Of a DNA stretch of 64,000 nt, positions 1 through 64,000 are shown in pieces (within the stretch, counting starts at the first letter, position 1; each line of letters starts with the position of its first letter). The position numbers and the translations under genes were made by a program. A model generated the notes under the pieces. The model had not been told where the DNA came from. It saw only the letters and a list, made by a program, of their open reading frames with translations, and did no database searches. Source of the DNA: Chloroflexota bacterium (lineage in GTDB: Bacteria; Chloroflexota; UBA11872; VXNJ01); NCBI GenBank assembly GCA_965261345.1, contig OZ253449.1, forward strand, positions 2,080,001 to 2,144,000. The letters run 5' to 3'.

Positions 1-392
1 TCTGGCGCGAAATCGGGTACTTTACGGTCATTTATCTGGCCGGTCTGCAGGGAATACCGTCGGAATTGAAAGAGGCCGCCCGGATTGACGGCGCCAACGC
101 TATTACAACCTTCCGATACGTGGTCATTCCCCTGCTCATGCCGACCACTCTTTTCGTGCTGGTGCTGGGCGTTCTGCGGGCCACCCAGAACTCGTTTGCG
201 GTCATCTACGTAATGACTGGCGGCGGCCCGGTCAACGCCACCAACGTGATGGTGTTCTACATGTACCAAAACGCGTTTGAATTCTTCCGGATGGGATTTG
301 CCAGCGCGGTCTCGCTTTTCATCTTCATCCTGATCTTTTCGCTCTCGCTAATCCAGTTCCGTCTCATCGGCTCCCGAACGGAATACCTCTAG
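1..392 (+). CDS. Carbohydrate ABC transporter permease (UgpA/MalF type), 5'-truncated by the window edge
   Basis: Frame is open from position 3 (WREIGYFTVIYLAGLQGIPSELKEAARIDGA). Has the EAA loop, MTGGGP motif and hydrophobic C-terminal helix. Confidence 0.9.
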   Translation, partial: WREIGYFTVIYLAGLQGIPSELKEAARIDGANAITTFRYVVIPLLMPTTLFVLVLGVLRATQNSFAVIYVMTGGGPVNATNVMVFYMYQNAFEFFRMGFASAVSLFIFILIFSLSLIQFRLIGSRTEYL

Positions 393-1286
393 ATGGCCCA
401 AATGCAGGCCCTCCCGGCTTCTGCAGTACGGGACAGCGGAGTCACGATTCGCTCGCAGCGATCTCGCTGGGTGCACGTGGCCGGTCGAACCGTTCTCTAT
501 GTGGTATTGGCCGCCGGCATCCTTTACGTAACGATCCCCTACGTCTGGATGTTCTCGGCCTCCCTCAAGGAGGAGCGGGAAATCTACGAGGCCGGCCTAA
601 ATTTCCTGCCCAGTTCCTTTTACCTGGAAAACTACATTGAGGTCCTGCGCGATTACAAGCTGCTGCGTTGGCTGCTAAACAGCTTTGTGATCGGATTTAT
701 CGTAATCACTACCAATATGACCTTCACCGTCCTGGCGGGATACGCTTTCGCCCGACTGCGCTGGCCGGGTCGCAACTTCCTGTTTTTTGTTTATCTCGGG
801 GCGATGATGATCCCGATCCAGGTCCGCCTCATTCCGAGTTTTATCATCATCAAAGAACTGGGCTGGATTAACACTTACCAGGGAATTGCCTCGCTGCAAC
901 TGGTTGAATTTTTCGGCGTCTTCCTGATTCGCCAGTTCATGCTCAACATGCCGCGCGAACTCGAAGACGCCGCCCGCATCGATGGGTGCGGCTGGTTCCG
1001 GGTGCTCTGGCAGATCATCTTACCGAACTCCAAACCGGCCCTGGCGGCCCTGGCCATATTCACCTTTACGGCCTCCTGGAACAATTTCCTCTGGCCGCTG
1101 GTGGTGATCAACCAGGCCGACTACATGACGATCCAGGTCGGGCTCTCAAGCATGAAGGGCGAGATCATCCCCTGGGGCCTGCTGATGGCCGGCACCATGA
1201 TCTCGGCAGTTCCCCTGTTTATCGTTTACGTATTGCTCCAGAGCCTCTTTACCCAGGGCATCGTCATGAGCGGGATCAAAGGCTAG
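393..1286 (+). CDS. Carbohydrate ABC transporter permease (UgpE/MalG type)
   Basis: Several TM segments, ELEDAARIDG EAA motif and WNNFLWPL. Starts immediately after the upstream permease stop. Confidence 0.92.
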   Translation: MAQMQALPASAVRDSGVTIRSQRSRWVHVAGRTVLYVVLAAGILYVTIPYVWMFSASLKEEREIYEAGLNFLPSSFYLENYIEVLRDYKLLRWLLNSFVIGFIVITTNMTFTVLAGYAFARLRWPGRNFLFFVYLGAMMIPIQVRLIPSFIIIKELGWINTYQGIASLQLVEFFGVFLIRQFMLNMPRELEDAARIDGCGWFRVLWQIILPNSKPALAALAIFTFTASWNNFLWPLVVINQADYMTIQVGLSSMKGEIIPWGLLMAGTMISAVPLFIVYVLLQSLFTQGIVMSGIKG

Positions 1287-1581
1287 TTGGACTCGGCCGG
1301 CGGCTTTATTGACCGGCGGGCGAGCTTGACCCAATAGCCTGCGCTGGCGGTTGGCCCCACCGCGCGGACGCGGGAGTCCCGCCATCCTTAGGTGTCAGAG
1401 ATGACGTGGACGGAGATTCTAGAGGCTTACCTGGTTCGTAAATACCAAATCGGCAGCCGCTGCCTGGTCACTTTGGCTCAATTTATGCCATGTTAGGTTC
1501 GGTGCGCCGGCACTCTAAACGATCGACTAACGTTCGAGATCTAACAACCTAATGTGCGGTGGCGGCAGTCCGCCGCGGAAG

Positions 1582-2999
1582 TCAGGGTCGACCGACTCGC
1601 CATTGGCCAGATGGGGTAAATGCGGGCCCTTGGGCAATCAGCTTGCGTTTTTGTTGTGAGAGCAACACCCGCTCGGCCACCTCAGCAGGGTCGTAACCGG
1701 ACATTGCCTGGGCCCTAAGATCGGCCAGAACCCCGGCATAGTTCGGATTTCCGGCTTGGTCACATAGTTCGTCCGGGTCGGTTGCCAGGTCAAACAGCTC
1801 TTCGGGCTCGCCGTGGTAGTAGTTGTATTTGAGGTTTCCAACCCTTAGCATCCGGGCCGGCCCTTTTCCGCCGACCGCGGTGTAGTCGGCGATGACGGAG
1901 CCGACTGATTCGGGTTGCTTTCCTGATCCGAGCCCCGCAGGCTCTCGCCGGCCCAATAGGAGGGAGCCGTGGCGCCGGCGGCATCGACTATCGTGCGGGT
2001 GACGTCAACCAGGGAAACCGGTTGTTCAATCCGCCGCCCGCCCTCAATCTGTCCCGGCCAACGGATGTGCAGCGGAATACCGACCGAGTCTTCGTAAAAG
2101 GTTTGCTTGGTCCACAACCCGTGCTCGCCGTTGGCTTCACCGTGGTCGGAGGTGTAGATCACCAGCGTGTCGTCGGCTTGCCCGGAGTCGTCAACTGCCG
2201 CAAGCACACCTCCGAGGCAGTCATCGCAGTAGGTGACCAGCCCGTAGTAGGCCGCCCGCGCCCGGGCGATGAGCTCGGGCTCAATGTCTACGTAGGAGAA
2301 CCATTCGGCCAGTCGGCGCTTGTGCGGATGCATTTCGTCAAAGTGCGCTGGAATCCTGGGTTGGTCGGCGTGTTCAGGGTAGTACATGTCCCAGTAGTTT
2401 TTCCGGGCGACGAAGGGGAAGTGCGGGGTGATTAACCCAACCAAGATGGCCCACGGCCGTTCCGAATCAGCTTGCGCCCGGATATAGGTGCTAGCTTGGG
2501 CGGTGGCCACTTCGTCGTAGGCAGAATACGGGTCCTCGCCCGGTCCGGCCTGGGTAAAGATCGATTTATCAAAAGCCGCATTCTCAATGTTCCATTCGGT
2601 CCAATCAGCGGTCAATTTGGGGTTTGCGGTCCCGTGCACATCGGAGAGGATCCGGCGCTGAAAACCGTGCATCTGGTCGTAGCCCTGAAAGTGCATCTTG
2701 CCGCACAGTACGGTCTCGTAGCCGGCCGCGTTAAGGAGATGCGCCCAGGTGGCCTCGTCGCTACTAAAGCTCGCGGCGTTGTCCCACGCACCGATCTCGG
2801 GCAAATGCTGCCCAGCCATAAACGAAGCTCGCGAGGGCGCGCAGATCGGCGAATTGCAATATGCGTTGCTGAACGTGGAGCCCTCATCGGCTAGCCGTTG
2901 CATGTTTGGCGTTTTGACGAATGGGTGCCCGTAAGGGGCTGAAAAATTCCTTGAGTGCTCGTCACTCATCACGATCAAGATGTTTGGTTTTTTGCTCAC
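1582..2999 (-). pseudogene. Choline-sulfatase-like Cys-type sulfatase, split by a 1-nt frameshift near 1933-1936 (real lesion or sequencing error)
   Basis: ORF 1845..2999 has PNILIVMSDEH, CAPSR, GKMHF and SDHGE. The C-terminal region (ARMLRVGNLKYNYYHGEPEELFDL) continues in ORF 1582..1956. Adding one base to the 4-nt homopolymer joins the two. Confidence 0.85.
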
Positions 3000-3076
3000 T
3001 TAATGGTTCCTATCAACTAGCTATTGGATTGCAACGGTGCCCGGCTCAATGCAGCCACAGCAGGACGCTTGATTGC

Positions 3077-4504
3077 TTAGGAGAAGTTACCGTTCCGGAA
3101 TGGTGCTCCCCAGATGTTCTTACCCGCGCCGCCGACCATCTTCGCTCGCGAAAATTGCGAATCGGTGGCCCGGGCAACTATCTGGGCTGGATCCCAGTCG
3201 GCGAGCGCAGCCTCGGTCAGGCTGGCGACGGTGGAGGCATAGGCCGGATCGCTGGCCAGGTCGACCAGCTCGTGCCGGTCTTCTTCCAGATCGAATAGCT
3301 CGCTGGATTCGCCGTGGTAGTAGTTGAGCTTGAAACGGCCTTGCCGGATACTTCGGCCGGGCCCGACCGACCCGTGGGCGTAGTAATCACATATGGCTGT
3401 CCCGCCACCGTCGGCGATCTGGCCAGACAGCAGCGGCAAAAGCGAAGACCCTTCGCATTGCCCCGAATCAGCGGTAGCGCCCTCGAGCATGGTCTTGACC
3501 AGATCGACCAACGAGACCACGCGCTGGTAGCGGGTGCCGCCCTCGGTCAAACCGGGCCAGCGCACGATAAACGGAATGCGGGTGGAATGATCGTAGAAAC
3601 TGCACTTGTACCAGAGTCCTTTTTCGCCCAGCTGCTCGCCGTGATCGGCCACATAGGCCACGACCGTGTTTTCCGCCAGGCCGAAATTTTCCAAGGCGTC
3701 AAGAATCTGGCCGATCTTCTCGTCGGCGAAGGTGCACAGACCGTAGTAGGCGGCGCGGGCTTTGCGAATCTGCTCAGGCGGGATGTTGCGGGTCTCAAAA
3801 TGGTCGAGCAGGCGTTCGTTTTGCGGGTGCAGGGTGCCCGATTCGCCGACGCCGTGATTGGGCATGTCGACGTTATCGGGATAGTACTGGTAGTAATACT
3901 GGTCGCGGGCCACGAACGGAAAATGCGGTGTAAAGATCGACGCGCAGATGGCAAACGGCCGGTCCTGGCGGTCCGGTTGGGCCAGAAACTCGATCGTGCG
4001 GCGAGCCACCTCATCGTCGTACTGCTGGTGCTGGTGATCCCCAGGACCTGGGATTTTGGTCAGCCGAGGGGCGTTGCTGGGCGCTTCGCTGAAGCTGCCC
4101 GTCCGCCAATCAGGCAGAAATCCGGATACTGCACCGCCACCGTGGATGTCATCTAGCAGGCGGTACTTGAATCCATGCATCTGGTCGGCGCCGACAAAGT
4201 GCATCTTGCCGCAGAGGGCGGTGTCATAACCGGCTACGTTGAGGCGGTGCGCCCACGTGGCCTGATCGCTGCGCAGGGTGGAGTTGTTGTCCCAGACCTC
4301 GACCGCATCCACATAGCGTCCGCTCATAAACGAGGCTCGAGAGGGAACGCACAGCGGTGAATTGCAATACCCGTATTCGAATGTGGATCCGCTGGCGGCG
4401 AGGCGGTCAAGGTTTGGGGTGCGAACGATCGGGTGCCCGTAGACCGAACTGTAGTAAGGGTTGTGCTCGTCGGTCATGATGATCAGAAAGTTCGGTCGAT
4501 CCAT
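3077..4504 (-). CDS. Choline-sulfatase-like Cys-type sulfatase
   Basis: Motifs PNFLIIMTDEH, CVPSR, GKMHF, TPHFPF, ADHGE and WYKCSFY. Likely start is the ATG at 4504 (MDRPN). Tandem paralog of the downstream sulfatase. Confidence 0.92.
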   Translation of the reverse strand: MDRPNFLIIMTDEHNPYYSSVYGHPIVRTPNLDRLAASGSTFEYGYCNSPLCVPSRASFMSGRYVDAVEVWDNNSTLRSDQATWAHRLNVAGYDTALCGKMHFVGADQMHGFKYRLLDDIHGGGAVSGFLPDWRTGSFSEAPSNAPRLTKIPGPGDHQHQQYDDEVARRTIEFLAQPDRQDRPFAICASIFTPHFPFVARDQYYYQYYPDNVDMPNHGVGESGTLHPQNERLLDHFETRNIPPEQIRKARAAYYGLCTFADEKIGQILDALENFGLAENTVVAYVADHGEQLGEKGLWYKCSFYDHSTRIPFIVRWPGLTEGGTRYQRVVSLVDLVKTMLEGATADSGQCEGSSLLPLLSGQIADGGGTAICDYYAHGSVGPGRSIRQGRFKLNYYHGESSELFDLEEDRHELVDLASDPAYASTVASLTEAALADWDPAQIVARATDSQFSRAKMVGGAGKNIWGAPFRNGNFS

Positions 4505-4714
4505 GGCGGTCGATCCCAATTCGGTGCAAGGTAGCGGGCAGCTAAAAAAATCTCGTATCCATTAAATAGTCAATTGCGATCTCGATCCGCTTATTCCACC
4601 CTTCCCGGCTGTCCGCACAAGGTACCGGACACAACGGTCGGGCAAACCGGGCCTCCGATTAGCACAATTGAGCAACGACATTTTTAGAAAACCACGCCAA
4701 AGAGCTTTAGACCA

Positions 4715-5434
4715 ATGAGTGAGAACAAGGTGGCCCTGGTAACCGGCGGCAATCGCGGCCTGGGCCTGGAAATTTGCCGGCAACTGGCCGCCCGGAATTT
4801 CAATGTGATCCTTACGTCTCGCGACGAACGGTTGGGCGCGGTGGCGGTACAGCAGTTGGCCGCCGACGGGCTGGAAGTGCTCTATTGCCCGATGAACGTG
4901 GCCAAGTCATATACGGTGGATCGGGCAATCGAGTTTGCGCTCGGGTCGCTGGGCGGACTTGACGTGGTCGTAAACAATGCCGGTGCAACATTTGAATCGA
5001 GCCCGGCTGAGGGAACCGTGCAAGCGCTCTCCTGCACCGATGCCGCGCTGCTGGACAGCTTTCAAGTCAACGCTCTGGGAATCTACCGGGTCTGCCGGGC
5101 GGCGATGCCGGTGATGCTGGCGCGGGGCTATGGCCGGATTGTCAACGTGACATCGCGCATGGGCCAATTGGCCTCAATGAATTCTTCGGTTCCGGCCTAT
5201 TCGATTTCGAAAGCGGCCGCCAACGCGGTAACCCGCGTGTTTGCCGATCTGGTCGGTGAGGCAGACATCAAGGTGAATTCGGCCCATCCCGGGTGGGTCC
5301 GCACCGATATGGGCGGCCCCGACGCCGATCTGGGCATCGAGGAGGCGGCACAAGGTATGCTCTGGCTCACCAGTCTCCCTCCCGATGGCCCCAGCGGCCA
5401 GTTTTTCTTCGGCCGCGAACGCATAACCTGGTAG
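4715..5434 (+). CDS. Short-chain dehydrogenase/reductase (carbonyl reductase-like)
   Basis: TGGNRGLG, NNAG, catalytic YSISK and HPGWVRTDM motifs. Confidence 0.93.
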   Translation: MSENKVALVTGGNRGLGLEICRQLAARNFNVILTSRDERLGAVAVQQLAADGLEVLYCPMNVAKSYTVDRAIEFALGSLGGLDVVVNNAGATFESSPAEGTVQALSCTDAALLDSFQVNALGIYRVCRAAMPVMLARGYGRIVNVTSRMGQLASMNSSVPAYSISKAAANAVTRVFADLVGEADIKVNSAHPGWVRTDMGGPDADLGIEEAAQGMLWLTSLPPDGPSGQFFFGRERITW

Positions 5435-5480
5435 TAGATTGGTAACGGCAGCAGCGTGCGGAGCCACGGGCAGGCGGTAA

Positions 5481-5978
5481 ATGGGAGCTGAGACGAAGCC
5501 ACCGATGCGGGTCTATCGGTCAATCGATAGCAAGCTGGTTTCCGGGGTGGCCGGCGGGCTCGGTGAGGTTTTCGAAATTGATCCGACCCTGGTGCGCCTG
5601 CTCTGGGTGGTGGCCTTTTTTGTAACTGGCGGAATCGCACTGTTGGCCTACTTGGTCATGTGGGCGATAGTTCCCACCAGGACCAATATGCCAGACAATG
5701 ATCAGCCCACTGCCGGGGTTGGTGCCGATCAAGCGGCGGCCAATCCCGGCCCATCGGCCCCCGCCCCGGCTTCTAATGCAAGCCGTAGCCGAAGCGCGGT
5801 GATCGTCGGGGCGGTGCTGATCGCGCTCGGCGTGCTGATGCTGGCCGATCAGGTCATCCCGTTTAGCTTCTGGTCCGGCTTTGGAGACCTCGTCGAATTT
5901 ATGATCGATTACTGGCCGGTCTTGCTGATTGCCATCGGGGCCTTGATTCTGACCAGGCAATTGCGCAGAAGTAGCTAA
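5481..5978 (+). CDS. PspC domain membrane protein with a C-terminal LiaF/DUF5668-like TM pair
   Basis: YRS..SKLVSGVAGGLGEVFEIDPTLVRLLW...YLVMWAIVP is the PspC pattern. C-terminus has YWPVLLIAIG. Start may be 5505. Confidence 0.85.
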   Translation: MGAETKPPMRVYRSIDSKLVSGVAGGLGEVFEIDPTLVRLLWVVAFFVTGGIALLAYLVMWAIVPTRTNMPDNDQPTAGVGADQAAANPGPSAPAPASNASRSRSAVIVGAVLIALGVLMLADQVIPFSFWSGFGDLVEFMIDYWPVLLIAIGALILTRQLRRSS

Positions 5979-6017
5979 CTACCTGTCGCCCCGGGCGGGC
6001 GATTTCGCGCGCTAGCG

Positions 6018-6947
6018 CTATTTGAGCCCGTATGCGCTGCGTACGTCGGCAACCTTGGGGAAACCGTGTTGGCCTTGGTGATACCAGTTGTCAAAGAAAT
6101 TGTTGGTTTTGAACCACTCGTGCCGCCCGTCACCGGCTTCGAGCCGCACCCCCATCGACAACTCAGTTAGGCGCTCGGGCGAAAACTGCTCGAACTGCTG
6201 CCCAATCAGCGTGTCCTGTTCCATGTCGGCCAACGAGGCCATTCCACAGGAAAGGGTGGTAATCGGCTGTGAGAGCGCAAAGCCCCGACAATCGGCCGCC
6301 GTCTGGCCGCCGTCGGTTATGAATTGACCGAATCCACCCAGTGACTTCATCCCGATGCAGGCCATTCCGCGCGCGCTCACAATCGGGAGCACCTCGTTGA
6401 TAAAGCTGCGATAGGAGGCATCGTATACGTTGACCGGCATCTGCACGCAGTCCCAGCCGTCGAAGCGTTCGAGCATTTCGACCAGCATCTGCGGGTGTTT
6501 GTGGCCGGTAAACCCGACGTAGCGCGTCTTTCCGGAATCGCGGGCCTGAATTAGCGCCTCAAAGCACCCGCCCTCGGCAAAACACCACTCGGGATCGTTG
6601 TCGTAGTTGATCTCATGCAGCGAAATGAGGTCGACATGGTCGGTTCCCAGGCGGGTGAGCGATTCGTCAATCTGCTCCGCGGCGGTCTTGCGGTCGCGGG
6701 CGCAGACTTTGGTCGCCAAAAAGAGGTCATCGCGCAGTCCCTTGATGGCCGCACCGACCCGGACCTCGCTTTCACCTTCGCCGTAATCCCAGGCGGTGTC
6801 CATGAAGTTGACACCGCGTTCGATCGCCCCGTGGATTATCGAAATCGAGAGTTCCGGAGAGTTGCCCGGCCGGACAATGTGACCGCAGCCGACCCCGATG
6901 ATGCTAAGTTCGTCGCGATGGCGGCCAAAACGTCGGGTCGGGATCAT
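6018..6947 (-). CDS. Aldo/keto reductase
   Basis: DTAWDYG, ATKV, SLHE and VGFTGH motifs. Likely start is the ATG at 6947 (MIPTRRFG), not the longer ORF-track start. Confidence 0.9.
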   Translation of the reverse strand: MIPTRRFGRHRDELSIIGVGCGHIVRPGNSPELSISIIHGAIERGVNFMDTAWDYGEGESEVRVGAAIKGLRDDLFLATKVCARDRKTAAEQIDESLTRLGTDHVDLISLHEINYDNDPEWCFAEGGCFEALIQARDSGKTRYVGFTGHKHPQMLVEMLERFDGWDCVQMPVNVYDASYRSFINEVLPIVSARGMACIGMKSLGGFGQFITDGGQTAADCRGFALSQPITTLSCGMASLADMEQDTLIGQQFEQFSPERLTELSMGVRLEAGDGRHEWFKTNNFFDNWYHQGQHGFPKVADVRSAYGLK

Positions 6948-7112
6948 TACAGCGGCCTTTTTGGGCGGACGACAGCTAGGATTCTTGCCCGGTAGGGCCT
7001 TTCCGCCCGAGCCCGGGAACACAGCAATTGACTTTACCCTGATAATGATTTCGTAAGGATTTGACCGCGCGCCGCTCGTCGCCTTCTCGATGCGGATCCG
7101 GCAAAGTGGCAC

Positions 7113-8234
7113 ATGGCTAATTCGAATCGCCAGCTTGCGTTCGCCCAAGGCGGACGTGTAACGCGTCGCCGCCTGCTATCGGCGGTCGGCCTTGCTGCAG
7201 TTTCGGCATCGCTGTTTGCGAGCACCCCGGCAAGGGCCCTGATCGCGGCCCCGTTCGATGACGGGGATGATGGGGGCGCCGCCCGCGAGGAGGCGATTTA
7301 CATCCCTCAGACCGGTCACAACCTCACCGGTTCGATCCTCCACCACTGGTCCCGCTACGGTGCCGAATCGACCTATGGCTGGCCGGTTTCGGAAAAAACC
7401 GCTATCGGTGACCGGATCGTCCAATTTTTTGAACATGTGACGCTGGCCAACGACCCCACCGGGACGGAGCCGACCGGTGTGGTGGCGCTTCATTCGGGAA
7501 CTGATTGGTTTCATCGCCAGGCGGCCCTGCTAGGTTCACTGGACCGCGATTTTTCCGAAACCCTGATCCCCTGGGCTTGGGATGTGGGGATGCATCCGGC
7601 GATGAACGATCACCACCGCGACACCGGTGGCGTGTTCGCGTGGGGGAACCCGATCGACTGGGCCTATCTGCTCGATTCGCACACCTTGCTGCAACCATTC
7701 GAAAAAGCGGTCATAATCGCCCCGGCCGGCCTGCGGCCGGAACCGCTGCCGATCGGTCGTTTTTTGGCGCGCGAATACGGCAAATCAACCAGTGGGATCG
7801 CCCCGCTGCCCGGTGCGCGGCTCTACGACCCGGAGCGTTTGCGGCCGTCCTATGGGCCGCTGGAAGGGCGCTGGGTGGATGTTGACCTGACCCGGCAGCG
7901 AGTCATCTTCCATTCCACCGCGGGGCCGGAATTTGAGGTGATTACGTCCTCGGGCAAAGACGGCTTTTTCACCCCTCCGGGTCGTTATCTCGTCAACCGC
8001 AAGGTCAAGTCCGAGCAGATGACCGGGCTGTGGGGAACCCAAGAGTTTTACTACCTCGATCACGTCTATAACACGATCTATTTCACCTGGGAAGGGCACG
8101 CCCTCCACTATGCGTATTGGCATGATGACTTCGGAACCCGGCGTTCACACGGCTGCCTGAACATGCGCCTTCCCGATTCGGCCTACGCATTTGATTTCTG
8201 CCAGGTTGGGACCCAGATCAACATCCACTACTAG
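7113..8234 (+). CDS. Tat-exported L,D-transpeptidase (YkuD family)
   Basis: TRRRLL twin-arginine signal; YIPQTGH and YGWPVSE N-terminal repeats; VDVDLTRQ, TPPG and catalytic ALHYAYWHDDFGTRRSHGCLN. Confidence 0.9.
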   Translation: MANSNRQLAFAQGGRVTRRRLLSAVGLAAVSASLFASTPARALIAAPFDDGDDGGAAREEAIYIPQTGHNLTGSILHHWSRYGAESTYGWPVSEKTAIGDRIVQFFEHVTLANDPTGTEPTGVVALHSGTDWFHRQAALLGSLDRDFSETLIPWAWDVGMHPAMNDHHRDTGGVFAWGNPIDWAYLLDSHTLLQPFEKAVIIAPAGLRPEPLPIGRFLAREYGKSTSGIAPLPGARLYDPERLRPSYGPLEGRWVDVDLTRQRVIFHSTAGPEFEVITSSGKDGFFTPPGRYLVNRKVKSEQMTGLWGTQEFYYLDHVYNTIYFTWEGHALHYAYWHDDFGTRRSHGCLNMRLPDSAYAFDFCQVGTQINIHY

Positions 8235-8980
8235 TGTCTCCGGCTGGGGTGACTAGCTTGCCGGGAACAGGTGCGGACCCAGCCCCAGCAATCCTGTTAA
8301 TTGACGATGAACCGAACCTGGTGGCCTCGTTGCGCTACAACCTGCGCCTATCGGGATTTGCGATCCACGCATGCCAGAGCGCCGAAGACGGGATCGACCA
8401 TCTGGCCCGCAATCGGGTCGACCTCGTGCTCCTTGATGTAATGCTCCCGGGGATAGACGGATTCGAGGCCTGTCAAATAATCCGTCGCCGGTGGGCGGTT
8501 CCGGTGATCATGCTAACCGCCCGCGACGAAGAGGTGGACCGGGTGGTGGGCTTAGAAATCGGCGCCGATGATTATCTGTCCAAGCCCTTTTCGGCGCGCG
8601 AATTGCACGCCCGCATCAAGGCTCTTTTGCGGCGCTCCAAATTGACGGTGCAGGATGCTGCTACCGGCGACCGACCACCGGACCTGCTGGACCGCGATCT
8701 GATTCTGGATCGGGCCGGGCGGATGGTGGAAATAAACGGTCAGGTGATCGAGTTGCGACCCAAGGAATTTGACCTGCTCGAGTACCTGTTGGCCAATCGC
8801 GGCCGGGTTTTTTCACCCGAACAATTAATCGAGGCGGTCTGGGGGCATGACTATATCGACGACCCGCGCACGGTTCGGGTGCACGTTAGCCAGTTGCGGC
8901 GCAAGATCGAGGCGGATCCGGCCGCCCCGGTGCGAATCCAGACCGTGCGCGGTTCCGGGTACCGCTACGCCCGTGGGTGA
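8234..8980 (+). CDS. phoB: OmpR/PhoB family response regulator (probable phosphate regulon regulator)
   Basis: Receiver domain (LLIDDE, LLDVMLP, GADDYLSKPF) plus winged helix (RTVRVHVSQLRRKIE, TVRGSGY). Lies upstream of pstSCAB-phoU. Confidence 0.82.
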   Translation: MSPAGVTSLPGTGADPAPAILLIDDEPNLVASLRYNLRLSGFAIHACQSAEDGIDHLARNRVDLVLLDVMLPGIDGFEACQIIRRRWAVPVIMLTARDEEVDRVVGLEIGADDYLSKPFSARELHARIKALLRRSKLTVQDAATGDRPPDLLDRDLILDRAGRMVEINGQVIELRPKEFDLLEYLLANRGRVFSPEQLIEAVWGHDYIDDPRTVRVHVSQLRRKIEADPAAPVRIQTVRGSGYRYARG

Positions 8981-10340
8981 CGGGTTGGCAATTAGCACCA
9001 TCAGATTCCTGTTAATTCCGCTGGGATTTGTGGCGGCGGCGCTGGCCGGGGCACTGGTCCAGGGGTCGGCGGTGGGATTGGCAACGCTGGCAGTGTCGAT
9101 GGCATTCGGCGCCGTGGGGATCGCGATCGCCCTCTGGTACCGTAGGCTAACCGCAAGGCGGGAATTCGTTCTCGCCAGCGTGGCCCGCCGCCTGGGTTTT
9201 TCCAAGCTTGAGGACTCAGGTTATTTGGATGCCGCCGAATATGTCGCCCAGCGCCTACGGCATGGCCAAACGATGGCCCGCGAATTGCAGCATCTCTTAG
9301 CGAACATGGCCGATGGCGTGGTCGTGCTCGACCAGGATGATCACGTAGAAGTGATCAATTCGGCTGCGGCGAAGATGCTTGGAACCAGCCCACTGGAAGC
9401 CAGTGGGCTGACCTTAACTCGCCTGACGCGAGATTCGAAGCTGGTTGAACTGGTGGCCGGTGCCAGGCTCGAAAACACCGCCCGGCGGGCGGTGATCCGG
9501 CCGGTCCACCTAAATATGGCGATCCTGGCGGTGGCCATCTCGGTTACAGCTCAGCCCGGAAACCAAATTCTGCTGATCCTCCAAGACGTGACTGCCTCTG
9601 AGGGTCAAAGAGTCGCGCAACGCGACCTGGTGGCCAATATCTCGCATGACTTGCGGACGCCAGTGGCGGCGATCAAGTCGCTCAGCGAAGCGCTGCTGGC
9701 GGGGGCGGGCGAGCAGGTCGATCTGCGCGGTGATTTTCTAGCCCGGATTGATGCCGAGGCCGATCGCCTGATCGCGTTGACCGAAGACGTAATTGCAGCA
9801 GCCAAGGCGGACGCGCTGACCGATCGGATGGACTGCCAACAATTTGATCTTGCGGCAGTGGTCGGCGAACTCAAGCGGCGCCTGGACCCGTTGGCGCAGC
9901 GCGGCCAAGTGGACGTTCAGCTGGTCCAATCCGGTTCTCTGGTGGTGCTGGCCGATCGGGCGAAATTGGAGGTGGCGATCGCCAATCTGTTGCTCAATGC
10001 GATCAAGTTCACTCCGCCGGGGCGCTCGGTTTGGTTGGCGGTGTCCGCCGCCCATGGACATGCCCGAGTTACCGTTAGCGACCAGGGCGTCGGCATCGAC
10101 CCGACGATCCACGAGCGCATTTTTGAGCGGTTCTTTAAGGGGGACCCGACCCGCGCCAGTGCCGGTTCGGGATTGGGATTGACGATCGCCCGGCGCATGG
10201 CCCAACTGCACGATGGTCAGGTCAACGTTGCCTCGTCCGGCGTCGGTTCGGGCGCCGAATTCGAATTGAGCTTTCCGATGCGATCACAGCCGCCGTCCCT
10301 GGCGACAACGCTAGTTGACGATCCTCTAAATCGGAATTGA
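8973..10340 (+). CDS. phoR: PhoR-like PAS/HisKA/HATPase sensor kinase
   Basis: Two N-terminal TM helices, PAS (MADGVVVLD...INSAA), NISHDLRTP, NLLLNAIKF, DQGVGI and GSGLGL. Probable GTG start at 8973 overlaps the regulator's end. Confidence 0.82.
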   Translation: MGDGLAISTIRFLLIPLGFVAAALAGALVQGSAVGLATLAVSMAFGAVGIAIALWYRRLTARREFVLASVARRLGFSKLEDSGYLDAAEYVAQRLRHGQTMARELQHLLANMADGVVVLDQDDHVEVINSAAAKMLGTSPLEASGLTLTRLTRDSKLVELVAGARLENTARRAVIRPVHLNMAILAVAISVTAQPGNQILLILQDVTASEGQRVAQRDLVANISHDLRTPVAAIKSLSEALLAGAGEQVDLRGDFLARIDAEADRLIALTEDVIAAAKADALTDRMDCQQFDLAAVVGELKRRLDPLAQRGQVDVQLVQSGSLVVLADRAKLEVAIANLLLNAIKFTPPGRSVWLAVSAAHGHARVTVSDQGVGIDPTIHERIFERFFKGDPTRASAGSGLGLTIARRMAQLHDGQVNVASSGVGSGAEFELSFPMRSQPPSLATTLVDDPLNRN

Positions 10341-10429
10341 TATTCCGTTGATCTAAGCGGCCCGGACGCCACCGCGCACGTCCTATCTTCGTTGTGGGCA
10401 GCAAATAGCCACCTACAACGGGATCAGCA

Positions 10430-11419
10430 ATGACCAACGTATCTCGCCGCCGCATTCTGCTGATGGCCTCCGGCTCGATTTCGGCGCTGGCATTGGCCGC
10501 ATGCGGGCAGGGCTCGGAACAACCGGCCAGCGTTCCGGCGCCGCAGGCCGCCGATCAATCGCCGGTCGCCGCGCAGCTTGGAGGCACCGTACTCATCGAC
10601 GGTTCGTCCACGGTCGGGCCGATTACCCAGGCGATTGCCGAAGAGTTCACCAAGCTGTACCCTGATGTTCGGATTCCGGTGGGGGTTTCCGGCTCCGGCG
10701 GCGGGTTCAAGAAGTTCTGCATCGGAGAGACCGATCTCTCAAATGCCTCGCGGCCGATCAAGCAGACCGAAATTGACCTGTGTGCCGAAAACGAGATTGA
10801 ATACGCGCAACTCACGGTTGCCTTCGACGGCCTGGCGGTCCTGGCCAATCCGTCCAATACCTGGGCTGACTGCCTAACCGTTGACGAGCTCAATTCGATC
10901 TGGGCCCCCGAGGCCGAGGAGTCGATCACCAACTGGTCACAAGTCCGCGAAGGATTTCCGGATCGCGACCTGGTTCTCTACGGCCCCGGGGTCGATTCGG
11001 GCACCTATGACTATTTCACCGACGTCATTAACGGCGAAGAAGGCGCCAGCCGCGGCGATTTCACGCCGTCTGAGGATGACAATGTGCTAGTCCAAGGCAT
11101 CGCCGGCGACAACGCTGCAACCGGGTTCATGGGCCTTGCTTATTACACCGCCAACGCTGACCGGCTCAAGTTGATCGGCGTTGACTCCGGTTCAGGCTGC
11201 ACTCTGCCCTCCGAAGCGACGGTAAATGACGGTACCTACTCGCCGCTCTCACGGCCGCTTTACATTTACGCGAGCTCAATTTCGGCAAGCCGCCCAGAGG
11301 TAACCGCATTCGTTAACTTCTATCTGGAAAATGCCAAGCACTTAGCCGCCGATGTCGGTTACGTTGCGCTGCCGGACGCGATGTATGCCGAACAGGTCGC
11401 GCTGTTTGAGTCCCTTTAG
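10430..11419 (+). CDS. pstS: Phosphate ABC transporter substrate-binding lipoprotein
   Basis: SRRRIL plus lipobox LAAC; [24 protein letters not shown] and LSRPLYIY. Confidence 0.95.
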
Positions 11420-11465
11420 GATTTGACCGTTTTGCGATCCACCCGGCTCCGGTAAACGCCTGACT

Positions 11466-12383
11466 ATGCAAGATACCGTGGCAGTGGACCTGTCGCCCAA
11501 GCGCAAGCGCCTGTTGGTGGAAGGTGCGGTTCGCACGGCGCTATTTGCCGCCGCCGCGGTCTCGGTGTTGACCACCGCGGGAATAATTGTCACCCTGCTG
11601 GGAGAGACGTTTCAGTTCTTCTTTCAGGTTTCACCGGTTGACTTTTTAACCGGTACCCGCTGGACCCCGCTATTTGCCTCGAAGAACTTTGGCGTCCTGC
11701 CGCTGGTTAACGGAACCATCGCAGTTGCCCTGGTGGCCATGACAATCGCAGTCCCCTTGGGGTTGATGGCGGCGATCTTTATGTCGGAGATCGCCAGCCC
11801 GCGATTGCGATCGGTCCTCAAACCGTTACTGGAGGTGCTGGCCGGCATCCCGACCGTTGTCTATGGATATTTCGCGTTGCTGTTCGTGACCCCTATCCTG
11901 CGATCGATCTTTCCCGACGCCGGGGTATTCAACGTGCTCTCGGCCGGGTTGGTGATGGGCTTTATGATCCTGCCGATGATGGCTTCAATTACCGAGGATG
12001 CGCTGCAGGCGGTTCCGGATGGCCTGCGCGAGGGAGCCTATGCGCTGGGCGCCACCAAACTGGAGGCGGCTTCGCGGGTGGTGGTGCCGGCGGCGCTGTC
12101 GGGAATTCTGGCGGCGGTAATTCTCTCCATCTCACGGGCGGTCGGCGAGACGATGATCGTTGCCATAGCCGCGGGCCAGCAGCCGCGTCTCGGCTTCGAC
12201 CTTTTGGGGTCGATGGAGACGATGACCGCCTACATCGTCCAAGTCTCACTGGGTGACACCCCGCAGGGGACAATCGAATACCAGACCATATTTGCGGTTG
12301 GCACGCTGCTGTTCGTTATGACGTTTGGCATGAACTTGCTGGGCGATTGGCTGGTGCGCCGCTTTCGCGAGGTGTATGAGTGA
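11466..12383 (+). CDS. pstC: Phosphate ABC transporter permease
   Basis: [19 protein letters not shown] and SRAVGETM motifs. Confidence 0.95.
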
Positions 12384-13264
12384 AGTTGGCCAACTGGTCT
12401 GACCCTCAGGTGCGCCGCGCCCGCTGGCGTGGCCTGCGTACCCGCGCCTTCTACGCCGTCACTTCAATCGCCATTGGGTTGGCCCTGGCAATCCTGGCAA
12501 TTCTGCTAATCGACGTCTTTGGACGAGGGATCCCGGAGCTGGACTGGGGCTTCATATCCAGTTTCCCGTCGCGTTTTCCCGAGCAATCGGGACTTCGATC
12601 GGCCCTGCTGGGGACCCTCTGGCTCATAGGCTTTACCGCCATGATCTCTTTCCCGCTGGGGGTGGCGGCGGCAGTTTACCTCGAAGAATATGCCGCCGAC
12701 GGTTGGATCACGCGCCTGATTCAAGTCAACATTGCCAACCTGGCGGGCGTCCCATCGGTGGTTTACGGCCTGCTCGGGTTGGGCCTTTTCGTCCGCAATC
12801 TGGGTCTTGGGCGGACGATCCTGGCCGGTGCCTTGACGATGTCGCTACTGGTATTGCCGATCATCATCGTCGCTTCCCGCGAAGCGCTGCGGGCGGTCCC
12901 CAACTCATTGCGCGAAGGCGGTTACGCGTTGGGAGCCAGTCGTTGGCAAGTCGTATACCGGATAGTTTTGCCGGCGGCCTTGCCCGGGATCCTAACCGGC
13001 ACCATCCTGGCGGTCGCGCGGGCAATTGGCGAAACCGCGCCGTTGATAACGATTGGCGCGCTAACCTACATCGCGTTTGACCCCCAGGGACCGCTCGACC
13101 TGTTTACCGTCCTGCCGATCCAGATATTTAACTGGGTTTCGCTGCCCAACCCCGAATTCGCATCCCTGGCGGCCGGCGGGATCGTGGTCCTGCTCTTGGT
13201 CCTCCTTGCTGCCAATCTGACCGCGATCGTCCTGCGGCATAGATTCGAAAGAGCCAACCGATGA
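12380..13264 (+). CDS. pstA: Phosphate ABC transporter permease
   Basis: [11 protein letters not shown] and [10 protein letters not shown] motifs; GTGA overlap with pstC. Confidence 0.95.
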
Positions 13265-14121
13265 TTGAGGCGAGATTGCAAAGTACCGATATCTCCGCCG
13301 CCGAAATCGCCACTTCCGCGGTGGACGCACACACAGAGCCCAACAGACTGGCCGGCGGCCAGGCGGTGCTTGCCACTGACGCGGTCGATTTTTGGTACGG
13401 GCGGACCCAGGTCCTGCGCGGCATTTCCCTGGAGATTGCCGAGCACCAGGTAACTGCGATCATCGGGCCTTCGGGTTGCGGCAAGAGCACCTATCTGCGG
13501 CTCTTTAATCGGATGAACGAGATGGTGCCAAATACCCGTGTGGGCGGACGGGTGACTTACCGTGGTCGCGACATATTCGCTCCCGGCGTGGATCCGGTTG
13601 AGGTGCGGCGGCGGATCGGGATGGTATTTCAAAAACCTAACCCATTCCCAAAATCGATCTATCAGAACGTGGCCTACGGACCGCGGATTAACGGGTATGC
13701 CGGGGATATGGACGAGCTGGTCGAGCGCTCGCTGCGTCAGGCGGCACTCTGGGACGAGGTCAAGTCCGATCTGAAAAAATCGGCGCTGGCGCTCTCGGGT
13801 GGCCAGCAGCAGCGCCTCTGCATTGCCCGGGCGATAGCCGTTCAACCGGACGTGATCCTCATGGACGAACCGTGTTCGGCGCTCGATCCCATCGCCACCA
13901 CCAAGATTGAAGACCTGATCCGCGAATTGTGCCGCAAGTTCACCATCGTGATCGTTACCCATAACATGCAGCAGGCCGCCCGAATTTCGGACGTTACCGC
14001 ATTTTTTCTAAACAATGACAACGGCGCGGGTGAACTGATCGAGTTCGACGAGACCCAGAAGGTATTTACCAACCCCTCCGATGAACGCACCGAGGCCTAC
14101 ATTACCGGCCGGTTTGGATAA
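13261..14121 (+). CDS. pstB: Phosphate ABC transporter ATPase
   Basis: [39 protein letters not shown] and YITGRFG. Confidence 0.96.
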
Positions 14122-14127
14122 AGCAGA

Positions 14128-14793
14128 ATGGCGCTTCTACCGCAAAGACACGAGTACACCAAGAGCCTGGAGCTGGTCCAGGACCGGCTCATCATCATGG
14201 CCAACACCGTCGAGCGTTCGGTCGTCGACTGCATCGGCGCGCTGCGGCGCAGCGATCTTGACCGGGCTCGCCAGATCATTGCCGGCGACGACGAAATCGA
14301 CGCCCAAGAAGCCGAGATCGAGGAGCGTTGCATCGACATGATCGCAATGCAGAGCCCGCTCGCTTCGGACCTGCGACAGATAATCTCGGTGCTATTGATT
14401 GCGGCCGAGCTGGAGCGGGTCGGCGATTATGCCGAAGGGATCGCCAAGATCGTGATCCAGATGGGCGACGAACCGCCGCTGAAACCGCTAATAGATATCC
14501 CGCGAATGACCGATATCGCCACCGGGATGCTCCATACCGCAATGCTGGCATTTACCGAACGCGACGCAGAACGCGCCTTCGCGGTAAGGCACAGGGACGA
14601 TGAAATCGATCAGCTCTACCAACAGGTGCTGCGCGAATTGCTCTCGTACATGTTGGAGGATCCGGGCTCGGTTCGACGCGCCACGTACCTGATCTGGATC
14701 GCCCACACCCTGGAGCGCATTGCCGATCGCTCAGTCAATATTGCCGAACGGGCCCACTACTTTATTACCGGAACTCAGGGCGGATTAAAGTAA
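14128..14793 (+). CDS. phoU: Phosphate signalling protein
   Basis: Duplicated PhoU motifs ELERVGDYA and LERIADRSVNIAE. Confidence 0.95.
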   Translation: MALLPQRHEYTKSLELVQDRLIIMANTVERSVVDCIGALRRSDLDRARQIIAGDDEIDAQEAEIEERCIDMIAMQSPLASDLRQIISVLLIAAELERVGDYAEGIAKIVIQMGDEPPLKPLIDIPRMTDIATGMLHTAMLAFTERDAERAFAVRHRDDEIDQLYQQVLRELLSYMLEDPGSVRRATYLIWIAHTLERIADRSVNIAERAHYFITGTQGGLK

Positions 14794-14813
14794 TCGCCAG
14801 CTGACCCGGCGAC

Positions 14814-14844
14814 CGGCCGGTCGAACCGGCCGCTAGCATTTTTT
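14814..14844 (+). terminator. Hairpin between the convergent phoU and sulfatase genes (probable terminator)
   Basis: CGGCCGGT-cga-ACCGGCCG perfect 8-bp stem, followed 6 nt later by a T6 run. Confidence 0.55.
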
Positions 14845-16278
14845 ATCGAAGGCGTAGGTGTCGGGATCACGACCGCCGTACTCCTGGGCCGGGTGGTCAC
14901 CGGAGAGACCTTCGTAGGCGGACCCGGTGGCCGGACCCGGAAGTTGGTCTTCGGTCTCGATTAGGACATCGGCCAGAAGCCGGGTCATCTGAAAGCGCTG
15001 TTGAGCCCACTGCGGATCGCTGTAGAGGTTTTCCAACTCCAGCCGATCGCGGCTCAGGTCGTAGAGCTCGCCGTAGGGTTTGCCGCCGTAGTGGATCAGC
15101 TTCCACTCGTGGGTGCGGATCATCTTCATGTTCAATGATTCGGCGAACGCCCACTGCCGCCAAGGCACGTCCTCTTTGGCAAGGAGCTTCCGAAAACTTC
15201 GACCCTGCAGTCCGATGTGCCCGTCGACCCCGCAGAAATCGAGCACCGTGGGGACCAGGTCGACCGCCTGGACTAGGTCGGAAACGATCTGGCCGCCGTT
15301 GTATTCGCGCGGGTAGCGCACGATTAGCGGGGTGTGGACGATATGGTCGTAGAGCATTCGCCCCTTCCAGAGCACCCCGCGATGGCCGAGCATTTCGCCA
15401 TGGTCGGCAAAGAAGAAGATGACCGTATCGTCAAGCACCCCCTTTTCTTCAAGGGCTCCGAGCAACTTGCCGATTTCGCGATCGACCAACGAGATGGTGG
15501 CATAGTAGTAGGCTTTGACTCGCGCCAGTTTCTCCTCCGTCAGCAGCGAAAAATCCTTCTGCCCGGAACTGGTCCGATATTCAGGGAATCGCATGGTCTG
15601 CGATCGGTTGAAATCAGTCGGAATTTCCATGTCCGCCGGATCGTACATGTCAGCAATCGAATCGGGTGGGTCGAATGGCATGTGCGGGTTGCAAAAGGAG
15701 AACCAGGCAAAGAATGGCTCCTCCGAATTGGCCGTCAACATGGCTGTCCCCTCCCGGCCGATATGGGTGTCGATGTAGTTTTCGTCTCCTAGCGGAAAGA
15801 TCGAGGCGCCGAAATTTTCGACGTCGTCCCAATGGGTTACGTGTTCGAAATAGCGTTGGTCAAGACGCTTTTGCTTGAGCATCGTGCGGTATTCGTCATA
15901 TTCGGAGAACATCTTGCCTTCGACGAATACACGGTCGGTAAATCCGTGGTTTTGCTCGATCGGCGTAAAGTGCATCTTGCCGATCGCCATGGTGTGGTAT
16001 TCGGCTCCACCCAGCATGCTGGCCAGATTGGGGGTTTCCGGCAGGTCGTACCAGTTCCAGCGGACCCCGGTGACCTTGGGATAGCGGCCGGTGAAAATTG
16101 AGGCCCGCGAGGGTTGGCAGACTGGCGACTGGACGAAAAATTTTTCGCAGAGTACGCCCTCGTTGGCCAATCGATCAATGTTGGGGGTGCGAACCCGGCC
16201 GCCGCTGGTAACGCCCAGCGCATCGTAGCGCAGTTGATCCATGCTGATAAAAAGCACATTGGGGCGTTTATCGCTCAC
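14833..16278 (-). CDS. Cys-type sulfatase
   Basis: PNVLFISMDQLRYD, CQPSR, GKMHF, PHMPFDP, ADHGE and GELYDL. Confidence 0.92.
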   Translation of the reverse strand: MSDKRPNVLFISMDQLRYDALGVTSGGRVRTPNIDRLANEGVLCEKFFVQSPVCQPSRASIFTGRYPKVTGVRWNWYDLPETPNLASMLGGAEYHTMAIGKMHFTPIEQNHGFTDRVFVEGKMFSEYDEYRTMLKQKRLDQRYFEHVTHWDDVENFGASIFPLGDENYIDTHIGREGTAMLTANSEEPFFAWFSFCNPHMPFDPPDSIADMYDPADMEIPTDFNRSQTMRFPEYRTSSGQKDFSLLTEEKLARVKAYYYATISLVDREIGKLLGALEEKGVLDDTVIFFFADHGEMLGHRGVLWKGRMLYDHIVHTPLIVRYPREYNGGQIVSDLVQAVDLVPTVLDFCGVDGHIGLQGRSFRKLLAKEDVPWRQWAFAESLNMKMIRTHEWKLIHYGGKPYGELYDLSRDRLELENLYSDPQWAQQRFQMTRLLADVLIETEDQLPGPATGSAYEGLSGDHPAQEYGGRDPDTYAFDKKC

Positions 16279-16348
16279 TGGTTACTCCAGGTGAGGGGAT
16301 GTATCTGGATTGCCGACCGAAGACATGGTATTTCCGACCGAAACCTGC

Positions 16349-16771
16349 TCAACGGCGCCAAATGCGGATTCGACCGCTCGGAGGGTCGAGCTCCACGCGG
16401 TCGCCGGTGGTGATGCTGTGCACGGGGTCGGGTTCCGGCCAGGCCATGAGCGGGAGATTGGCCAGCACCGCGCCCTGGACCATTACCGGATTGGTGCTGG
16501 CAAAAACCAGAGCCAGGGGCGCCAGATTCCGCGAAGCCATTTCCGCGAGCATCCACGACGTTGCAATCCCACCCTTGGCGGTGGGGAAAACAAGCACCTT
16601 GCCGACGTAACTCTGGCCGTAGAGGTCATGGGTTGGGCGTGAGAAAAAGCCGCGTTCGCGGTCCAGGTCGTAGCGGGCAGAAAACCCCGATTCTGACACC
16701 AATGCTTCGCCGGTTACGCGGGCACCCACGCCCGGCGGTCCCTGCAGCTCCAGATCGGGCGCCCGGTTCAA
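16349..16771 (-). CDS. Aconitase X swivel (small) subunit, DUF126
   Basis: GEALVS...HDLYGQSYVGKVLVFPTAKG...APLALVF...GAVLANLP...TGDRVELD. Probable TTG start at 16771 overlaps the large-subunit TGA. Confidence 0.82.
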   Translation of the reverse strand: MNRAPDLELQGPPGVGARVTGEALVSESGFSARYDLDRERGFFSRPTHDLYGQSYVGKVLVFPTAKGGIATSWMLAEMASRNLAPLALVFASTNPVMVQGAVLANLPLMAWPEPDPVHSITTGDRVELDPPSGRIRIWRR

Positions 16772-18006
16772 GGCAATACCCCCGAAATTGCCGCTTCCAC
16801 GCACTGGGCGGTATCGCGCAGGGCCGGCTGGTAGCCGTATCCGGCGATGATGTTGGCCAATTTGGCCGAATCTGTCACGAGTGTGCGAACTTTCCGATCA
16901 CGCAGAAGTTCATGTGGGGCCATCACGTAAAAACAGGTGCCGGCCACCAGTTCAACCCCGGCCGATTCAAGCGTGGCGGCATGTCCCAGGCGGCCGGCTT
17001 CCAGCCGGGCCATCGGCGAGGTTGTAATCAGGCACAGTACGTCGCTGGCGATCTTCTGGCCGGCGAACCGATCGGCAAGATCACCAATTTCCGGCGGCGA
17101 GAGTTGCGGGGCCGAGAACGCGACCACGTCGACCGACCTTTTCTGCGGCTGAAACTCATTTATGAACGCGGCCACCGACCGGTCATCGATTAGGACCGTC
17201 CGCTCTGGCTGGCGTCCCCCAAACGCGGTGGCCACGCTGGGCGCTTCGGGGGTCATTCCCACCCAATGAAACATGGGGGTGGAACCGAAACTGGCCAGCG
17301 CGGCGCCGAAGAATTTGAGTTCATCCGGCGACGGTCTGCCCGGGTCACCAACCAGGCAGGGGATCTTCCAATAGTCGTTGAGTTGGCGCCCGATGAGTCC
17401 GCCCAACGCGCTCCACTGGGCCCGGCCGCGCGGGCGGGCCGTGACCTTGACTAGTACACTGGCCCGGCGGCGCTCGTCAAGATGCATTCCGTAGCGAGGG
17501 GTGCGTCCGGTCAGCCCGGCGCTAAGTGCGGCCGGACCGGCTTCGAAATTGGAGCGGGCGCCACAGATCGAATTGGCCCAGATCACGGTGCCGGTATCGC
17601 CCCAGGCGAGCGGTTCGGACAGGTGCGGCTGGTCCAGCAGCTGGTAATTGACGCAGGTCAGGCACATGTGAGCGCCCATCCTGGCCAGCGACTGGCAGAT
17701 GCCTTCGGTGCGCGTGTGCCAGACCTCCCGCTGGCCGATTGCCCCGGGGCGATCGAGGTCGGCGGCGCCGGCATTAATTGTTGTGAAAACCCTAAATCGC
17801 GCCGACTGGTCGGCCAGCGAGTTCAAATGGGCGACGCCAAAATCGCGCAACGATTCGGCGTCGGCGGCCAGATGGGCCGAGCGAATCGGTACGAAATCCT
17901 GCGCCCCGAAAAAAGCACCGACCTTGATTTGGTAAGCTAGCGCCGTCTGGGCCGCCGGACCGGCCTCGCCGGCCAGGATCGCCGCTTCCTCGGAATCTAG
18001 CCGCAT
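16768..18006 (-). CDS. Aconitase X catalytic (large) subunit, DUF521
   Basis: L..EE..IL.GEAG N-terminus, TCVNY, ANSICGARSN, LTGRTPRYGMH, FHWVGMTPEA and TDSAKLA. Start at ATG 18006 (MRLD). Confidence 0.88.
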   Translation of the reverse strand: MRLDSEEAAILAGEAGPAAQTALAYQIKVGAFFGAQDFVPIRSAHLAADAESLRDFGVAHLNSLADQSARFRVFTTINAGAADLDRPGAIGQREVWHTRTEGICQSLARMGAHMCLTCVNYQLLDQPHLSEPLAWGDTGTVIWANSICGARSNFEAGPAALSAGLTGRTPRYGMHLDERRRASVLVKVTARPRGRAQWSALGGLIGRQLNDYWKIPCLVGDPGRPSPDELKFFGAALASFGSTPMFHWVGMTPEAPSVATAFGGRQPERTVLIDDRSVAAFINEFQPQKRSVDVVAFSAPQLSPPEIGDLADRFAGQKIASDVLCLITTSPMARLEAGRLGHAATLESAGVELVAGTCFYVMAPHELLRDRKVRTLVTDSAKLANIIAGYGYQPALRDTAQCVEAAISGVLP

Positions 18007-18811
18007 CGTTTGGGTCGCTTGTTTGGTAGAGGGGCAATTGCAGGGTACGGCCAGATTGCTGGCCGAACCCATCGATTTTGCCTAAAGTGCTGCGAACGGC
18101 ACTCAAATTTGTAAGAATTTGCCATCAAACCGGCGGCTGCCAGGCAGTCCCTAGGGTGCTTGCCAATTAATTTCAGGCCGGTTGCCATCTGCGAGGCGAT
18201 GAAGCTATATTGGCCGCGTTGGTAGTGGCCGCCCCACCCTGTTTTGAATCTGGAATTTACGGCCTACGCCGACCCCGTTTGTCCTGCCCAACGTCTGCAC
18301 TGCACCCGCGGTGGGCGGTTGGACGCCGGTCAAATCACCGCTGGCGGTCATGGTACCCAAACCCACAGGGTCGGCGTGGCACCGCTCTGTCGGCGCCCGG
18401 TCGACCTGCCGTCGCAGGCGGGCATGACGGTGCGATCGCTTGGGCAGAAGGCCTGCCAATGTTTTGTTGCGGCGGCTACCGGTGCGCTGGTTCCTCCCCG
18501 GGACCTGCCAGCGGATTTGGGGCTGCGCGCTTGCATCTTTTCGCGGGAAATGGGCAACGCGGTCGCCCGCGCCGCGGTGATTTTGAGGATTGGCGCCGTA
18601 ACGATCGATATTCTTTGCCGCGCACGGCATTGTGCCGCTGATTCCCGCATTGTTTGCTTCCCGCAGAGAACCTTGGTCGGTTAGATGGCGCGGTTGTCCT
18701 GGCGTCCTTGCCTGGCCACCGACAATTTGCGGCCGCCCGCTCTCAACGGTTATGGCTCCGTTTTAGCTGATGCGCGTCCGCCAAGCTTGACTCTTCCCGG
18801 TCGTAGGTCCG

Positions 18812-20008
18812 ATGGCGGCGATGACCCAACAGGATAAATTTCCGCTCCGCGCTTTGCTGCCGCTGCTTTGCATAACCGGATTGGCCGCCGCCGGCTGGAT
18901 GACCTCGATGTCGTTTCTATCCAGTCTGCTGGCCAGCCAGTTCGAAGCCGGGATCTGGTCGGCGGCATTGATCATGATTGCGGTTCACACCGGCTCTTTC
19001 ACACTTGGCGGCTGGGTATCGCTGCGGGTGGTCAATCGCTGGGGTTCCAAGGCGTCCTACGTCACCGGGATCGCAATTCTGGGTCTTTACTTGGCATTTT
19101 TGGGAGCCACCGAGAACCTCCTGGTTGGCGTCCCGTTGGGCTTCCTGGCCGGCTTCGGCCTGGCAATGCATTGGACCGGATTGCAAAACTACACCCTGGA
19201 GATCGCCCCGCCCAAGCATCGGGGAATGATCTCCGGATCGGTCTCATTCGTAATAGTTGGATCGGTCGGCGTTTCCGGCCTGGTGCTGGGGATAGTTACC
19301 GGTGACGGCGGCCTTGTCCGCTTCGTCTCGATTGCCGCGTCGATGGTCGGACTGGCCTTCGTGTTGGCGCTCCTATTTCTTCCCCGGACCGAACGGAAGA
19401 TACCGAGAAGTTCGTCCGGGTCGGTTTTTGCCGCGCTCAAGGACACCAACCTGCGTCGCATGGCCTATGTGCGCTCGGCGCACGCATCGGCTTTCGTGCT
19501 TTTCAATTTGATGGCCGGCCCGCGTCTGCTGGAGATTGGCGGCGGCCTTGAGTATGTCGGCTATCTGGCCTTTGCCGGATCGATATCCGGCGGGGTTGCG
19601 CAATTGCTGGTTGGTTACCTTTCGGACTTGTTGGGCCGAACCGGACTTCTCTACTTGTTGCTGGCGATTTCGATCACCGCCTGCCTTTCCTTCATAATGG
19701 CCGACAGCGTCTATCTGCTTTTGCTGATTACCTCGTTGCACTGGTTTTCGCAATTTGCATTCCAGACCGTTCTCGTTCCCCTGGGCGGAGACCTCTCGCC
19801 GCCCGGCCAGACTGCCGACGCGATGGCCCTGTTAACGATCGCCTACTCCTTTGGCTTGGTGGCCGGCGGGACCTATGTCGGGTTACTGTCCTTCTCCCCG
19901 TGGCCCGATGCCGGATTCGTTATCACTGCGATCCTGCTGGCATTGGCAATCCCATCGGTCTTCCGCCTGCGATCGCGGTTGGAGAGCTTGGCGGCAGCCG
20001 CGGCATGA
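18812..20008 (+). CDS. Major facilitator superfamily transporter
   Basis: About 12 hydrophobic segments; motif A-like GYLSDLLGR and APPKHRG. Confidence 0.88.
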   Translation: MAAMTQQDKFPLRALLPLLCITGLAAAGWMTSMSFLSSLLASQFEAGIWSAALIMIAVHTGSFTLGGWVSLRVVNRWGSKASYVTGIAILGLYLAFLGATENLLVGVPLGFLAGFGLAMHWTGLQNYTLEIAPPKHRGMISGSVSFVIVGSVGVSGLVLGIVTGDGGLVRFVSIAASMVGLAFVLALLFLPRTERKIPRSSSGSVFAALKDTNLRRMAYVRSAHASAFVLFNLMAGPRLLEIGGGLEYVGYLAFAGSISGGVAQLLVGYLSDLLGRTGLLYLLLAISITACLSFIMADSVYLLLLITSLHWFSQFAFQTVLVPLGGDLSPPGQTADAMALLTIAYSFGLVAGGTYVGLLSFSPWPDAGFVITAILLALAIPSVFRLRSRLESLAAAAA

Positions 20009-20658
20009 TCTCGAAAGCGCGGGCCTCGCTGCTCGACCTCTACGCCCACAGACCGCGGCTCATTAACGGGGTTCCCTATCAAACCGCGGCCACCAGCTGG
20101 GCCTGGTTCTGGCGTGACCTTATTCTGCGGATGCCCCCGGTGGTCGGATTGCCGGTTGCCCGGGCCCTATTTGACGGTGGCCTGGCCGGTTGGGCGCTGC
20201 CGGATTTGCAGGGCTTCCTGGTGACCGCCGCCGCCGCCGCCGCGGTATTTGCAGTTTGTAGCGCCTTTGTCTTCTATTACCCTTCGCAGCAGTACCGTTG
20301 GACCGGCGGTGGACTGGCGATCGGCGGATTCTTTTTCCTCGTATCCAACCCGGTGGTCGAAGAGCTTTTTTGGCGGGCGTTTCTGCAGGATTTGCTCACC
20401 GATCACATTACGCTTGCGCCCGCACTGGTGATTACCTCGCTGCTTTTTGGTTTCCACCATTGGTTCGCCGGATTCGGATTGCGCTTCATTGCTTTGGCAA
20501 CCCTGGGCGGGCTGGTGTTCGGCGGAATGTTCGTCTACAGCCAATCCCTCCTAGCCCCGGTGATCGCACACTCGCTGGCCGACCTGGCCCTCTTCGTATC
20601 CGGGCCGCCCTTAAAATTGCGACGCTCGCTAGAAAGCGCCCAGTCCTTGTCCTCGTAG
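20005..20658 (+). CDS. CPBP (CAAX/Abi) family intramembrane glutamic endopeptidase
   Basis: EELFWR, FGFHH and IAHSLAD motifs. ATG at 20005 overlaps the MFS stop (ATGA). Its own stop lies inside the tRNA. Confidence 0.85.
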   Translation: MISKARASLLDLYAHRPRLINGVPYQTAATSWAWFWRDLILRMPPVVGLPVARALFDGGLAGWALPDLQGFLVTAAAAAAVFAVCSAFVFYYPSQQYRWTGGGLAIGGFFFLVSNPVVEELFWRAFLQDLLTDHITLAPALVITSLLFGFHHWFAGFGLRFIALATLGGLVFGGMFVYSQSLLAPVIAHSLADLALFVSGPPLKLRRSLESAQSLSS

Positions 20659-20725
20659 CTCAGCAGGATAGAGCGTATGGTTGCGGACCATAAGGTCGGA
20701 GGTTCGAATCCTCTCGAGGACGCCA
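20649..20725 (+). tRNA. tRNA-Arg(GCG)
   Basis: Acceptor GTCCTCG/CGAGGAC, D arm GCTC/GAGC with A20, anticodon stem TATGG/CCATA around loop TTGCGGA, T arm GGAGG-TTCGAAT-CCTCT, discriminator G and encoded CCA. Confidence 0.95.
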
Positions 20726-20754
20726 GGCCGAAAAATCCTTAGATCGGCTTTATT
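20726..20754 (+). terminator. Possible terminator downstream of the tRNA
   Basis: GGCCGA...TCGGCT stem followed by TTATT; lies between the tRNA and the convergent ABC gene. Confidence 0.4.
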
Positions 20755-20757
20755 GGG

Positions 20758-22663
20758 TCAGCGATACGACTGCGCCTGCATTTCAAACAGTCGCGCGTAC
20801 TCTCCGCCGCAGGCGATCAGTTCGGCGTGAGTTCCTTGCTCTAGGACCCGGCCACCTTCGATGACAATGATCCGATCGGCAATCCGCACTGTGGTGAAGC
20901 GATGCGAAATCAGCACTGCCATTCGATCCTTGGTCAGATCGCGGATCTGACGGAAGACCTCGGCTTCCGATTCCACGTCCAGCGCAGCGGTCGGTTCGTC
21001 GAGCACTAGCAACTGGGAATCGCGCATGAATCCGCGCGAGAGGGCAATTTTTTGCCATTCACCGCCGGACAGGTTGGTTCCACCACCGCCGAACCAGCGC
21101 CCCAGCTGGGTCTGATAGCCGTGCTCTAAGTTGGCGATGATCGGATCGGCACCGCCCTGGCTGGCGGCCCGTTCTATCCGCTCCAGGTCGTCGACCCTGG
21201 TGATCTCGCCGAACCCGATGTTGTTGGCGGCAGTTTCCTGGTACGTGCCAAAGTCCTGGAAGATTACCCCGATCTGTGAGCGCAAATCGGCCACGTCATA
21301 TTGCCGAATGTCCTTCCCGTCGAGCAGGATCTGCCCCTCGTCGACGTCATAAAAGCGCGCCAGGAGCTTGATCGTGGTGGTTTTTCCGGCGCCGTTTATC
21401 CCGACGATGGCTACTTTTTCACCGGGTCGGATCGCAAATGAAAGGCCGGTAAGGACCGGCTGAACGGTTCCCGGATATGTAAACGTCACGTTCCTAAATT
21501 CAATTCCTCCGCTTATCGGTCGTGGGACCCGCGCTCCCCCGCTGCGGTTGGGCACAAAAGGGACGAACTCCAAGAAGTCGTAAAAGTTCTTAACGAACAG
21601 GCCGCGTTCGTAGAGCGCGGCAACGCTCCCTAGGGCCAGGGCGGTGGTCTGAACGGTCTGCTGATAAGCCTGAAAAAAGAGGGAGATATCGCCGAGCGGC
21701 AACTGCCCCCGGAAGACCCCGATCGTCACGTAAACGAATACCGCCCCGCCGCCGAGCGCCCCCAGGGCCGAGAGCAGAAATCCGGCGCGATTGGTGCGGA
21801 TCAGCAGGCTTCGGTTTTGCTGATGAAAGCGGTCGAAGGTCTTTCGGTAAATGTTGATCAGGAAACGACCTAGGTCAAAAATCCGCATCTCCTTGATGTA
21901 GCTATCGTTGGTAATGAGCCAGCGGTAGTCCCGCCGGCAGCAGCAGCCGAGTCGGCGTCTCTGACGATCCGCCCCAGGAACCGGCGGCGCTGTTTAGGCC
22001 AACCGGCGAACCAGCGGCGATCGAAAGGTCAGCAGCCGGTAGCGCTCGCGTGAATACATGAGCTTCGACGACCAGCCCAGGACCGGTGGTCGCCAGGACT
22101 ACCGCCACCACCCACCAGGAGAGCGTAAATAGCAGCCCGATCATCATGATCAGGGTGATGGCACTCTGGACCAGGGAGAAGGCCTCGTTTACGATCTGCA
22201 CCGGCCCCTCGCGGGCCTCGCGCTGGGCGTTTTCCAAGCGGTCGTAGAACGCCGGATTTTCAAAGTAGGAAATATCCAGCGACTCGGATTTCGTCAGGAT
22301 CATCAAATTGGTGCGGTTGGAAAAGAGGTCTCCCAGGGTGCCGCGCACGGCGGCGATCGCAGAACGGGCGCCGGATCCAGTCAGCTGGGCCAGGATATTG
22401 AGCAGCAGCATGGTCAGGATCGGTCGCAGTTCGGTGCCGCCTTGGCCGGTTAGGGCAACCCCGACCAGGTCCATGATCTGCTTGAAGGTCCAGACCTGGG
22501 CGGCCGGCACCATGGCGGCCAGGATCGTTAGCCCGCCCAGGAGCAGGGTCAGCGCCGGGCTGGTGTCAAACACCAGCAGCATCACCCTGGCCGCATAGCG
22601 CATCGCCTCGGGAAATCGGGCGACGCGAAACTGGGCCTGCTCGCGGCCGCGCCGCGCCGACAT
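20758..22663 (-). pseudogene. ABC exporter (fused TMD+NBD) interrupted by a +1 frameshift (22064-22065) and a 66-bp insert (21929-21994)
   Basis: N-terminal part has FENPAFYDRLENA. C-terminal part has GINGAGKTT, LSGGEWQKIALSR, LDEPT and ISHRF. Removing both lesions gives a continuous ORF of about 612 aa. Confidence 0.82.
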
Positions 22664-22703
22664 CTAGCTCAGGCTGCTCCCCCGCCGGTGCGCGGCGAAC
22701 TGG

Positions 22704-24359
22704 TTAGTTGAGCCGCTCAAGCCCGAACTGCTCTAGGTAGTTAGACATAACCGGGTCGGGCTTGGTCATGACCTCGACGATGAAGGGGTTGCCGGCCGCG
22801 GCGGCGGCCAATCCCCGGGCAAATGCCGGGTCCAATTGCTCGGATCGTTCGATCCGAATTGCCTCCACCCCCAACGCTCGGCCAAGATCGGCGTAGTTGC
22901 CCCCCAACCGATCGGATTGATAGCGCGCCGCCGCGGTCGGCATGTGCTTTACATAACCGGACATGGCACGATTGTTGAGGATGACGGTTAGCACCCCGAT
23001 GTTGTTGCGGGCGGCGGTCTCAAAGTCGGTGCCGGCCATTCCGACCGCGGTATCGCCCATGATGTTGATGACGGTTTTGTGCGGGCATGCCAATTTCGCC
23101 CCGTAGGCCAGGCCCAATCCGTAACCGAGCTGGGTCGACTTGCCCCAACCAATGTAATAACCGCCCGGGCGCGAGCGCCAGAAGGGAGCCGTCTGGTCGC
23201 GCGGAAACCCCGAATCGTGGGTAACGATCGTCTCATCAAGGTCCACTCCGGCCATCAGGCGGGCGATGACGTGGTAGGGTCCCAATGGCTCCGAACTGTC
23301 CGAGATGCGATCCTGCCATTGCGCCTTCCAGCGCTGGAATGCGGCGGCGATTTCCGGTCCGGGATCGACCGTTTTAGGGATTCGGCGCCCGGCTACCTCC
23401 GCTAACAACTGCGAGAGCACCAGGTCAACGTCGCCTAGCACCGCGTGGACCACAGGGTAATCCTTTTGCAGGTCGACCTCGCTATCGATGACTTGCACCA
23501 GGTTGGAATGCAAAGGGAGACTGGCTTGCTGGTTGGCAATCGTAAAACTCGAACCCAGGCCCAGCACTAGGTCGGCGCCGGCCACAAACTGGCAGGCCGG
23601 GAGGGTGTTGGCCTTGCCGAACACGCCCAGCGCCAGGCGGTGGTCCTCGGGGAAGGAACTCTTCCCATTCAGGGTTGTACAAACCGGTATCTGCAGTTTT
23701 TCAGCCAGTTCACGCAGGCGCTCTGCGGCATCCCCGTACAGGACCCCCGACCCGGCGTGGATCACCGGGCGCCGGGCGGCCAGCAGCAGGTCGGCTAATT
23801 TGCTAACGTCCTGCGGGTCACCCATCGAGCGATGGGTGCGAGTTGGCCGGTAGTTTTCGGCTTGGCCGGGAAATTCGGCCGCCCCGACATCCATCGGCAG
23901 TTGCAACAGCACCGGCCCTTTTTTGCCGTTGCGCAGCAGGGTAAAGGCCCGCCGAACTCGCTCCAGGGTCACGTCCGGGGATGCTATGTGCCCGGCCCAT
24001 TTGGTGATCGCACGGTAGTTGGGGACTGCGTCGAACATCGGGGTTACGTCGAGCCGGTTGGAGCGGTACGAGCCGGTCAACACCAGGATCGGAGTCGAGT
24101 CGGCAAACGCCTGGGCCACACCGCCAAAGGCGTTTTCGGCCCCGGGTCCGTACTGGACCGCCACCACCCCGATCTTTTTACCGCGGCTAACGCGGCTGTA
24201 ACCATCGGCCATGTTGATGATGGTTCGTTCGGTTCTTCCGATGATGGGCTTGATTCCGACTTCGGCGCAGGCGTCGATTACGGGGTTATGCGGGAATGCG
24301 AACAGATATTTAACACCCTCGGCTGCCAGTGCCCGGGCGATTGCTTGGTGGCAGTTCAT
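22704..24359 (-). CDS. Thiamine-pyrophosphate-requiring enzyme (acetolactate synthase superfamily)
   Basis: RTERTIINMADGYSR, QYGPGAEN, WGKSTQLGYG and TPP motif GDTA...LNN. Start at ATG 24359 (MNCHQA). Confidence 0.88.
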   Translation of the reverse strand: MNCHQAIARALAAEGVKYLFAFPHNPVIDACAEVGIKPIIGRTERTIINMADGYSRVSRGKKIGVVAVQYGPGAENAFGGVAQAFADSTPILVLTGSYRSNRLDVTPMFDAVPNYRAITKWAGHIASPDVTLERVRRAFTLLRNGKKGPVLLQLPMDVGAAEFPGQAENYRPTRTHRSMGDPQDVSKLADLLLAARRPVIHAGSGVLYGDAAERLRELAEKLQIPVCTTLNGKSSFPEDHRLALGVFGKANTLPACQFVAGADLVLGLGSSFTIANQQASLPLHSNLVQVIDSEVDLQKDYPVVHAVLGDVDLVLSQLLAEVAGRRIPKTVDPGPEIAAAFQRWKAQWQDRISDSSEPLGPYHVIARLMAGVDLDETIVTHDSGFPRDQTAPFWRSRPGGYYIGWGKSTQLGYGLGLAYGAKLACPHKTVINIMGDTAVGMAGTDFETAARNNIGVLTVILNNRAMSGYVKHMPTAAARYQSDRLGGNYADLGRALGVEAIRIERSEQLDPAFARGLAAAAAGNPFIVEVMTKPDPVMSNYLEQFGLERLN

Positions 24360-24500
24360 TTGTGATCGGGTCCTTGGCGCGGGTGCGTGCCCTTGGCCGC
24401 CGACGGCCAATGGCACTAGCGATTTTGACAGGACAGGTGGGCCGGCCCCTCCGGTGGCTCCTAGAATCGCCGCGCCGGATCCCGCACCACCGAGGCCTCG

Positions 24501-25784
24501 ATGACGATGCGACTGAAAATTTCCCCAAACCGCCGGTTCATCGTTACCGAAGGCGGATCGGCGTTTTTTTACCTGGGTGATACCGCCTGGCGCCTGCTCT
24601 ACCGGCTCGATCGTGGGCAGGTCGACCACTATCTCCAGGATCGCGCCGATAAGGGATTCAACGCGATCCAGATGGTGGTGTTTGACATTCGCTTCCAACC
24701 GAATCGGTCCGGCCATTCTCCGTACCAAGGCAATGACCCCACCCAACCCAACGAGGAGTTTTTCGCCCATCTGGACTGGGTCGTTGAAAGTTGCGAGCAG
24801 TTGGGAATGTTTGCCGTGATATTGCCCAACTGGGGCTACATCGTTACCGCCCGCTCACCCGGTGGCGAGCACTTCCTGGACTCGCCGCTGGTCGATATTT
24901 CCAATGCCTTCGCCCAGGGGCAGTATCTGGGCGGGCGCTACGCCGGACGCCAGGTGATCTGGATGCTTGGCGGCGATCAGCCTGAACACGGCAAGGCGGC
25001 CGTTTTTGCCGCCCAGGCCGCCGGGATCGCTGCCGGCGACGGAGGAGTCGGATTGATCACTTATCACCCACGCGGCCACCTCTCTTCCTCAGAATCTTTT
25101 CACGATGCCGCCTGGTGTGATTTCAATTCGATCCAGTCAGGACACGTGCTCGATAACCCCAACTGGCAGATGGTCGAGCACGACTACCAACTGACCCCGC
25201 CCAAGCCGGTAATCGACTCCGAGCCGATGTATGAGAACATGCCGCAGTATTTGCGTGACTTTGGTCCGCGGGCTGGAGCGTGGCACGTGCGCAAACAGGC
25301 CTACTGGGCGGTTTTTGCCGGGGCTTTTGGGCACACCTACGGCTGCAACGACGTTTTCATGTACTGGCAGCCGGGCGGTCAGAGTCCGACGTTTGGCGCC
25401 AATCTGCCCTGGGAGATTGCCCTGCAGTTGCCCGGATCACACCAGATGCGGTTTCTCCGGCGACTAATCGAGTCGATTCCCTACCTCTCGCGCGTACCCG
25501 ATAACGATCTGCTGGTAAGGGTCGATCGCATCGCCGATGCGGGCCATGTGTGCGCCACCAGCGCCGCCGCCCGCAGCCATGCGCTCGTCTATTCATCGCA
25601 CGGCTACGGCTTTACGGTGGACATGGGCGCGCTGGGCGGCGGGCAAATAGCCTGCAACTGGTTCGATCCGCGTTCGGGCGGCGAGACTGAGGTGTTTTGC
25701 CGGCCCGGCCGCGATTACCATAGTTTTCAGCCGCCCAAAACCGGCGAAGGATATGACTGGGTGTTAAGGCTCCAGGCAGTCTAG
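24501..25784 (+). CDS. DUF4038/GH140 apiosidase-like glycoside hydrolase with C-terminal collagen-binding-like domain
   Basis: FFYLGDTAW, GFNAIQ, IWMLGGD, TYHPRG, QSGH, KPVIDSEPMYE, GHTYG and WFDPRSG. No signal peptide. Confidence 0.85.
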   Translation: MTMRLKISPNRRFIVTEGGSAFFYLGDTAWRLLYRLDRGQVDHYLQDRADKGFNAIQMVVFDIRFQPNRSGHSPYQGNDPTQPNEEFFAHLDWVVESCEQLGMFAVILPNWGYIVTARSPGGEHFLDSPLVDISNAFAQGQYLGGRYAGRQVIWMLGGDQPEHGKAAVFAAQAAGIAAGDGGVGLITYHPRGHLSSSESFHDAAWCDFNSIQSGHVLDNPNWQMVEHDYQLTPPKPVIDSEPMYENMPQYLRDFGPRAGAWHVRKQAYWAVFAGAFGHTYGCNDVFMYWQPGGQSPTFGANLPWEIALQLPGSHQMRFLRRLIESIPYLSRVPDNDLLVRVDRIADAGHVCATSAAARSHALVYSSHGYGFTVDMGALGGGQIACNWFDPRSGGETEVFCRPGRDYHSFQPPKTGEGYDWVLRLQAV

Positions 25785-26872
25785 TTGGGTGGCGCTTGGC
25801 GCACCACCAGGTCGCCCGAGCGGACGTGCAAGTCGCGCTGCGGGAAGGGGATCTCGATCCCTGCTGCGTTGAATGTTTCATACCAGGTGCCCAGTAGATC
25901 AGTAACCGTGGTCAACCGCTTGCTCGGAGAATCGACCCAGGCAAAGACTCGAAAATTGAGCGACGATTCGCCGAATTCGGAAAAGAAAACCCTAGGTCCC
26001 GGATCGGCCATTACGTCGGGGTGCGCACCGACGGTCGTAGCTAGGATTTCCATTACCTGCGCCGGGTCTGAGCCATAGGCTACGCTTACCGTCGTATCGA
26101 TCCGGACCTGGGTGTTGGACAGGGTCCAGTTGTCGAGCTGGCTGGTAATCAGTTCCGAGTTGGGCATGATCACCTCGCTGCCTGAGAACTTGCGGATAAC
26201 AGTTGAGCGTAGCCCGATTGACTGGACAACTCCGGTCACACCGGAAATGCCGACGATATCACCGTCTTTGACCGGCCGCTCGATTAGTAGGATCACACCC
26301 GAAGCCAGGTTTTCAGCTATCCGTTGCATGCCGAATCCGATGCCCAACCCAATCGCCGAGAGCGGGAAAAGGATCACGTTCAGGTCAAATCCCAGGGTCG
26401 ATAAAGCAATGTAGAAACCGGCAAAAATTACCATTGAGCGGATCAGATTCACCAACAGCGATCCGACCGTGGTCGAGACCTCGAAGAGCGCTCCCGTCCA
26501 CTGCCGGACCAGCTCGGCGGCTAACTTGGCCAGCGACCAAGTGAGCCGGAAGATGATCGCAGTGCTCAGCAACCCGCCGACGGTTATATCGGCGCCTTCG
26601 ATGCTGCCGAAATAAACCGCGTTGAGGCCGATCGTCGCAAACGCCAGATAAAGCCCTGCAAGCACCACGACAACCCTAACCGTGTTCAGAACCGCCCGGT
26701 CCAATCCCTGTGAGAGGTCGTAGCGGGCGTGCAGCCAGGCGTAGGCAACCTTGGAGAGAATCCATGCCAGCAGCGGGGCACCGACAAGATAGACGAGCGT
26801 GAGCGTGAGGCGACCGGCGCTGAGGGTGTAGTCGCCGACCGCAAAAAGCTCCAGGTTCCAGTAGTCGGTCAT
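25781..26872 (-). CDS. Small-conductance mechanosensitive channel (MscS family)
   Basis: GLGIGFGMQ, NLASGVILLIERP, IGLRST, PNSELIT and GIEIPFPQRD. Confidence 0.93.
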   Translation of the reverse strand: MTDYWNLELFAVGDYTLSAGRLTLTLVYLVGAPLLAWILSKVAYAWLHARYDLSQGLDRAVLNTVRVVVVLAGLYLAFATIGLNAVYFGSIEGADITVGGLLSTAIIFRLTWSLAKLAAELVRQWTGALFEVSTTVGSLLVNLIRSMVIFAGFYIALSTLGFDLNVILFPLSAIGLGIGFGMQRIAENLASGVILLIERPVKDGDIVGISGVTGVVQSIGLRSTVIRKFSGSEVIMPNSELITSQLDNWTLSNTQVRIDTTVSVAYGSDPAQVMEILATTVGAHPDVMADPGPRVFFSEFGESSLNFRVFAWVDSPSKRLTTVTDLLGTWYETFNAAGIEIPFPQRDLHVRSGDLVVRQAPPN

Positions 26873-27030
26873 TTGCGCTCCCGCGGGCGGAGCCGCTTCA
26901 GGGCCCCAGATGGTTGCGCGATTCTAGGGACGCCGGGCCGAGCGCCGCTTGGCATTTAAGGCCAAACTAAATGGCTATGGACGAACCGCCCGCGGGCACA
27001 CAAGCGGCGTATTAAGGCAACTGGTGGCCG

Positions 27031-27792
27031 ATGAATGATGGAAATTTCGTAAAGCGCAAGGTCGAAGCCGGACAGGTTTCGGTCGGGGCTTTCCTGAACC
27101 TGGCCGCGCCGATGGCCGGCGAAGCCTGCATCGCTGCCGGCTACGAATGGGCGGTCGTCGATGCCGAACACGGCGCCTGGGACTTGAGCTCGACGACGGC
27201 CACCTTCACCGCGATCGAAGCTCGCGGCGGGATACCGATGGCCCGCGTCTGGGACCACGCCAAGGAGACGATCGCCCGAATACTGGATGCCGGATCGCTG
27301 GGCATCGTGCTGCCGCACGTCGCCACGGTGGAGCAGGCCGAAGCGCTGGTCGACGCCTGCCGTTACCCGCCACTCGGACACCGCTCGGTCGGATCGTCAC
27401 GGGCAACCCTGATGAATGATTCCTACCGGGGGCGTTGGGCCAATGACAACATCATGGTGATCCCGCAGATTGAAGACCCTCTTGGGGTGGCCAACGCCGC
27501 CGCCATCGCGAAGGTTGAGGGAATTGATTGCATGTTCATCGGTCCCAACGACCTGGCCCTGGAAATGGGGCTGGCCAGCGATCAGGCATTCGTCCACCCG
27601 GACCACCTGGCCGCACTCACGACGATTCTGGAAGCGGCCCGGTCGGCCGGCAAGCCGGCCGGAATTTCGGTGCGCGACGCCAAAACCGCCAACCCGTTCA
27701 TCGAGCAGGGCTTCACCTTTATCAATATGGGAAACGACTTTCGCCTGCTGCAGGCGGCCTGCGCTCGCGAACTGGCTGCGCTACGGACCTGA
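27031..27792 (+). CDS. HpcH/HpaI class II aldolase
   Basis: VDAEHG, LDAGSLGIVLPHV, RYPPLGHRS, QIE and FIGPNDL. Confidence 0.92.
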   Translation: MNDGNFVKRKVEAGQVSVGAFLNLAAPMAGEACIAAGYEWAVVDAEHGAWDLSSTTATFTAIEARGGIPMARVWDHAKETIARILDAGSLGIVLPHVATVEQAEALVDACRYPPLGHRSVGSSRATLMNDSYRGRWANDNIMVIPQIEDPLGVANAAAIAKVEGIDCMFIGPNDLALEMGLASDQAFVHPDHLAALTTILEAARSAGKPAGISVRDAKTANPFIEQGFTFINMGNDFRLLQAACARELAALRT

Positions 27793-28698
27793 ATGAGGCC
27801 CGCGCTCGGCCGGCGCCAGCTTGATCACCGGGTTTCTAAGGGTTCCAATTACCGGGTGTGAAATCTCGACCGTATCGCCGTCGGCCACCGCGCTGTCTTC
27901 TTCTACGATGATGCCGGTGCCGGTGGTCAGTATCGCCCCGGCGTGCAGCGGATTGTTGCGGGTCAAATAGGCGGTCAAGTCGGAAAATTTTCGGCGGATC
28001 TGATCCAACCGGACCTCCCCTGCAAATATCTCGTTGCCGCCCCGAAGGATTCGCGCCCGCAATGTACCTTCGCGCGGGTCGCCCATATCGTCCGGGGTAA
28101 CCAGCACCGGACCGATCGCGATGCAACCGTAGAAGACCTTCGACTGGGGCAGATACAGTGGGTTGGCCCGCTCAATGTCCCAGGCCGAGTTGTCGTTGCA
28201 GAGGGTGTAGGCCAAAATTTGGCCGTCCGATCCCAACACTAGCGCCAACTCCGGCTCGGGCGCGGTAAATTCTGAATCCGACCGCACGGTGACCGGTTCG
28301 CCGTGGCCGACCGCGTGCCGGTAGTCGCCTTTGTAGAAGAGTTCGGGCCGATCGGCCAGGTAAACCTCGTCGTAGATTCCGGTCGGTGCCTCCATGTCGG
28401 CGTCGCGAAATTCGGCGCTCCGGGCATAGGTAACGCCCGCGCCCCAGGCCTCGGGAATTCGTAGTGGAACGCTTAGGCGCAACTGCCGGTCCGTTCCAGG
28501 GTCGAGCAGATCGTTCAGGCTGGGCCCGGGTTTGGCGCCGGCCGAGCCCGCCACCGATTGCAGGTTCTGGCCAGCAGCATCGGCCTGCACCACCAGGTCG
28601 AGCAGGTTGCCCACCGCGGTGAAGGTTTCGACCCGGTCGCCCAGCACCCGGCCACAGCGCGGGCGGCCGTCAGCGTCGATATAAGAAAGTAATTTCAT
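27781..28698 (-). CDS. Fumarylacetoacetate hydrolase family protein (2-keto-3-deoxypentonate dehydratase/XylX-like)
   Basis: WGAGVTYARS, RPELFYK, PEPELAL, CNDNSAWDIERANPLYLPQSK and TGTG. Confidence 0.85.
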   Translation of the reverse strand: MKLLSYIDADGRPRCGRVLGDRVETFTAVGNLLDLVVQADAAGQNLQSVAGSAGAKPGPSLNDLLDPGTDRQLRLSVPLRIPEAWGAGVTYARSAEFRDADMEAPTGIYDEVYLADRPELFYKGDYRHAVGHGEPVTVRSDSEFTAPEPELALVLGSDGQILAYTLCNDNSAWDIERANPLYLPQSKVFYGCIAIGPVLVTPDDMGDPREGTLRARILRGGNEIFAGEVRLDQIRRKFSDLTAYLTRNNPLHAGAILTTGTGIIVEEDSAVADGDTVEISHPVIGTLRNPVIKLAPAERGPHSGP

Positions 28699-28713
28699 GG
28701 TTGCCGATGTCTC

Positions 28714-29532
28714 CTAATTGGTCGTTACAAATATTCGAAGCGACTGCGATCGGGTGCCGAACATGCGTGCCGCCGATCCGGTCGGGATGGCCAGCTCCAG
28801 ATGGCCGGAGCTACCGATCAGGGATACCAGATGATCGTATTTGGTATAGGCGTGGGCCAGGTTACCAAGTTCGAGGCGCCGCACCCCGTCATGGACTGCG
28901 ACCCTGGTGCGGGCCGGGTCCTTTATCTGGTCGGTGCGGATGTTTGTAATCAGATTGCCAAAGTGATCCTGGTGGATGACCCTGCCCTCGATCTCGCCAT
29001 CGCTTCGTCGGGTGGCGGGGAGCTGCAGGCGTACCGGGTTGGGCAACGGGCTGGCGATGTCGGCCAGCAGCGCGGCGAGGTCGTCCGGCTCGGTCACGGC
29101 CAGGTGGGCGGCTGCCGGGGCAAATATGTCGCGCCCCTCGAACGTGGGCGCCACGTCATTGCGCCAGTAGGACGGGTTGTCGAGCTCGTAAAAATCGGCG
29201 CGTTCGCCCGATGCCGCCAAGTCGGCGGCGAGCGGCCAGAGGATTCCGTTGTCGGGACCCACCAGGAACAGGTCGGTGGTAACCAGCAGCGCCCGCGCCC
29301 GGGCGCTGCCCACCCCGGGGTCGACCACCGCAATCACCACTGCACCGGAGGGCAGGGCGCCGACGGCGGTACCGAGCATGAAGGCACCGTGGGTTACGTC
29401 GTGGGGCCGGACCGAATGCGAGATGTCGATGACCGGACTGTCCGGTGCCATCCCGGCGATGATCGATTTGAGCTGACCCACGTAGCTGTCGGTCGATCCG
29501 AAATCGCTAAGCAGGGCGATCGGGCGGCTCAT
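28714..29532 (-). CDS. SAM hydroxide adenosyltransferase / chlorinase-fluorinase family (DUF62)
   Basis: LLSDFG, IDISH, VVDPGVG, GPDNG, TFEGRDIF, DHFGNLITN and GSSGHLELA. Confidence 0.9.
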   Translation of the reverse strand: MSRPIALLSDFGSTDSYVGQLKSIIAGMAPDSPVIDISHSVRPHDVTHGAFMLGTAVGALPSGAVVIAVVDPGVGSARARALLVTTDLFLVGPDNGILWPLAADLAASGERADFYELDNPSYWRNDVAPTFEGRDIFAPAAAHLAVTEPDDLAALLADIASPLPNPVRLQLPATRRSDGEIEGRVIHQDHFGNLITNIRTDQIKDPARTRVAVHDGVRRLELGNLAHAYTKYDHLVSLIGSSGHLELAIPTGSAARMFGTRSQSLRIFVTTN

Positions 29533-30533
29533 GCTGGACCGCCCAGATCGGCGACAGCCGCGATCCCGTAGTCGCTTTGGGCCGAACGCACCCCGTGGCG
29601 TATGGCTGCGGCCAGGGCATCGGCGGCCAGGCTGCCCGCCAGATCGACCGGGGCCGCGATCGCGGCCCCCAGGCCGGCGGCGGCAAAGACTGTATCACCG
29701 TCGCGGATGGTGTGGGCGGGGCGCACTGCGCGGGCCAGGCCGTCATGGGCCATCTGCGCGACCTTGGTGGCTCCCAGCTTGTCAAGATCGGCATTGCACA
29801 GGATGACGGCGACGATGGTGTTGCCGGGGAAGCGGTCCAGCAGCGCATAGGCTGCTTCGGGTTCGGCCACCGCCCCATTCTTGATAAGTCCGGCAAACGG
29901 GCGGCCGTGCTCGTCAAGCACCGTCCCGACCGGATTTACCGCGGCGATGGCGCCGACCTTGAGCCGACCGCGGCTGGCCAGGGCGGCGCCCAGGCCGGAT
30001 TTGACGCCCGCCCGCCCCGGCCCGGCGGTTACCCCGGTGCCGGCGCCGACGTTGCCGCAGGCGAAGAATTCGCTTGACGCCCGCTCCAAGGCGGCGGCGC
30101 CGTCATGCGGTTGGGGCCAGGCTGATTTCCCGGTGGTCAGGTCAAAAACGACCGCGGCCGGGACGATTGGGACCGGTCCGCCCGGGGTCGGGAAACCCCG
30201 GTTCCGGGCGCGCAAAGCCTCGGCCACGCCCGAGGCCGCGCCCAGGCCCAACGCGCTCCCGCCGCAGAGCACGATCGCGTCGATTTGGCTTATGTGCCGT
30301 TGCGGGTCGAGCAGGGCAACTTCACGCGTGCCGGGGGCCGAACCTCGAATGTCCACGCCAACCACCACCGCCGGGTCAAAGGCAATGACCGTGCATCCGG
30401 TCCCGGCCGCGGCGTCGGTGTGGTGCCCGACAACGACGCCCCCGACCTCCAGGACCGCCGCGCCGCCGGTCCTGATTCCGGGCGGGCGATCAGACGGCCC
30501 GATCGCGGGCCTGGCCGATTTGCGCGTCGACAT
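29529..30533 (-). CDS. P1/S58 (DmpA-like) peptidase
   Basis: VGHHTD...TGCTV, RGSAPGTRE, GGSALGL, VPIVPAAVVFDL, GNVGAGTG, GNT and PAHTIRDGD. Start position is uncertain. Confidence 0.85.
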   Translation of the reverse strand: MSTRKSARPAIGPSDRPPGIRTGGAAVLEVGGVVVGHHTDAAAGTGCTVIAFDPAVVVGVDIRGSAPGTREVALLDPQRHISQIDAIVLCGGSALGLGAASGVAEALRARNRGFPTPGGPVPIVPAAVVFDLTTGKSAWPQPHDGAAALERASSEFFACGNVGAGTGVTAGPGRAGVKSGLGAALASRGRLKVGAIAAVNPVGTVLDEHGRPFAGLIKNGAVAEPEAAYALLDRFPGNTIVAVILCNADLDKLGATKVAQMAHDGLARAVRPAHTIRDGDTVFAAAGLGAAIAAPVDLAGSLAADALAAAIRHGVRSAQSDYGIAAVADLGGPA

Positions 30534-31191
30534 ATTCGCGTAGGGCGATTTCGGCATCGACTCCCTGCCGATCTGCCTGTTGGACCAGTTCGTATAGGTG
30601 TTCGGCCAATTCCGACCGGTTTGCGCGGCGATTGGGCGCGTCGCCTGGCTCCGGACCGCCGCTTGTCCGGGCGATGTGTTCGCGGGCATATTTGAGGGCC
30701 GGTAGGTAACCGGGGATAGGCGAGTCTTCGGCGGTACCCGTGGCCGATTTTTCGGCCGCCTTGACTTGTTGCCAGATCCGCACCGCATCGGCGGGGGTCT
30801 GTGCCCGCTGGTTGCCGAATACGTGCGGATGCCGCCGGATCAGCTTGGCGTTTAGGGTTTTGAGAATTTGGCCAAGGTCAAATACCTTGGATTCGCTCGC
30901 GATCTGGGCTTGCATTAAGACCAGCAACAGCAGATCTCCCAGCTCTTCGGGCAGGCCGTCGACATCGGGTCGCAGGGTTGCGGCGGCGACTTCGTAGGCC
31001 TCCTCGACAAAATGCTCGCCCATGTCGGCCAATTCCAGGGCCCGGTCCCAGGGGCAACCCGAGTCTGATCGCAGCACCGCGACCAGCTCCAGGGTCCGGG
31101 CCAGCAATTCGCGCTCAGGCATGTATTTCTGCGCCGGCCGATCGGCCGGCGGTTGGGGTGAATTGGCCAGGGAAGGTGCCGGTGTGGTCAT
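30490..31191 (-). CDS. mazG: MazG nucleoside triphosphate pyrophosphohydrolase (shortened second domain)
   Basis: LRSDSGCPWD, EEAYE, EELGDLL and KLIRRHPHVF. Start may be 31122. Confidence 0.88.
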   Translation of the reverse strand: MTTPAPSLANSPQPPADRPAQKYMPERELLARTLELVAVLRSDSGCPWDRALELADMGEHFVEEAYEVAAATLRPDVDGLPEELGDLLLLVLMQAQIASESKVFDLGQILKTLNAKLIRRHPHVFGNQRAQTPADAVRIWQQVKAAEKSATGTAEDSPIPGYLPALKYAREHIARTSGGPEPGDAPNRRANRSELAEHLYELVQQADRQGVDAEIALREYVDAQIGQARDRAV

Positions 31192-31316
31192 TTGAGATTT
31201 GGCGCCGCAGATTTTGCAGTGTGAAGCCGACTGGATCCGATGTAACCCATTTTCGTATGCGAGCTACCGCCGTTTTCTTGCGCGCGTTGGGAGGTCCCGT
31301 CATAAAATCGCGCCGC

Positions 31317-32411
31317 ATGTTTGAGTTGCACAAAACGCCGCTTTACTCGCGCCATTTGGCGGCCGGGGCGCGCATGGTCGATTTTGCGGGATGGGCGATG
31401 CCGATCCAGTATGAAGGCCTAATCGCCGAGCACACCGCGGTCCGTTGCCGGGCCGGTTTATTCGATGTCTCGCACATGGGTCAATTCTTGGTCGAGGGGC
31501 CCGACGCGCAGGATTTCCTCCAATACCACTTTTCCAATGACCTTTCGCGGTTACGCGATCAGCGGTCGCAATACACCCTGCTGCTTAGTCCGGCGGGTGG
31601 GGTGGCCGACGATGCGATGATCTACCGCTGGTCCGATGAGAAGTTTCTGGTGGTCGTAAATGCTGCCAACCGCGAGCCGGACTGGCGGATTCTGGATCCG
31701 GGTAGCCGGAACCTGAAGATTTCCGATCTGACCTTTGACTGCGCCTTGCTGGCGGTCCAGGGCCCGCTAACCAACCAGTTGATCGGTGGTCTGGTCAATT
31801 GCGACCTCGCCAGCATCCGCCGGGCCGGCATCACCGAAGCCCAGGTGGCGGGTTGCGATGCCTGGCTGGCCCGTACCGGTTACACCGGCGAAGACGGCTT
31901 CGAGATTTTTCTGGAAAATGGCGATGCCGCCGACACCTTTGACGCACTGCTCTCAGCTGGCGTGACGCCGGCTGGTTTGGGGGCCCGCAATACCCTGCGG
32001 CTGGAAGCCGGGATGGCCTTGCACGGCCATGAGCTGTCGCTGCAAATCAACCCCTATGAGGCCAATCTGGGCGGAGTCGTGCGCCTGACCAAGGGGCAAT
32101 TTGCCGGCCGCGGGGCCCTGGTCCGGGTCCACGAGGATGGGCCCGCGCGCCGCCTTTACGGGTTGACAATGGACTCGCGTCAGATCGGTCGCGACGGCTA
32201 TCGGATCGAAACTGAACACGGGCCCGGTTGGGTCACCTCGGGGAGTTATTCGCCGACCCTCAAACGCGGGATTGCGATGGCCTTTTTGCCCGCCGGTTGC
32301 AAAATTGGCGATTCAGTTTCGGTGATGGTGCGCGGGACCCCGGCTCCGGCGACCCTCTGTGAATTGCCCTTCTATTCAAATGTGCGGCGCTGGCGTGCCA
32401 AACCCGCGTAA
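31317..32411 (+). CDS. gcvT: Glycine cleavage system aminomethyltransferase T
   Basis: KTPLY, DFAGWAMP, FDVSHMG, RTGYTGEDGFE and GLGARNTLRLEAG. Start at ATG 31317. Confidence 0.95.
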   Translation: MFELHKTPLYSRHLAAGARMVDFAGWAMPIQYEGLIAEHTAVRCRAGLFDVSHMGQFLVEGPDAQDFLQYHFSNDLSRLRDQRSQYTLLLSPAGGVADDAMIYRWSDEKFLVVVNAANREPDWRILDPGSRNLKISDLTFDCALLAVQGPLTNQLIGGLVNCDLASIRRAGITEAQVAGCDAWLARTGYTGEDGFEIFLENGDAADTFDALLSAGVTPAGLGARNTLRLEAGMALHGHELSLQINPYEANLGGVVRLTKGQFAGRGALVRVHEDGPARRLYGLTMDSRQIGRDGYRIETEHGPGWVTSGSYSPTLKRGIAMAFLPAGCKIGDSVSVMVRGTPAPATLCELPFYSNVRRWRAKPA

Positions 32412-32456
32412 AACGCTTAACCCAATTTGAGGCGTACAGATGCGACCATGTTTTAA

Positions 32457-32829
32457 ATGAGTCCCCAAGACCGCCGCTATTCGCGCGAACACGAATGGGT
32501 TAAGGACCAGAATGATGGAACCGTCGCAATCGGGATAACCGACTACGCTCAGAACGAGCTGGGCGACGTCGTCTTTGTCGAACTGCCTTCGCTCGGGAGC
32601 CAGTTGGCGCAGATGCAATCGTTCGGCGTTGTCGAATCGGTCAAAGCAGTTTCGGATCTCTATTGCCCGGTGACCGGGCGGGTAGTTGCCATAAACCCGG
32701 ATTTGGAAATGGCTCCGGAGAAAGTCAACGATGATCCGTTCGGCGCCGGTTGGATGATCCGGGTAGAGTGCTCGGACCGCGCCGAAATCGATCAGTTGCT
32801 AGATGCTGATGCCTACGACGCGTTGCTAG

Positions 32830-32846
<17 letters not shown>
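32457..32846 (+). CDS. gcvH: Glycine cleavage system H protein
   Basis: HEWV, GITDYAQNELGDVVFVE and lipoyl-Lys motif ESVKA. Confidence 0.96.
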
Positions 32847-34175
<1,329 letters not shown>

Positions 34176-34179
<4 letters not shown>

Positions 34180-35630
34180 GGCGGACCGAACCGGTCATCT
34201 ACGAACTGAGCGAGCCCGGGCGCTGCGGAGTGGCCCTCCCCGCGCCCGACCCGACGCTCGACCCGGCCGATCTGCTGCCGGCCGATCAACTGCGATCCGA
34301 TCTGCCGCTGCCGCAGGTCTCGCAAGTTGACGTGGTCCGCCATTTTGTGCGGCTCTCGCAGCGCAATTTTTCAATCGATACCGACATGTATCCGCTGGGC
34401 TCCTGCACGATGAAGCAGAACCCCAAGATCAACGAGGCGACCGCTCGCTTGGAGGGGTTTAACCGGATCCATCCGGGGCAGGGCGACGATCAGATCCAGG
34501 GAGCCCTGGAGCTGCTGTATCGACTGGCTGGCCAGTTGAAGGGCATTGCCGGGTTCGCCGCCGCCTCGCTCCAGCCGGCCGCCGGCGCACAGGGGGAATT
34601 TGCCGGCCTGCTGCTAATCCGGGCCCACCATAGGGAAAATGGCCAGGATCGCCGTCGGGTCCTGATCCCCGATTCGGCGCACGGAACCAATCCGGCCAGC
34701 GCGGCGATGTGCGGCTTGGACTCGGTGGCCGTCCCCTCCGATTCCTCGGGTGAAATCGACTTTGCGGCGTTGATCAAACAGCTCGACCAGTCGGTCGCCG
34801 CAATCATGATGACGGTTCCCAACACCCTGGGGATCTTTGAAACCAAGATCGCCGAGGTCTGCCGGGCTGCCCACGCCGTCGGTGCCCAGGTATATTGCGA
34901 CGGGGCCAACATGAATGCGATGCTGGGGCGGGTGCGACCGGGCGATCTGGGCATCGACGTGATGCACCTAAACCTGCATAAAACGTTCTCCACCCCGCAT
35001 GGCGGCGGCGGCCCGGGCGCCGGCGCGCTCTGTTGCGCCGAGCACCTTGCCGCCTACCTACCCAGTCCGCTGGTGGCCAGACGCCCCGACGGGACCTTTT
35101 ACCGGGATTTCAACCGTCCCCAATCAATCGGGCAAGTCCACTCGCACCTCGGAAACTTCGGCAACCTGGTCCGCGCCTACACGTACATATGTTCCAATGG
35201 CGAGTCGGGCCTAAAGGCCATCGCCGACAATGCCGTCCTAAACGCCAACTATGTGCGGGTCAGCCTCCAGGACGATTACGAATTGGCCCACGATCGGGTC
35301 TGCATGCACGAGGTTGTTTTTTCCGGGTCGCGGCAGAAGCGCCAGGGAGCGAGCACCCTCGATATTGCCAAAGCTCTCATCGACCACGGCTTCCATCCGC
35401 CCACCGTGTATTTCCCGCTGGTGGTCAAGGAGGCACTCATGATCGAGCCGACCGAGACCGAATCACGGCAATCGCTGGACCGATTCATTGCCGCCATGCG
35501 GGCGATTGCCCACGATGCCGCAACCGACCCTGAAAAACTGCGCCAAGCGCCGGTGACGGCCCCGGTTCGCCGTCTAAACGAGGCCCGCGCCGCCAGGTCA
35601 CCCAACCTGCGCTACGTTCCAGAACAATGA
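34176..35630 (+). CDS. gcvPB: Glycine dehydrogenase subunit 2
   Basis: YPLGSCTMK, SAHGTNPAS, PLP-Lys motif NLHKTFSTPHGGGGPG and MIEPTETE. Confidence 0.96.
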
Positions 35631-35706
35631 ACGAGATCTGGTCGCTCGCACTGACCAGACGTTGGGCCGGGTGAGTCGCGGCCGCAGGCCCAAGGACCGT
35701 GGCGGT

Positions 35707-36891
35707 ATGCCGCGGCGGATTGCCCATTTCGACCTCGATCAATTTTTCGTGGCAGTAGAACGGGTCGCCAACCCGAGTTTGGTCGGAAAACCGGTAATCG
35801 TCGGTCACGACGGCCCGCGTGGGGTGGTGGCCACCGCCTCGTATGAGGCCCGCCGATTCGGTGCCCATTCGGCCCAGCCGATGGCCGAGGCCCGCCGCCG
35901 GTGCCCACAGGCGATCGTGGTTGCGCCGAATCGGCGGGCCTATCTGGCGGCCTCGGCGGTTTTTCACCAGATATTGCTAAGCCACGCCCCGCTGGTCGAC
36001 CCCGGCGGCCTCGACGAAGCCTATGCCGACCTGACCGGGATAGATGCCGGTGACCTGGGCGGTTCGGCCCGGGCGGCCCAGGCGGTGCGGCGCGCGGTGG
36101 CCGAGGAGCTGCAGGTGGCGGTATCGGTGTGCATTGCCAGCGGCCGCTGTACCGCCAAGGTCGGTTCCGATCTGATCAAACCCGATGGGCTGCTGGAAGT
36201 TCCTCCGGGTGACGATGCCAAATTCCTGCGCCCGCTGCCAGTAAGCAAACTTCCCGCGGTGGGCCCGCAGTTTGCCGGGCAGCTTGAACGGTCCGGAATA
36301 CTAACGGTCGGCGACGCCGCCGCGCGACCCAAGGACTGGCTGATTGCCAAATTTGGGCGCCGCGGGGGAGAACTGTCGGATCGCTCGCAGGGAATCGACC
36401 CGACTCCAGTTCGCGGCCGGCCGGAGCCGGCCAAACAGGTCTCGCGCGAGCAAACTTTCCAAGTCGACTGCGACTCGATTGTGAGCCTGCAGGAGACGCT
36501 GCGCGAACTGGCCGATTCGGTCGCCGCCGACCTGCGAGGGCTGGACCGCCGGGCCAGGACGGTCAGCATCAAAGTCCGCTGGCCCGATTTTTCGACGATT
36601 TCGCGTTCGCAGACGCTGCCCGAACCGGTATTCGACTCTGCCTCTGTGTACGGTGCAGCCCGGACCCTGCTGGCCCGAATCATGCGTTCGGGCGGCTTTC
36701 GCCCGGTGCGGCTGATTGGGGTGGCGGCGGCCAATCTGGAACCGGGTATTCGCCAATTAAAGTTGCCCGAACTGGCGCCACTCGAGCGAGATTTCCAAAA
36801 ACGGCGGCGTGATGAGCGCCGTGACCTGGCAATTGACGCGATCCGGCAACGCTTTGGGCCGGATGCAGTTCGGCGTGGCCCCGGCGGTTGA
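35707..36891 (+). CDS. dinB: Y-family DNA polymerase IV
   Basis: HFDLDQFFVAVE, ATASYEARRFG, LDEAYAD, AKVGSDLIKPDG and little-finger VRLIGV. Start at ATG 35707. Confidence 0.92.
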   Translation: MPRRIAHFDLDQFFVAVERVANPSLVGKPVIVGHDGPRGVVATASYEARRFGAHSAQPMAEARRRCPQAIVVAPNRRAYLAASAVFHQILLSHAPLVDPGGLDEAYADLTGIDAGDLGGSARAAQAVRRAVAEELQVAVSVCIASGRCTAKVGSDLIKPDGLLEVPPGDDAKFLRPLPVSKLPAVGPQFAGQLERSGILTVGDAAARPKDWLIAKFGRRGGELSDRSQGIDPTPVRGRPEPAKQVSREQTFQVDCDSIVSLQETLRELADSVAADLRGLDRRARTVSIKVRWPDFSTISRSQTLPEPVFDSASVYGAARTLLARIMRSGGFRPVRLIGVAAANLEPGIRQLKLPELAPLERDFQKRRRDERRDLAIDAIRQRFGPDAVRRGPGG

Positions 36892-36928
36892 GAACCCTTG
36901 ACCGGAGCCGTGTGAGGAGAGAGGCTTC

Positions 36929-38500
36929 ATGCTTCCCTTAAGCAAGTCGCGCTATATTGCCGGTCGCCAGTGCCCGCTGCAGCTCTGGTACCGCGCCTTC
37001 GATCCGCTGCCGGAACCGGCCGAGCCGCTCCTGCTGGAGGGCGCCGAACCCCAGGCTCGGCGTCTGTTTCCCGGTGGCGTGCTGGCCGGCGCCGACGGAG
37101 ATCCAATCCCGCTGCGAATAGAGCGTACCCAAGCCCTGATTGATGATCCCGCCTGTCCGGCAATCTTTGAGGCGACCATCGCGGCCGGTGAGTTGCTGGC
37201 CACTGTAGACATCCTCCGGCGGGTCACCGGCGGATGGGACCTTATCGAGGTCAAGTCGGCCACCACCTTTGATCCGACCAAGAATTCGCTCAAGGCCAAG
37301 CCCTACATTAAGTACGATGCCGCCTTTCAACGCGAGGTCCTGCGGCGCGCCGGGTTGCCGCCGCAAAAGGTCTGGATCTACCACCTCAACGGCGAATACG
37401 AGCTTGCCGGCAAGCTCGACTACCAGGCGCTTTTCTTACAGCGCGACATTACTGAAGAATGCAAAAAGCTGGCCGATACGGTGATCGCCGACATCGAACA
37501 ACTCACCGCCCTAAGGCCCGACGATCAGCCTGATGCGGAACCTGGCGCCCGCTGTAATTCCCCTTTTGATTGCGAATTCAAATCGCGCTGCAGGGTCAGA
37601 AAACCCAAATATTGGACTTACTCACACCTCCACAACCTAAATGCCGCCCATTTCCGGGCATTGCGCGCCGAATCGGCTGAATCGGTGCTCGATCTAGATG
37701 AGAGCAATACCGCCGCCCTGCCGCCCCGGGCGCGCGCCAAGCACCTGCGCTTTCGCGATGTCTACCGCAGCGGGCGCCCATATTTGTCGCCGCATTTGCA
37801 ATCGGAACTGTCCGCGCTTGGCCCACCCACCGCCTACCTGGATTTTGAGACGATCGCGCCGGAGATCCCCTCGCATGAGGGGACCCGCCCACACAGTCAG
37901 ATCCCCTTCCAGTATTCGTTGCACCATTGGGACGGGCGGGAGTTGGTGCACCGCAAATTCCTTGCCAGCGGCGAAGGCGATCCGCGTCGGTGCTTGGCCA
38001 GGCAGCTGGTTGATGACCTGGCGGGATTTGCAGACTGTCCGGTCGTAGCTTATGCAGCCAATTTCGAGGCCGCGCGACTAAGCGAACTAGCGGCGCTGGT
38101 GGAGGCGGAAGATCCCGCCCTCGCGCGCAGATTAGCCGAGATCAAGTACCGCCTCAAAGACCTTGCCCCGATCGTTCGCGACAACATCGTGGCGGCCGGT
38201 TTTGGCGGGTCCTATTCGATGAAGTCGATCGCCCCCGCGATATTGGGTCCGGCGGCCGACTATGCCGGACTTGAAATCGCCGACGGCCGGGCGGCGGCAT
38301 CGACCTTTGGCCAGATCATCGAGGGCCAATATTCCGGACGGGATCTGTACCGCCAGCGCCAGGCCCTGTTGACCTATTGCCGCCGCGACACACTCCATCT
38401 CCACCAGATCCACCAAAAATTGGGCGAGACCGCCGAACTTGTCCGGGCGCTGACGAAACCGCCGGCCAGGTGCGACCGACGCTTCAACGATTCGCAATGA
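36929..38500 (+). CDS. DUF2779-containing predicted nuclease (PD-(D/E)XK with Cas4-like Cys motif, fused to an RNase H/DEDD-like domain)
   Basis: LSKSRY...QCP, VDIL...LIEVKS, C-x5-C-x5-C, YLDFET, IPFQYSLH, YAANFE, GSYSMK and YCRRD. Confidence 0.8.
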   Translation: MLPLSKSRYIAGRQCPLQLWYRAFDPLPEPAEPLLLEGAEPQARRLFPGGVLAGADGDPIPLRIERTQALIDDPACPAIFEATIAAGELLATVDILRRVTGGWDLIEVKSATTFDPTKNSLKAKPYIKYDAAFQREVLRRAGLPPQKVWIYHLNGEYELAGKLDYQALFLQRDITEECKKLADTVIADIEQLTALRPDDQPDAEPGARCNSPFDCEFKSRCRVRKPKYWTYSHLHNLNAAHFRALRAESAESVLDLDESNTAALPPRARAKHLRFRDVYRSGRPYLSPHLQSELSALGPPTAYLDFETIAPEIPSHEGTRPHSQIPFQYSLHHWDGRELVHRKFLASGEGDPRRCLARQLVDDLAGFADCPVVAYAANFEAARLSELAALVEAEDPALARRLAEIKYRLKDLAPIVRDNIVAAGFGGSYSMKSIAPAILGPAADYAGLEIADGRAAASTFGQIIEGQYSGRDLYRQRQALLTYCRRDTLHLHQIHQKLGETAELVRALTKPPARCDRRFNDSQ

Positions 38501-38528
38501 TTAAGGCCGATTGCGGGAGAGCTGGCCG

Positions 38529-39422
38529 CTACTGCGTCTGGGCGAGGTTGTAACGTTCAGTGACTAGGACCGTCAGGTTTTGGGCCAGTAGCTCGTTGGT
38601 GACCGGACCGACCCCTCCGGGAACCGGAGTGATCGCGGCGGCCACCTGTGAGACCTCGTCAAAACAGACATCGCCGACCGGGCGGCCCGCAACGTACTCG
38701 AAACCGGCATCAACTACCACCGCGCCGGGCTTGACCATTGCGGCGGTGACCGAATGCGCTCGCCCAGTGGCGGCCACCAGGATGTCGGCCGAGCGGGTCA
38801 ATCGCCCAAGGAGCGCACTGTCGGTATGCGAATGACACACCGTAACCGTGGCATTTCGCTTGAGCAGTAACCACGAGACCGGGCGCCCGATGTTGGCGCT
38901 GCGCCCGATAACGACCACTCGACGTCCGGGAATCTGGATCTGGTAATGATCGAGGATGCGCAGGACGGCCCCGGCCGTCGGCGGTGCCAACTCGGACAGC
39001 CCCAGCGCCAGGTCCATGATCCGCCGCGGCGAAATGCACTCTAAGTCCAGGTGCGTCCGCACCGCGGCCAGGTAAGGAAGATGGCGCCCGCCCGCCAAGT
39101 CGATCGCAAATGCCTCGGGCAGAGGCTTTAATATGATCAGCCCGTGGAGGTGCGGATCAGTCTGCAGCTCACGCAATCGCCGGTAGACCTGGTCGCGGTC
39201 GACATCGGCCGGAAATTCGTGGGCGCGTACCGGAATCGCGTAACGATCGAAGTTTTTCCGGATGGTCCGCAGATAGGTTTCCGAACCGGCCTCGCTGCCC
39301 ACCTTCAGCACGGCGATTTCCATGTCGCCGTGGTCCCAGCGCACCTTATCGAAAAATTCTTGGTAGTTGGCGCGCATCGAACGCGCCAATGCACGGCCGT
39401 TTAGCAATTTGGAATGCTGCAC
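38529..39422 (-). CDS. folD: Methylenetetrahydrofolate dehydrogenase (FolD family, probably monofunctional)
   Basis: VVIGRSANIGRP, NATVTVCHS, VKPGAVVVDAG, GDV and ITPVPGGVGPVT. Confidence 0.9.
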   Translation of the reverse strand: MQHSKLLNGRALARSMRANYQEFFDKVRWDHGDMEIAVLKVGSEAGSETYLRTIRKNFDRYAIPVRAHEFPADVDRDQVYRRLRELQTDPHLHGLIILKPLPEAFAIDLAGGRHLPYLAAVRTHLDLECISPRRIMDLALGLSELAPPTAGAVLRILDHYQIQIPGRRVVVIGRSANIGRPVSWLLLKRNATVTVCHSHTDSALLGRLTRSADILVAATGRAHSVTAAMVKPGAVVVDAGFEYVAGRPVGDVCFDEVSQVAAAITPVPGGVGPVTNELLAQNLTVLVTERYNLAQTQ

Positions 39423-39424
39423 TA

Positions 39425-40054
39425 TCAGCCCACTTCCAGGTACAGGGTTATTTCACGCAATGCCCGCGAAGCCGCGGCTGCAAGATCAGTCCATTCGGAA
39501 GTTTGGCCGTCGCTTGGGCAATAGGCAAGGTTGGAATTGAGATTGGCCAGGGCTATGGCCGATGCAACCGCACCCAGACGGGCACCGCCACCGGCGTCAT
39601 TGAGCAGGTGCCGATTCCCTTTTGCAACCGTCAATTCGCCGGCCCGCTGCACTATTTGTCCAACTTCCACTATCTCTGCTGACGTCGCCGCCGAGGCCTT
39701 GGCGGCACTGGCCAGGGCGACGCGACGCTCCTTCCGTTGAAAATTGGTTTTCCGGGGTAGGGAGTTCGCGTCGGCGAACAGTTGGTAAGCCCGCGCGTCT
39801 TCGTCGACTGCAACCAGCGCCCTGGAGCGAGCCGCCGCACATTCGTCCCGGGCCTTCCGCAGTTGGTCTTGAGCGACTCCGGGCCCGGTCCGGGGCAGAG
39901 AAAATTCAATTGCCATCTGAACCATCGCGGCCCCTAGCGCCGCCGCCGCGGCGGCGGCCGAACCGCCGCCTGGAGTGGGAGTGGCGGAGGCCAGTTGCCG
40001 GCAAAAAGTGGCCAGTGCGGCATTGTGCTCGCGCGGGTCTTGATCCTCAATCAA
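39425..40054 (-). CDS. fchA: Methenyltetrahydrofolate cyclohydrolase / FTCD C-terminal family
   Basis: LASATPTPGGGSAAA, DEDARAY, LPRKT, KGNRHLLND and ANLNSNL. Probable TTG start at 40054. Confidence 0.82.
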   Translation of the reverse strand: MIEDQDPREHNAALATFCRQLASATPTPGGGSAAAAAAALGAAMVQMAIEFSLPRTGPGVAQDQLRKARDECAAARSRALVAVDEDARAYQLFADANSLPRKTNFQRKERRVALASAAKASAATSAEIVEVGQIVQRAGELTVAKGNRHLLNDAGGGARLGAVASAIALANLNSNLAYCPSDGQTSEWTDLAAAASRALREITLYLEVG

Positions 40055-40119
40055 ATCCTTGCCTGCCCGCTTGAGTAAATTTCGATTGCCGCATCCGCAG
40101 CGAAGGGTCCAAATAGAGT

Positions 40120-41055
40120 TTGAATGATCATTTTGTCGTCGGGCAGACTGGTCGGCAAGCGGCGAAGGGCAGCCCGCCGCTGATCGCCCTAGTCGGACCA
40201 ACCGCCAGCGGCAAAAGCGCCTTGGCGGTCCAGCTCTGCCGGCAAATCAACGGTGCGATTATCTCGGCCGATTCCCGCCAGATATACCGCGGACTAGACA
40301 TCGGCACGGCCAAGCCGGGCGTTAACGAGCGATGTGGAATCGATCACTACCTCTTAGACATTCGGGCGGTCGATGAACATTACTCGCTCCACGATTTTTT
40401 GATCGATGCCAATGCGGCTATTGTGCAGATCAGATCGCGCCGCCAACAGCCGGTCGTCGTGGGCGGAACCGGGTTGTACGTCCAGGCGTTGCTGGAAGGT
40501 TTTCATCCCGGACCGATCGACCGGCAGGTCCGCGCCATGCTCGAAGCAGAACTGGCCTCCAAGGGATTGCCGGCGCTGCGGGAACGCCTCAGTTCGCTAG
40601 AGGCGGCGATATCGGCAACCGTTGACCGGAATAACCCGCGCCGCGTCATCAGGGCCATTGAGCAAACACTGGCCGATCACGGCCAGGACGGTCCCAATTG
40701 GCCCGATCACCCGGCAAAGGTACTCGGCATAGCCTATCCGTCCGCATGCCGGGCGGCGCGCATAGGCCAACGAACCGACCAGATGCTTGCCGCCGGGTTG
40801 CTCGATGAGGTCCGTCGGGTGCTATACAGCTACGGTCGGTTGCCGATTCTGGCGTCCTCGATTGGATATCGCGAATGCGCCGAATATCTGTTGGGGTCAA
40901 TCGACTTGCCGACCGCCCGCGACCGGATAGTTGTGGCCACCCGCCGGTACGCACGCCGGCAAATGACGTTCCTGAGAAATAAAATTCAGGTCCAATGGCT
41001 CGAATGCGATCGCCCGCTGCTGGCCCAGGCCCTAGATTTGATCAACCGGCACTAG
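40120..41055 (+). CDS. miaA: tRNA dimethylallyltransferase
   Basis: GPTASGKS, SADSRQIY, DIGTAKP, VGGTGLY, IGYRE and TRRYARRQ. Confidence 0.95.
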   Translation: MNDHFVVGQTGRQAAKGSPPLIALVGPTASGKSALAVQLCRQINGAIISADSRQIYRGLDIGTAKPGVNERCGIDHYLLDIRAVDEHYSLHDFLIDANAAIVQIRSRRQQPVVVGGTGLYVQALLEGFHPGPIDRQVRAMLEAELASKGLPALRERLSSLEAAISATVDRNNPRRVIRAIEQTLADHGQDGPNWPDHPAKVLGIAYPSACRAARIGQRTDQMLAAGLLDEVRRVLYSYGRLPILASSIGYRECAEYLLGSIDLPTARDRIVVATRRYARRQMTFLRNKIQVQWLECDRPLLAQALDLINRH

Positions 41056-41056
41056 G

Positions 41057-41953
41057 TTGGCCGTCACGAGAGATAACGCTTTGCAATTTACCAAGCTTGA
41101 AGGGGCCGGCAACGACTTTGTACTAGTCGACGCCCGCACCGAATCCGCTCCCGATTGGGGGGCGCTGGCCAGATCGATCTGCGATCGACACTTCGGCGTT
41201 GGTGCCGACGGCATCCTGCTGGTCCAAGGGGCCGTGGGCATCGATCTCGAGATGGCAATGTTCAACCCCGACGGCTCACCATCGGCAATGTGCGGCAACG
41301 GTATCCGCTGTTTTGCCAAGTACCTCCATGATCGAGGCGAAGTCGGTGATGACCAGGTCGCGGTCAAGACCGGTGCCGGACCGGTTTGGTTCCAGGTTGC
41401 CAGAGCAAACGGCCCAAGCTTCACGGTGGCGACCTCGCTTGGGGTGCCCGACCTAGACGCAGAGGCGGTTCCGACCAATTTGGCCGACGATATGGCCATT
41501 GAGGTGCCGGTGCGAATTGGTGGTCAGGATCTGGAACTTACCTGCGTGAGCATGGGTAACCCGCACGCCGTGGCCCGCGTCGATAGTGTGGATGATTTCG
41601 ATCTGGCGCGCATCGGCCCGTTGGTGGAAAATCACCCGGCATTCCCCGAACGCACCAACTTCGAGATCTACTGCCCAGTGCCAGATGAGACCGGCCCGCG
41701 CCTGCGAATGCGGGTATGGGAGCGTGGCGCCGGGATCACCCTGGCCTGCGGGTCGGGCGCGGCGGCCACGGCGGCCGCGGCCATGAAAACCGGTGCGATT
41801 GAATTTGGACGGGTTGACCTAACGGCCGACGGCGGCCGCCTGACGGCCGAATGGGACCACGAACATGATGATCTAATACTTGCCGGCCCGGCCAGTACCG
41901 TCTTTTCGGGCCATTGGCCAGCCGGTTGCAATCCCCGGGCATCGCAACCATAG
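41057..41953 (+). CDS. dapF: Diaminopimelate epimerase
   Basis: GAGNDF, GADG, MCGNG, SMGNPH and ERGAGITLACGSG, with both catalytic Cys present. Confidence 0.95.
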   Translation: MAVTRDNALQFTKLEGAGNDFVLVDARTESAPDWGALARSICDRHFGVGADGILLVQGAVGIDLEMAMFNPDGSPSAMCGNGIRCFAKYLHDRGEVGDDQVAVKTGAGPVWFQVARANGPSFTVATSLGVPDLDAEAVPTNLADDMAIEVPVRIGGQDLELTCVSMGNPHAVARVDSVDDFDLARIGPLVENHPAFPERTNFEIYCPVPDETGPRLRMRVWERGAGITLACGSGAAATAAAAMKTGAIEFGRVDLTADGGRLTAEWDHEHDDLILAGPASTVFSGHWPAGCNPRASQP

Positions 41954-41994
41954 CCGATATCATCCGGAATTCAAGCAGCTTTAAGCGAGTCAAC

Positions 41995-43170
41995 TTGAGC
42001 ATCAACCCCGAAAATCTGTTGGCCCAGCGCATTGCCGAACTGCCGCCTTACCTTTTCGCCCGACTCGACGCTTTGCGTGCGCAAAAAGCCGCCCAGGGAG
42101 TCGACGTTATCCCGGTCAGCATCGGCGATCCGGACCTCCCGACCCCCTCCACGGTGGTTGACCGGCTGCGCGAAGCGGCCACCAATCCGGCCTACCACCG
42201 CTACAACGAGACCGCGATCCCTCAATTTCGGCAGGCCATTGCCGATTGGTACCGTCGTCGCTTCGGAGTCGATCTGGATCCGAACCGTGAGATCGTCCCG
42301 CTGATCGGCTCCAAGGAAGGAATAGCCCACCTACCAATCGCCCTGGTCAATCCCGGAGACCTGGTGCTGGTCCCCGATCCCGGATATCCGGTATATGCGA
42401 TCGGGACCCAACTGGTTGGCGGCCAGGTGGCTCGGCTGGAGCTCCGCCGAGAAGCCGGGTGGACCCCCGATCTGGGTGCCGTCGCAGCCGCCGACCGGGC
42501 CGCCGCCAAGCTGCTGTGGCTCAACTACCCGAACAACCCGACCGCGGCGAGCGGGTCAACCGAATTCTTCCGCGAAGCACTCAACTTCTGCCGCCGCCAC
42601 GAAATCCTGCTCTGTCAGGACGCGGCCTACTCGGAGGTGACCTTTGACGGATTCGAGGCTTCCAGCGTCCTGTCTCTGCCTGGCGCGATGGGGCATTGCG
42701 TGGAATTCCACTCACTTTCCAAGACGTACAACATGACCGGCTGGCGGGTCGGCTGGGCGGCCGGCAATGCCGATGTAATCGAGGCCCTTGGGCGCATCAA
42801 GAGCAATCTCGACTCAGGGATGTTTGCGGCGGTCGAGGCGGCTGGTGTGGCCGCCCTGGAGTTGCCCACGCAGTGGATCCGGAAGCGCAATCTGGTATAC
42901 CAGAATCGGCGCGATCGGGTGGTCGCGGCTCTCCGCAATATGGGGCTTGAACCTGAAGTTCCGGCCGCCAGCCTGTACGTTTGGACGCCGGTGCCGCGCG
43001 GGTACGATTCCTCCTCCTGGGCTGCCCACGTAATTGACGAGGTCGGAGTTATCGTGACTCCGGGGCTGGGATTCGGGCCGGGTGGGGACGGCTACTTTCG
43101 GATTTCGCTCACCACTCCCGACGCGCGCCTTGACGAGGCGATGGACCGGCTGGCAACCCTATCGCACTGA
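41995..43170 (+). CDS. dapL: LL-diaminopimelate aminotransferase (class I PLP)
   Basis: LPPYLFA, IGDPD, IGSKEG, NYPNNPT, DAAYSE and SLSKTYNMTGWRVG. Adjacent to dapF. Probable TTG start at 41995. Confidence 0.82.
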   Translation: MSINPENLLAQRIAELPPYLFARLDALRAQKAAQGVDVIPVSIGDPDLPTPSTVVDRLREAATNPAYHRYNETAIPQFRQAIADWYRRRFGVDLDPNREIVPLIGSKEGIAHLPIALVNPGDLVLVPDPGYPVYAIGTQLVGGQVARLELRREAGWTPDLGAVAAADRAAAKLLWLNYPNNPTAASGSTEFFREALNFCRRHEILLCQDAAYSEVTFDGFEASSVLSLPGAMGHCVEFHSLSKTYNMTGWRVGWAAGNADVIEALGRIKSNLDSGMFAAVEAAGVAALELPTQWIRKRNLVYQNRRDRVVAALRNMGLEPEVPAASLYVWTPVPRGYDSSSWAAHVIDEVGVIVTPGLGFGPGGDGYFRISLTTPDARLDEAMDRLATLSH

Positions 43171-44261
43171 CCACTCCCGGGCCGGAAGCGGTCTACCTGG
43201 CGGGCCTGGATCTGCCCGGCCGAAGGGCCTGGTCGCCGCGGGACAGCCTGGCCGAATTGGCCGAATTGGCCACCGCCGCCGGAGCTCGGGTCTGCGGGCA
43301 GCAGTTGGTGCGAGTTCGCCGACCGGGGCCGCGCTTGTTGGTCGGTACCGGCCAGGCCGATTCGGTGATCGCGGCGGCGAAGGCGGCCGGCGCCCAAGCG
43401 ATCGTATTTGACGCCGAATTGCATCCACGCCAGCAGCGCAACCTCGAGTCGCTGGCGCAGATGAAGATCATCGATCGTACGGCGTTGATCCTGGATATAT
43501 TCGCCCAGCACGCAACTTCGGCGGAGGGCAAATTGCAGGTTGCGCGCGCACAAGTTGAGTACCTGCTGCCGCGGCTTTCGCAGCTCTGGGTGCAGTTCTC
43601 GCGGACCGGTGGCGGGATCGGCACGCGTGGCCCTGGTGAAACCCAGCTGGAGCGTGACCGGCGGGAATTACGAGCGCGCTCCACTCAGCTTGACCGCCAG
43701 ATCGAGAAGGTGCGCGACCGACGCGCTCGCGCTCGCCGGAAACGTGAGCAATTCGGAATCGTTGTCGCCCTCGTTGGTTACACCAACGCCGGCAAGACAA
43801 GTCTTCACGCCGCCCTCTCGGGAGCCGGTCGAGCCGGGCACGGCCAGATGTTTGCGACCTTGGATCCGCTGGTGCGGCGGGCCACCCTGCCCGGTGGCCT
43901 TCGGGTGCTGGTAGTCGATACGGTCGGCTTTATCCATGATCTGCCGGAGGGATTGATCGCCGCGTTCAAGGCGACCCTGGAAGAGATCTCGGGCGCCGAC
44001 CTGATAGTGCACGTAGCCGATGCGGCCGCGCCGCGCCTGGCCGAAAGGATCGATACGGTTGTGTCTACGCTTGAGGACCTGGGGTTGGGTGATCGACCCA
44101 GTTTGCTGGCGCTAAACAAGGCCGATCTGGTTCCGCCCGGAAATCCTGCACCGGCTCCGGGCGGAGTACTGGTGTCCGCCCGAACCAAAGTTGGAATAAA
44201 CGAGTTGGGGATGGCAATCGAACGGGCACTGGCGAGCCGGTCGGTCGCGCCACGGGCGTAG
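43167..44261 (+). CDS. hflX: Ribosome-splitting GTPase HflX (short form)
   Basis: DRTALILDIF, GIGTRGPGETQLE, GYTNAGKT, DTVGF, NKAD and SA. The conserved N-terminus extends upstream to a CTG at 43167. Confidence 0.92.
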   Translation: MTTPGPEAVYLAGLDLPGRRAWSPRDSLAELAELATAAGARVCGQQLVRVRRPGPRLLVGTGQADSVIAAAKAAGAQAIVFDAELHPRQQRNLESLAQMKIIDRTALILDIFAQHATSAEGKLQVARAQVEYLLPRLSQLWVQFSRTGGGIGTRGPGETQLERDRRELRARSTQLDRQIEKVRDRRARARRKREQFGIVVALVGYTNAGKTSLHAALSGAGRAGHGQMFATLDPLVRRATLPGGLRVLVVDTVGFIHDLPEGLIAAFKATLEEISGADLIVHVADAAAPRLAERIDTVVSTLEDLGLGDRPSLLALNKADLVPPGNPAPAPGGVLVSARTKVGINELGMAIERALASRSVAPRA

Positions 44262-44294
44262 GGCCGCACCCGAGCGCTTCCGCCGCCGGGGCGG

Positions 44295-45302
44295 CTAGTC
44301 GCGGTCCTGCGGCTGACCCGGCCGGGCCGCCACCGCATCCTCCAACGGTTGTGAATAGCGATCAAAGGCCGCCCGCAGATGCCCGACCGAATAATGGGCG
44401 TAGATCGTCTTGGTGGTTTCGGGAGACGCGTGGCCGAGGAGGTCTTGAACCTGCGAAAGGTCGGCTCCACGGTCTAACAGGGTGGTCGCCTTTAGGTGGC
44501 GAAAGTGATGGGTTGATGCCGACACGCCGCAGCTTTGGGCATGCCGCTTTACGGTCAACCAAATCGTCTGTGGGGACAGGCGCAGGCGCTCGCCGCGCGG
44601 GCCGGGCCTCGATCCCTTGGTGTGGCGAATAAAAAGCGGTTCAAAATGGTCGGCGCGGCGGTCCAGGTATGCATCGATGTGACCCAGCGTTTGGGGATCA
44701 AAGAAAACGACCCTTTCCTTATTGCCCTTGCCGCTGATGATGGCTTCCCCGACGCGGCCGCTGGCAAGGTCGGCGCGATTGAGCGAGGCGACTTCGGCCC
44801 GCCGCATCCCGGTTGCGTATAGGGTGTTGAGGATTGCCCGGTCGCGGAGCAGGCGCAACCCCAATTTTCCGGTCGGATCGCGATCGGGCAGGGGAGTCTG
44901 ATTTGCGTTATGAACTATCAGGGCCAGGGTCGAATCGACCCGCGGGGTCGAATAGTTTTTCCTGACTTTTACCCGCTGAAGCTGCTCGCGCGAACGTTCG
45001 AGCGAAATCTGCGGAACGGCCGCTTCGCCCGCCAGATACCGTAGCAGTCCGCGCAATCCGGCCAGGTAGGTCTCCACCGTGGACAGGTGATCGCGACCGT
45101 GGCGATCGACCAACCAGAGATAGAACTGCTCCAGGCTGCGTTCGGGCAAATCGTCGAGCCCTGATCGGGCCGGGTCGATCCGCCGGTCATGGAGGTATTT
45201 GCAGAATGCGTTAAGTCCGGTCGCGTAGGTGCTACGGGTGGCCGGTGACTTGGCACGGTTTACCCGCAGAAAGCTGGCGATCGCCGATTCAATTGTTTGC
45301 AT
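44295..45302 (-). CDS. XerC/XerD-like tyrosine recombinase
   Basis: N-terminal SPATRSTY helix; RDRAIL..LYATGMRRAE (R), GKGNKER (K), HHFRH (HxxR), LLGHAS (H) and IYAH (Y). Confidence 0.93.
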   Translation of the reverse strand: MQTIESAIASFLRVNRAKSPATRSTYATGLNAFCKYLHDRRIDPARSGLDDLPERSLEQFYLWLVDRHGRDHLSTVETYLAGLRGLLRYLAGEAAVPQISLERSREQLQRVKVRKNYSTPRVDSTLALIVHNANQTPLPDRDPTGKLGLRLLRDRAILNTLYATGMRRAEVASLNRADLASGRVGEAIISGKGNKERVVFFDPQTLGHIDAYLDRRADHFEPLFIRHTKGSRPGPRGERLRLSPQTIWLTVKRHAQSCGVSASTHHFRHLKATTLLDRGADLSQVQDLLGHASPETTKTIYAHYSVGHLRAAFDRYSQPLEDAVAARPGQPQDRD

Positions 45303-45330
45303 ACTTTACATAATAACGAGATTGGCAAGT
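45303..45330 (-). other. dif-like 28-bp site abutting the recombinase start codon
   Basis: Minus strand reads ACTTGCCAATC-TCGTTA-TTATGTAAAGT-ATG. 11+6+11 layout, ACTT/AAGT inverted ends, 9/28 GC. Right arm matches the B. subtilis dif arm TTATGTAAACT at 10/11. Confidence 0.6.
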
Positions 45331-45411
45331 CGCACTCGCCGGATCGCCGGCCAGCCGGCCACAGGTTCGATAATCCGCTAGTCGAAAGAACCCTCTCGTT
45401 GGGGGGCAACA

Positions 45412-47031
45412 TTGCAGAATCGCGAGTTCGCAGCGGCTGACCAGCCACAGCCCCGATGGCGGAAATTGCTGGCGGCGCCATGGGTTTTTGCCGGATTGAT
45501 TGGGCTGTTGGCCAGCGGGCTGGTTACCTCCCTCTACTTCCCGCTATTCGAACTCGGTTGGATGGCCAACCCAGCCTTTGACTTCGTCGATCTGCTGATC
45601 CGCTATTCGCCGGGAGCCTTGGCGACGTGGTCGATCGAGACTTTGGGTCAGCTTGGAAAGCAACTGCTAGAGGCCTCCGGGTTATTGACCTGGATCGCAA
45701 TGGGAGCAGTCATATCCGCTGCAATCACCCGATTCGCGCCGCCGGCATTTACGGTCAGCCAGCGGGCATTGCTGGCGGGCGGAGCCTACGGGGCGTTGTG
45801 CGTGGGAGTCGAAATGCTCGCCGAACTGTCGTTTTACGGGCTAGGCGGGATTTTCTGGATCGCCGCCACCGCCCTGCTTTTCGGGTTTTTGGCCCAAATG
45901 TTCGCCCCATCCGGAGCGATCGCTGAACCGCCAGCTGACCCTCCGACCTGGCCGCCACCACCGCGCCCGGGCTGGTTGCAAACCCGTTCGCGGCGGGAAT
46001 TGCTGGCAATGTCGGCCGCGACCGCGATCATCGGTTCGATCGTTGCGATCGCCGCCCAGCGGAATCTATTAACGGCAACGATCGCCGACAGCGCGGGTCC
46101 GGTTGAAACGCTTATAGGATTTGATCCGGACTTTGTTCCAGCCGCCAACACCCGGCCGCTGGTTACCGCCAACCCCGATTTTTACCGGATCGACATCTAT
46201 ACCCGCACCCCGACATTTGCCCGATCCAACTGGTCGATGCAGGTCGCAGGACTGGTTGACCGCGAACTGAATTTTTCAATCGAGGACATCGAAGCGTTGC
46301 CGGCCCGAGAACAGTACGGGACGCTGCAGTGCATTTCCAACGAGGTTGGGGGGGAGCTTATTTCAACCACCAAGTGGACCGGTGTGCCACTGGCCGAGGT
46401 GCTCGACCTGGCCGGGGTAAAACCCGGTGCCGAGGATGTGGTTTTTTATGCCCCGGGCGGGTACGACGATTCGATTCCGATCGCCAAGGCACTTGAACCG
46501 GGCACCCTGCTGGCATACGGCATGAATGGGCAGCCACTACCGCCCGAACACGGATTTCCGCTCCGAGCTTACATTCCCAACATCTACGGGATGAAAAATG
46601 TCAAATACATAACGCGCATCGAGGTGGTTGATTCCAACCACGAGGGCTATTGGCAGCGTCGCGGATGGTCGGACACCGCGATCATCAAGACCACCAGCGC
46701 CTGGGATCTGCCAGGCGGTAGTCGGATCGGACGGATCAATCCCGGCGAAGACATCATCGGGGGCATTGCATTCGGCGGGGCGCGGGGAATTTCCGCAGTG
46801 GAATGGCACCATACGGATAGTGATATTTGGACTCCGGCCGAGCTTGAGGACCAATTGAGTCCCACCACCTGGCGGCGCTGGAAAGCCGACTTGGGTCTGG
46901 AACCGGGCACTCATCGGTTGGAGGTTCGAGCCTATGACGGCAACGGCGATCCGCAAACGGAAACCCGAACTCCCACCCACCCCGATGGGGCCAGCGGATA
47001 TCACCTCATCCAGCTTTCGGTTAGCGGGTAG
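45412..47031 (+). CDS. Polytopic membrane molybdopterin-dependent oxidoreductase (sulfite oxidase family)
   Basis: Four TM segments, internal SRRELL plus a fifth TM; FYRID, LQCISN (Mo ligand), WTGVPL, HGFPLR, YGMKNVK and GYWQRRGW; Ig-like C-terminus. Confidence 0.88.
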   Translation: MQNREFAAADQPQPRWRKLLAAPWVFAGLIGLLASGLVTSLYFPLFELGWMANPAFDFVDLLIRYSPGALATWSIETLGQLGKQLLEASGLLTWIAMGAVISAAITRFAPPAFTVSQRALLAGGAYGALCVGVEMLAELSFYGLGGIFWIAATALLFGFLAQMFAPSGAIAEPPADPPTWPPPPRPGWLQTRSRRELLAMSAATAIIGSIVAIAAQRNLLTATIADSAGPVETLIGFDPDFVPAANTRPLVTANPDFYRIDIYTRTPTFARSNWSMQVAGLVDRELNFSIEDIEALPAREQYGTLQCISNEVGGELISTTKWTGVPLAEVLDLAGVKPGAEDVVFYAPGGYDDSIPIAKALEPGTLLAYGMNGQPLPPEHGFPLRAYIPNIYGMKNVKYITRIEVVDSNHEGYWQRRGWSDTAIIKTTSAWDLPGGSRIGRINPGEDIIGGIAFGGARGISAVEWHHTDSDIWTPAELEDQLSPTTWRRWKADLGLEPGTHRLEVRAYDGNGDPQTETRTPTHPDGASGYHLIQLSVSG

Positions 47032-47158
47032 CTCGGATCATCTCCTAGCGACCGCGGCGCGAACCGGCTGTTAGCGGGCAAACGGTTGAGTGCGGTAGGA
47101 AATAATTGGGGACCTGCTTGAGGTATTGCGCCCAGGTACGGCTGCAGGAGCGCAGAGG

Positions 47159-48142
47159 ATGATGGCAATGCGATTGACGCAGGACCAACTAAACCACTTT
47201 GATCGCGAGGGTTGGTTGGTAGTCGAAGAGGTTTTTGATCCGGAAATCGATTTTGGTCCGCTCCAACGCGATTATTCGGCCATCGCCGACCGTCAGGCGC
47301 TCGAGGTGCTCACTCCCGAACAGCTCGCCGGTTACGACCGGAATTGGACGTTCCGGAAGAAATTTATGTACATGGCCGAATGCACCGGGGGGTTTGATTA
47401 CCAGCCATACGATATTTCGCTTCCGCTAGGGGGCTTTTCCGAGGCGACCGAAATGTACACCGGAGCGGCTGCATTCGCCCTGCTTTCGCATCCTCGGCTG
47501 TTAGATCTCGTGGAGTGTTTCATCGGGTCTGAGATTTTTTCCAATCCAATCCAGCATATTCGGGTCAAGGTTCCCGAACGTTTGATCCCTCACCAACAAG
47601 GCGCTAAACTCCACGCCGGCTCGGCCATCGGGACCAACACCCAGTGGCACCAGGACAATGGCGTGGCCACCGAGGACTGCGACGTAACGCCGGTCATCAC
47701 CTGTTGGGCGCCGATTACCGACGCCACGATTGAAATGGGTTGTCTGGCGGCGATCCCGCGCAGCCACCGGATTGGCCTGGCGCCGCATTGCCTAAACGGG
47801 AGCCCCCTCCAGATCCCCGAGGAAAATATCGAGACGGACCTTATGCGGCCACTGCCGATGAAGGCCGGTTCAGTGCTTTTTCTGCACCGCCACACCATGC
47901 ATAGTTCGCTCAAAAACGTTTCCGACCACATGCGATTTAGTTTCGACCTGCGCTATTCGCCGACCGGATTACCCACCGGGCGATCTGTTTTTCCGGGATT
48001 CGTAGCCAGATCCAAGCGCGATCCGGAAAGTGAAACCAGGGATCCAACCGAATGGGCCCGCAGCTGGGCTGAGGCCAAATCTCGTTTGTCCGGAGCCAGC
48101 CACAGTTTCAACCGCTTCGGCGTCGAATCGTTCGTCTGCTAG
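47159..48142 (+). CDS. Phytanoyl-CoA dioxygenase (PhyH) family Fe(II)/2OG oxygenase
   Basis: FDREGWLVVE, WHQD, GCLAAIPRSH, HSSLKN and RFSFDLRY. Confidence 0.88.
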   Translation: MMAMRLTQDQLNHFDREGWLVVEEVFDPEIDFGPLQRDYSAIADRQALEVLTPEQLAGYDRNWTFRKKFMYMAECTGGFDYQPYDISLPLGGFSEATEMYTGAAAFALLSHPRLLDLVECFIGSEIFSNPIQHIRVKVPERLIPHQQGAKLHAGSAIGTNTQWHQDNGVATEDCDVTPVITCWAPITDATIEMGCLAAIPRSHRIGLAPHCLNGSPLQIPEENIETDLMRPLPMKAGSVLFLHRHTMHSSLKNVSDHMRFSFDLRYSPTGLPTGRSVFPGFVARSKRDPESETRDPTEWARSWAEAKSRLSGASHSFNRFGVESFVC

Positions 48143-48151
48143 GGATATTGC

Positions 48152-49192
48152 ATGGCGTCTAACTGCAAATTCATCCTGGTTGAGCGGCCGCGGGCAGAAC
48201 CGTCGCCGGACAATTTTGAGTTGATCGAGGAACCGGCCGGGACGCCGGGCCAAGGCCAGGTGCTCGCGCGCAGTATCTGGCTCTCGGTGGATCCCTATAT
48301 GCGTGGCCGCATGCGACCAACCCGGAGCTATGCCGATCCGGCCGGCCTGGGTCAGGTCATGGTCGGCAGCGGGGTTGGCGAAGTGGTGGCTTCCGCTACG
48401 GACGAGTTTTCGCCGGGCGATATCGTCGAGGGCGACTTCGGATGGCAGACGATGCCGATCGTTAACGCCCGCGAGCTGGACTTGATCGACCCCGCCCTGG
48501 CCCCGATTTCCACCGCCATTGGTGTGCTGGGGATGCCCGGGATGACCGCCTACTTCGGTTTGCTGGAGGTCGGCCGTCCACAGGCCGGTGATACGGTCGT
48601 GGTTTCGGCTGCCTCGGGCGCGGTTGGCGGCATCGTCGGCCAAATTGCCCGGATCGGCGGGGCCCGCACGGTCGGGATCGTCGGCTCGGAAGCCAAGCGG
48701 GCCTACTGCCTTGATCGGTTGGGTTATGATGCGGCCATCAATCGCCGCACCCAGGACGTAGGCGACGGGCTGGACGCCGCCTGCCCCGACGGAATCGATG
48801 TTTATTTCGACAACGTTGGCGGTCCGATTCTCGATGCCGTGCTCGCGCGCATCAATCTTGGGGCGCGAATTGCAATCTGCGGAATGATCTCCGAGTACAA
48901 CTTGCCCGAGCCGGAACTGGCGGTCCGCCCCACTCGGGCGCTGCTTTCAAACCGCGCCACAATGCAGGGATTGCTGGTCCGAGACTGGTGGCATCGGCGC
49001 GCCGCGGCGCGCGCCCGGATCGCCGGTTGGATTCGAAGTGGTCAGCTCTATTACCGCGAGGAGACGATTGAGGGCTTCGAAAACATGCCAATTGCCCTTA
49101 TCGGATTGTTGGCGGGCGAGAATTTCGGCAAACGGCTGGTTAGGGTCGACGACCCGCCCGCCGGAGTGCGGGCCGGCGGGGACGCCAGTTAG
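48152..49192 (+). CDS. NADP-dependent alkenal/one reductase (PTGR/CurA-like MDR)
   Basis: SVDPYMRGRM, LGMPGMTAYFGL, SAASGAVG, YFDNVGG and GENFGK. Confidence 0.92.
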   Translation: MASNCKFILVERPRAEPSPDNFELIEEPAGTPGQGQVLARSIWLSVDPYMRGRMRPTRSYADPAGLGQVMVGSGVGEVVASATDEFSPGDIVEGDFGWQTMPIVNARELDLIDPALAPISTAIGVLGMPGMTAYFGLLEVGRPQAGDTVVVSAASGAVGGIVGQIARIGGARTVGIVGSEAKRAYCLDRLGYDAAINRRTQDVGDGLDAACPDGIDVYFDNVGGPILDAVLARINLGARIAICGMISEYNLPEPELAVRPTRALLSNRATMQGLLVRDWWHRRAAARARIAGWIRSGQLYYREETIEGFENMPIALIGLLAGENFGKRLVRVDDPPAGVRAGGDAS

Positions 49193-49235
49193 CGGCCCAG
49201 GCCGAATCGGTCCGAGCCTGAACGCCCGCCCGGTT

Positions 49236-50585
49236 CTAGGCCAACTGGTCGAATCGACCAAGCAGGTCGAATAGGCAGCCGGCGCCAAATTCCAGGCAGC
49301 TGGCCGGAACCCGTTCGTCGGCTGCGTGAATCAGCCTGAAGACCTCGATATCGTCGGGCAGGTCCAGCGGCAGAAATCCGTACGACTGGATTCCCAGTCG
49401 ACGAAACTCGCGCCCGTCGGTCGCCCCGACCATCAGCATCGGCATAGGTCGGGCCGCGGGGTCATGTTCCTTAAGGATCTGGCCCAGCAGCGGGAGCAAA
49501 CGCAGATCCGGTTCGCCCATCGGATCGCTCATCGCGCGCGGCGGATCGAACTCAACATCGCCTCCCAGTAATGCCTGCAGATCGGCAACCAGTTTGTCCG
49601 GGTTGGAGCTGGGCAGGATTCGAGCGTCGAAATTGAGCTCGATAACGCTCGGCACGACATTGAATTTTTCGCCGGCCGCAATCACCGTTACGTTCACCGT
49701 ATCGTGCAGGACGCAGTCAAAAATATCGCCCTGACGCCCCATCCGGTTCAGGGCGGCATCGCTGCGGGCCGGGTCGAGCAGAGCCAGCACGGTGGCCCGT
49801 TGCTCTCCCTTGAGTCCGGCCGCAACCGCCTCGATCATGGCCGCCGCAGCCGGAGTGATGTTTACCGGCAACCGCTGTCGGTCCAGGGTCGTCAAGACCC
49901 GGGCCAAGCCGGCCATGATCCCGCCGCGGTGGATCATGGCACCGTGGCCGCCCGGCCCACGGAGTCGTCCGCGCAGGCGCACGACCGTTTTTTCTGAGAC
50001 CTGGATCGGATAGAACGACTGCCCGAACACGCGATCACGATACCCGCCAAACTCACCGATAGCAAACCGAACCCCGGCGAACTGTCCGGGATGGTTTTCG
50101 ACCATGAATTTCGCGCCGAATTCGGCCCCCGCCTCCTCGTCGGCCAGCAGGCACAGAATCACGTCGCCGGGCAGTTCTATCCGATCGTGGTGGGCGCGCA
50201 GGAACGCGGCAATCATCATGGCATCGCCGCCTTTCATGTCCAGGCTGCCGCGCCCCCAGACCACTCCCTGATCCAATTTGCCGGCGAATGGATCGTGCGA
50301 CCATGGCTGGTCAGCGGCGGTTACGACATCGACATGCCCGTACAGTAGCAGCGGCGGTTCGCCCCCGCCCTTTAAGCGGGCGACCAGATTCGGGCGGTTC
50401 GCATCGCGGGCAAATATTTGCGAGTCGATGCCGTACGCTGCCAGCAGGCGCTGGGCCCACTCGATGCAGGGCCTTTCATTGCCGGGCGGATTGGTGGTGT
50501 CGAATGAAATCAGTTTGCGCAGCAACTGCGCGGGATTTTCGTGAAGTCCGACAAGTTTTTCGGCTAGCGCCACTGCTGTCCCCAA
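49236..50585 (-). CDS. M20/M25/M40 metallo-peptidase/deacylase
   Basis: TTNPPGNE, GHVDVV, GRGSLDMKG, ADEE, GATD and IHAADER. Confidence 0.9.
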   Translation of the reverse strand: MGTAVALAEKLVGLHENPAQLLRKLISFDTTNPPGNERPCIEWAQRLLAAYGIDSQIFARDANRPNLVARLKGGGEPPLLLYGHVDVVTAADQPWSHDPFAGKLDQGVVWGRGSLDMKGGDAMMIAAFLRAHHDRIELPGDVILCLLADEEAGAEFGAKFMVENHPGQFAGVRFAIGEFGGYRDRVFGQSFYPIQVSEKTVVRLRGRLRGPGGHGAMIHRGGIMAGLARVLTTLDRQRLPVNITPAAAAMIEAVAAGLKGEQRATVLALLDPARSDAALNRMGRQGDIFDCVLHDTVNVTVIAAGEKFNVVPSVIELNFDARILPSSNPDKLVADLQALLGGDVEFDPPRAMSDPMGEPDLRLLPLLGQILKEHDPAARPMPMLMVGATDGREFRRLGIQSYGFLPLDLPDDIEVFRLIHAADERVPASCLEFGAGCLFDLLGRFDQLA

Positions 50586-52003
50586 TCGGAGGTTTGGTAG
50601 TGGCTGCGCACCAGGTAGCTGGTAATCGCCTGGGACAGCCTCAGTTTTTGATCGGCCACCGCCGGATCAGACCACAGATTTCGGGTCTCGCCGGGATCGT
50701 TTTCCAGATCGAACAGTTGGCCCTCGCAGCTATCGAGCAGCGCAACCAATTTCCATCGCGAATCGCGCACCATGGTCATAAAGTCCCACTCCAGCCCCAT
50801 CATGTCCTCACGGCTCTGCTCGCAAAACACGTATTCGCGCCCGGTTGCCGCCGCCGAACCCTGGAGCGCTGGCAGCATGCTAATTCCCTCGAAACCGGCC
50901 GGCGGCTCAAGGCCAGCAAACGCAAATATCGTCGGCGCCAGATCTATCCATGAATAGAGATCCTCAATCGCTTGCCCACCGGCGAATCGCGCCGGCGACC
51001 AAACAATCATCGGCACCCGGGTAACACAGTCGAAGAAAGTCCATTTTTGACTGTGCCCGTGATCGCCCAGGGCGTCACCGTGATCGGACGTAAAGATTAC
51101 GATCGAGTTCTCGAGCAACCCCCGTGCGGACAGGGCCGCCATGATGTTGCCAACCTGCCGATCGATCAGGGCCACGTTGGCCATGTAACAGGCCCGCTGG
51201 TGCTGGCGCTGCGCGCGCGTGGGATTTAGTAGGTGAACGATCGAGTCGTGATCGACGGCCGCGTTGTGCTCGCGCATCGCCCGGAAAGGTAACGGCTGCT
51301 CGGCGAGCTCGCGGGAACTGGGATCGGCCAGGCCGAAATCGCGATCGGCGTACACGCGGGCCAGTTCAGGGGTCGGATCATAGGGCGGATGGGGACCGGG
51401 AAACCCGATTTGCAGGAAGAGCGGCCCGGTGAATTGCTGATGCTCGATCCAGTGTTCGGCGAAACCACCCACGAAATTGTCAGATTGCAGATCCTCGTCG
51501 TAATCCCAGATGAATGCCCCCAACGATTCCTGGTAATCGGGCCTTTGACGATAGACGATTCGGCCTGGTTTGGGGGTCAACTTACGGGCAATTAGGGCCT
51601 TGTCCCACTCGTCGATAAAGCTGGCGCCCTGGAGGTAGCGGTCCTTGTTTTCGACGACGTAACGCTCATCAAAACCGGCGGGCGCCAGGAAGGGGGTGGT
51701 GTGCATTTTGCCGATGTTGACAGTGTGGTAACCGGCCGATTGCAGGTCGGCAATCCAGGTAGTTTGCCAAGGATCGCCATTTTTGAAGATTCCGGTGGTG
51801 TGTGGATAGCGCCCGGTGAAAAGCGCCGCGCGCGCCGGCGCGCAGGAGGTGGCCGGGATGTGGCACTGGTTGAATGTGATCCCCTCGTTGACCAGGCGGT
51901 CCAGATGGGGCGTGTCCATGTAGTCAAATCCCAGCGCGCCAATGGTGTCGAAGCGCTGCTGATCGGTAATGATCAGGATGATATTTGGGCGTTGATCTGC
52001 CAA
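50564..52003 (-). CDS. Cys-type sulfatase
   Basis: PNIILIITDQQRFD, CAPAR, GKMH, PHPPYDP, SDHGD and QLFDL. Confidence 0.92.
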   Translation of the reverse strand: MADQRPNIILIITDQQRFDTIGALGFDYMDTPHLDRLVNEGITFNQCHIPATSCAPARAALFTGRYPHTTGIFKNGDPWQTTWIADLQSAGYHTVNIGKMHTTPFLAPAGFDERYVVENKDRYLQGASFIDEWDKALIARKLTPKPGRIVYRQRPDYQESLGAFIWDYDEDLQSDNFVGGFAEHWIEHQQFTGPLFLQIGFPGPHPPYDPTPELARVYADRDFGLADPSSRELAEQPLPFRAMREHNAAVDHDSIVHLLNPTRAQRQHQRACYMANVALIDRQVGNIMAALSARGLLENSIVIFTSDHGDALGDHGHSQKWTFFDCVTRVPMIVWSPARFAGGQAIEDLYSWIDLAPTIFAFAGLEPPAGFEGISMLPALQGSAAATGREYVFCEQSREDMMGLEWDFMTMVRDSRWKLVALLDSCEGQLFDLENDPGETRNLWSDPAVADQKLRLSQAITSYLVRSHYQTSDWGQQWR

Positions 52004-52182
52004 ATTTGCTCCCGCAATAGGTTGGGCGGCTTAGTTGGCCGGCAATCAAATGCTATTTGAGGATGGCCGCGCAAAGTTGTCCGATTACCAGCGAAAATGG
52101 TATATGGCCGGCTGCGGGCGCACGGGACATCCGTTGCCTGCACCATTTGAATTCGTGCAGATATTCAGCTCGGTAGCAACAC

Positions 52183-53220
52183 ATGCGCAAGCAAGCAGAT
52201 GCCCCGTTGATCGGATTGACCTTGGGCGACCCGACCGGGGTGGGCCCCGAGGTAGTTGCCAAGGCCCTAGGCCACCGCAAGGTTTATGAGCGGGTGCGTC
52301 CGTTGGCTATTGGTAGCGCCTCGGCGCTGAAGCGGATCATCGCAATCTGTGGTCTCGAAATGAGCGTGCGGCCAATCCACGATGTTGCCGATTGCCGATT
52401 TGAATTCGGGAAAATTGACACCCTGGACCTGTGGGACGAGGATCATTCCGAGCTCCCCTTCAAGATGGAAACCGCCGAGGGTGGGCGGGCTGCGGTTACC
52501 GCGGTGATCGAAGCGGTAATGCTCTGCGCGGCCGGCCGGATGGACGCCATGGCGACCTCGCCGTTGCACAAACTGGCGATGAAAATGGCCGGTTTCGAAT
52601 ATCCAGGCCACACCGAAATTGTCCAGGAGTTCTCTGGTGCCAAGACCTCGCGGATGATGTTGGTGGCCGGCAAGTTGCGGGTGATTCATGTATCAACCCA
52701 CGTCGGGCTGGCCGAAGCGGTCACCCTGGTTCGGACCGATCGCATTGTCGAGGTGATCGAGATTTTCAATCGTGCGCTCGAGGATATGGGTATTCAGGAT
52801 CCCCTGATCGCGGTGGCTGGTCTCAACCCGCATGCCGAACCAGGCAATCTTTTCGGCATCGAGGATTCGGCCGAGGTCGAGCCGGCGGTTGCGCGCGTGC
52901 AAGCGATGGGTATACGGGCGATCGGCCCGATGCCCCCCGATACGGTTTTTGCCCGTGCTGCCGGAGGTGAATACGACGGCGTTGTGGCGATGTATCACGA
53001 CCAGGGCCACATCGCGGTCAAGATGCTTGGGATTCACAACGGAGTCAACGTGACCTTGGGGACCCCGGTGATTCGCACTTCCGTGGACCATGGGACCGCC
53101 TACGGCCGGGCGGGTGACAACCGGGCCGAAGAAACCAGCATGCTCAACGCAACCCTGCTGGCGGCCGACATGGTAGTGGCCCGTCGGGCCCGTCAGGTTT
53201 CGCTACCGGTTCCTAGTTGA
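52183..53220 (+). CDS. pdxA: PdxA-family dehydrogenase (4-hydroxythreonine-4-P or D-threonate-4-P dehydrogenase)
   Basis: GDPTGVGPE, GHTE, GLNPHA, AMYHDQGH, VNVTLG and RTSVDHGTA. Confidence 0.88.
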   Translation: MRKQADAPLIGLTLGDPTGVGPEVVAKALGHRKVYERVRPLAIGSASALKRIIAICGLEMSVRPIHDVADCRFEFGKIDTLDLWDEDHSELPFKMETAEGGRAAVTAVIEAVMLCAAGRMDAMATSPLHKLAMKMAGFEYPGHTEIVQEFSGAKTSRMMLVAGKLRVIHVSTHVGLAEAVTLVRTDRIVEVIEIFNRALEDMGIQDPLIAVAGLNPHAEPGNLFGIEDSAEVEPAVARVQAMGIRAIGPMPPDTVFARAAGGEYDGVVAMYHDQGHIAVKMLGIHNGVNVTLGTPVIRTSVDHGTAYGRAGDNRAEETSMLNATLLAADMVVARRARQVSLPVPS

Positions 53221-54182
53221 TCGGCCCGCCCGGATTCGCCATGCGATCGCTGCGATCGCCCATCCAGCCGATCGACCGCCTGCCGGTCCGGAAGAGACGA
53301 CGAAGCCCCCAATCTGGTGCAGGCTAGCGAACCGGCGGCGCTGGCGAACCTGAGCGCTCCGGGCAGCGACCGCCGTTCGATCAGGGCGACCGCCAAGGCG
53401 CCGCAGAAAGCGTCACCGGCGGCGGTGCTGTCGACAACCTCGGTTTCAAATGCGGGCAGGGTCTGGCGGCTGTGCCCGTCGCTGCAGGCAAGTCCGCCGG
53501 CACCCAAGGTGATGATGGCCACTCCGCCACTGCGCCGCGCCAACCGCCTGGCCAGGTCGGCGGCCGAGCGATGATCGGGCGGGGCGACGCCGGCGAGCGC
53601 GCCGGCTTCGGTCTCGTTAACGACCAGGTAGTCAACCAGTCGAAGAAGCCGGTCGTCCAATCGACTGGGCGGGGCCGCGTTGAGCAGGGTGATGGCGCCG
53701 GTTTGGCGGGCCAATTCAAATCCGGCGGCAATCGCCGGGATTGGGATTTCCAGCACTGCCAGGACCAACCGGGCTGCACCGACCTGGGGGCACCGAGCCG
53801 CTTGGTTGGTAACCGCCAAGTTTGCACCAGCGGCCAATGCGATTGCGTTCTGGCCGTTGGCGTCAATTGTGATCAGCGCCACCCCCGAGGATTGGCCGGG
53901 CAGACTGGCAACCTGGTCAATATCTATGCCCTCCGCGGCCAATTGGGCGATCCGCGCGCGGCCAAAATCATCGTCGCCGACCGCGCCGACCATGCAGACT
54001 GGCGCACCCAGGCGGGCCGCCGCCACCGCCTGGTTGGCACCCTTGCCGCCGCCGATGATTTGGAGCGCCGAGCTGGTCAATACCGTTTCGCCCGGCCTCG
54101 GCAGGGTCGGCAACTGCACAACAAGGTCGGTGTTGATGCTGCCGACAACGGTTATCCCGCCCAAATTGTTATCAACTTTCAT
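53193..54182 (-). CDS. rbsK: Ribokinase (PfkB family)
   Basis: VGSINTD, GGKGANQA, NETEA and DSTAAGDAF. Confidence 0.88.
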   Translation of the reverse strand: MKVDNNLGGITVVGSINTDLVVQLPTLPRPGETVLTSSALQIIGGGKGANQAVAAARLGAPVCMVGAVGDDDFGRARIAQLAAEGIDIDQVASLPGQSSGVALITIDANGQNAIALAAGANLAVTNQAARCPQVGAARLVLAVLEIPIPAIAAGFELARQTGAITLLNAAPPSRLDDRLLRLVDYLVVNETEAGALAGVAPPDHRSAADLARRLARRSGGVAIITLGAGGLACSDGHSRQTLPAFETEVVDSTAAGDAFCGALAVALIERRSLPGALRFASAAGSLACTRLGASSSLPDRQAVDRLDGRSQRSHGESGRADQLGTGSET

Positions 54183-54302
54183 TTGAATTGTTGGACTCCC
54201 ATCCTCATGCGGAGTTACTGGCCATAATCATCTCGACCCAGCCGTTCCGGGCCGGTCCGGTGCCCAAGTCGCCCCCAAGAACCGTTCCCCAGTCCACTCG
54301 TA

Positions 54303-55436
54303 ATGCGCGATTTTGACCACAGCGAAGCCGACAGCTTCGTTTCTATTGATAACCACGATTCATGGCGACGCCTATCCTGGACGATTCCAGTGTTTGCGGT
54401 GGCCCTGGCGGCAGCGTTTGCGGCCTGGCTTTTTACACCGGAACCGAGCTTCAACTCGGGCGCCCTCGCCGGTCCGATCAACGCCGCCGAGATTGATCCG
54501 GCTGCGATCACCCCGGCCGAGCAACGTTTGCGGGATCTCATCGAACCCCTACCCGAGGTCTCCGGGTTGCTCGGCAGCCCGGAAGAAATCGTTCCTGACT
54601 GGCCGATCGGGAAGCCATTTACGGCACTGATCCTGGGGATCGATCGTCGCGGCGCCGATCCTTCGGGGCGCACCGACACCATGATCTGGCTGCGGGTCGA
54701 TCCCGGGAGTGATACTGCCGTTGCGGTATCGATACCGCGTGATATCTGTATCGCGGTATGCCAAACGCGCCCGGTGCGAATAAACGCGGCCAAGGACCTG
54801 TTCGGCGTGGGCGGGTTGAAGCGCGAGGTCGCCGCCCTCATCGGCCAACCGGTCGATTACTACGTGGCGATGGAGTTTCCAGGATTCGTAGAGCTGGTGG
54901 ACCATTTCGGCGGGATTGATGTCTTCGTTGAAAAAGAAATCCGTGATCGCAATTTCCCGGCGGTCGACGACTCCCAGTTTGAATATTTTTTCCTACCACA
55001 AGGGCAACAGCATTTGGACGGGGCCACCGCCCTCAAATTCGTCCGAACACGATACCAGGATGGGGATTTCGGCCGCGTTCAGCGCCAACAGCAATTTCTG
55101 CGGGCGGCGCGCGACCAATTGGTCGCGCCGGCCCTCATTGTCCAGGCGCCGACCTTGCTGGCCCAACTCGGATCCACCTTCGACACTGATATTCCCTTGC
55201 TTTCGGTGCCTTCGCTGATCAAATTGGCGACCCGGATCCCTTCGTCGGCTATCGATTCCGGAGTAATTGACTACCGATTGGGCATGGTTGAACCGTTTAC
55301 TAGCGAAAATGGCGCCCAGGTCCTGCTCGCCAACGGCCCAATCATCCGGTCCTACGTGGCTGAATTGATCGCCGAAACAACGACCCGGCCGACCACCGAA
55401 CCGATCGACCCGACATCAGAGGAGCCCCAGCCATGA
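54303..55436 (+). CDS. LCP (LytR-CpsA-Psr) cell-wall glycopolymer transferase
   Basis: Single TM; LILGID, RTDTMI, SIPRD, RINAA and FVRTR...GDFGRVQRQQ. Confidence 0.92.
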   Translation: MRDFDHSEADSFVSIDNHDSWRRLSWTIPVFAVALAAAFAAWLFTPEPSFNSGALAGPINAAEIDPAAITPAEQRLRDLIEPLPEVSGLLGSPEEIVPDWPIGKPFTALILGIDRRGADPSGRTDTMIWLRVDPGSDTAVAVSIPRDICIAVCQTRPVRINAAKDLFGVGGLKREVAALIGQPVDYYVAMEFPGFVELVDHFGGIDVFVEKEIRDRNFPAVDDSQFEYFFLPQGQQHLDGATALKFVRTRYQDGDFGRVQRQQQFLRAARDQLVAPALIVQAPTLLAQLGSTFDTDIPLLSVPSLIKLATRIPSSAIDSGVIDYRLGMVEPFTSENGAQVLLANGPIIRSYVAELIAETTTRPTTEPIDPTSEEPQP

Positions 55437-56245
55437 CCAACGCCGGATTTGTGATTTCCGATCCCGGCGCCCCGGTGGAATTGCTGGCGATCGGCACCGA
55501 AATGGTCATCGGGAGGATCCAGGACACCAATTCTTCGTGGCTGGCCGACCGACTTACCCGGTCCGGGGCGGTTGTAAGGAGAATCACCGCGGTCGCCGAT
55601 GATCCGGAACTTCTGACCGGAGTTTGGCAGAGCGCCGTAGATCGTCGGGTCGGGCTGGTGCTCTCAACCGGCGGATTGGGTCCTACGCCGGACGATATGA
55701 CGGTGGAGGTCGCCGCCGCGCTGGCCGGGGTCGGAGTTGAGCCCAACCAGTCGATCCTGGCTTCCTATCGACGGCGTCGTGAAATTGGTCTGGATGACGC
55801 CCTGCCGCCGCACCTGTACAAGATGTCGTCGGTACCACGCGGGTCGCAGGTATTTGAAAATCTGCACGGCTGGGCCCCGGCCTTTGCGATCAAGGTTGGG
55901 CCAACCGTATTGGCCTGCATGCCGGGCCCGCCGAGTGAAATGCGTTCGCTCTGGGAGAGTGGAATCGGTCCCGAGGTCGAGCGTGGCTACGGCGGTCGAA
56001 CCGAATCCGAGCGGGTGCTGGTGTCCATGTTCGAATCCCAGGTCGCCCCGATCCTGGAGCTGGTTATGGCCCGCCACCAAAACGCGTACCTGAAGGCCTA
56101 TGTGGCGCTGGGGCAGCGCGATGTCGGGTTGCCGGTCGATGTGATCGTGCGAAGGCAAACCGGCGGGGCCGAGCTGGGTGTGGTTCTCGCCTACCTGCGC
56201 GAGTTGGTGGAAGCTGCGGGCGAACAGATTTTGGATCTGCGCTAG
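55433..56245 (+). CDS. CinA N-terminal-like molybdopterin-binding domain protein (COG1058, no PncC domain)
   Basis: IGTEMVIGRIQDTN, TGGLGPTPDDMT and MPGPPSEM; ATGA overlap with the LCP gene. Confidence 0.85.
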   Translation: MTNAGFVISDPGAPVELLAIGTEMVIGRIQDTNSSWLADRLTRSGAVVRRITAVADDPELLTGVWQSAVDRRVGLVLSTGGLGPTPDDMTVEVAAALAGVGVEPNQSILASYRRRREIGLDDALPPHLYKMSSVPRGSQVFENLHGWAPAFAIKVGPTVLACMPGPPSEMRSLWESGIGPEVERGYGGRTESERVLVSMFESQVAPILELVMARHQNAYLKAYVALGQRDVGLPVDVIVRRQTGGAELGVVLAYLRELVEAAGEQILDLR

Positions 56246-56268
56246 CCATCGGCGGGCGGCCGAAACGC

Positions 56269-56853
56269 TCAGATTCCGAGCGTTACCCCGGAAATTACCA
56301 TCGATTGATCAGAAATTATCAGAGTCCGGGTATCAATCGGGACCCTTGGCAAACCGGCATTGAAGGTCGCGTTGATGCTCGTGACCGCAAGGTCGCGGAA
56401 CCAGCCCGGGGCCGTTAATTCACCGATCTGGGCGTGCTCCAGCGTCAGTTTGCGCGCGGCGTCCTCGATTCGCAGGCTGAAATCGATGCGGAATTGAAAA
56501 TCGATCCGGGCCAGATTGAGCTTGCCAAAGAAAATGATCCCGTCAGCCTTTAGGTAAGCCTCGCCGGAATTTATGCCGATCAATGGCAGGCCGGGCCTGG
56601 ACCAGTCGGCAATCTTGCTAAAGACTTCGGACTCGGATATTTGCAGCATCACCGGTTGCGAGCGCCCGGTCAGGCGGCTTTCGGCAATCGCCCTGGCGAC
56701 CGGTTCCAGCTTTTGGTCGAGCACCCGGAGGTCCAACGCGCTCTCGGACAAACTGGGCAGACCGCTGCGGTTTTCGATCGGTTGGGCGGCAAAATAGACA
56801 ACCAACGCCAGGCCGGCCAGAATGACCGCGATCAGCAGTGGCTTTGGGCGCAC
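56269..56853 (-). CDS. Hypothetical membrane-anchored protein
   Basis: Fills the gap between genes; N-terminal hydrophobic anchor followed by amphipathic beta/alpha pattern. Confidence 0.6.
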   Translation of the reverse strand: MRPKPLLIAVILAGLALVVYFAAQPIENRSGLPSLSESALDLRVLDQKLEPVARAIAESRLTGRSQPVMLQISESEVFSKIADWSRPGLPLIGINSGEAYLKADGIIFFGKLNLARIDFQFRIDFSLRIEDAARKLTLEHAQIGELTAPGWFRDLAVTSINATFNAGLPRVPIDTRTLIISDQSMVISGVTLGI

Positions 56854-56967
56854 GGGGAACTTGCTTGCCGGGTCGTCTCTACAATCGTTTCGCCGCCACC
56901 AATCGGCAATAGCAGCCGGCGCGTTCGCGACGGCAATCGGCCGAGATGATCTATTGAAGCGAGAAGC

Positions 56968-57720
56968 ATGGATTTATTGAGTCCTTTTCGCAACCTCTGG
57001 ACCGGTCTCAGCGTTCTCTACTATGACTTGTTGGCGCTGGCCTTCAGATCCCATCTTCCATGGTTGCTGTGCATGCTGCCCTGGTTCCTGGTCCTGGTGG
57101 GAATATTCATTTTTGCGGCCGGTAGCCCGGAGTTTGCCGACGGAGTCCGCAATTCCAGTATTCACCCACTGTTCCTGGTTGGGTTGCCGCTCATTACCGC
57201 GTTGACGATGGCCTTGGCGGGCCCGGCGACGGCCGCTCTCTATGATGCGACCTGGAAGTTTCATGATGAACACTTAGACCCCAGCTGGTCCGGGTTTTGG
57301 CGCTCCTTCCGATTGTTTTTCTGGCGCGCCTGGGCCATTGCCACGATCGACATCTGCGCCTTCTATCTGCTGATCCTGGCCTTCTTTTTTTACTGGAATC
57401 AGGGTGAGATGCCGTTCCAGGTAATCGCCCTGGTAGTTACCTATCCGGCAATATTCTGGTTCCTCATGCAGCCTTTTCTGATGCCTGCATTAACTCAGCT
57501 CAACGGATCGGTGCGGGCTACGTTCCGCAACGCAGCTTCACTGGCGCTAACCAGTTTTTCGATGTCGATTGCCCTGTTCTTAATTACCGTGCTAACGATC
57601 GTGCTCTCGCTGGTGCTCAATATCTTGGTGTTCCTGGTCGCCCCGACCGCGCTGGCGTTGTCGGGTCAACTTAGCGTTAGTCAGCTAATCGACCGCATCA
57701 ACCGGCGAACCCCCGGCTAA
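56968..57720 (+). CDS. YesL/DUF624-like integral membrane protein
   Basis: GPATAALY and FWRSFR motifs, multiple TM segments; lies upstream of a sugar ABC ATPase. Confidence 0.65.
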   Translation: MDLLSPFRNLWTGLSVLYYDLLALAFRSHLPWLLCMLPWFLVLVGIFIFAAGSPEFADGVRNSSIHPLFLVGLPLITALTMALAGPATAALYDATWKFHDEHLDPSWSGFWRSFRLFFWRAWAIATIDICAFYLLILAFFFYWNQGEMPFQVIALVVTYPAIFWFLMQPFLMPALTQLNGSVRATFRNAASLALTSFSMSIALFLITVLTIVLSLVLNILVFLVAPTALALSGQLSVSQLIDRINRRTPG

Positions 57721-57748
57721 CCCGACCTCTTAGCGCCCCGAACCTGCG

Positions 57749-58858
57749 ATGCCGGAACTGACCGCCCGGCAACTAACCGTCAAATTTGGCGCGGATCCGG
57801 ACGACCCCGGAGGTGGCGGTCAGTCGAGGCGGATGCTGGCGCTCGACCATGTCGATCTGTTCATTCCTGATGGGCAGACGATGGCCCTCATCGGGCCGTC
57901 TGGCTGCGGCAAAACCACCCTGGTGCGAGCGCTGGCCGGCCTGATTTCGCTAGATGAAGGGTCCATTTGGTTCGGCGGTCGCGAAGTTACCGACCTATCA
58001 CCGCGCGAACGCGATGTGGCGGTCGTATTCCAGGAATATGCGCTCTACCCGCATCTGCCATCGGGCGGGATAGTTTCTCTGTTTTTTCGCCTGCATCGCC
58101 GCAGCGGCGAGATACCTGAACGGCTGGTTAGGGCCTGCGAAATCATGGGCCCGGAATTCGAAAAACTACTAGATCGCAAACCCGGCCAGCTGTCCGGCGG
58201 CGAGCAGCAGCGGGTGGCGATCGCCCGCTGCATAATCCGCGACCCGACGGTGTTTCTATTTGATGAACCGCTGGCGAACCTGGATGCCGCGCTGCGCTCC
58301 CGCGTCCGCACCGAAACCAAGCGGTTGCTGCGGCAGTTTGCCACGACCGCCCTTTACGTTACCCACGACCAGCGCGAAGCCGGGGCGATCGGCGACCGGG
58401 TTGCGCTTATGGCTGACGGCCGCATCGTTCAGATTGGCGCCTATGCCGATCTGCGTGAGCGCCCTGCCAATACTCTGGTCGCCGGCTTCATGGGCTATCC
58501 GCCGATGAATCTGTTGCCGGGCCGGGTAATCGCCGGCGGGATCGAGGTGCTCGGCTGCCGCCTGCAAGTAGCTTCCCGTTGGCTAGCGATTCTTGCGGGC
58601 GAACCGGTCACCGTCGGAATACACCCCGATGAACTAAAAATCTGCAGTTGGGGAGAACCCAGGTTGCAAATGCGGGTTGAATCGGCCCAGCCACAGCCCG
58701 AGCGGCGCTCGGTTTTGGTCTTTGGTCAGGTGGGCGGAGTTGACTGCTACGCGTATGTTCCGGGCGATTCGGGAGTGGTCCCAGGCGATGTGCTGCCATT
58801 TACTTGCGCCGACGAAAAATGGGTGCTTTTCGACCAGTCCGGGCAGCGCGTCGGGTAG
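57749..58858 (+). CDS. Sugar ABC transporter ATPase (MalK/MsmK family)
   Basis: [43 protein letters not shown] and PPMN; TOBE-like C-terminus. Confidence 0.92.
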
Positions 58859-59062
58859 CGTTCGGCGAGTTGGGGGAGGCGATCCTGCCGTTGACATAAT
58901 GTCACGATTTTTGCAAGTTGGGCCCGATCTTGCGCATATACTTGCCTGCAAAGCAGGGCGACAGGCCAAAAGCCGATCGAAACGGGCGCAAAATGTCCGC
59001 TTCGGAAGGCCTAGGGCAAAGATGTGGAGGCCCAACCGGACAGTCCTTTGGAGGTTAGATCG

Positions 59063-60250
59063 GTGAAAAGCGAGTTTGAACTCGCGGTCGCCCAGATCGC
59101 CGCGGACAAAGGCCTGACCATGGGCGATGTAATCGAAGCGGTTAGGGTCGCGGTCGAATCGGCTTATTTCGATCTTCCCGGGGCGCTCGAAGATGTCTCA
59201 GCCGAGGTTGACGCCGAGGGCTCGTTTTCAGTATTTGCCAATAAGACGGTGGTGCAGAAGGTCTCCGATTCCGACACCGAAATCGACGTGGCAGGGGCCC
59301 GTGCGGTCGACCCCGCGGCAGAAGTGGGCGGGGTAGTCCACATTGACGTGACCCCGAGGGGGTTCTCGCGCATCGCTGCCCAAAAAGCCGGGCAGACAAT
59401 GCGCGATACCTTGCGCGAAGCCGAGCGAATGCTGGTGCACGACCTCTACTCGGGCCATGTGAACGAACTGATGGTCGGCAAGATCGTGCGGATTGAAAAC
59501 CGCGGCGCGATTCTTGAATTTGGCCGCGCCGAGGCCCTACTTCCTCCGTCCGAACAGATATCCAATGAACGCCTGCGTCCAAATTCTTGGCTGCGGGTGA
59601 TCCTGCTTGAAGTTCGCGAAGTCGGCCGCGGTCCGCAGCTGCTGGTATCGCGCCGGCACCCCGACTTTGTCCGCAAGCTGTTTGAGCGTGAAGTTCCCGA
59701 GATAAACACCGACGTGGTGCGGGTTGTAAATATCGCCCGCGACGCCGGCGTTCGCTCGAAAGTGGCGGTACAGGCGATGCAGGAAGGCCTTGATCCGATC
59801 GGCACCTGTGTCGGCATCCGCGGTTCGCGGATTCAAAACATCGTCCGTGACCTGGTGCCCGAAAAAGTCGAGATAGTTCAGTATTCAGAGGACCCGGCTG
59901 CCTACGTAGCTAATGCCCTCAGTCCGGCCCGTTCGATGCGGGTCAACATCGATCCGGAACAAAACCTGGCCGATGTTCAGGTTTCCTCCGACATGGTCTC
60001 CCTGGCGATCGGCCGCGAGGGCCAGAATTCGCGTCTAGCGGCGCGGCTTACTGGATGGCGAATCAACATCCGTGATGCCGCTCAGCCGGACAAGCTGCGC
60101 TCGGAAGCGGCCCCGGACCCGGCCATCCTCCTGGGCGATGAAAATCTCGAAGACCTGGCCGAGATCCTCGGACAAGATCTATCCGACCTTGAAGAACACG
60201 ACGCATTCGCCGCCGAAACTGGCGATGTATTGGAACGCGGCGAGGCTTGA
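59063..60250 (+). CDS. nusA: Transcription termination factor NusA
   Basis: FSRIAAQ, S1 domain, FEREVPEI, ARDAGVRSKVAV and SLAIGREGQN. GTG start at 59063 with SD GGAGG at 59050-59054. Confidence 0.95.
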   Translation: MKSEFELAVAQIAADKGLTMGDVIEAVRVAVESAYFDLPGALEDVSAEVDAEGSFSVFANKTVVQKVSDSDTEIDVAGARAVDPAAEVGGVVHIDVTPRGFSRIAAQKAGQTMRDTLREAERMLVHDLYSGHVNELMVGKIVRIENRGAILEFGRAEALLPPSEQISNERLRPNSWLRVILLEVREVGRGPQLLVSRRHPDFVRKLFEREVPEINTDVVRVVNIARDAGVRSKVAVQAMQEGLDPIGTCVGIRGSRIQNIVRDLVPEKVEIVQYSEDPAAYVANALSPARSMRVNIDPEQNLADVQVSSDMVSLAIGREGQNSRLAARLTGWRINIRDAAQPDKLRSEAAPDPAILLGDENLEDLAEILGQDLSDLEEHDAFAAETGDVLERGEA

Positions 60251-60303
60251 ACTTCGGCCCTGCCGGGAAATATCGCCGGAACCCACCGGCATTGAGGATT
60301 TAG

Positions 60304-62181
60304 ATGGCCCGTCGCCGAGCCCGCCGCCGCCCACCGCCCCGCCGCCGGCCGCCGATCCGGCGGCCGGCGGCGGGCGGCAGCGAGCGCACGGAAACATTCG
60401 TCGCCGTAAGTGACCGACCAGAAAGGGTAACCATTCCGGCCACGATTACGGTGTCCGACCTAGCCGAGCAGATTAATATGTCCGGCCCCGAATTGGTCGG
60501 TGAGCTATTCAAGCAGGGCATTTCAGCCAACATCAACGCCCCGCTCGATTTTGAAACCGCCAGCCTGATGCTCTCCGACTTGAACGTGGAAGCGGACCTG
60601 GAGGAATCGGAGGCGCCGGATCCACAAATTGCGATAGATGACATCCCTGAACCAGAGGGTGAGATCGGCCCACGGCCGCCGGTGGTGACGGTGATGGGGC
60701 ATGTCGATCACGGCAAGACCACGCTGCTTGACTACATCCGTCAATCGGACGTGGCCAACCGCGAAGCCGGCGGGATAACCCAGAGCATCGGCGCTTACCA
60801 AGTTGACGTAGCCGGTCGCTCGGTAACGTTCATCGACACGCCGGGGCATGCGGCGTTTACAAAGATGCGGGCCCGCGGGGCCGGGGTTACCGACATCGTG
60901 GTGTTGGTGGTGGCTGCCGATGACGGCGTGATGCCGCAGACACGGGATGCCCTCGGCCATGCTAAGGCCGCGCCCGGGGTCAAGATCATCGTGGCCCTCA
61001 ACAAGATCGATCTGGAGTCGTCCAATCCGATGCGCGCGCTCAGCGAATTGGCAACCGCCGGTTTGCAGGTGGAACAGATGGGTGGCGACATCACCAGCGT
61101 CGAGGTCTCGGCCCTAACTGGCCGCGGCGTCGACGAATTGCTTGAGTTGATACTGTTGACCGCCGACCTAGAGCCGCCGCAAGCCCGCATCACCGGGCCG
61201 GCCCGGGCGACGGTATTGGAAACGCGACTGGATCGCTCGCTCGGTCCGGTGGCCACCGCCCTAATCTCGGAGGGGCAGCTGAAGGTTGGCGACCCGTTCG
61301 TGCTCGAATCCAATCCCGGTAAAGTCCGGGTACTGGTGGATCCGCGCGGGCAGCGGATTAGCTGTGCCGGCCCGTCCATGGCGGTCGAGGTGATCGGGAT
61401 CAAGGAAACGCCGATCCCAGGCAGCGTGCTCTATGGGGTTGATTCAGACAAGCAGGCGCGATCGATCGCGGCAATTCGCAAGGGCCTGTCCGATCGGGCC
61501 CGGGCCCGCAATTCGCTGGCCAGCCAAATGAGTCTGGAGCAATTGGCGCAACAGTTGACCCAGGGCCGTGTACAGCAGGTCGATTTGGTTATCAAAGCTG
61601 ACACCGAGGGCGCGGCGCAGGCGACCGTGCAGGCGGTTGAGTCCCTTTCTACCAAATCGATCCGGGTCAATGTGGTTTTCCACGGAGTGGGCGCCATTAC
61701 CGAGAACGACATCAACCTAGCTACCGCAGCGTCCGCCATCGTGTTGGGGTTCGGGGTTCAACCCAGTGCCAACGCAGCGGTCCTGGCCGACCAGAACGGT
61801 GTCCAGATCCGGCACTATTCGATCATCTACGATCTAATCGACGATGTCGAAAAGACCCTTGCCGGGCGGTTTGAACCCGAAATCGTCGAGGTGATCGATG
61901 GGCGCCTGGAAGTTCTCGGTGTTTTCCGAACCGAACGCGCGCTCAAAATATTTGGTGGCCGGGTGACCGAGGGCCGGCTCGCAACCAATCTGCAGGTTCG
62001 CCATTTCCGTGAGCAGGAACTGATCCAAACCGGCACGATTGCGGCGATGCAACGATTCCAGGATCGCGTCACCGAGGTAAACGCCGGTTTTGAATGCGGA
62101 CTCTCGGCCAACCTGCGCCGGGTGGTGCGCGAGGGAGACATCATCGAGGCGTTTCACAGCGAGGAACGCCTGCCGGGTTAA
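60304..62181 (+). CDS. infB: Translation initiation factor IF-2
   Basis: RPPVVTVMGHVDHGKTT, AGGITQ, DTPGH, NKID and GFECG. Confidence 0.96.
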   Translation: MARRRARRRPPPRRRPPIRRPAAGGSERTETFVAVSDRPERVTIPATITVSDLAEQINMSGPELVGELFKQGISANINAPLDFETASLMLSDLNVEADLEESEAPDPQIAIDDIPEPEGEIGPRPPVVTVMGHVDHGKTTLLDYIRQSDVANREAGGITQSIGAYQVDVAGRSVTFIDTPGHAAFTKMRARGAGVTDIVVLVVAADDGVMPQTRDALGHAKAAPGVKIIVALNKIDLESSNPMRALSELATAGLQVEQMGGDITSVEVSALTGRGVDELLELILLTADLEPPQARITGPARATVLETRLDRSLGPVATALISEGQLKVGDPFVLESNPGKVRVLVDPRGQRISCAGPSMAVEVIGIKETPIPGSVLYGVDSDKQARSIAAIRKGLSDRARARNSLASQMSLEQLAQQLTQGRVQQVDLVIKADTEGAAQATVQAVESLSTKSIRVNVVFHGVGAITENDINLATAASAIVLGFGVQPSANAAVLADQNGVQIRHYSIIYDLIDDVEKTLAGRFEPEIVEVIDGRLEVLGVFRTERALKIFGGRVTEGRLATNLQVRHFREQELIQTGTIAAMQRFQDRVTEVNAGFECGLSANLRRVVREGDIIEAFHSEERLPG

Positions 62182-62197
62182 CCGCCAGCCACCGGGC

Positions 62198-62578
62198 ATG
62201 TCCTACCGACCGGCAAAAATTGCCTCGCAACTCTCTCGCGAACTGGGCCTGATCCTTGCCCGGGAGGTAAGCGATCCGCGACTCGCCAAGGTTGTGATCA
62301 CGCAGGTGACGGTGTCGACCGATCTAAAACACGCGCGAATTCTCTATGGCGCCCCGGGTGAACTTGCCGACTTGGATGGCCTGCCTCAGGCGATGGCCAA
62401 GGCATCCGGCTACTTGCGCTTCAAACTGGCCCGGGTCCTGCGGATCAGGATGGTCCCCGAGCTCGACTTTCGTCTCGACCGAGGCTACTGGGCCGGGATG
62501 GATGTGCTGGAATTGATCTCCAAACTGGAACGCGACGCCAATCCCTTAAGGACCGCGGACCCTGACGGGGGCGATTGA
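62198..62578 (+). CDS. rbfA: Ribosome-binding factor A
   Basis: DPRL..V.IT.V.VSTDL, ASGYLR and RMVPELDF. Start at ATG 62198. Confidence 0.92.
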   Translation: MSYRPAKIASQLSRELGLILAREVSDPRLAKVVITQVTVSTDLKHARILYGAPGELADLDGLPQAMAKASGYLRFKLARVLRIRMVPELDFRLDRGYWAGMDVLELISKLERDANPLRTADPDGGD

Positions 62579-62582
62579 GGCA

Positions 62583-63527
62583 ATGCCGGCAAGCGGGCTG
62601 GTCGTGCCGATATACAAGGCGCGCGGTATGGGCTCCACCAGCGTAGTGGCGCAGCTCAAACGGGCCGGAAAATTTCCCAAGATCGGCCATGGCGGCACGC
62701 TTGATCCTCTCGCCGAGGGCGTACTGCCGATTTTGATCGGGCCGGCCGCGCGCCTGACTGACCAGCTGCACGAACTGACCAAATCCTATTTGGCGGCAGT
62801 TCTATTCGGGGTCGCCACCACCACCGAGGACCTGGCCGGCGAAGTCATTTCCAGCAGCCCGCAAACCCCGGCTCCCTACCAGGTTCGCAACGCCCTGAAC
62901 CAATTTGGCGGGACGATCCAGCAAATCCCGTCGGCCTATTCGGCGATCCATGTCAATGGCCGCCGGGCTCACCAATTGGCCCGGGCCGGCCAGGCGGTGC
63001 AGATACCGCCGCGAACGATCGAGATATTCGCTATTGGTGCCCGTGAATTTGCGGTTTGGTCAAATGCGCAGTTGGCTGCCTGTGGTCTAGGCGGACTGAT
63101 CGGTTCCCGCTCCGGGCGCCTGCTGGCGCTAATTGAAGTTGAGTGCTCCAAGGGGACCTACATCCGGGCGCTGGCCCGCGATTTGGGACAGGTCGTTGGA
63201 ACCGGCGCGGTGTTGGTTGGACTGCTGCGTACCCGGGTGGGGCCACTGGCGGCCAGCGATTGCCTTTCGCTGGCGCAGGCAAAAATCCTGGCCGCGCAGG
63301 GGGCGCTTCACGATGCCGGTTTCGCCGCGGACCGGTTGCTTGGCGATGTTGCCCCGCTGATCCTGCCCGCCCAGTCGGCCTACCGCTTTAGCAACGGGGT
63401 CCGGTTCACAGTCGACCACGCCCCGGGCCGGGTAAGGGTTTACAGCGATGACGGGCAATTCCTGGGCCTCGGCCAGATCGGCGAGGATCGCCGGCTGCGC
63501 CCGTGGCGGGTATTGGCGGCAGCCTAG
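62583..63527 (+). CDS. truB: tRNA pseudouridine(55) synthase
   Basis: KIGHGGTLDPLAEG, QIPSAYSA, CSKGTYIR and LLRTRVG. Confidence 0.94.
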   Translation: MPASGLVVPIYKARGMGSTSVVAQLKRAGKFPKIGHGGTLDPLAEGVLPILIGPAARLTDQLHELTKSYLAAVLFGVATTTEDLAGEVISSSPQTPAPYQVRNALNQFGGTIQQIPSAYSAIHVNGRRAHQLARAGQAVQIPPRTIEIFAIGAREFAVWSNAQLAACGLGGLIGSRSGRLLALIEVECSKGTYIRALARDLGQVVGTGAVLVGLLRTRVGPLAASDCLSLAQAKILAAQGALHDAGFAADRLLGDVAPLILPAQSAYRFSNGVRFTVDHAPGRVRVYSDDGQFLGLGQIGEDRRLRPWRVLAAA

Positions 63528-63530
63528 AAA

Positions 63531-64000
63531 TTGCCAGACGCCGATGTCCTGGGCAAAACCGACCCGCTGCCGCCAAACCGTGGACTGGCGATTGCCGTCG
63601 GAAAGTTTGACGGGGTTCATCTGGGCCACCGCCAAATGCTGGCGGCGCTGCGGCGATTGGCCCGGCAGCACGGTCTTGATAGTTTGGCGATCGTGTTGGA
63701 CCCTCATCCGCTGGCGGTGCTATCTCCCGGGAATCAACCGAGCGCGATAAATTGTCCGGCCGATCGCCTCCTCCTGCTGGCCAGCCTGGACCTTGACTAT
63801 GTCAAATTGATGGAATTTGATGCACGGCTGGCCGCCAAATCAGCTCGCGACTTCATCGCCGAATTGACCGGTGCCGGGCTCAAATTGCTAGTTGCCGGAG
63901 CCAACACCCGGATCGGCCGAGCCGGCGCCGCCGGGCCCGAGCAGATCCGGGAAATCTGCCAGGAATTTGGCGTAGCGCTCGCGGTGGTGCCGATCGTGAG
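63531..64000 (+). CDS. ribF: Riboflavin kinase/FAD synthetase, 3'-truncated by the window edge
   Basis: Not in the ORF track. Translating from TTG 63531 gives AIAVGKFDGVHLGHRQM...LDPHP. Canonical position after truB. Confidence 0.9.
   Translation, partial: MPDADVLGKTDPLPPNRGLAIAVGKFDGVHLGHRQMLAALRRLARQHGLDSLAIVLDPHPLAVLSPGNQPSAINCPADRLLLLASLDLDYVKLMEFDARLAAKSARDFIAELTGAGLKLLVAGANTRIGRAGAAGPEQIREICQEFGVALAVVPIV

Follow-up and report, generated by a model that had tools for sequence, protein, structure and literature searches.

In canonical XerC/XerD–dif systems, two Xer paralogues and FtsK go together with a 28-bp terminus site laid out as two 11-bp arms around a 6-bp spacer (11-6-11). Single-recombinase systems, such as XerS/difSL and XerH/difH, keep the dif site beside the recombinase gene, as set out in PMC5357621, and archaeal XerA is paired with a near-palindromic 11-6-11 dif on chromosomes with polar 4-mers and a skew peak at dif (reported in PMC2958812); a dif-like sequence upstream of the xerA operon has also been described in haloarchaea (PMC11840125). 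Chromosome polarity is marked by the words known as KOPS, SRS and AIMS, which in the account of PMC3384302 are G-rich or purine-rich 7–8-mers (GGGNAGGG, GAGAAGGG and GAAGAAG), and the terminus of B. subtilis carries XerD-specific dif-like sites, called XDS, that unload Smc–ScpAB (PMC11840125, PMC11894783). In Chloroflexota, Xer and dif are barely charted: going by the account in PMC3025954, the dif predictions of Kono et al. reach only three Dehalococcoides genomes of the phylum, and a literature search on Xer, dif and KOPS in this phylum turned up nothing further, the supplementary tables of the cited papers aside.

The window analysed here – the whole 64,000-nt stretch of a Chloroflexota chromosome – contains an xer gene, P0001, whose upstream DNA had been proposed in a first-pass annotation to be a dif site fused to the start codon, acted on by a single recombinase and doubling as its promoter/operator. 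The anatomy on which that proposal was built is as described (Table 1): the 28 bases ACTTGCCAATC-TCGTTA-TTATGTAAAGT, on the minus strand at 45330..45303, abut the ATG of the P0001 reading frame with zero spacer; they are AT-rich (G+C, 9 of 28); TATTAT ends 7 nt before the ATG; and, read from the sequence, the DNA 5' of the ATG has no GGAGG-type Shine–Dalgarno element. The arm symmetry, correctly given as 6 of 11, is near chance for 11 positions.

Table 1. Features of the window that bear on the xer gene and the polar word (window coordinates).
Feature	Position	Strand	Remark
Polar word copy TAGACATAA	22742..22750	+	leading-strand orientation
Polar word copy TTTACATAA	22948..22956	+	leading-strand orientation
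xer gene P0001, 335 aa, tyrosine recombinase	44295..45302	-	complete R-K-HxxR-H-Y catalytic set
Conserved 11-mer TTATGTAAAGT (+ strand: ACTTTACATAA)	45303..45313	-	xer-proximal copy of the polar, dif-pointing word
TATTAT, -10-like hexamer	45310..45315	-	putative, possible leaderless promoter read from the sequence; overlaps the conserved block
Spacer TCGTTA and left arm ACTTGCCAATC of the 28-mer	45314..45330	-	mostly not conserved (alignment of 6 genus loci)
Polar word copy TGTACATAA	47364..47372	-	runs against the leading strand; the genome has 8 such exceptions
Polar word copy TTGACATAA	58891..58899	+	leading-strand orientation

We consider it likely that this 28-mer is not a recombination site, that its right 11 bases are one copy of a polar word pointing towards dif, and that the true dif is a palindrome some 270 kb away. 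As a dif candidate, the 28-mer is not outstanding. Only three of its six inner pairs (positions 7–12 against 17–22) are complementary, whereas the criterion of Kono et al., as given in PMC3025954, asks for more than four; in a generic dif scan it agrees with 10 of 13 specified positions, and the genome holds 85 sites scoring at least 10, with 12 sites scoring 12. Its position is no more favourable: at 2.125 Mb of the genome the cumulative GC skew continues to climb, the polar word does not change orientation at the 28-mer, and the palindrome at which it does so lies 269.8 kb away, or 11% of the genome. Nor is the site conserved as a whole, since the left arm and the spacer vary among the six genus genomes compared and only TATTATGTAAA is invariant (6 of 6); the left arm has no match upstream of orthologues in other genera. 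Position and conservation thus largely refute the idea of a functional dif at this place, and what stands above chance is the conservation of the right arm at orthologous positions, not the 28-mer as a unit. The exact right arm, TTATGTAAAGT, occurs once in the genome. The three nearest right-arm copies (156,026; 2,295,302; 2,337,799) fall within a paralogous coding sequence of the opposite strand and do not count as independent sites.

The best candidate for the chromosomal dif is predicted outside the window, at genome positions 1555–1582, where ATTAGACATAA-TCATTA-TTATGTCTAAT forms a perfect 11-6-11 palindrome with all 11 arm pairs matched. It is intergenic and lies only 0.4% of the genome off the antipode of dnaA, which is found at 1,187,872, at the minimum of the cumulative GC skew; the skew plateau extends from 2.27 Mb to 0.17 Mb. 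In all four single-contig genomes of the genus the palindrome is the best match, at 27–28 of 28 positions (arms identical or with one change), and sits roughly opposite dnaA, while in three draft genomes of the genus, 80–90% complete, it was not found at up to three mismatches. Inverted arms, a unique best site, a position at the terminus and conservation in relatives therefore come together in this palindrome. The first-pass annotation had itself named a better dif elsewhere, accompanied by a XerC/XerD pair, among the observations that would count against it; a better site is there, and neither Xer-type protein reaches the XerC or XerD equivalog cut-offs. The perfect symmetry of the arms also sets this dif apart from that of XerC/XerD systems.

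The second line of evidence is the word TNKACATAA, to which the right arm of the 28-mer corresponds when read on the opposite strand. The word occurs 106 times in the genome, against about 37 copies expected from base composition; 98 of these copies (92%) lie on the leading strand, and the lagging strand has the remaining 8. Within 300 kb of dif the ratio rises to 53:2 and the density to 9.2 per 100 kb, compared with 2.8 elsewhere, and the orientation flips at 1557/1572, that is, at the two arms of dif. Among 29 permutations of the core used as a control, the best is only 73% polar, and, genome-wide, no 7-mer has a stronger strand skew than GACATAA and no 8-mer a stronger one than GACATAAT. 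Gene orientation does not account for this polarity: of the leading-oriented copies, 38 lie antisense, 22 sense and 38 in non-coding DNA, and long open reading frames are spread over the two strands in a ratio of 654:683. The window holds five copies (0.91 in shuffles). In the copies nearest dif the word takes the form ACTTTACATAA, and it agrees with the dif arm of this genome at 8 of 11 positions. A scan for 7- and 8-mers within 300 kb of dif, exact or with one N – a class that excludes a 9-mer with two loose positions – and with at least 15 leading copies and a skew of at least 0.9, returned seven words; two of them, CATAATNA and TANACATA, overlap the polar word, and the other five (TAATTCA, ATNTTAG, ATTGTTGC, CAGGACAC and GATTAACG) are unrelated to it and may count against the polar-word reading.

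The same polarity is seen in relatives. Every copy of TTKACATAA conforms in three relatives (44 of 44, 60 of 60 and 28 of 28, in G021, G013 and G006, respectively), as do 18 of 18 among the copies listed for G003, and 42 of 45 copies of TNKACATAA conform in G019, so that 93–100% of the words lie on the leading strand in these five; in G011, the looser TNKACATAA is about 78% polar, a figure for which 100 of 115 places were listed and the rest inferred from totals. In G011, G013, G017, G019 and G021 the orientation flips at a palindrome just 5' of the xer orthologue. Of 24 loci from other genera, 15 have such a palindrome in the upstream DNA examined, which measured 1.5 kb or less, and in G011 it lies just beyond that flank; in related genera the spacing is 0.3–1.5 kb, and in one distant relative 59 nt. 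In this genus, none of six loci has a palindrome within 1.5 kb of xer, and gene and site are 270–430 kb apart. The proposed xer–dif module therefore holds for other genera of the order, where the palindromic dif adjoins xer, and not for the locus at which it was proposed. The dif arms vary by genus (GACATAA, GATATAA, GAACTAA or GAGCTAA), whereas the flanking 11-mer is constant; the canonical inner pattern ATAA-N6-TTATGT has no matches in five closed relatives, whose dif arms differ from it.

Over-representation, leading-strand skew and a flip at dif, both here and in relatives, are features by which KOPS and AIMS are predicted (criteria in PMC3384302), and the word has each of them; like KOPS, SRS and AIMS, it is a short word that exceeds 90% on the leading strand near dif and becomes denser at the terminus, in a genome that encodes an FtsK with a gamma domain. 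It differs from them in being A+T-rich in a 62% G+C genome, in its length of 9–11 nt and in looking like an arm to which Xer binds; the dif arms of this genus themselves contain it. With XDS, as described in PMC11840125 and PMC11894783, the word shares the character of a dif-like half-site outside dif, concentrated towards the terminus, and the company of a XerD-like protein whose catalysis is not required. Here, however, there are tens to about 100 copies over two thirds of the chromosome, in strict polarity. Smc, on whose complex XDS act, was moreover not found in this genome in a search for Smc only (TIGR02168, PF06470 and the Smc protein of a relative), nor in any of the seven genus genomes, yet the polarity of the word persists in the genus; Smc was found in five of six genomes of other genera.

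Two genes with the tyrosine recombinase domain (PF00589) are present in the genome: P0001 and a XerD-like paralogue. P0001 matches the Pfam models Phage_integrase (93.7 bits) and Phage_int_SAM_1, falls below the NCBIfam cut-offs for XerC (143.1 against 335.15 bits), XerD (137.1 against 329.6), XerA (133.9 against 220) and XerS (81.8 against 267), and has its catalytic residues in place when aligned to XerA (4a8e) and XerD (1a0p); the catalytic motifs are kept in 30 of 30 orthologues. The paralogue reaches 210 bits with the XerD model (cut-off 329.6); despite the outward likeness to the canonical arrangement, both proteins fall far short of the equivalog cut-offs for XerC and XerD. The paralogue lacks the catalytic lysine of the beta-hairpin in 29 of 30 genomes across the order and, in this genus, Arg-I and His-II in addition; relative to E. 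coli XerD it carries R148Q, K172R and H244R, a pattern found in six of six genus genomes. Because the only other tyrosine recombinase is without these catalytic residues, the claim of a single recombinase is plausible, though a second gene of the family is present.

This arrangement recalls XerS/difSL and XerH/difH in that related genera encode one fully catalytic Xer next to its site, and departs from them in this genus in the distance between gene and site and in the retention of a second, catalytically defective XerD-like gene; the site is, furthermore, a 28-bp palindrome with a 6-bp spacer, whereas difSL measures 31 bp. The archaeal system comes close in other respects: the best solved-structure match of P0001 is XerA of P. 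abyssi, and the near-palindromic dif, the polar short words and the skew peak at dif all have counterparts there, but the score of P0001 is well under the XerA cut-off, the archaeal words are 4-mers (PMC2958812) and the host here is a bacterium with FtsK.

In the explanation that we prefer, the word T-N-[G/T]-ACATAA on the leading strand points from the origin to the true dif throughout the order, becoming denser towards the terminus and flipping at dif. Its polarity, conservation and positions are observed; what it would do is orient a machine that travels towards the terminus. The true dif is an 11-6-11 site of perfect or near-perfect palindromy, most likely cut in this genome by P0001, which, judged from its residues, is the only tyrosine recombinase encoded here with a full catalytic set. 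The first candidate reader of the word would be FtsK, through its gamma domain and in the manner of KOPS, and the second an Xer-type protein; FtsK may not be the reader, since known KOPS are G-rich or purine-rich and this word is A+T-rich and arm-like. In most related genera, where xer adjoins dif, the word consequently lies between gene and site; in this genus, xer has kept its word at a distance of some 270 kb from dif.

A bolder proposal, which we regard as doubtful, is that the order writes chromosome polarity in Xer half-sites, the word being read by the lysine-less XerD-like paralogue or by the catalytic Xer, rather than or besides FtsK. On this view, two convergent words that came to be separated by 6 bp at the terminus would have given rise, in this genus, to a palindromic dif of recent origin. 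The ancestral dif next to xer would have been displaced by it, in parallel with the loss of Smc and of two further catalytic residues of the paralogue; the copy at the xer start would couple xer expression to occupancy by the same reader. Whatever the standing of this proposal, the order offers a natural series, with xer beside a palindromic dif and a XerD-like protein without the catalytic lysine at one end, and xer far from dif, a XerD-like protein with three catalytic substitutions and no Smc found at the other. An A+T-rich, Xer-arm-like candidate orienting word bears on how polar words and their readers co-evolve, dif itself provides a precise marker for the terminus of metagenome-assembled chromosomes of the order, and the results lend themselves to testing.

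The plus-strand orientation of the xer-proximal copy is the leading-strand one for this replichore. Besides any part in orientation, this copy probably serves a local function, since six of six genus genomes keep it unchanged in non-coding DNA, which is more than one would expect of a single KOPS-type copy. One tentative possibility, which can stand beside the preferred explanation, is that the 11-mer is an operator half-site, bound as a monomer site by P0001 or the XerD-like paralogue, overlapping the xer promoter and repressing the binder's own gene or that of its partner. The first-pass annotation had allowed for such a half-site as a caveat, and this part fits because the right arm is conserved; autoregulation may apply. 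The invariance of the 11-mer amid diverged flanks argues for it, as do the word's likeness to the dif arm, its overlap with the only -10-like hexamer, and the fact that 17 of 30 orthologous loci carry TTATGT[AC]AA at most 70 nt from the start codon. The distance is, however, variable: two of the six genus genomes, G001 and G005, have the 11-mer 368 and 574 nt upstream of the start, respectively, so that the genus does not consistently fuse it to the ATG. In the upstream DNA examined, a same-direction copy is missing from eight loci of genus g8, and from genus to genus the 11-mer does not change along with the dif arms.

It is unlikely that the conserved block is only the -10 region of xer, giving a leaderless or short-leader mRNA and unrelated to Xer or to chromosome polarity at this place. 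TATTAT is suitably placed before the ATG in this genus, and G025, G036 and G019 have TTGACA 17 nt before TAAAGT or TAAACA, with the ATG 7–9 nt further on; yet the 10–11 conserved bases exceed a -10 hexamer, the presumed -10 falls in different registers across genera, and a consensus scan of 44200–45700 returned no sigma-70-type promoter with a -35 partner. As 27 of the 31 copies of TTATGT[AC]AA in the genome lie inside open frames of at least 100 codons, the motif is not a general promoter element, and in relatives this 11-mer also stands on the other side of dif, facing it, with no xer gene following.

That the 28-mer is the decayed remnant of an ancestral dif once beside xer in this genus seems quite improbable. 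Its spacer TCGTTA needs a single substitution to become TCATTA, which serves as spacer both in the dif of this genome and in the one beside xer in locus L073, and its left arm agrees with the arm of the present dif at 5 of 11 positions; in relatives, however, the promoter-proximal word and dif are separate elements 0.3–1.4 kb apart, the 11-mer of G000 matches the word and not the relatives' dif arms, and spacers at the same position differ among genus genomes. The original model of a working dif that doubles as promoter/operator, for all that its layout abuts the ATG and that single-recombinase systems and the relatives of this genome keep dif beside the gene, is hardly tenable, largely refuted by the distance from the palindrome and the polarity flip, the rising skew, the unconserved left arm and the poorly paired inner positions. 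Within the genus, the one part of the left arm and spacer region that recurs is a TTTGC-like pentamer.

The 28 nucleotides abutting the start codon of xer, the gene of the tyrosine recombinase P0001, had been read as a dif site, and the description behind that reading – 9/28 G+C, ACTT and AAGT at the ends, an arm symmetry of 6/11, a TATTAT ending 7 nt ahead of the ATG and the lack of a Shine–Dalgarno sequence – was reproduced in full. The 28-mer is a real observation, yet it is not dif. Its arm symmetry is close to chance level, and three of its six inner pairs match; the published criterion (PMC3025954) is more than four. In a generic dif scan of the genome, it reached 10 of the 13 specified positions, a score equalled or exceeded at 85 sites. 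Its left arm and spacer are unconserved, GC skew is still rising at the xer start (genome 2,125,302), which precedes the skew plateau, and a better site – a perfect palindrome – lies at the terminus.

Features of the xer region (window coordinates) and of the whole contig (genome coordinates)
Feature	Position	Strand or orientation	Remarks
28-mer, ACTTGCCAATC-TCGTTA-TTATGTAAAGT	window 45330–45303	minus	abuts ATG of xer
xer ORF	window 44295–45302	minus	335 aa, P0001
HflX-type GTPase gene		convergent	flanks xer
Molybdopterin-oxidoreductase gene	window 45412–47031	divergent	flanks xer, 109 bp upstream
dnaA	genome 1,187,872		
Perfect palindrome, ATTAGACATAA-TCATTA-TTATGTCTAAT	genome 1555–1582		from generic dif scan; intergenic
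Second tyrosine recombinase, XerD-like	genome 723,705–724,613	minus	intact ORF

The genome is a single contig of 2,393,548 bp, of which the window takes up positions 2,080,001–2,144,000. Its cumulative GC skew is lowest at dnaA and stays on a broad plateau between about 2.27 Mb and, past the ends of the contig, about 0.17 Mb. The palindrome lies 9.8 kb (0.4%) from the antipode of dnaA. Each of the four single-contig genomes of the genus has it as its best match, roughly opposite dnaA, with 28/28 positions conserved in G006, 27/28 in G003 and identical arms in G002. At up to three mismatches, no copy was found in the genus's three draft assemblies (80–90% complete) or in 34 genomes from other genera. 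The xer orthologue is 270–430 kb away from it in every closed genome of the genus. Judged by sequence and position, the palindrome is the candidate for the true dif.

What is conserved in front of xer is the right arm of the 28-mer. Across 30 orthologous loci (six from the genus and 24 from outside it), the expected upstream conservation was borne out for this arm and failed for the left arm and spacer, where only a TTTGC-like pentamer recurs within the genus. The arm, TATTATGTAAA, is invariant in six of six genomes of the genus. In 17/30 loci, its core, TTATGT[AC]AA, stands no more than 70 nt ahead of the start codon (11 to 68 nt), and four more have it farther upstream (L002, L003, L016 and L019); eight loci from one other genus of the order (g8) have no same-direction copy in the upstream stretch of up to 1.5 kb that was searched. 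The zero spacer noted by the first-pass annotation is present in the genome under study but is not a fixed feature, since an insert of 360–560 nt parts the 11-mer from the ATG in G001 (locus L003) and G005 (locus L002). The two inserts share a nearly identical block of about 45 nt; a small mobile element is one possible explanation, a small RNA another. Separately, GATTATC, about 55 nt upstream of the 11-mer (window about 45361–45375), is kept in five of six genomes of the genus; on the plus strand, it reads as a GATAAT −10-like hexamer some 40 nt ahead of the molybdopterin-oxidoreductase gene.

The same core is strongly polar along the chromosome. The ten copies of TTATGT[AC]AA on the plus strand are all to the left of the origin, and 20 of the 21 minus-strand copies lie right of dnaA, the remaining one being 32 kb to its left; 27 of the 31 fall within open frames of 100 codons or more. 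An unbiased count of strand-skewed words was headed by GACATAA among 7-mers (104:31) and GACATAAT among 8-mers (45:7), with TTACATAA at 22:1, and the word logo is T-N-[G/T]-ACATAA. The resulting word, TNKACATAA, is split 98:8 between leading and lagging orientation genome-wide and 53:2 within 300 kb of the palindrome; it is present in 106 copies (about 37 expected from base composition), at 9.2 per 100 kb close to the palindrome and 2.8 elsewhere, and the best of 29 permuted-core controls was 73% leading. Its orientation switches between positions 1557 and 1572, that is, between the two arms of the palindrome. The polarity is not explained by gene orientation, since leading-oriented copies are spread over antisense (38), sense (22) and non-coding (38) positions and long ORFs are divided 654:683 between the strands. 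The window holds five copies (0.91 in shuffles), four of them – including the one in front of xer – in leading orientation. Three paralogous small genes (156,026; 2,295,302; 2,337,799) share a coding stretch with a near-copy, TTATGTAAAGA, on the non-coding strand, in each case in the word's leading-strand orientation. Skewed 9-mers, for instance GTTTCAATCCCCG, hint at CRISPR repeats.

Relatives show the same pattern, with copies counted in six genomes. All copies of TTKACATAA conform in G021 (44/44), G013 (60/60) and G006 (28/28), as do 18/18 among the places listed for G003, which has 26 copies in all; for TNKACATAA, 42/45 copies conform in G019 and, by our own count, about 78% in G011. The orientation flip brackets the palindromic dif in G006; in G011, G013, G017, G019 and G021, all from other genera, it is found a short way upstream of the xer orthologue. 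The flip-site palindromes there – ACTAGATATAA-N6-TTATATCTAGT, ATCAGATATAA-N6-TTATATCTGAT, AGTAGAACTAA-N6-TTAGTTCTACT and AGTAGAGCTAA-N6-TTAGTGCTACT – each stand between convergent copies of ACTTTACATAA and lie, by our arithmetic, 1.3–8.2% of genome length off the dnaA antipode. Such a palindrome occurs in the upstream stretch of up to 1.5 kb searched at xer in 15 of the 24 loci outside the genus (slightly farther in G011) and in none of the six within it; on a more distant Chloroflexi contig, a perfect palindrome precedes the orthologue by 59 nt. On this comparative evidence, the right arm of the 28-mer is best described as a conserved copy of an order-wide polar word that points to the putative dif. 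Our search on Xer, dif and KOPS in Chloroflexi/Chloroflexota, supplements aside, found nothing besides PMC3025954, which predicts dif in three Dehalococcoides genomes.

The copy at the xer start might be a plain promoter element: TATTAT stands 7 nt ahead of the ATG here, and TTGACA-N17-TAAAGT stands 7 nt ahead of it in two loci of another genus (g7). However, the presumed promoter register varies between genera, the conserved block of 10–11 bases is longer than a −10 hexamer, a promoter scan found no −35 partner at the xer start of this genome, and in two genomes the 11-mer lies hundreds of bases upstream. That it stays invariant although non-coding suggests an additional role at this locus besides the general one, as part of a promoter or as an operator.

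As for what reads the word, FtsK and a Xer-type protein are both plausible candidates. The word is contained in the dif arms of this genus and resembles a Xer arm, judged by the B. subtilis site quoted in the first-pass annotation; it is more than a duplicate of the local dif arm, since dif arms vary among genera while the 11-mer is constant. FtsK with a gamma domain is encoded in the genome, and the word satisfies the published prediction criteria for KOPS; known KOPS are G-rich, which counts against FtsK. A role like that of XDS – dif-like sites where XerD unloads Smc – is weakened, since no Smc was detected in any of the seven genomes of the genus (SMC_hinge; in the genome under study also TIGR02168 and a tblastn search with the 1186-aa Smc of a relative), yet the polarity is retained. 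Smc is present in five of six genomes from other genera of the order.

P0001 consists of a SAM-like N-terminal domain and a Phage_integrase catalytic domain, and scores roughly equally, far under every cut-off, against XerC, XerD and XerA models. Alignment with P. abyssi XerA and E. coli XerD shows its Arg, Lys, His-x-x-Arg, His and Tyr all in place, and these motifs are retained in 30/30 orthologues; 40 of 41 related genomes encode a single orthologue, at 50–74% identity. The XerD-like paralogue differs from E. coli XerD by Arg148→Gln, Lys172→Arg and His244→Arg. Its Arg-I (to Q, H or A) and His-II (to R) are lost in 6/6 genomes of the genus, with the ORF still intact, and in 0/24 of other genera; the catalytic β-hairpin lysine is absent in 29 of 30 genomes of the order (L031–L060). 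That a single recombinase acts in this genus is plausible; autoregulation of xer, put forward in the first-pass annotation, is a hypothesis.

Elsewhere in the genome, there are 16 dif-like 11-6-11 sites (0–2 in shuffles), at 1,295,054, 1,298,289, 1,322,761, 1,331,934–1,336,994, 1,339,246, 1,602,901, 1,636,882 and other positions, several of them within a lower-GC defence island; at 1,339,246, the arms are those of the dif in another genus. A DUF1883–TIR gene and a reverse-transcriptase gene sit between two intergenic sites. Further sites occur inside a Type ISP restriction-modification gene of 1600 aa and inside a spare, inverted copy of its specificity domain; an IS3-type integrase gene separates the two. 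Such arrangements may be cassettes bounded by Xer-type sites, together with a specificity switch that inverts at sites of this type. Finally, several identical-scoring AAA+ ORFs (300 and 312 aa; 58,922, 188,164, 223,824, 234,997, 238,429, 1,573,543, 2,318,798 and others), many of them near the terminus, match the DnaA model weakly and look like repeated insertion-sequence helper genes.
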